47,395 bases of DNA from Salpingoeca rosetta (taxonomy: Eukaryota; Protista; Choanoflagellata): the NCBI GenBank assembly GCA_033442325.1, contig JAWQFM010000020.1, forward strand, positions 1,040,564-1,087,958, given 5' to 3'. The notes beneath the pieces are model-generated. The model made no database searches. It was not told where the DNA came from and worked only from the letters and a program-made list of their open reading frames with translations. Of this stretch, positions 1 through 47,395 are shown piece after piece; positions within the stretch are counted from its first letter, which is position 1, and each line of letters begins with the position of its first letter. Both the position numbers and the translations under genes were made by a program.

Positions 1-37
1 GAAGAAGAAGAAGAAGAAGAAGAAGAAGAAGAAGAAG

Positions 38-123
<86 letters not shown>

Positions 124-178
124 CTAAACAACAACAACAACAACAACAACTAAACAACAACAACAACTAAACAACAAC

Positions 179-218
<40 letters not shown>

Positions 219-220
219 CT

Positions 221-266
<46 letters not shown>

Positions 267-268
267 CT

Positions 269-302
<34 letters not shown>

Positions 303-303
303 C
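1..303 (+). repeat. Intronic compound microsatellite (GAA)n then (AAC)n with CTAAA/CTTAAA interruptions
   Basis: Read directly from the sequence. Confidence 0.95.
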
Positions 304-1397
304 TTTCAAAACGAAACCGAAAACTAAGGCATGCAGCGAACCTGTGCAGGCCTGGGTGGTGTTGAAGTCCAATTGCCAGGCAATATCGCGGCCGCTCATG
401 TTGAATGCGCGCACACCGGAGGGCTCCGTGAACACAACCAGTTCGTCTGATGGCCAACACAGCACGAGCACGGGGACAAACGAGACGTGGAGGGGAGAGA
501 CAAAGATGCAGGGGCGTGATGAATGCGGCATGTGAGCAGGAATAAAATACTGTGATGTGAGTGCTTGTGTATGTGTATGTGTATGTGTATGTGTGTATGT
601 GTGTGTGTGTGTATGTGCATGTGCATGTGCATGTGTATGTATGTAAATGTGCATGTGTGTACATGTGTGTATGTGCATGTGCATGTGTTTGTGAATATGA
701 ATCAACCCCAAAACGCCAGCAACACAGCTTGACGCGTGACAGCAAAACTACGCGGTGCGTGCGTGCGTACCGAGGATGACTGGGCCGCTTGTGCGGGATG
801 TCAAAATGCGATCTGAACAGCACAGCACGATGAGAGCAAAGGCAATTTGATGCATGAGCAGTATCAAACGAAAGCCGCTTTGGCAAAGCAGGTACACGCG
901 TCGACAGATGGACACAGGCGCCAACACATCACCACACACATCACCACACACATCACCGCACACACACACACACACACACGGTGCCATTCACCTTGAGCTT
1001 GCATGGTCCAAAGGGAGGCGGACAACAGGCGCGTGTATGCGCGGATTTCCGAGTCAGTGACTGCAAGGACAGCATCTGACGTCATCAGGAATGATGAAAC
1101 GCGGCCTGGGATGACTCGATCGCGACGGACGGCGCGAATGTCCGAGCTGTCCTCCTGCTCCCAAAATAGGGGCGCATTCGTGTTTTGCTCGTTGGCCAGC
1201 GCGTGTGTTGATCGCAGGAAATCGGTCGTGTTGGGGCACGTGCTCACAGCAGGGCCTGCATGCGTGTGAATGGGCGTGCACGTGTGTGTTGGGGGATCAA
1301 CGGAACTCTGCGAGGAGAACATCAGCAGCACACACAAGTATAAACACACACAAGTATAAACACACACAAGTATAAACACACACAAGTATAAACACAC

Positions 1398-1477
<80 letters not shown>

Positions 1478-1914
1478 GCTCCCTCGCTTGACTTACGGAC
1501 GGTGAGGGTGATGAGGGGAGCAGGTGCATTTCCGAGCGGCGAAAATGCCTCGCACGAGTACACGCCAAAGTCGTTAAAGTCGACACGCCTGAATCGAAGG
1601 ATGGAGGTGAGGGCGCCTTGGTCGGCCTGCACGGGGGTGGTGCTGCCTTGCAGCCGCCACACAATGAGGGGCAGCGGGTATCCCGTGAACGTGCACTGCA
1701 GCGAACTGGTGTGCCATAAATTGCGGGGGCCGGGTGTAATGTGTGAGATGAGCGTCGTGGTGGTGGTGGTGGTGGTGGTGGTGGGAGGTGTGAGAATGAT
1801 CGCTGCTTGGGATCACTGCGTGCGATGGCGTGCGACAGAGCTGCTATGGATGCACACATGTCGGGCGCTACACAGAGCTACGCACGTAGTTATGCTACAC
1901 TACACTACACTACA

Positions 1915-1959
<45 letters not shown>

Positions 1960-3051
1960 GAGGGTGAGCTTACACATCATCGCCCTCCGAGGTCACGACG
2001 TCGAGCCTGCTGATGGCTGTGAGGCGCGGGCGGTCCGTTACATACACATCGAATCGGCAAATGGCGACATTTCCCGACACGTCCACAGCGCGCGCCTCAA
2101 CCTCGTGGGCGCCGAGTGGCAGCCGCGTGTTGTTCGCAATGTTGTAGGTCACCTGATGGGGTGGCAAGCCAGCACGCGTGCGTGGGAGTGTGCATGGAGT
2201 GAGCAAATGTGAGTGCGAGCAGAACTTGCGTATGCTTGAGCGTGTGTGTGTGTTTGTGTTTGTGTCTGTGTTTGTGTTTGTGTGTGTGTGTGAATGAATG
2301 CGTCATCATCGTGTGTGATTGCGAGCAATGTTGACACGTCGAATGGGGACACACTGCCTGGCGTACAACACCAACGCGAGTGCCAACAAACCAGCATCGT
2401 GCATGCGTGTGGGGTTGGCACCTGGGGCGTGTTGCGCGGGGCCGGGGTCTCGCGATCAAGAGCGGTGATGTCCGGCAGCACGAGCAGCGCCGTCAGGTCG
2501 CCCTCTGCCTCCAGCGTGATGTTGTCGACGCAGTTGCTTAGCACAGGCGGGGTCGTGTCCACGCCGCGGATGAGCGTGGTGCACGTGGCGCTGTTGTCGT
2601 TTGAGTCGACGGCCGCCACGGTGGCCAGAGCAGTTTCGTTCACTGCCAACTGCGCGGTAACGGGCACATCAACAGACGCCAGCACCCCGTTGTCGGTGAT
2701 GTTGGGGAAGGGGATGGCAACAGCACTTGTTGGGGCGCCAATGACGCTGCCGTTGTACGCAGCGGGGCACACAATGGTTGGTGGCGTGACATCGACCACG
2801 GTGAACGTGTTCGTGCAGTCCAAGTCAGCGGTGATTGGGGATGTGTCTGTGGCAAGCGGGCCGGGCGACAGCGCAATGTTCGACAGCGCCCGCATCTGGG
2901 TAATTTGGGGCAGAAGGGGAGAAGGGAAGATGAAATGTGCACGGGCGGCGGCGGTGGTGGTGGCCATGATGGTGTGGCGGTGGTAAGGAAGAAATGACCT
3001 GTTGCCGTTGAAAGAAGGCCAAGCACACACATCACACACACACACATACAC

Positions 3052-3087
<36 letters not shown>

Positions 3088-4251
3088 ATACACACACGCA
3101 CACATGCACACACACGCACGCATGCACACATGCGCGCGCAGAACATACGATGGTGTCATTGACGGCCAGGTAGATTGTGCTCGCGGCATTGGTCACGAGG
3201 TTGTAAACAACGGTACTGGAACCCGTGTCAACCTGTGTCAGGCGCTTGATGGTGATTGCCCCCTCCACCACGTCCTGCACAGTGAAGGGCGAGCCTGGCA
3301 TCAAACTACCCGGGGTGATGGCGCTGACACGCGTCTCTGCGGTGGTGCCAAGCTGGCTTGGTTCGGTCACAAACAGTGACCCCTGGACACCGGTGACAGC
3401 AGTTGGAGGAATGAAGCGGCCTTGCGCCAGCAGCGGGGCCAGCAGTATCAACAAGGCATCCTGCACCGTCAGCTCTGTGTCGTCGACACCAATGCGGCGC
3501 GAAGGTATGCTGCTAGACGGCGCGCAGAACACCGAGAGGTCACCCAGGATGCTGGCATCGAGCGAACCCTGCATGCAGTGACCAGCATGAACACCATGGC
3601 GCGGTGCCGTGTTACGACATAAGAGCAAGTGTATGTGTGTGTGTGTGTGTTTGTGTGCGTGTGTTTGTGTTTGTGTGTGTTTGTGTGCGTGTTTGTGTGC
3701 GTGTGTGCGTGTGCGTGTGTCAGAGCTGCAGTGATGACACAGGACATGGTCATGACATCATCGTTGACACATGACAGACGCCACACATCACACATCACAC
3801 ATCACATATCACGTATCACACATCACATATCACATTACGTCACAAGCAACCACGCGCACAATGTACGGTTCGAAATTATTGTGGCAAGTGCTGATGGGCG
3901 TGAGCATGAGCAGTTGACATGTGAGTTGTTCTGGTGGGAACGCCGCAGGCAGGCACGCACGCACCGAGGTCAGCGGCAAGGTTAGCTGCGACTGTGTTTG
4001 AACGGTGGCCGATGCGTTTCCGGCACAGCTGCTGCTGGTGTTGAACAGGCTGATTTGCAGCGTCGTCTCCTCTGGAAACACGACGCTGATGGAAGACTGG
4101 GGGTTGCTGAACGAGGTCAAGTCCACGCATGTACCGTCAAGGACGGGCGAGCAGTTGTCTGGGCCCTGACACAGCAACGCGATGCGGTTCGCGCTCGACA
4201 ACGGCGCCTCTGTTGGTGTGTGTGTGTATGTGTGTGTGTGTGTATGTGTGT

Positions 4252-4296
<45 letters not shown>

Positions 4297-4538
4297 TGTG
4301 TGTGTGTGTGCGTGTGTGATTTTGTGTGCGTCAGTGTTTGCATGAGAACATGTGCGGTTGAGTTAGCTGCAAATTTTGGCTGCTGGGCTCTCTCACGCAT
4401 GCAGCTTTGCCCTCTTTGCATGCCAGGCGCCAGGAGCTCACCGCTGAGGAGGATGGCCAGCACCGCAGCCACAGCAACAACGCCCCTGCTACGCCAGTGT
4501 GAGCAGCACGTTCCAGATTGCCGCCGCCTGCTCATCAT
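1..4538 (-). CDS. Multi-exon secreted/cell-surface protein: signal peptide, CSPG/Cadherin_3-like module, HYR repeats, I-set Ig domain, PQQ-like beta-propeller; 3' end lies beyond the window
   Basis: Phase-compatible GT-AG exons at about 4538-4442, 4210-3839, 3569-3148, 2896-2422, 2152-1974, 1705-1497, 1256-993, 812-771 and 447-343. N-terminus MMSRRR...[21 protein letters not shown] is a hydrophobic signal peptide. HYR motifs: [12 protein letters not shown]...[12 protein letters not shown] and [11 protein letters not shown]...[17 protein letters not shown]. Ig: [17 protein letters not shown]...DFGVYSCEA. Confidence 0.75.
1329..1472 (+). repeat. 16-bp minisatellite (CACACACAAGTATAAA) x4 merging into (CA)n
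   Basis: Read directly; intronic. Confidence 0.9.
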
Positions 4539-4788
4539 CGGCGTCAGCAGCACAAACAAAGCTCCAGCAGCTGGAGAAAGGCAAAATTGACTTTCAATTC
4601 ATTTCATCAAGTCAAATTTGTCCTGCACACACACAACGCTGCTTACTCGAGTGGCGTTGGTGTTGTTGACATTTGGGCTGCTGCTTGGAGCTGGCGAGAC
4701 ATCATCATAGTAGTGCAGCCAAGGCTGAGTTGACATTGAGTTCCCGTCAAGCGAGCTGAGCGGTGAGCTGTGAGTTGTGAGCTGGACG
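4539..4788. promoter_or_regulatory. Short bidirectional promoter between the HYR/Ig gene and the transporter
   Basis: Divergent ATGs 250 bp apart; AT-rich patch at 4583-4620; GTTGACATT twice (4665 and 4729). Confidence 0.5.
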
Positions 4789-9953
<5,165 letters not shown>

Positions 9954-10727
9954 CACACACACACACACATAACACACACATAACACACACACACACAAGC
10001 TGCTCGTGCATGTGTGTGTATGTACTCGTGTGTGCGTGTGTGTATGCCCGTGTGTGTGTATGCCCGTGTGTGTTTGTGTGTGTATCCTTACCGCTCGCGC
10101 TAACAACGAAACGAACAGCGTTCACTGTTGTTGATCTGACTCGCATCCTTTATTTGACAAATTCAGATGCCTCCCCCCCCCCCCCCCACGCTTTTAGTTT
10201 TTTGCCTTTTTGTCACGGAGTGCCCATGATCCATTGCGTCATTTCACTCTTTCACTCGTCAAAGTTGCGCAATTCGCAGTCTTCTTCTGAATCCTTTTCA
10301 TTCTGTTCCCAGCTGGCTCTGCCATTCCCCCTAAACACCCCGTCATGTTTTGCTACATGTTTTCGCTTGCCCCGCTTTCCTTATCGCACAGTTGATTCAT
10401 GTCCCCCCTCTCATGACCTATTGTTTGTTGCAGGTGTTTTTCACTGTAAACGCAATGTACGTGATGTGGTGTGAGTGACACTCGTGCTGCGCTTGTGCTT
10501 TCTTCTGTTTGTGAAGTATTTTGTTCCTCTCGCGCGGTTCACTTCACTCGAGTCCGTACATGCATGCACGCATGTGTGAATGTACTGAACCCCACCCTCT
10601 TGTCATTTGTTGATTGCTTAGTTGTGACGTGACATGACTGCACTCGTTTAAGTTACAACAATAAAACCACCCGTCCCCTTGCTTTCTTTCATGCATGAGC
10701 ACACCAAACAGCGACGTGCCAGCAGAG

Positions 10728-10831
<104 letters not shown>

Positions 10832-10851
10832 ACCCTCGCCCTTGGTGTGAC

Positions 10852-10970
10852 TCACGCCACACAACCCAGCGCCTCCGTGATGATGGCTGGGGCACTGATG
10901 GTGCTGGCAAGCATGCACACGTTGAACTGAATCGGCGATACGATGCTGGGGAACACCATCGCATCTAGGG

Positions 10971-11051
<81 letters not shown>

Positions 11052-11318
11052 TGGGACAGTTGTCATTGTGAGCAGATGTGAACAGGCATTGCAAATGGTG
11101 CACATTAGAGTTACACACGCGCGCAAGCAAACGCGTTCCCTCCACCGTGCTTTCCTCATGCTCATCTCACCTCGCAGCACGTATGCAACTTGCTGCTCCC
11201 ACAGATCAGGTGCAGTGAACAGGTACGCGCGGAAGTTGAACCTGTTGGCAAGAAGTGCAAGCAAACATCGTAGGGTTGAGGACAAGAGTGGCCACGCGCA
11301 TGAACGCAGCAACCTTCC

Positions 11319-11370
<52 letters not shown>

Positions 11371-11620
11371 ACTACGGCGCGCAAGGGAGGACAAAGCAGT
11401 CGTAGTTGGCATTCGCCTCACGTGTATCGACGGCTGATGTCCGCCTTGACGGATTCGAGCAACTCAGCACGCGTGGGAGGCAGTACACCTGATGATGGCG
11501 GTGGCAATTGTGATAATGATGTACATGTGAGGTGATGGGTGCACGGGGTGTGAGGTGAGCATGTGACGTGAGCAGCATCCGCACTTCCACGCGCGGAGAA
11601 ATGACGAAGTACATGTGCGA

Positions 11621-11697
<77 letters not shown>

Positions 11698-11854
11698 CAC
11701 GCTGAGTGGCCACTCACGCTTTTGGTCTGGCCACTGCTGAACCCTGAAGCGAACCGTCAATTCCATCACGGACCCTGAGTAAGAAGCAGCATACGCCTGA
11801 GCACACGAAGACATACGCGTGCATTTGTCCGTGCGTATTTGTGCATTGAACAAT

Positions 11855-11892
<38 letters not shown>

Positions 11893-12569
11893 GATGTGTT
11901 GGGAATGCACGGCTGCGCTCACCTTCATGTTGCTGTTCTGCGCTGACGTCCCTTGCGTGGACAGCCTGATGACAACCACGAAACAGCAACACAACAATGA
12001 GCTTGACATTACATTGCCTCGCATAAATACACACACACTCTCTCATACCATAATACACTCACACGATCACACACCCCTCCACACTGCAGTGCACCTTGAC
12101 GGCGTGCATGGCGGAATCTGTGTCCAGAACGACTACGGTCCCCCCGATGGCCGGCACAGACACGCACTGATGATGATGATGGTGGTGGTGGTGACAGGTG
12201 GTGGTGGTGAGTGAGTGATAGCAGTGCAGTGAACATACATCACTGCACACGTAATATGCAAACAGGACGTACAAGCAGTATAAGCAGCTGTACCAACAAA
12301 GCAGCAGCAGCACCACCAGCACCACCAGCAGCAGGAGGTGAAGTTCCCACCTGCTCACGTGGTCCGAGATTGCAGACCACAAACTCGTGCGTGTGTTTCG
12401 TGTCAACAGCAGTGGTGCTGAGGGGAAGAAACACTTTGGCAGAAATCGTTGGCTGGCGCACAAGCGTGTGCAGTCCCAGATGGTGGCTTGCCACCACAAT
12501 GTGCTGCACAAATGAAACAGAACCAGAGAGCGTCAACGAGAAGCCACACATCGGCTCTGTGTGTGTGTG

Positions 12570-12654
<85 letters not shown>

Positions 12655-14040
12655 ACGTATCTGTGCATGTGTGCGTGTTGAGAGCGAACACCTACAGCAA
12701 GAAAAAAAAAAGAAGCAGTCATGGTGTGCACGATCACCGGCAACTGTTCTCACCTCTGGTGCATCGCCATCACGCGTGCGCATGTGCGGTGTCGTCGTGT
12801 GGAATGGAACCTGGTGACGATTGGTGGGGGAGAGATGTGTGATGGATGGCCGCGTGTGAGTGTTTGCGTTCAAGGGGTTGATGAAGGACAGTGGTACGGC
12901 TGTCGTGCACACACTCAATGCTGCAAACGCTCTTCGCGCGATCCCACCTCTGTGTTGTCACCGAGGATACGAAGAGCAATGTTTTCGGGAACGATGGCTG
13001 GGCCCTGTGCCACTGAAGCTGCAAGCTTCTGCAAGTACTGCACACACGCGTGCTGCGGTGTGTTTGCATTGCCAAACTGTTTCAGCACTCTCGGTCCCTG
13101 GGTCCTGTTACGCAGCTGTTAGCAAGAGCACATGAGTGAACGCGGTCGGGATGCACATGTGGGAGCCACAATGGGCGCACAATGTCTGACGTTTCAAACA
13201 TGAGCAATGGCGCACGAGCATGACATGTATGACGTGCGCACAAGCACAAATATGCACACACATGCACGCACACATGCACACACACACGCACACACGCATG
13301 CACGCACACATGCACACACACGCACACAGAGCAGAAACGCAACGCACCACGTCGACTGGAGCGGTGTGGTGGGAGAGCCCGCCGGTCCAGAGATAGTGGT
13401 CGAGAGCCATTGCGGGCCAGCCACGGAGATTTCCCTCAACGCCCCTGTTGCTGAAGTCGAGAAAGCTTCCTTGCACTGCCTGGCTTCTCAAGCTGCGGTC
13501 AGCATCCACCATGTCTCGGCACTCTGACAACAGCGAGCTGTCAATGTCAGTAACGTCCTGTTCGACGGCAGTGGCACCGGTGAGCTTGCTCCTGAAGTAA
13601 TGCCGATGATCCCAGCGTTGGGTCGACGAGGTGTACCTCTTGCTGCTCTCACTTCCACACCCGTCGTCCGTTTCACAGCTGCGATCAGCCTCCTTTCCCT
13701 CACCAGCACCATTACCACCACCAGCACCATTACCACCACCAGCAGCATCAACTTTACCACCAGCATCACCATCGCCACCACCCTCAGCACCAGTGTCAGC
13801 TTCGTGCAGTGGAGCGGTCCAGATGTGGATGCTGTGGTTGGCGCCCCTGAGCGGCAGGCCTGCGAGCCGGCGGTTGCGCCCGGCAACGTGCAGGCGCATG
13901 GCCACGGCATCTGTGAGCGCCACCAGGCGATGTGCCACGGTGCCGGCGTCCTTGACATCTGCAGGCTCGTAGAACGTGCTCACCCACAGCACACCAAACA
14001 GCACCAGCGCCAACAGTGGCTTGTCCACCACACTCATCAT
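10852..14040 (-). CDS. Hypothetical protein with N-terminal signal anchor (type II membrane or secreted), function unknown
   Basis: Long first exon MMSVVDKPLLALVLFGVLWVSTFYEP... with a Gly-rich stem, ending at a GTGCGT donor near 13347. Further exons near 13095-12945, 12810-12755, 12556-12351, 12165-12090, 11950-11922, 11797-11718, 11315-11170 and 10965-10852 (…TEALGCVA*). Some exon junctions are uncertain. Confidence 0.55.
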
Positions 14041-14436
14041 CTTCGGTGCGCCTGAATTCAGTCTTGCGCAAAAGTGAAGCCTGAATTCAGTTCTCTCAAC
14101 TGCATTCAGTTTGTTTGCTGGGTTGCCAAGAAGAAGAAGCTGACCAAGCGAAGCAGGCGAACAGAGGAAAGACAGCAAGCAAGCACAGCACAGGGACGAT
14201 GTGGCACACGAGAGCAGCGAGGCCGCCATGGGTGGAGACACCCCGTGATCGCGCACAGGACACAGCAAAGCTGCAAGTCTCCGGCAGACCTTCCACAATG
14301 GAGCGCAGAGCACAGTCTCCCAGGTGTGTGTGTGTGTTTGTGTGTGTGTTTGTGTGTATGTGTGTGTGCTTGTACTGCTCTCGCTTTGCGGTGGTTCATC
14401 TACGCTGAGAGTTGTCGTGCCACAACAAGAACGAGA
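14041..14436. promoter_or_regulatory. Bidirectional promoter with two CTGAATTCAG palindromes and an RFX-type GTTGCCA site at 14122-14128
   Basis: Divergent ATGs about 400 bp apart; motifs read directly at 14052-14061, 14081-14090 and 14122-14135. Confidence 0.55.
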
Positions 14437-15213
14437 ATGAGGAACGAGGACGATCCTGCTTGCCAACAAGCAACACATTCCGGTACAGCACACACACACA
14501 CACGCACACACACACGCACACACGCACATACACTCACATACTCTCTCTCATGCAGGAAGCAAGACTATCGGCGAAAGGTGTCGCAGCCTGACTCGGCAGA
14601 AGGCAGGAATCCATATGGAGAAGAGGCTGTGCAACAGGAGATTGCGAATCTGGAGGCGCAAGCACAGCTGCTGGAGCGCGCTGGGGAGGCGGCGGAGAAG
14701 AAGCGAGACTTTGCATCGGCAGAGAAACACTTCCTCGAAGCCGCACGGCTCATGGGCGAGGCGCAGGGGCTTAAGCGGCGATCGTTCAACCCGTCCGCAG
14801 AGGAAACCACATCGTACAAGAAGCGAGGAGGCCGCGGAGGAAGAGGCGGAGCACACCATGCGCACACACAGGGCGCAAGAGGAAGGGGGTGGAACAGCCA
14901 CGATGGCGCTGACGACAATGAGCGAGATGACGAGGTCATCCGCGGCCGCCGTGGCCGTGGTGGCACTGGCGGTGGTGGACATCACCAGCAGCAGCGGCAT
15001 CGCGATGACCAAGATGACGAGGACGACGAATACGCAGAGGAAGACGACGACGTCGACCAACTGGGTATGAATTGTTGTGCGTATGAGAGAGATAGAGGGT
15101 GTGTGTCTGTGTCTGTGTCTGTGTGTCTGTGTGTGCTTGCATGTCTGTGTGTGTGTGTGCTTGCATGTCTGTGTGTGTGTGCTTGCATGTCTGTGTGTGT
15201 GTGCTTGCATGTG

Positions 15214-15245
<32 letters not shown>

Positions 15246-15521
15246 CGCCCGTCCGTCCGTCCACCAGTTTGTCCACCAGTTTGTCCGTCCGTCCGTCGGT
15301 TTGTTTGTTCGGTTCCTCTCTCGTGGTCGAAACATATGTGCAATCAAGAAGCAGCACGCTGACCTTCCCCCTCCCCTGCACCTGCTCATGGATTGTTGCA
15401 GACTACAAGTTGAATCGCACCCTTGGCAAGACACTCATGTCACATCGCGATATGCACACACGCCGCGAAATCGTGTCGGCTGACCAACAGCTGCTGGTGC
15501 GTGTGTCTGTATGCGTGTGTG

Positions 15522-15563
<42 letters not shown>

Positions 15564-15913
15564 CGTGTGTGTGTGTGTTGTTATTTGCGTGTTTGCAAGT
15601 GTGTGCTGCGACCTTTTACTCCTCTCTTTCAAATCCACCATCCCAATCCATCCTCACGCTTGCTCACATTGCATCACACCTGCATCACCGGCCACCACAG
15701 GATGTGCTTGGCTGGTCGGAGGCGAAGCGAGAACGCATGCTTAGCGCGTTCCGGGCCATCACATCATCTCCCCACATGACCTTCCACCACTTTGCCGCAT
15801 TTCTCTCCACGCAAGGCGTGTCCCTCAAGTTTGCTGTTCCGCTCTTCCGCGCGTTTGATCGCAGGCAGCACGGTGGGTTGTTGCGGCTACTTGTGTGTGT
15901 GTCTTTGTGTGTG

Positions 15914-15958
<45 letters not shown>

Positions 15959-16016
15959 CTGCCTCTGTGTGTGTGTGTGTGTGCCTGCCTCTGTGTGTGT
16001 GTGTGTGTGTGCCTGC

Positions 16017-16050
<34 letters not shown>

Positions 16051-16576
16051 CTGTCTATCTGCCTGTCTGTTTGTCTGTCAGTCTGTCTGCCTGCGTGTAT
16101 CCCTGGATGACATTGACCCTTCGTACGCGCGCCACCCTTCCCCTTGACGACGCCCCCCCCCTCCAATGATATCAGGCACGTGGCTGTCGGATGGAGACTT
16201 TCTTATTGGCATTGGTGCGTGCGCGCGCAACACGCCCCACTCTGGCGGGTGGCTGCGCGTGCGGCTTGGCTTTATCTTCCGCTACTTCTCCAGCAACGGC
16301 AAGACCATGACCGCCGACCAGCTGCAGACATTCGTGGACGAGTGCTGTGCTGCTGATCCACGCATCACGCTGCGCCTCCCTAACCCGCCGGGCGCAACCC
16401 AGCGCGTGCACATGAGCCGGTCGATGGCTGCCAAGCAGACGGTGACGCCTGCGCGGCTGGTGGAGCACCTGATGGGCGGACGACACGCGATGTCGCAGTC
16501 GGAGTTTGTGTCGCTCGGTCTCAACCGCTCGCTTCCAGACTGCACCAACGTCTGCCGTTTCAACCTTGGCGCATAG
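14437..16576 (+). CDS. Protein with a MIT/TPR-like helical hairpin, a low-complexity RGG/acidic linker and a degenerate EF-hand (calcineurin-B-like) C-terminal domain
   Basis: Exons about 14437-14482, 14556-15064, 15402-15496, 15701-15871 and 16175-16576. Motifs: [31 protein letters not shown]; [26 protein letters not shown]...[29 protein letters not shown]. The start codon is uncertain. Confidence 0.65.
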
Positions 16577-16767
16577 TTAGTTGTGCCTGCGTATCTCCCT
16601 GTGTCTGTCTTCGTGTGCTGTACGCCTTCGTGTTCCATGACGACCTTCACTTGTCTTTTGAATGTGCTTGCGTGCACACAAACCTTGCACCTTCGTCATC
16701 CGTTACAACACCCCCTGCTGCATTAAACGCACAACCAACCAACCCACCAACCAACCAACCAACGGCG

Positions 16768-16965
16768 ATGGCGAGCCTGAAGGCTGGCGGGAAGCTTGCA
16801 AGCAAAGGCAACGTGGATGGTGTTGCGCGCTGGATTGAGCAACGGGTGAAGCAACACGGCAGCCTCGACGTTGGAGGTGCGTGCAGGGGCTGGGAAAGGA
16901 AGGGGGAGGGGAGGGGGACGTAGTGACACTTGGTCCAACACGCACGCACGCTAACCACGTGCACC

Positions 16966-17021
<56 letters not shown>

Positions 17022-17558
17022 GCCACTGGCGTGCGCAGCGGTGAACGGCAGTGGGGACACCATGCTGCATCTGGCAGCCCGCCATGGCCATGCACGTGTG
17101 CTGGAGCTGCTACTGGCTCAGGGACCAAGCAAGGATGAGGTGAACGCCCGCAACACGGTTGGACACACTCCACTGCACGAGGCAGCATTGTGCAGTGATT
17201 CCACGTGCGTGCAGCTGCTGCTCGCCGCTGGTGCAGACGTGCACATCGCCAAGCACGGTGAGGCCGCATGTTGAGGATTGAAGAGGCAGGTGCTACTTGC
17301 ACTCATGCTCACATTGATACTTGTTAGCTGCGGTGCTCATCAGATGCTCGACCTGTGGCTATGCGCGTGTTTGTTTGCCTGCGCCTGTACTCCCTTGCGT
17401 CGTGTAATCAGCGGACTGGACTGCGCTTCACCTCGCGGCAACAAAGCCAAACGCCAACGCAGTGCAGCAGCTGCTGGCGGCTGGTGCGGATGCCACTCGG
17501 CTCAACAAGGATGGTCAGTGTCAGTGTGTGTATGTGTGTGTGTGTGCGTGTGTGTATC

Positions 17559-17589
<31 letters not shown>

Positions 17590-17800
17590 TCCAACTCAGC
17601 ACATCTTCTCCTGACCTCGCGTGCATGCAGGATGGACGCCAATGCACATTGCATGCAAGACAGGCTGTGAGGATGTCGTACGGGTACTCCATGATGCCTT
17701 CTCGGAAGGTGCTCGTATCCCGTCTCGCACACAGCGCACGCCGCTTATGACAGCAGCAACACACAACCACAACGGCGTGGTGAAGGTGTGTGTGTGTGTG

Positions 17801-17899
<99 letters not shown>

Positions 17900-18938
17900 N
17901 NNNNNNNNNNNNNNNNNNNNNNNNNNNNNNNNNNNNNNNNNNNNNNNNNNNNNNNNNNNNNNNNNNNNNNNNNNNNNNNNNNNNNNNNNNNNNNNNNNNT
18001 GTCTGTCTGTCTGTCTGTGTGTGTGTCTGTCGGTCTGTCTGTCGTCTGTCTGTCTGTGTGTGTGTGTGTGTGTCTGTCTGTGTGTGTGTGTGTCTGTCTG
18101 TCTGTCTGTAATCTGCACCTGGCCGTCCACCTCCGCCCACCCGAGCCCATCGCATCCTGTCTCCGTGCACACGTTGCCATCTGTCATCGCTCACACCTCC
18201 GTCTACCTCCACTCCTATCTCTCGACGCCACATGCCCCCCAAATTGTGCAGTCGGTAGCGAGAACTTCAAGACAACAGAGGCCGATGCCTTGCACATCCT
18301 CGACCTTCTTACAGCGAAATGCCCACAAGGTACCAGCCACAGTGACCCCACGCACACATCACACCCCTCTCTCAGCGCTCGCCTGCACCGCCACATATCT
18401 GCACGCGCATCCCCTCTTCTCTTGCTTGCTGCCTCTTCGTCGGTTGCTTTGACGATGCATGCATGTGTTTCTGCGTACACCTCACCCTGACCACCTGCGT
18501 ACATCTGTCACCGCGCCCCTCTTCTCGCATCTGTTCAGGGTTGAATCAGCCCGATCACCACGGCCTCACGCCGCTCCACCTCGCCGCCATGCACGTGAGC
18601 CATCCGATTGTGTGTGTGTGTGTGTGTCTGTGTCTGTGTGTCTGTGTGTCTGTGTGTGTGTGTGTGTGTGTCTGTGTGTCTGTGTGTGTGTCTTTCGGGC
18701 TGCCTGCGTTTATCCGCTTGTCTGTGTCCGTCTGCCTGTACACAAACAAGCCATGACTGACCCCCCATCATCCCACCACCCCATCACACTACAGGGCCAC
18801 GCTGAGCACGTGTCCCATCTCATCGCTGTGGGCGCAGACGCGACAAAGGCGGACATAAAGGGGCGAACACCCCTTGATCTCGCACGTGCGCGGAGAAAGG
18901 ACAACACCGCAGCCGTGCTGGAGGCATGCAGCAGCTAA
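16768..18938 (+). CDS. Ankyrin repeat protein, ANKRD16-like (an N-gap at 17900-17999 may hide exons)
   Basis: Successive ankyrin repeats: GDTMLHLAARHGH, GHTPLHEAA, AKHADWTALHLAATK, LNKDGWTPMHIAC, SRTQRTPLMTAA, GLTPLHLAAMHGH, KGRTPLDLA. The order and the DWT / NKDGW / RTPL signatures follow my recollection of ANKRD16. Confidence 0.8.
17900..17999. other. Assembly gap (100 N)
   Basis: Run of N flanked by (TG)n. Confidence 1.
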
Positions 18939-19074
18939 TGATGATGATGATGCGCCCATGCAGTGGCTCATGGTCGGTTGAGTCGAAACCATGGTTTGAC
19001 ACAATGGTTTGGTTTGAGTGACAACGACGACGCCGTGTTGCTGTCCACTCCCAGTCCCACCACCACCACCACCA

Positions 19075-19110
<36 letters not shown>

Positions 19111-19471
19111 CCATAATCATCAACAACACCACCACCACCACCTATGGCATCGCCAGTCGTGTTCACCCATAACACGGCCCACTCCTCTTCCCGTCTGAGT
19201 TGCACCGATTACACCACTTTCACAGAATTCATTGTCAGTTAACTGCGACCCTCGTCGTGCACACGCGAAAAGAACACCACAGACGACACAACACAAGCAC
19301 TACCCAGCACGTCCGAAGCTACGTACACACACGCGGAACAGCAATCTGAGAGAATAACGCGCGCATTCACACACACAAACACCTACCTCCACACACACAC
19401 ACACACACATCAGCACAGTGTCTGCAACAATACACCTCCATCCCCTTCCCAAGTCTTTCTCCTACCCCGCG

Positions 19472-20166
19472 TCAGTGGCCGCCCCTGAGATGGAAGATGA
19501 GAAACGTGGCGACAGCGGCAGCAGCAATGCCAAACGACACGGTAGCATTGCCAAGTACGCCGCCTGTCACGGAAAGAGACAGCATGAGGTGGTACAGGCA
19601 TGCTGTGAGTGCAAAGATTGCAGCACAACACGTACATAAACGCTGACACGCACGCACACATGCACACACTTGCACTCACACAAGACGACACGCACGCACA
19701 CACGCAAGACCACACGCATGCACAATCACGCGCGCGCATATACGTGCATACACTCTCATACAAATGCAGGAGCACATGCAGCATGCTACCTTGACTGCCC
19801 GGTGCGTCTCGCTTCGGCCGGCCCCTGTTGTTGCGTCGCGGTGACTGCGGCGGTGCAGAGTCGTGCGTTGATGACGATGATGTCCGGGTGTGGTGGTGAT
19901 GGTGGGACGATGCCTGTCGGCTCGTGTTCAGTGCGTCACCATCATCACCATCACCACCATCGCCATCACCATCATCTCCCATGTGCACACCACTCCAGCC
20001 GCTCGCCTCGCTGGCAGTATCGCCACCGCGCATGTCATGCAGCGGCGTTGGTGTGGACGGGGGCCGGCTCGTGCTCTTCTTCAGCTTGTCCGTTGCGCCC
20101 ATTCCAAATGCGCCTTTGGTGCTCGCGTACCTCTGCACAGCTTGCAGGATGTCCTGGTCTCATTGG

Positions 20167-20235
<69 letters not shown>

Positions 20236-22698
20236 GTGTGTGTGTGTGTGTCAGCGTGCGTGTGTGCGTGTGTGTGTGCAGGTGAGGGATTTGAACGGAG
20301 AACCAGCGTGTAAATACTTCCACACACTGTGACGATATGCACACGTGCACACACTCGCAGTGCACACACGGGTCCTACCAGGAGGATGATGGCAGAGTTG
20401 TAGTGTGCAATGTTGGTGTAGTCGGGGCTGCGGTGCATCGCGTGGCGCGAGATGAAGGCATTGGTGAGCACGTGGTGACTGGCACGCTCCAGCTCGCATG
20501 ACGATACACAAGCAAGCAAGCAAGCAAGCACACGCACACGCACACGCACATGCATACACACACACACATACAAGCATATGCAAGCAAGCGCATGGCAGGG
20601 CGAGTGCGTACTTTGGCTGTCCTGTGTGTCGGATGAACATTTGTAGCACATCCTGATCCAAACACTTGCGGTACCTGAACGCAACGCAACGCAACAGTGT
20701 GGCGGTGTCGGTGGTTGAGGGATGAGCGTCATTGCATTGTGTTCAAACACAACACCAGCAACAACAATCACGTCACACCTCCACCAGCACACACACCACC
20801 AGAAGTGGGCGACATCACATTATGGTGCTCACCATTCGAGTGCCGCTGCGTTGTCGGTCTCTCCAAATGCGCCCTCTTGGTGCAGTTGGCCTGCCGGAAC
20901 AACCATGGGAATGGGGAGGTTGATGGGTCAACGGGTACACGAGTGGTGCAACAAGCATGAGCAGACGGGTGGTCAGTGGCGCGTTCGCCTGATCTTCACA
21001 GCTTCAATGCCGCAACGATACACAAGCCTTTACAGCAAAGAACAAAACCAACGATCACTGCGCCTACACCACCACTACCACCACCACCACCACCACCACC
21101 ACCACCACCACCACCACCACCACCACCACACTCTTCTCTTCGTTCATGTCCCCGCACCGAGCATGAGCATGGCTTGTGGCTGGTGCTGCTCTGCTGCCTG
21201 CTCCAGCAGCTGTCGGCTCCTGTTGGCGTCGCGCGGGATGTGGAACGCGGGCGCACCGGACTGATACACGCGCGCGAGGGCGAGCAGCGCATCTGGATGG
21301 CGCTTGGCAGCCGCCTCCTGCCAGTGGTGCCACTCCCTGGTGACAGTGGCGCATTGGGTGCGGGGTGGTGGTGAAGGTTGGGGGTGAGGACAAGGCTGAG
21401 GGTGAAGGGCGAAGCTTGGTGATGGGGGACGGCACAGTGTGAACAAGTGGATGGTGCTGGAAAGGCACTCGTTCACACCCACTCACACACTCACACATTC
21501 ACTCACTCACTCACTCACTCACTCACTCACTCACTCACTCACTCACTCGCTCACTCACTCACTCACTCACTAACTCACTCACTAACTCGCACAAATACAC
21601 ACTCCCAAGCACTCACGCGTGTGCGTCGCCTTCGGAAGCAAAAAAGTGAGCAAGGTAGATGTGGCTCTGTGCGTCGCACTGCCACGTGTCATCGATATCG
21701 CCCTGAAAGGAAGAGAGCAGGATCCGTGATGAGAGGCATGTGAAGTGTGAATTAGCACACGCGCGCAAATTAACACAAACACAGCCGCAACATACAACAA
21801 GCAGCTTCATGACAGCAGTCAAACCATGAATCCGCAGCTCACCTTGATGGGGTAAGACCAGGAAATGGGGACGCGCTTGAACAGGGATACGCAAACTGTT
21901 GAGACTTCCGCGCCCGCCTGCAGACGCCACCCGCTCTTCTTCGGCAGCACCGTCTGATGCAGTTGACCCTGCCAGCGGCACGACGCAGAGCAGGCACACG
22001 TGCAACGTGCAAACCGTGGGCGTGTGAGTGTTGGGGAAGCAACGGATGAGCAGAGGATGAGCAGCAATCGGACTTGCAGAGGCGAGACGGACAGATAACA
22101 TTTGGGGCGGGAGGAGGCAAGGATGGTCAGACGTACGCAGACGACGGGCTCTTCTCCTTCGACCCAACACTTGATGCATGACTCCTCAATTTCCACCTGT
22201 GGGATTGGCAAGCAGCGAGGAGGGAGATGAGGTGAGAAGCATGCAAAGCACAACAGAACTGAAGTGCATGCACAGGAACTGTGGCACGCCTTGCCCGTCA
22301 CCATGCCGTCCTATATACACATGAACTTGCACGCAGACATGCGCGCATACTACACATGCATACATGTACACATGCATGCATGCATGCATCCTCCCCTCTC
22401 ATTCCAATACCCGTCCCTCCTCCATCCATCCACACACGCACGCGCACACACACACACATGCAGATGCGCACGTTGATGTTGGTGAGGGATGTGGCTGGAT
22501 CAATCTCGAACGTCAGCAGCACCGTGGAATCGCTGCCTTCCTCCCATCGGTAGCCAGGCGCCCTGCACCACCCAACAACACACGCAAGACAGAACGTACA
22601 CACACGCACGCACATGTGCGCGCAGTGGAAGTGAAAGGGGAATTAGCAACAGGATGCAGTGATCGCAGCCAAACCGCGTGCATGGTTCACCGTTTCAT
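19472..22698 (-). CDS. CS (p23/NudC-like) domain + Sel1-like repeats + disordered linker + C-terminal transmembrane tail anchor
   Basis: Phase-consistent splicing gives MKRAPGYRWEEGSDSTVLLTFEI...VEIEESCIKCWVEGEEPVVCGQLHQTVLPKKSGWRL...VSLFKRVPISWSYPIK (CS fold). Then AAAKRHPDALLALARVYQSG...RDANRSRQLLEQAAEQHQPQAMLMLGQLHQEGAFGETDNAAALEWYRKC (Sel1 x2-3). Ends GGVLGNATVSFGIAAAAVATFLIFHLRGGH*. Confidence 0.75.
21495..21590 (+). repeat. Intronic (ACTC)n array, read as (GAGT)n on the sense (-) strand
   Basis: Read directly. Confidence 0.95.
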
Positions 22699-22864
22699 CG
22701 TCCACATTCAAGCATCAACACCACCATCCACGGCTGCTGCAACCTTCAACCACCACACCGCCACCACGCACCGAATCACCGCCATCGTCGTCGCTTGTTC
22801 AGTCTGGTTCCTGAATTTTATTGGATATCTTCTACAATCCATCTACAACGCCCAACACAGTGCA

Positions 22865-22915
<51 letters not shown>

Positions 22916-22956
22916 CACACAACACACAACACACAACACACAACACACACAACACA

Positions 22957-23870
22957 TCAGTCGAGGTCCTCCACGTCTGTGGATGCGACGACTTGGATGA
23001 GAGGCCGTGTGCCGCCGTCACTGCCACCTACTGTGGTAACGCTTGGTTTGTTGGTGCTGTTGCTGTTGGCGCCAATGCCCTCCCATCGTGGCCCACGGCC
23101 CGTCTCAATCTCCTCGGGCACATCGCTGTCCTCGTTGTCTGTCTCATCATCAAGCTCATCATCATCATCATCATCGTCATCACCAATGCGAGCACGTCCA
23201 ACGAGCGTGGTGATCTCTTGTTGCGGCTGTTGCTGCTGCTCCTGCTCTTCGCCGGCACTGCTGCTGTCATCGCTGGCCACCTCCTCAATCAGCATGCGGC
23301 GTGGCTCCTGCTGCGGCTGCGTGATAAACGCGCTCTGCCCCGCGAGCGACGTTGGTGCCGCTTCCTCCTGATCATCAAACTCGTCCACTTCGTCTTCATC
23401 CCACAGCTGCCGCGGTGCGCGTGGCCCCGTGATGTCAATCACGTCTGCACGCACCGCTCCCGAACTCGCCGCTGTCTGCGCCACCTGCTCCTTGGTGGCA
23501 CCAGAGTGTCCGTATTGCTCCCTGTTGTACTGCATCCGCGCGTCCGCCTGCATATCGTCCTGTGGAATCTCCTCCAACTGTGGAGGTGCGCCATCACCAT
23601 CACCATCGTCGTGCTGCGCGTGTCGATACAGGTTATCAAACACGGGGTCACGGCCGAGTGTGGAGCCAACGGTAGCGGCCTCGTGCAGTGCGGGGCTGCC
23701 GTCCACCTCATCTGCATCCTCGTTGTCGGATGTGTCACTCGTCTCCCCGCGTGCTGCGCGTTCCTCCTGCGCCTTTTTCTGAAGATCCCACAGGTACTTG
23801 ACGGCCCGGAACTGGCGCGCTCGCTCCTCCTCGTTCCACCTGCAATCGGGAAGTGGGTGTGGGGGTGCAG

Positions 23871-23964
<94 letters not shown>

Positions 23965-24523
23965 GTGCAGTTGTGGATGTGCGTGTGTGAGTTTGAATTC
24001 AGTACACCACAAGCACGACCATCACCACCACAGGCACGACCATCACCACCACCACCACCACCACCACCAAAGGCACCATCACCACCATCACCATCACCAC
24101 CATCGCCACGGTGTGTACCGTTCTCTCTCCTCGCGCTCGGCCTGGCGACCGCCAACCGCCCACGCCTCTGTGCACGCGCGCTCCTTGTCCCGCACAGGCT
24201 GTGCACACAAAAAACAGAACACAATACAGTGGTGTGGTGTGGTGTGTATGGTGGGGAAACGTGGAAAGAACGCAGTGAGTGGTGGCAGCAAGCAATAATG
24301 CACAAGAGTTCATCGACACAAACACACACACACACGACCAGTACGTGTTGGCACTGACCCTGTCGTCGAGGTAGGTGAGCTGCTTGCACTTGAGGATCAT
24401 CGTCTTGCGGTAGTTCTCGATGGAGCGAATGACAGGGTTGCCCATCAAATTCAGCACACGCAGGTTCTGCCCGTCGTGGTGGTGGTGGTGGTGGTGAATG
24501 TGACCATTAATGAAGTAAGCAAT

Positions 24524-24563
<40 letters not shown>

Positions 24564-25962
24564 GCACGCACGCACGCACACACACGCACACACGCACACA
24601 CACACACACACACACAGCACACACGCACACAGCACACACGCACGCACAATTGCAGACGCACACACATGCACACACAATATTCGCACACACACGCGCGCAC
24701 ATACCGGCATCTGCGCGAACACGTCGACGACATCAGGGTCGGTGATCTTGTTGTGCGAGACGTCAACTACGCTCAGTGATGGGCACTCGATGAGGCCCTT
24801 GAGATCATCTGCCGTCTTGAGGTGGTTGTGCGTGAGCTGGATGGTGCCCAGGTTGTGCAGGTTGGACAGGCCCGTGACGCGTAGGATGGTGTTGTTGCTC
24901 AGGTTGAGCTGGTTGAGGTTGGTGAGCGCATCAAGGTTCTTGATTTCGCGGATCATGTTCTTCTGCAGATATAGACACCGCAGCTCCGTCAACGCGTCTG
25001 TGATGGTGCGGGACAGGCAGGTGTTGTGTGTTGCAGTGAGATGGGGTGCGTTGCAGTGAGATGGGGTGTGTTGCGGTGAGAAGGGGTGCGGTGGGAAGGG
25101 GTGCGATCACTCAGGATGATTTGTGGATGTCACATGCAGCACAAGAGAGACAGGAAACAAACGTTGCCCGTGTGCCCGCACCGAGGTTCTCAATCTCAGA
25201 GATGCCGTTTCCTTCCAGCCAGAGGCAGCGCAGGCCCGTGTACTCCTCCAAGTTCTCGATCTTGGTGAAGCCTGGTGAGTGTGAGGGTGCATGAATGTGT
25301 CGGGGAAGAGTGAGTGTGCACGAGTGCGTGAGTGTGTGCCTGTGTCTGTGTCTGTGTGTGGGGGGGGGGCTTATGTCTGTGCCTGTGTCTGTGCATGTGT
25401 CTGTGCCTGTGTCTGTGCCTGTCTGTGTCTGTGTGACGGCAAAGGTGATGGGGGTGACACTGCTCATTGCACGCAGGTCTGGCTTGCACGAGCTATCCAG
25501 CAACGCGTATCACCTTTGTAGTGCAGATAAAGAATGTCGTTGAGGCTTGGTGTTGTGTACTGCTTCATTTCCTTGCACAGCTGCTTCAGGTACTTCTTCG
25601 TGATCCTGCCATGTATGCACGTTGTCAATGAAGGTGAGCACTGGGAACGAGTGAAACAGGAAAACGAGACAGACACATGAAACGGATACAGATAAACATA
25701 AGCACACATCCACGTACATACATGGATCTTCACACACATTCGCGCACACACACACATGCGTACCCACAAGCACACACACACACACAAGCACACACGCACA
25801 CAAGCACACACGCACACAAGCACACACGCACACATGCACAAGCACACGCAACTGAGCACACGAGCACACATTTGCACACCTGGGCATGTTGGGGTTCTGT
25901 TCTTCCTCGCGCTGCTTAAGGCCCGAGGCTGGCACGACAGCTGTCTGCTCTGTTGGCTGCAT
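22957..25962 (-). CDS. DNAAF1: Dynein axonemal assembly factor 1 (LRRC50/ODA7)
   Basis: Spliced product [56 protein letters not shown]..., SDS22-type LRRs, LRRcap [45 protein letters not shown], then a coiled coil and acidic tail ending DVEDLD*. Confidence 0.95.
25027..25105 (+). repeat. 20-bp minisatellite TGYGTTGCAGTGAGATGGGG x3-4 in a DNAAF1 intron
   Basis: Read directly; copies degenerate towards the right. Confidence 0.85.
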
Positions 25963-26331
25963 GGTGGCGGCGGTGGTGGTGTTGATGGCTGCTTGCTTCT
26001 TTCTTGCTCGGTGCTGGTGCTTGCTTGTTGGGTGCTTGGTTTGGTTTGGTTGCTGGGATGATGGACGTGCGAGGTGTAAGTGCAACGACTGCTTCTTGCT
26101 TTGCTTGTTGGGCGGACGTTTGGGTCGAATATTCGCTTTATTTTCATTCAATTATCCATACTGCCTGCGTTGCCAAGAAGAACCAAGCAAAGAAGGAAAG
26201 CACAAACACACACGCCATCCCATCACAACAGGCAACACAACAACAACACAACACAGCTCGCCCTGCTTGCTCTGACCGCCACAACAGCTAGCCAACACAC
26301 AGACACAGGAGACAAAGCAACCAAACAAGCC
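25963..26331. promoter_or_regulatory. Bidirectional promoter shared by DNAAF1 and RIB43A, with an RFX (X-box) half-site GTTGCCA at 26169-26175
   Basis: Divergent ATGs 369 bp apart. GTTGCCAAGAAGAAC at 26169-26183 and a second half-site AGGCAAC at 26230-26236. GTTGYCA is the RFX motif reported for choanoflagellate ciliary genes. Confidence 0.7.
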
Positions 26332-27449
26332 ATGTTCAAGCTCGACATCCCCCCTGATCCTCGCGAGGTTTGTACGGTGGACGGGTGACAGAGCATAGAA
26401 GCTGCAGCATCGAAGCAGCATTGAAGCAGCCGCATTGACACTCCCATGAGCGCCATACACTCGCCATACATGTATTTGAGTGCTTCAAACACCCTCATTG
26501 TTCTCTCACGCATGGATGAACCTTGTGTCACACAACATCATTGCCACCACAGGCCGCCAAGCTGGAGGCAAAGCGCCGTCGTGCAGAGGAACGAAAGGTG
26601 GGTTGGCTGTGAACGTGATGCTGGTGGACTTTGTACATTGTTGTTGTTGTTGTTGTTGGTGCGCGACTGTTCTGCATCGGCTGTTTGTTCGAAACAGACT
26701 GAGCAAGTTGTACACAACCAACAAAGGTGCATGCACCTACGAACGTGGAAAGCACGTGCTCACTCGCCCCATCTGTTTTATTGTGACTGCTATTACAGAA
26801 CCGCATCTTCAATGCGCGCCAGCGCACCATGGGCCTCGATGTCGAGGCGCTGGAGCAGCAAATCGCAGAGAAGAAGCAGCGCGAGGAAGAGGAAAAGGAA
26901 CGCGAGCGCGCAATGGGTGAGGACACTCACAAACACACAAACACACACACACAGTGAAGGGGGCAGAAGTGCCCCGAATAATGTGTGAAGAATACCACAC
27001 CGCGCTCACATTGCACTGTTGGTTGTTGCACTTGCAGATGCGGAGATGCTTGAGAACGCCAAGCTTGGTTTGATGATGGAGAAGAAGCACCAAGAGCACC
27101 TCCGAACCCGTCGTCTGGTGCGTGTGTCTCTCTGTCTGTGTGTCTGTGTCTGTGTGTGTGTGTGTGTGACTGTCTGCGTGCGTGTGCCTGTCTCTCTGTC
27201 TGTTTGTCTGTTTGTCTGTTTGTCTGCTTGTGTTCACTTCACTTGTGTTCACTCCATCTCACCCTTCACACACCCCACAACCCTTCATCATCTTTCAGGA
27301 GGATGAGGAGTTCCACCGTACACAGCAGGCGCCGGAGACGCGCCGTGAGTTTGACCTCAACGACCCGTCCACCCTGCGCCAAAGCCGCCCGCCCACACAC
27401 GACCCAGACGTCACCCTTGGCATCTCCTCCCTCCAAGTCTTTGACGGCG

Positions 27450-27489
<40 letters not shown>

Positions 27490-27823
27490 ATCTGCCTGTC
27501 CACGTACATTACACATGGTGCTTTATGATCATCACCATCGCCACCGCCCCCCACCGCCGCCACCACCACCACTGCTGCTAAGTTTATGTATTGCATCCCC
27601 GCCCCACCTCACCATCTGTGCTCACCACCGCCGCCACCACCATCTTCCTCAGGATGATGCGTGTACAGACCGCATGCAGACGCAGCGGCAGCAGCAGCGC
27701 GAGTGGATTGCACAGCAGCTCCATGTATGTGTGCAGTAGATGTGTGCATGAGTGCAAATGCATGCAATGAACAAGACTGCCCACTGCTTCATAGTTTGCG
27801 TCTCCTCCGCACGTGCTCACACG

Positions 27824-27891
<68 letters not shown>

Positions 27892-28176
27892 CACACACAC
27901 GCGCTCACACACACACACGCACACATGCACACACACAGGAGCGGCTTGCGAAAGAGGCAGCAGAGGCAGAGGAGGAGGCCGTGTTCCGGGAAGAGGAGAC
28001 GTGGCAGGCGCGGTTCTCCGACGAGGTGCAGCGCAGGCAGGACAATGCCCGCAGACAGGCCGCACGCGAGGCCGCAGAGTACAACAAGCGCATGGTGAGG
28101 CGGGACAGGGACATTGTTGTGCATGGGGGGAGCGTGTGTGCGTGTGTCTGTCTCTCTGTGTATGTATGTATGTGTG

Positions 28177-28211
<35 letters not shown>

Positions 28212-28964
28212 TTGTCTCTGTGTGTGTGTGTGTGATCTTGCCTTGTTCTTTGTTTATTTGCACAGTCGTGTGTGACCATTTTTTAAGAGGCACGGTGAGC
28301 TTCTTCTTCGCCCACTCACCACGTGCTGCCGCGTTGTTCAACATGCCGTCGTGTCAGATGGAGGAGAAGCAGCGGAAGAAGAAGGAGGACAAGCGCCACG
28401 AGTGGCAGCGCGACTATGAGGAGATTATGCAGACCGTACAGGGCGGACTCGTCGCCGAGAAGAGGGATGATGCCGTCAGCCACGGGCCAAGGTAACACGC
28501 ACACTTCTTGGCGCTCTCTGTTATTGTTTGTTTGTGTGTGTGTTTGTTTGTTTGTTTGTGTGTGTGTGTGTGTTTGTTTGTTTGTTTGTTTGTTTGTTTG
28601 TTTGTTTGTTTGTGTGTGTGTCTGTGTGTGTATGTTTGCAATGTGTGTGTGTGTGTGTGTTTGTCTGTGTCTGTGTCTGTGTCTCTGTGTATGTGTCTGT
28701 GTGTGTATCTGTGTCTGTGTCTGTGTCTCTGTGCATGTGTCCTTGAGGGTACTTCTCGACGCTCCCGACTCGGTATGCACCCACCACCTCATCACCATCC
28801 TATGCGTGCTTCCTTCCGTGTGCGAGCAGGAAGGTTGTGCCGGACCGGTACCGCGGGATGACAGAGGACGAGATTGCGCAATATCGCGAAGAGCAAATTC
28901 GCCAGGCCCAGGAAGAGGAGGAGAAACGCGCCCAGATCAAGGAGGAGGAGAGGGTGAGCGTCGC

Positions 28965-29027
<63 letters not shown>

Positions 29028-29304
29028 GTGTGTGTGTGTTTGGTGTGGATACCTCTTTCCCTGTCTGTCTCTCGTCGCGGGCTTTCCCTTCTGTCTCTTT
29101 CTTTTTGCGCGCCTCCCCGTCCTTGCCCGACCCTCAATATCCCATTCACCTCCCAATAACCCGCTTCAACCCCAGATCCTGCAAGAGGCGGCTGTTGCAA
29201 TGTCGCGGGAGGCGCTGCTGCGGGAGCGGCAACTGGAGCGCCAGCGCAAGGAGCAGCTCAGGCGCCAGATGGAGGAAAACGCAATCCTCGCCGAGGAACA
29301 GAAG
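26332..29304 (+). CDS. RIB43A: RIB43A protofilament-ribbon / microtubule inner protein (RIBC1/RIBC2 family); last exon lost in or after the N-gap
   Basis: MFKLDIPPDPREAAKLEAKRRRAEERKNRIFNARQRTMGLDVEALEQQIAEKK..., QQAPETRREFDLNDP, LGISSLQVFDGED and VVPDRYRGMT are all family signatures. The conserved terminal F-x-QF-x-T-x-x-R motif is not visible. Confidence 0.93.
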
Positions 29305-29386
29305 GTGCAGTCGTGGTGCAGCTGGTGGTGGTGGTGGTGGTGGTGGTGGTGGTGGTGGTGGTGGTGGTGGTGGTGGTGATGTGCGC

Positions 29387-29461
<75 letters not shown>

Positions 29462-29478
29462 TGTGTCTGTCTGTCTGT

Positions 29479-29578
29479 NNNNNNNNNNNNNNNNNNNNNN
29501 NNNNNNNNNNNNNNNNNNNNNNNNNNNNNNNNNNNNNNNNNNNNNNNNNNNNNNNNNNNNNNNNNNNNNNNNNNNNNN
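29479..29578. other. Assembly gap (100 N)
   Basis: Run of N; the RIB43A 3' exon is missing here. Confidence 1.
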
Positions 29579-29913
29579 TTTTGTAAAAGAACAAAAAAGA
29601 CCGACAACAAAACCAGCCCTCCTGATCTTCCTCCATAATGCACATCTTCGCCTCGCTCCTCCGTTGTGTGGGGGATCCGCAAGCTGGGTAGTACGTCATT
29701 AATTCAGACTCAGTCCACATGATTGATCCATCCCCTCGCTGTCTTTTGCTCACCCCTCTCTATTCTTCTGGGGTGGGGTGTTATGTTTTTCTTTGCTTTG
29801 CTGGACAGGAACACCGCCCCCCGGTTTAATTTTTATCTATATGGTGGCTCTGGCGAGGGGGGGGGGTATCTTCGGCCCGCGCGGGGTTCGTGTGGTGGTT
29901 CGTGGGCGCCCGT

Positions 29914-30035
<122 letters not shown>

Positions 30036-30977
30036 TACTGACTGTTTGAGGTTCGGGTCGTTTATTGAGTGTTTAAGAGTAGACGCAAGGAGTCGGCGGC
30101 ACCGAAGAACATACTCGATAATGGCCGTGTTCGGATATGGAAACAAGTGGCACACAATCAATAAAGCCTTCACGGTCAGCACATCTCACGCAACCGTCGC
30201 ACCACTGAAAATAAATAGCAAGCAAAGAGCATCAATTCGAAGGATGCCGTATCGCAGGTACTCCTGGAAGCTCTCTGCATCCTCATGAAGCCAATCCAAG
30301 GATCAAGTCAACCTAGTTGCAAGATCATGCGAGGGCCGACAATCCAACAAGGTGTGAGTGTACAGAAGAGAAGGTGTGTATCCAAGGCAAGGGAGAAGAA
30401 AAGGAATGAAAGAGGGAGAAAAGGGGAAACCACGCACGCACAAAGTGAGGTGTATCAAACGCTTTCAATTCCGTTATGCATGTTATAAAAAGGGCACTAG
30501 GAATGCGATCGCGCAGCTACCCGCACCCTCAGACGAGGGTGGTAGGGCTTTGTATCGCTTTGCTTTCAATAAATTGAAGCATGGCGGGCAGGGTGGAAGG
30601 GGACGAGGAGAACCCGCAACCACCCCACCAACAAACGCAAAGCTTGCATGGTGTGCGTTGTGATGTGAAAGAGAAACGGATGGGGAGGGAGACAGAGAAA
30701 GAGAAAAGAGAGGGAGAGACAAAAGAAAAGGAGAGAAAGGGGGGCAAGAGTCGTCACAGGTAGAACACTCACGACATGACACATCACTCACCATCGAGGT
30801 GGTTCACTGGCCGGGTGGCCGACACGTGGCGCTTGCATGAATGAGAGGAAATTTATTAATGCACTTACGAATCTTCTACCACATACACACCACGGCAAAG
30901 TTTGCTCAACTTGCTTCCACGCTTTCAACCAACCATCCTTCCCGTTTTTGCTTGCGGCTCACTGCCTGTCCATGCAA

Positions 30978-31671
30978 TCACCACAGTGCGTCGTCATCAT
31001 CGCTGCTGTGCTGTTGCTGGTCGTGTTTGTCGTCGCCGTTGCCAAAGTCAAGCCCGCCACCGTCGGAAGACTGGGAAAAGTGGAACGACTCTGAAATGTG
31101 TTGGATATCATGCGAGGATGAGCGTTCCGCACACACACAAGGACGAAAAGACGCAACGCAACGCACACGCACACGCACACGCACACGCACACGCACACGC
31201 ACACGCACACGCACACGCACACGCACACGCACACACACGCACACGCAAATACACACGCACACATATACCTGATGGAACGTTGCTGCTAATGGGTGACTCC
31301 CGGCCTTTGTCACCGCTACCGCCACCTGACTTGACGTCTCCCTCCTCCTCCTCCGAAACATCACCGCCGCCACCGCTAATCTCAAAGTCGTCCTCAAACT
31401 CAAAGTCGTCTTCATAAGCGTCCTCCTCGTCCTCCTCCTCCACATGCTCTCCTTCATCGCCACCCACGGCTTTAGCGCCCTGCAAGGAGCCATGCCCTGC
31501 CACTTGCAGCCCTTGCTGCTGCTGTTGGCTGTTCATCTGCTGCTGGTCTGAGCTCGCGCCAGCCTGCTCTCGGGCCTGCGCCACGCGCGCCATGTACATG
31601 CGCATCACATCGTCCATCGCATCTGCACAGAATGGAGTGAACAAGAACGCGGAAAGCGGTTAGTGTGGTGT

Positions 31672-31723
<52 letters not shown>

Positions 31724-32773
31724 TGTGTGTGTGTGTGTCTGTGTGTGTGTGTGTGTGTGTCTGTGTGTGTGTGTGTGTCTGTGTCTGTGTGTCTGTGTGT
31801 CTGTGTGTGTGTGTGTGTGTCTGTCTGTCTGTGTGTCTGTGTGTGTCTGTGTGTGTCTGTGTGTGTCTGTGTGTCTGTGTGTGTTGAGACGCGCAATGTG
31901 TGACCGAGACATCCAAACCCACCCATACACACACAATCAAACTCGCCAAGCAACACATACGCACCATCCAAGTTTGGTGCGCCGGCTTCCGCCTCCTTCA
32001 CATCATCAACTGTCAATCCACAACAAGGGCAAGCGCGCGAACGTATGTGCAAATGAGAACAGACGGACGGAAATGAGTAAAGCCGCTTTCCTTCCCCCCC
32101 CCCCCAAATATGCATGACACGAGCTGACATCAACACGACCATCGGAAAAGACTGCATCTTCACCTGGCTCGTCGCTCAAGATGCTGCTGTAGTGTGATGA
32201 AGGCTCGGGCCTGCACACATTGTCAACACCATCGAGTGGGCAGCAACCGTGGTGGACAAAACGCCCGGTGAACACAACGAAAGGAGGACAGCACAATAGA
32301 AAGGAGGCGGGGTGCCGGATCCACTGACTTCAACACGAAACACATGCAACCAAAGCAACAATCCAGTGGATGCAAGCTATGACTCACGTGTTTGAGCCCT
32401 CATCCTCGTAGTGGTCATTGGCGTGTGGTGTTGGTGTGACGGTACCATCCCCCTCTTCATCGCCACTGTCAGCGGCTGACGATGGGGATGGTGTGACTGC
32501 TGCCTCAAGCTGTTGCTGAGGTGTTCAAACAGGTGCACACAGTCAGATGAGCCAGATTGGGTTGCGTGAACATTGGACAGAAGGGGGAACAAAAAGCAGG
32601 TGCAAAGCGACAACGAGCAAACCAAGAATGCAGCCACGACGCACCATTTCTTCCTGCTGCTGCTTCACTGCCTGCATTTTTTCTTCCTCCTCCATCTGCT
32701 CATGACGTGCAGCAAAGTGTCAAGCCAAGAAAGAGGGTTGTTGTAGTTGAAATGAGCACGTGAGCATGCATGC

Positions 32774-32804
<31 letters not shown>

Positions 32805-33802
32805 TGTGCGTGTGTGTGTGTGTGTGCGTATGTGTGTAGATGTGTGCGTATGCGTGTGTGTGGATGTGTGTGGATGTGTGTGTATGCGTGTGTATGTGTG
32901 TAGATGCGTGTGTATGCGTGTGTGTAGATGTGTGTGTGTGTGTGTGTAGAACGGACAATACATCTAAGAACAGACAGTGCATCGCATGTGGATTTCGCAC
33001 CTCTCGGAGTCGCTCCAGCGCAGACTTGCGAGGCCGAGACAGTTGCTGTTGTTGTGCTTGCTGCTCCTGCTGCTGGTGCTCTTGCTGTTGCCGTGGTTGG
33101 GTGATGTCTCCCACCAACCCGCCCACTTCAGGGTCCACCTTGTGCACCTCCTCCTCATCATCATCATCATCACGCACATCAAGGTGCACAGCGATTTCTT
33201 CTTCAACACCTTCTTCACCTTCTTCTGGCTCATTTCTCTCCGCTTTCGGCTCGTGTGCTTCTATCCCCGCCATCAAGCTGTCATCATTCAAGCCCATAGC
33301 TTCCGCTTCCTTCTTCACTACACTGCTATCACTCCCCTCACCCTCCACCATGTCCACGGGCGCCGCCACCTCCTTCTCTGCTTCCTGCTGCTTCCCCTCA
33401 CCCTCTTCCTTCTCTTCCTCATCCTTCTCCAATCCCATCTCGTCACCCCATGTGCGTGCTCCTGCTGGCTCGTGTCCACGTGCCTCAAACACCTTCGAAA
33501 ACCGCCGCTCAATGTCAGCACTCACACTGCTCGACACAGATGCATTGCCATCGTCGTCATCACCATCACCATCACGCCCATCAACCACATCACTGAAGTG
33601 GGGCGTGGTGGTTAAGGTGGCACCCTCACCACGACCACCACGACCACCAGGACAACCAGGATCACTGCTACCGCTACCCCTGAGCGCTGGTTGCAGTGTC
33701 GTCACAACTGCTGCTGGTGCTGCTGGCATTGTCGTCGTCGTCGTCGTCGTTGCTGTTTGAATTTCCCGGCGCAAACCGCCAGTCTGCAACCACGACGACG
33801 AC

Positions 33803-33866
<64 letters not shown>

Positions 33867-34972
33867 CCCCATCCCCTGTGCGACCGCTTTCACCAGACAC
33901 GCCGCCCTCATCATACGCGGGCGGTTTGGGGAACAGGGTGGCAGGCCGTGGCTGAGTCATGGACGAACCAAACAAGGACAGTGGGGACACTGGCGCTGCC
34001 TGTGCCGGCGTTGATGACGAGGGCTCTTCCCATGGCTTCACACGCCCTCTGCTCACAGGCGGTGTGTTGGACGCGAGTGACTCTGGCCGCTGTTGTTGTC
34101 GCTGTTGCTGTTCTTCCTGCTGTGGCTGCCGCTGGTGATGCACACTCGGTTGCTGCTCTTGCTGCTGCTGCTTGGTTCGTTGCAGTTGTTTTTCTTCCTC
34201 ATGTCTGGTAGCCCCTTCATCCCTTCCCATGTGTACCTTCCTCTCCTGTGTCACCAGCGAACTCGCAGCCCCATCTACCCCACTCCTCCAACGATCACTG
34301 CTTTCACCGCTTGCTCGGCCCAGCACACCCCACTCGTCGTCACTGCGCGCACCCGCCGCTCTCCATCCATCGCGCGCAGCAGCTGGTGTCGACATCAGGC
34401 CAACACCATCACCAACACCATCGACACCACCATCACCAGCACCGCCAAGCATCCCCTCGTTCCCAACACCACCATCGCCGAAACCAACACCAGGATCAAC
34501 ACCAGCACCGCGACGGACATCACGGCCACCATACGCCCGCTTCACTTCAATCCTGTCCACGTGATCTTCGCCTCTTCGTTGTGGACGTGTTCTTGCTGCC
34601 TTGTCTGCGCCACAAAATCCATGCTCATACCGTCCAGATGCGCGCTCCCTCCCCCTTCGACCGCCATCATCACGACCACCACCATCACGACTGCCTCCAA
34701 GTTGGTGTGGGTACAACTGCTGGATGCTGCTCTCGTCCCGCTGCTGCCAATGACGACCGAGATCACGAAATGAATCAACACTCACGTCGTGTCGCCCTCG
34801 CTGTCGTTGCTGCTGCTGTGGTTCCTGTCGCTGTTGTCGCTGCTGAGGTGCCGGCTGCTGGTGATGGCGTCTGTGTTCCGGTAGCGCCGCTCCTCTTCGG
34901 CTGTGCAGTGACAGGTCCGCCTCCTTCATCACAGCCACACGACGCGACAAATCAAGTGTCGCAACATGCACG

Positions 34973-35008
<36 letters not shown>

Positions 35009-38000
35009 ACATCACCGGCAGCACCAGCAGCACCCACGGTAATGTTGGTACGCTGGCGTGTGCTGTCGCTGCGCGTATGCGCGTCACCAGCCAATGCATC
35101 GGGTGAATATCGCAGGCGGCGGTCACGGTAGCGGCTGGCATCAACGACGTTGCTCGGCATGCTCCATGCACGCTGGTGAGCAGTCAGACACCAACACGGC
35201 AGAGGGTGAATGCACACAATGAAGAAGAGGGTGAGCTACATAGCAAGCAAGGGAACGCAGCCGCACACATGTACGCGCACCTGCGTCCTTAAGCACGTAC
35301 GCAAACAAGCGAACAGAAAACAAACCAACACACACACACACACACACTTTGACGCACCTGGGTTCCGCCTCCAGCAGTTGAAGGCTGTATTGGGACGCGC
35401 GTGATTGGAGGAGTGGACCAACTGTCCACATCGCGATGGAGCAGCTGCTGATGCAAGGACGTCAGCTGCTGCTTCTGCTCCGCCACAAGCGACTGCGATT
35501 GACTGCATGCATGTGTATGCGTGGATGTGGGTGGTGCATGCGCATGAGCTTGAAACAAACTCGTGCGTGTGTGCGTGTGTATGTATGTTTGTAGCTGCAT
35601 GCGTCACACGGATGCGAAGCATACATGTGCAAACACAGTGCATTCACACGCGCATACAAAGTGCGTTCACGCACGCGGACAAAGTGCACACATCAAGCAC
35701 GGGAAGCATACACGAATGCAGTGTGTGTGGGGGGGGGCAACTCACGCTGCAATCTGCCGCTCGTATTCCACCATGCGGGCGAGCTGTTCATTCCGCTGTT
35801 GCAGTTCATGTGCACGCGCGCGCCATTCCCGCTCCCCACGGGACGGTCCTTCGAAACGCTTCATTCTGGCCTGCAGATCCGCAATGAGCGAATCCTTCCT
35901 CTCGATGTCACGCTCGTGGTCCGCCCGCAGCTGCGCATTTTGATCCTGCTCATGCGCACATGACAAGCACACCCAAATCGTGAGGAGAGACAACACCAAC
36001 ACAAAACAAGAACAGCACACAACCCAACGCTTGCTCGCATAACACATACATCCAATCAAGAGAGAGGGAAGGTGGTTGTGTGTGTGTTTGTTGTGCTTGT
36101 GTGGGTGTGTTTGTTGTGCAAGTGCGCTTATGCCCAGCCATACCTTCCACTCTGCCAGCTGTGATTGCAGTGCGTCAAAGCCGTCAATCTTGTATGCAAC
36201 AGCGTTGAGTTCAGCAAGGTTGATCTGCATGCGCGTGTTCTTCTGCTGCAATTCCGTCACTTCCGCCTTGAGCCGCCGCGCCTCGTCCGTGAGATCCCGC
36301 TTCTCCTCCTGCAAGTGCTGAGTCAGCAGTTGTTGTCTGGACACCGTCGCCTGCTGCTCTTCGAGCACGTGCTCGCGCTGACGCAATTCGGACTCGCGGT
36401 CCGCCAACTGCGCGCGCAACTCATCCTGTTTGTGCGTATGAATGTGTGTGTGTATGTGTGTAAAAGTGAACGAAAGCGATGGTTGAAAGACGGCAGTTGC
36501 GTGCATGGAAAATCACACAAGTTCAATTCCCCGCCTGCAAGACACACGCACACACCTTCACAAACACACACACACACCTTCATGGCGGCGATTTCCGTCT
36601 GCAGTTTCCGCTGGTACTGCTCCTCCATCTCTGCCATCGTCTTCTCCTTCGCGCGAATCGCGTCCTCCGTGTGTGTCGCTGCGTCCTCATGCAGTCGCGC
36701 CGCCCTGATGATGGTGGTGATGGTTATGGTGGTGGTGGTGATGGTGGTGGACGTGATGATGAGGATGACAACGGCAGCGACAGCGACGATGACAAGAGAA
36801 GTGACACATGACACAAGCAGCACAAAGCCCGCGGTCGGATGCATATGCCGGTGCAAGTCAGACCTCGCTGTGTGGTGTGCTTCCCGCTGCAACTCCGCCT
36901 CCCTTGCAGCCAAATCGCGTGCGCGCGCTTGGATGTGCTGTCGTTCTTCATACAGCGTGCGCTCTGGTGCGAACACGTGTGCAATCCAACGTACAACCAG
37001 CATGGAAAAATACATGACATGAGCGCCGTACACACAACACACACACACACACAACACAACTTACACACCACACACACCACAAACACACCACACACACCAC
37101 ACACGCACACGCGCGCGCAGTGCACGGCCGCGAAGCAGATGTGCCCGTACCAATCTCCTGGAGACGTCGATGATAGGCGCCATCGAGGTCGTGCTCGCGT
37201 TTGGCCAGCTGTGAAAGACGCTCCTCGTATCCAGCCTCCATTTCAGCCACTTTCTCGTCATACTGTGCCCTGCAGTGTGTGAAAGCCACAGACGAAGGGA
37301 TGGGTGTTCAGTGTGACAGCCTTCCCATCAACACACGAGCATCCTCACGCACGCACATGCACACACATGCACGCACATGCACACACATGCACACGCACGC
37401 ACACAGTTGCCGCATGTGTCTGACACCACACGAATATGTGCACATATGTACTTAAGCTCGATGCGGGCCTGTGCCTTCACGCGCGCCAGCTCGCTCTGTT
37501 TGAAATGCTCCAGTTTTGAGGCCACGTGTGCCTCTGCACGCTTCATTGCCTCTCGCTCGATGGCCTGCAGCCGCTCCTCCACTGAGCTTTGGGCACCCGC
37601 CTGGTGGCGCGAGTGTGCTGCGCTGTAGCGGCTGTCCAGCTCCGCGAGCCGGGCTTCCAGCCCAGACTGCGCCCAGTCCTCGCTTGACGTCTGCGTTGCT
37701 ATGGCATGGCGCTGTGTCCGCAGCGGCTGCGCAAGCGCGTGCACGAGGCGAAGCAACGTGCTGGCGCTTGGCACCACCACATCGTCTGCTGTGCCATCGC
37801 CCACCAGGACACTGGTCAGCAACCTCTCTGCATGTGGGGAGAGGTAGTCGACAGAGCAAGCCTGCTGCAGATGACCAAGGGTGAGCTGCCCCGCAGAGGC
37901 GCGGTCGACGGCCCTCGAGTCTGCCAGCTCAGAAGCAAAGATGGCCCTGCTGTAGTCAAACCCACACGCCTCCAGGTGATCGAGCACCAAGCGGTGCAGC

Positions 38001-38242
38001 CCGCACACGTCTGCAGGCGGTGGCTGGTCTGGTGAGGGCAGTCGGAGCGATGCTGCCTGTGCTGGCGTTGGTTGTTGTCCACTCTGTTGTCTGCTGTGTT
38101 GCTGTTGGGGCCGAGTATGTTGTTGTTGCTCCCGCCCCAGCGTGCGAATGACCTCTGCCTTGAGGCCAGTGCGCACCCGCCCTGCGATACCTGCGTGCTC
38201 CAGCCGCTGCTGCACCAGCCGCCGGAACTCCTGCGCGTCCAT
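30978..38242 (-). CDS. OFD1: Oral-facial-digital syndrome 1 centriole/basal body protein homologue (TOF/LisH, long coiled coils, large low-complexity exon)
   Basis: N-terminal [32 protein letters not shown] (TOF); [21 protein letters not shown] (LisH); ATQTS...[12 protein letters not shown]...[14 protein letters not shown]; YEERQHI...LAAREAELQ. Late MRMYMARV motif and an acidic end DDDDALW*, matching the OFD1 layout. Confidence 0.88.
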
Positions 38243-38933
38243 GGTGTTGTGTTGTTGCCTTCTTTGCTTGCTTGCTTGCTTGCTCGATAACGGTCGGGAC
38301 TGAATTCAGTTACCACGTGTTTGTGCGCTTACTTGTTGTTGTTTAAGTTGTTGTTGTTGTTGTTGTTGGTTGTTGTTGTTGGTTGTTGTTGGTGGTGGTG
38401 TCTGTCTGCCCATCTGTCCGATCACATGTCACACCCACGTAATCACACACACACACACAAACATACACGCATACTCTCTCTGTCTCTCTCGCTTAGTTTC
38501 CGCGACACATTGCCTCGACGAACGAATTGCTTTAGCTCTGCACAGACATGTACACACACACGCGCGCGCACACACACACACGTACATCCACAGACATGTC
38601 GCGCGCACACACACACTCTTGCAAACAAGACAAAAAGAGGAAGTGCACACATGTTGTATGAAGAGAACACGGGGATAGATACAAGTGAAGCTGACGAAAG
38701 CAGGAGAAGCAGAACAGAAAGCAGTCCATTTGTACGACAAACAAAATAAACAATAAACCCCCCCCCCACACACACACACACAGCAAACGACGTCCAACCA
38801 CTCCCATGCATCTGATCTTCTGTCCACACTGTTGCTTCAAAATAACCCCATTCGCTGGCTTGTTGACCGGCTCACTGGCCTGTTGCGATACCACCACCAC
38901 CACCACTACCATCATCATCATCATCACCACCAC

Positions 38934-38971
<38 letters not shown>

Positions 38972-39022
38972 CCATCACCCACACACACACGCCCCCCCCC
39001 CAAATGCATCACACCCGTGGTC

Positions 39023-47395
<8,373 letters not shown>

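What the first reader, a model, noticed from the sequence alone, without database searches (positions are those of the whole stretch)
14122..14157. The same extended RFX-type element sits in two bidirectional promoters and nominates new ciliary genes
Seen: GTTGCCAAGAAGAA (14 bp) is identical at 14122-14135 and 26169-26182. Similarity continues (ACCAAGCGAAGCAGG vs ACCAAGCAAAGAAGG), and each copy has CATTCA about 18-24 bp upstream. The second copy lies between two established flagellar genes. Known: RFX drives ciliary genes in animals and choanoflagellates through a GTTGYCA-type motif near the TSS. Inference: the MIT/EF-hand-like gene and/or its divergent partner are unrecognised members of the RFX ciliary regulon, and the functional element may be longer than the 7-bp core.
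Basis: partly seen in the sequence, partly recalled or inferred. Interest (0 to 1): 0.75.

Follow-up and report, generated by a model that had tools for sequence, protein, structure and literature searches.

The report
Published RFX sites at two start sites
The repeated 14-letter word is real, but it is the already published binding motif of the cilia regulator cRFXa plus five letters of ordinary leader sequence. The "new" target gene next to it is already listed, as a gene of unknown function, among the genes that drop when cRFXa is knocked out.

Summary
GTTGCCAAGAAGAA is identical at 14122 and 26169, each in a compact two-way promoter of Salpingoeca rosetta.

- **The element is known.** Both sites are listed in Coyle et al. 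2023 (PMC10530576, File S7) as high-scoring RFX monomer motifs. Each sits in sense orientation at an annotated start site: EGD76430 at +1, and RIBC2/EGD76426 at +3.
- **One gene responds to RFX loss.** In that paper's cRFXa-knockout RNA-seq, EGD76430 (PTSG_07547, here exons 14199-16576) falls 4.7-fold (FDR 4e-38) and is filed as 'unknown'. DNAAF1 and RIBC2 also fall.
- **Its partner shows no response.** EGD76431 is absent from the held table, which runs down to FDR 0.069.
- **No longer element is supported.** The published motif already runs to GTTGCCAAG. The next five letters match at p about 0.013 for this pair. Genome-wide, the base after the 9-mer is unbiased, and all leaders here are T-poor and AAG-rich.
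- **CATTCA is chance** (P about 0.4).
- **New here:** EGD76430 has relatives only in choanoflagellates so far, and a degenerate NCS-like EF-hand domain.
- **Also new here:** a separate palindrome, ACTGAATTCAGT, is strongly over-represented near gene starts.
- The scan has noted RFX-like sites elsewhere in this genome (s1-443454).

The parts
14119..14130 (+). RFX monomer site 1: published HOMER 12-mer TGGGTTGCCAAG (core GTTGCCAAG at 14122-14130). It lies at +1 of the annotated EGD76430 start site and at -57, antisense, for EGD76431.
   Evidence: Searches give the sequence. Searches give File S7 of PMC10530576 (score 12.24). tie the window gene to EGD76430.
14131..14157 (+). Start of the EGD76430 leader (AAGAAGAAGCTGACCAAGCGAAGCAGG). 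It holds the 5-nt extension of the 14-mer and the 13/15 similarity to site 2.
   Evidence: 5-nt run p about 0.013, gapped alignment p about 0.044; the leader is 5% T with 9 AAG against 1.2 expected.
26166..26177 (+). RFX monomer site 2: published 12-mer TGCGTTGCCAAG (core at 26169-26177). It lies at +3 of the RIBC2/EGD76426 start site and at -43, antisense, for DNAAF1/EGD76427.
   Evidence: score 13.29; both genes are in the conserved ciliome and both fall in the cRFXa mutant.
26178..26196 (+). Start of the RIBC2 leader (AAGAACCAAGCAAAGAAGG), the counterpart of the extension at site 1.
   Evidence: leader 7% T, AAG 3-fold over uniform expectation.
14199..16576 (+). EGD76430 / PTSG_07547 coding region, 433 aa. 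Exons: 14199-14323, 14556-15064, 15402-15496, 15701-15872 and 16176-16576 (stop included). The protein has a helical hairpin, a disordered acidic and RGG-rich linker, and a C-terminal degenerate NCS-like EF-hand domain.
   Evidence: One search gives the sequence and splice sites. P0001 is 100% identical to exon 5 and carries the accessions EGD76430.1 and XP_004991345.1. Searches give the fold. One search gives the CDS span.
10852..14040 (-). EGD76431, the divergent partner: 497 aa, hydrophobic N-terminal segment, no Pfam family. No RFX dependence is seen in the held data.
   Evidence: called gene, no Pfam; first exon; absent from File S5 down to FDR 0.069.
22957..25962 (-). DNAAF1 orthologue (EGD76427), 542 aa. 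Falls in the cRFXa mutant (log2FC -1.93).
26332..26367 (+). First coding exon of RIB43A/RIBC2 (EGD76426, 355 aa). log2FC -1.69; found in the cilia mass-spectrometry set.
14051..14110 (.). This is probably promoter sequence of EGD76431.
   Evidence: 446 strand hits genome-wide against 1 for the control; the variant is not enriched, 17 against 11.

Best explanation
Both copies are single (monomer-type) binding sites for the choanoflagellate ciliogenesis factor cRFXa, of the published form NNNGTTGCCAAG.

- **Position.** Each site lies in sense orientation right at the annotated start site of one gene of a very compact two-way promoter, where the two start sites are about 30-55 nt apart.
- **Action (inferred).** cRFXa bound there raises transcription of the sense gene: EGD76430 at site 1 and RIBC2 at site 2. 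At site 2 it also raises the antisense neighbour DNAAF1.
- **The 14-bp identity.** It is the 9-bp motif plus the first five transcribed bases of two leaders. Like other leaders in this window, these are T-poor and full of AAG. It is not a longer recognition element.
- **The genes at site 1.** EGD76430 is a true RFX-dependent gene, shown by published RNA-seq, so it is not a new nomination. Its partner EGD76431 is probably driven by the ACTGAATTCAGT palindromes that sit between the two start sites (inferred).

Shown: the motif identity, its position, and the RNA-seq dependence.
Inferred: direct binding at these two sites, and the division of labour between the two genes at site 1.
For: - **Published motif lists.** File S7 of PMC10530576 lists TGGGTTGCCAAG for EGD76430 (+1) and EGD76431 (-57), and TGCGTTGCCAAG for EGD76426 (+3) and EGD76427 (-43).
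- **Published RNA-seq, Files S5/S6.** log2FC in the cRFXa mutant is -2.22 for EGD76430 (FDR 4e-38), -1.93 for DNAAF1 and -1.69 for RIBC2.
- **Published experiments.** The paper shows in vitro binding of cRFXa to this motif, and a reporter loss when the motif is mutated in the spag6 promoter.
- **Mapping of window to record.** The match is exact: P0001 carries the accession EGD76430.1, and the gene order and Pfam hits of the neighbours agree.
- **A third promoter copy.** The 14-mer at L005 belongs to the SPATA17-like IQ gene EGD72877: motif at +17, log2FC -1.33.
- **Orientation at start sites.** Among conserved-ciliome entries of File S7 within 10 nt of the start site, I count 9 in sense and 1 in antisense orientation (hand count).
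- **No general extension.** In the 100 listed genome sites the base after GTTGCCAAG is A 25, C 34, G 23, T 18 (my hand tally of the list). GTTGCCAAGAA makes up only 34 of 473 sites.
- **Leader composition.** Four leaders in the window, including that of the RFX-independent OFD1, have 5-8% T and AAG at 3-7 times uniform expectation.
Against: - No binding data (ChIP or similar) exist for these two sites.
- Only the spag6 motif was mutated in the paper.
- The 5-nt extension is nominally unlikely for this pair (p about 0.013).
- By my hand count, 3-4 of about 86 HOMER-scored GTTGCCAAG promoter sites carry the extension, against roughly 0.5-1.7 expected. A weak preference for an AAG-rich start therefore cannot be excluded.
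- The held copy of File S5 is cut at FDR 0.069, so the exact value for EGD76431 was not seen.
Confidence: 0.85

Rival explanations
1. The functional unit is a longer composite: GTTGCCAAG plus an AAG-rich stretch of 14 bp or more. The extra part would be read by a second factor, or act as a start-site or leader element specific to a subset of RFX targets.
For: - Three RFX-dependent start sites share the 14-mer: EGD76430, RIBC2 and the SPATA17-like EGD72877.
- EGD76430 and EGD72877 share 18 nt plus TTTGTTTGCT upstream.
- The 5-nt run has p about 0.013.
- Five of the 7 genome copies are in promoters.
Against: - Across 100 listed GTTGCCAAG sites there is no base preference at the next position.
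- The sequences after GTTGCCAAGAAG diverge at once.
- The further similarity between the two sites needs an 8-nt shift and reaches only p about 0.044.
- AAG richness is shared by the leader of OFD1, which does not depend on RFX.
- An RFX winged-helix monomer contacts one half-site of about 6 bp (GTTRCY; that it cannot reach a 14-bp word is my inference).
Confidence: 0.12
2. The motif at site 1 is incidental, and the fall of EGD76430 in the mutant is indirect, for example through FoxJ1 or the slower growth of the mutant.
For: - 2% of all promoters carry the motif, and many motif-bearing genes are not in the ciliome.
- foxJ1 itself falls strongly in the mutant.
- EGD76430 was not found in the cilia mass-spectrometry set.
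Against: - The motif is in sense orientation exactly at the start site, the same layout as the confirmed ciliome targets.
- The fold change is among the 65 strongest.
- 75% of ciliome genes that carry the motif fall in the mutant.
Confidence: 0.08
3. The two promoters are related by duplication, or share a mobile element, and the 14-mer is a relic of common descent.
For: Two of the seven genome copies lie 12 kb apart (about 0.009 by chance).
Against: - There is no alignable similarity upstream (p about 0.075), and only low-complexity similarity downstream.
- The flanking genes are unrelated.
- The seven copies all have different contexts.
- A cluster of RFX-type sites next to ciliary genes (14122, 26169, 31038) explains the proximity equally well.
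Confidence: 0.02

Closest known systems
cRFXa monomer motif of S. rosetta ciliary promoters (Coyle et al. 2023, Curr Biol; PMC10530576)
   Same: - Same sequence (NNNGTTGCCAAG) and the same position at the start site.
- Same response to cRFXa loss.
- Both instances are in the paper's own genome-wide list (File S7).
   Different: Nothing about the element itself differs. The paper does not discuss these two promoters or EGD76430 in its text, and it tested only the spag6 motif by mutation.
Animal X-box (GTNRCC N0-3 RGYAAC), bound by an RFX dimer
   Same: The first half-site, GTTGCC, is identical. The regulon is also ciliary (DNAAF1, RIBC2).
   Different: There is no second half-site. The X-box pattern has zero matches in the window. 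These are monomer-type sites, as the paper describes for choanoflagellates.
NCS-family EF-hand proteins (NCS-1, recoverin, KChIP, calaxin), compared with the product of EGD76430
   Same: - The C-terminal 190 residues are predicted with high confidence and match NCS-1, recoverin and calaxin by fold (Foldseek E about 1e-4, TM about 0.5 on the target).
- The profile aligns FRAFDRRxxGTWLSxxDFLxG with the calsenilin EF-hand.
   Different: - No Pfam EF-hand hit.
- The loop residues that bind calcium are not conserved (read from the sequence).
- There is no N-terminal myristoylation signal.
- There is an extra helical hairpin and a long disordered linker.
- Relatives were found only in choanoflagellates and in environmental data.

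Membership tests
cRFXa / RFX monomer binding site | Core GTTRCY (choanoflagellate form GTTGYCA) scoring above the published HOMER threshold | tested here: met
   Searches give the sequence. File S7 gives scores of 12.24 (site 1) and 13.29 (site 2).
cRFXa / RFX monomer binding site | Location close to the transcription start site | tested here: met
   File S7 gives +1 (EGD76430), +3 (EGD76426), -57 (EGD76431) and -43 (EGD76427).
cRFXa / RFX monomer binding site | The adjacent gene falls when cRFXa is disrupted | tested here: met
   Published RNA-seq: EGD76430 -2.22, DNAAF1 -1.93, RIBC2 -1.69. This is not met for EGD76431, which is absent down to FDR 0.069.
cRFXa / RFX monomer binding site | cRFXa occupies this very site, and expression is lost when the site is mutated | not testable with these tools
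   The paper shows in vitro binding to the motif and a mutation test for spag6 only.
Canonical palindromic X-box | Two inverted half-sites, GTNRCC N0-3 RGYAAC | tested here: not met
   The pattern search finds 0 matches in the window. GTTGCC is followed by AAGAAG.
   - The next base in the 100 listed sites is A 25, C 34, G 23, T 18 (hand tally of the list).
- The continuations after GTTGCCAAGAA are varied.
- By hand count, 3-4 of about 86 promoter sites carry AAGAA.
Conserved ciliome / ciliary protein (for EGD76430) | An orthologue of a known ciliary gene, or detection in isolated cilia | tested here: not met
   - No human BLAST hit, and FALSE in the cilia mass-spectrometry columns of File S5.
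- Only choanoflagellate and environmental relatives were found with exon 5.
EF-hand (NCS-like) domain (for EGD76430) | EF-hand pair fold | tested here: met
   - AlphaFold model with pLDDT about 90 over residues 232-420.
- Foldseek matches NCS-1, recoverin and calaxin at E 1e-4 to 1e-3.
- The profile matches the EF-hand region of RIB72C at E 5.5e-4 and calsenilin at E 0.042.
EF-hand (NCS-like) domain (for EGD76430) | Canonical 12-residue calcium-binding loop (D-x-[DNS]-x-[DNS]-G ... E), or a Pfam EF-hand match | tested here: not met
   - The loops read DRRQHGTWLSDG and [12 protein letters not shown].
- No Pfam EF-hand family passes.
MIT domain (for EGD76430) | Three-helix bundle with a Pfam MIT match | tested here: not met
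   - Only a weak TPR_2 hit (E 0.04-0.14).
- The model has two helices, 64-90 and 94-119.

The most novel reading that the evidence does not exclude
A sense-oriented RFX half-site placed exactly at the start site, followed by an AAG-rich first 10-20 transcribed bases, could be a distinct initiator-like module. It would fix the start site of a subset of cRFXa targets (EGD76430, RIBC2, SPATA17-like). In that case EGD76430 could be a new regulator of cilium assembly: a degenerate NCS-like EF-hand protein with relatives so far found only in choanoflagellates and environmental data, not seen in isolated cilia.
Probability: 0.15. Interest if true: 0.5.

Novelty: already known. Interest (0 to 1): 0.25.

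Why it matters
It shows that reading the sequence alone recovered a real regulatory element and a real target gene.

What is left to learn is modest:
- what the choanoflagellate protein EGD76430 does in cilium formation;
- why only one gene of the site-1 promoter pair responds to RFX;
- what reads the strongly over-represented palindrome ACTGAATTCAGT, which shares that promoter.

Tried and rejected
- **Promoter duplication.** Alignments of the flanks against shuffles show no homology beyond the motif.
- **Canonical X-box dimer site.** No second half-site.
- **CATTCA as a co-motif.** Sharing a 6-mer in 40-nt windows has P about 0.40. At site 1 it lies inside a degenerate copy of ACTGAATTCAGT, but that variant is not enriched genome-wide (17 against 11). 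At site 2 the flanks do not fit the palindrome.
- **Pfam and the ESM Atlas.** They gave nothing for the exons of EGD76430, for P0001 or for the first exon of EGD76431.
- **The other two promoter copies of the 14-mer.** At L001 the gene with the motif in sense orientation was not identified; its divergent neighbour is a dual-specificity phosphatase. L003 belongs to an unidentified coiled-coil gene. Neither could be tied to an EGD record.
- **Papers on the palindrome.** None found.
- **Limits of the searches.**
The flank statistics therefore rest on a sample.
  - No hand-joined spliced protein was submitted. Exons were searched by reference, and the full-length protein used is the database record P0001.

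Full report
**Where the window comes from.** The window is G000:C20:1040564-1087958 of a 55.4-Mb genome. An exon of the gene next to site 1 is 100% identical to a database protein with the accessions EGD76430.1, XP_004991345.1 and PTSG_07547 of Salpingoeca rosetta. That protein is encoded on GL832974.1 of GCA_000188695.1, with the same neighbours as in the window. So the window is S. rosetta, and the published gene numbers can be used.

**The observation.** GTTGCCAAGAAGAA is exact at 14122-14135 and 26169-26182. These are the only two matches in the window even with two mismatches allowed, against 0.19 expected.
- The genome holds seven copies, against none for the reversed control. Two read as coding sequence and five lie in promoter or leader sequence.
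- The further 13/15 similarity (14143-14157 and 26182-26196) is real but shifted by 8 nt between the two sites.
- CATTCA lies 19 and 24 nt upstream of the motif.
- Site 2 lies between DNAAF1 (- strand, ATG at 25962) and RIB43A/RIBC2 (+ strand, ATG at 26332).

**What the element is.** Coyle et al. 2023 (PMC10530576) found one motif enriched in S. rosetta ciliary promoters. They showed that cRFXa binds it in vitro, that it clusters at start sites, and that mutating it lowers spag6 reporter activity.
- Their File S7 lists every high-scoring instance. It contains TGGGTTGCCAAG for EGD76430 (+1 from the start site, sense) and EGD76431 (-57, antisense).
- It also contains TGCGTTGCCAAG for EGD76426/RIBC2 (+3, sense) and EGD76427/DNAAF1 (-43, antisense).
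- These are exactly the two sites of the finding. The published motif already extends to GTTGCCAAG, so it is longer than the 7-bp core.
- No second half-site is present, and the X-box pattern has no match in the window. These are monomer-type sites.
- Among conserved-ciliome entries of File S7 within 10 nt of a start site, I count nine in sense and one in antisense orientation (hand count). Both sites here have that layout.

**Are the genes at site 1 in the regulon?**
- The paper's RNA-seq of the cRFXa mutant gives EGD76430 a log2FC of -2.22 (FDR 4e-38). That places it among the 65 genes that fall more than four-fold, labelled 'unknown', with no InterPro domain, no human hit and no detection in the cilia mass-spectrometry set.
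- DNAAF1 (-1.93) and RIBC2 (-1.69) also fall.
- EGD76431 is absent from the held table, which runs down to FDR 0.069. It is therefore either unchanged or filtered out as too weakly expressed (average TPM of 1 or less).
It confirms one of the two genes and gives no support for the other.

**Is there a longer element?** The evidence is mostly against it.
- For this pair, the five extra identical bases have p about 0.013, and the gapped downstream similarity p about 0.044, against dinucleotide-preserving shuffles.
- Genome-wide, GTTGCCAAG is about 3-fold enriched (473 against 152). The base that follows it in the 100 listed sites is A 25, C 34, G 23, T 18 (my tally of the list).
- Only 34 of 473 sites continue with AA, and the sequences after GTTGCCAAGAAG diverge at once.
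- By my count, about 86 distinct HOMER-scored promoter sites end in AAG, and 3-4 of them carry AAGAA. One of these is the SPATA17-like EGD72877, which also falls in the mutant. That is at most a weak excess over the 0.5-1.7 expected.
- All four leaders examined in the window have 5-8% T and AAG at 3-7 times uniform expectation. One of them belongs to OFD1, which does not respond to cRFXa.
- Because the motif sits at +1 to +3, the 'extension' is simply the first transcribed bases of such a leader.
- I put a functional longer element at about 0.12.

**CATTCA.** Sharing some 6-mer in the 40 nt upstream happens in 40% of shuffles.
- At site 1, CATTCA lies inside ACTGCATTCAGT. This is a one-mismatch copy of a palindrome present twice just upstream (CCTGAATTCAGT at 14051 and 14080).
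- That variant is not enriched genome-wide (17 against 11).

**The product of EGD76430.** The five exons (14199-14323, 14556-15064, 15402-15496, 15701-15872, 16176-16576) reproduce the 433-aa record exactly.
- Pfam finds nothing.
- Relatives found with exon 5 come from Hartaetosiga gracilis, Salpingoeca infusionum, S. macrocollata and unnamed environmental data.
- An AlphaFold model built on their alignment has a confident two-helix hairpin (64-119), a disordered acidic and RGG-rich linker, and a confident C-terminal domain (232-420).
- The C-terminal domain matches NCS-1, recoverin and calaxin by fold (E about 1e-4).
- The family profile weakly matches the EF-hand part of the ciliary protein RIB72C (E 5.5e-4) and calsenilin (E 0.042).
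- The calcium-binding loop positions are not conserved (read).
- 'EF-hand-like' therefore holds by fold, and 'MIT-like' does not.
- No hand-joined spliced model was searched. Exons went in by reference, and the full-length sequence used is the database record.

**Most likely mechanism.** cRFXa binds the single half-site at the start site of each compact two-way promoter and drives the sense gene. At site 2 it also drives DNAAF1. At site 1 the antisense gene EGD76431 starts about 45-55 nt away, among the ACTGAATTCAGT copies, and is probably driven by whatever reads them. Binding at these two sites and this division of labour are inferred, not shown.

**Verdict.** Both are already in published tables, and the proposed longer element and the CATTCA co-motif are not supported. 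Interest is low. What remains of value is the description of the EGD76430 family and the palindrome noted in passing.

Noticed in passing
window 14051-14062, 14080-14091, 38299-38310 (and L008-L027): - The palindrome ACTGAATTCAGT is hugely over-represented in this genome: CTGAATTCAGT gives 225+221 strand hits against 1 for the reversed control.
- In 20 sampled sites it lies mostly in promoter-like sequence, with the first ATG on one or both sides often within about 40-140 nt.
- In the window it sits at the EGD76431 start site (two copies 29 nt apart) and 57 nt upstream of the OFD1 ATG.
- Pairs spaced exactly 29 nt apart occur three times in the genome.
- No paper was found.
- It looks like an undescribed promoter element of S. 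rosetta.
   Followed up: partly
window 14065-14072: TTGCGCAA, the classic C/EBP-type bZIP palindrome, lies exactly between the two perfect ACTGAATTCAGT copies in the EGD76430/EGD76431 intergenic region.
   Followed up: no
window 31035-31046: A third RFX-type site, GCCGTTGCCAAA, is listed in File S7 for EGD76425 at -223. That makes three HOMER-scored sites within 17 kb, against about 0.13 expected per window. This is a local cluster of RFX-motif promoters next to DNAAF1, RIBC2 and OFD1. OFD1 itself (EGD76424) is unchanged in the cRFXa mutant.
   Followed up: partly
L005 (G000:C11:1404469) compared with window 14109-14139: The SPATA17-like IQ gene EGD72877 and EGD76430 share TTTGTTTGCT, then 0 or 2 nt, then GTTGCCAAGAAGAAGAAG. 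Both genes fall in the cRFXa mutant.
   Followed up: partly
G000:C26:421620 and G000:C31:542984: Two RFX-type sites on different contigs have near-identical 35-nt continuations: GTTGCCAAGAAG[A/T]TCCGCACAGAACAAGCGC[C/T]TCT. They are probably duplicated promoters or paralogous genes.
   Followed up: no
G000:C3:1249807-1250666 and C4:444039: GTTGCCAAGGAAGTCACGTGTCGCAGTCAAGTCAC recurs four times within 900 bp on C3 and once on C4. This is a short tandem or dispersed repeat that carries an RFX-like 9-mer.
   Followed up: no
window 14199-14297: The annotated EGD76430 start (ATG at 14199) adds 33 poorly conserved residues ahead of a second in-frame ATG at 14298 (MERRAQSPR). The S. infusionum relative aligns only from the RAQSPR region onward, so the true start may be the second ATG.
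   Followed up: no
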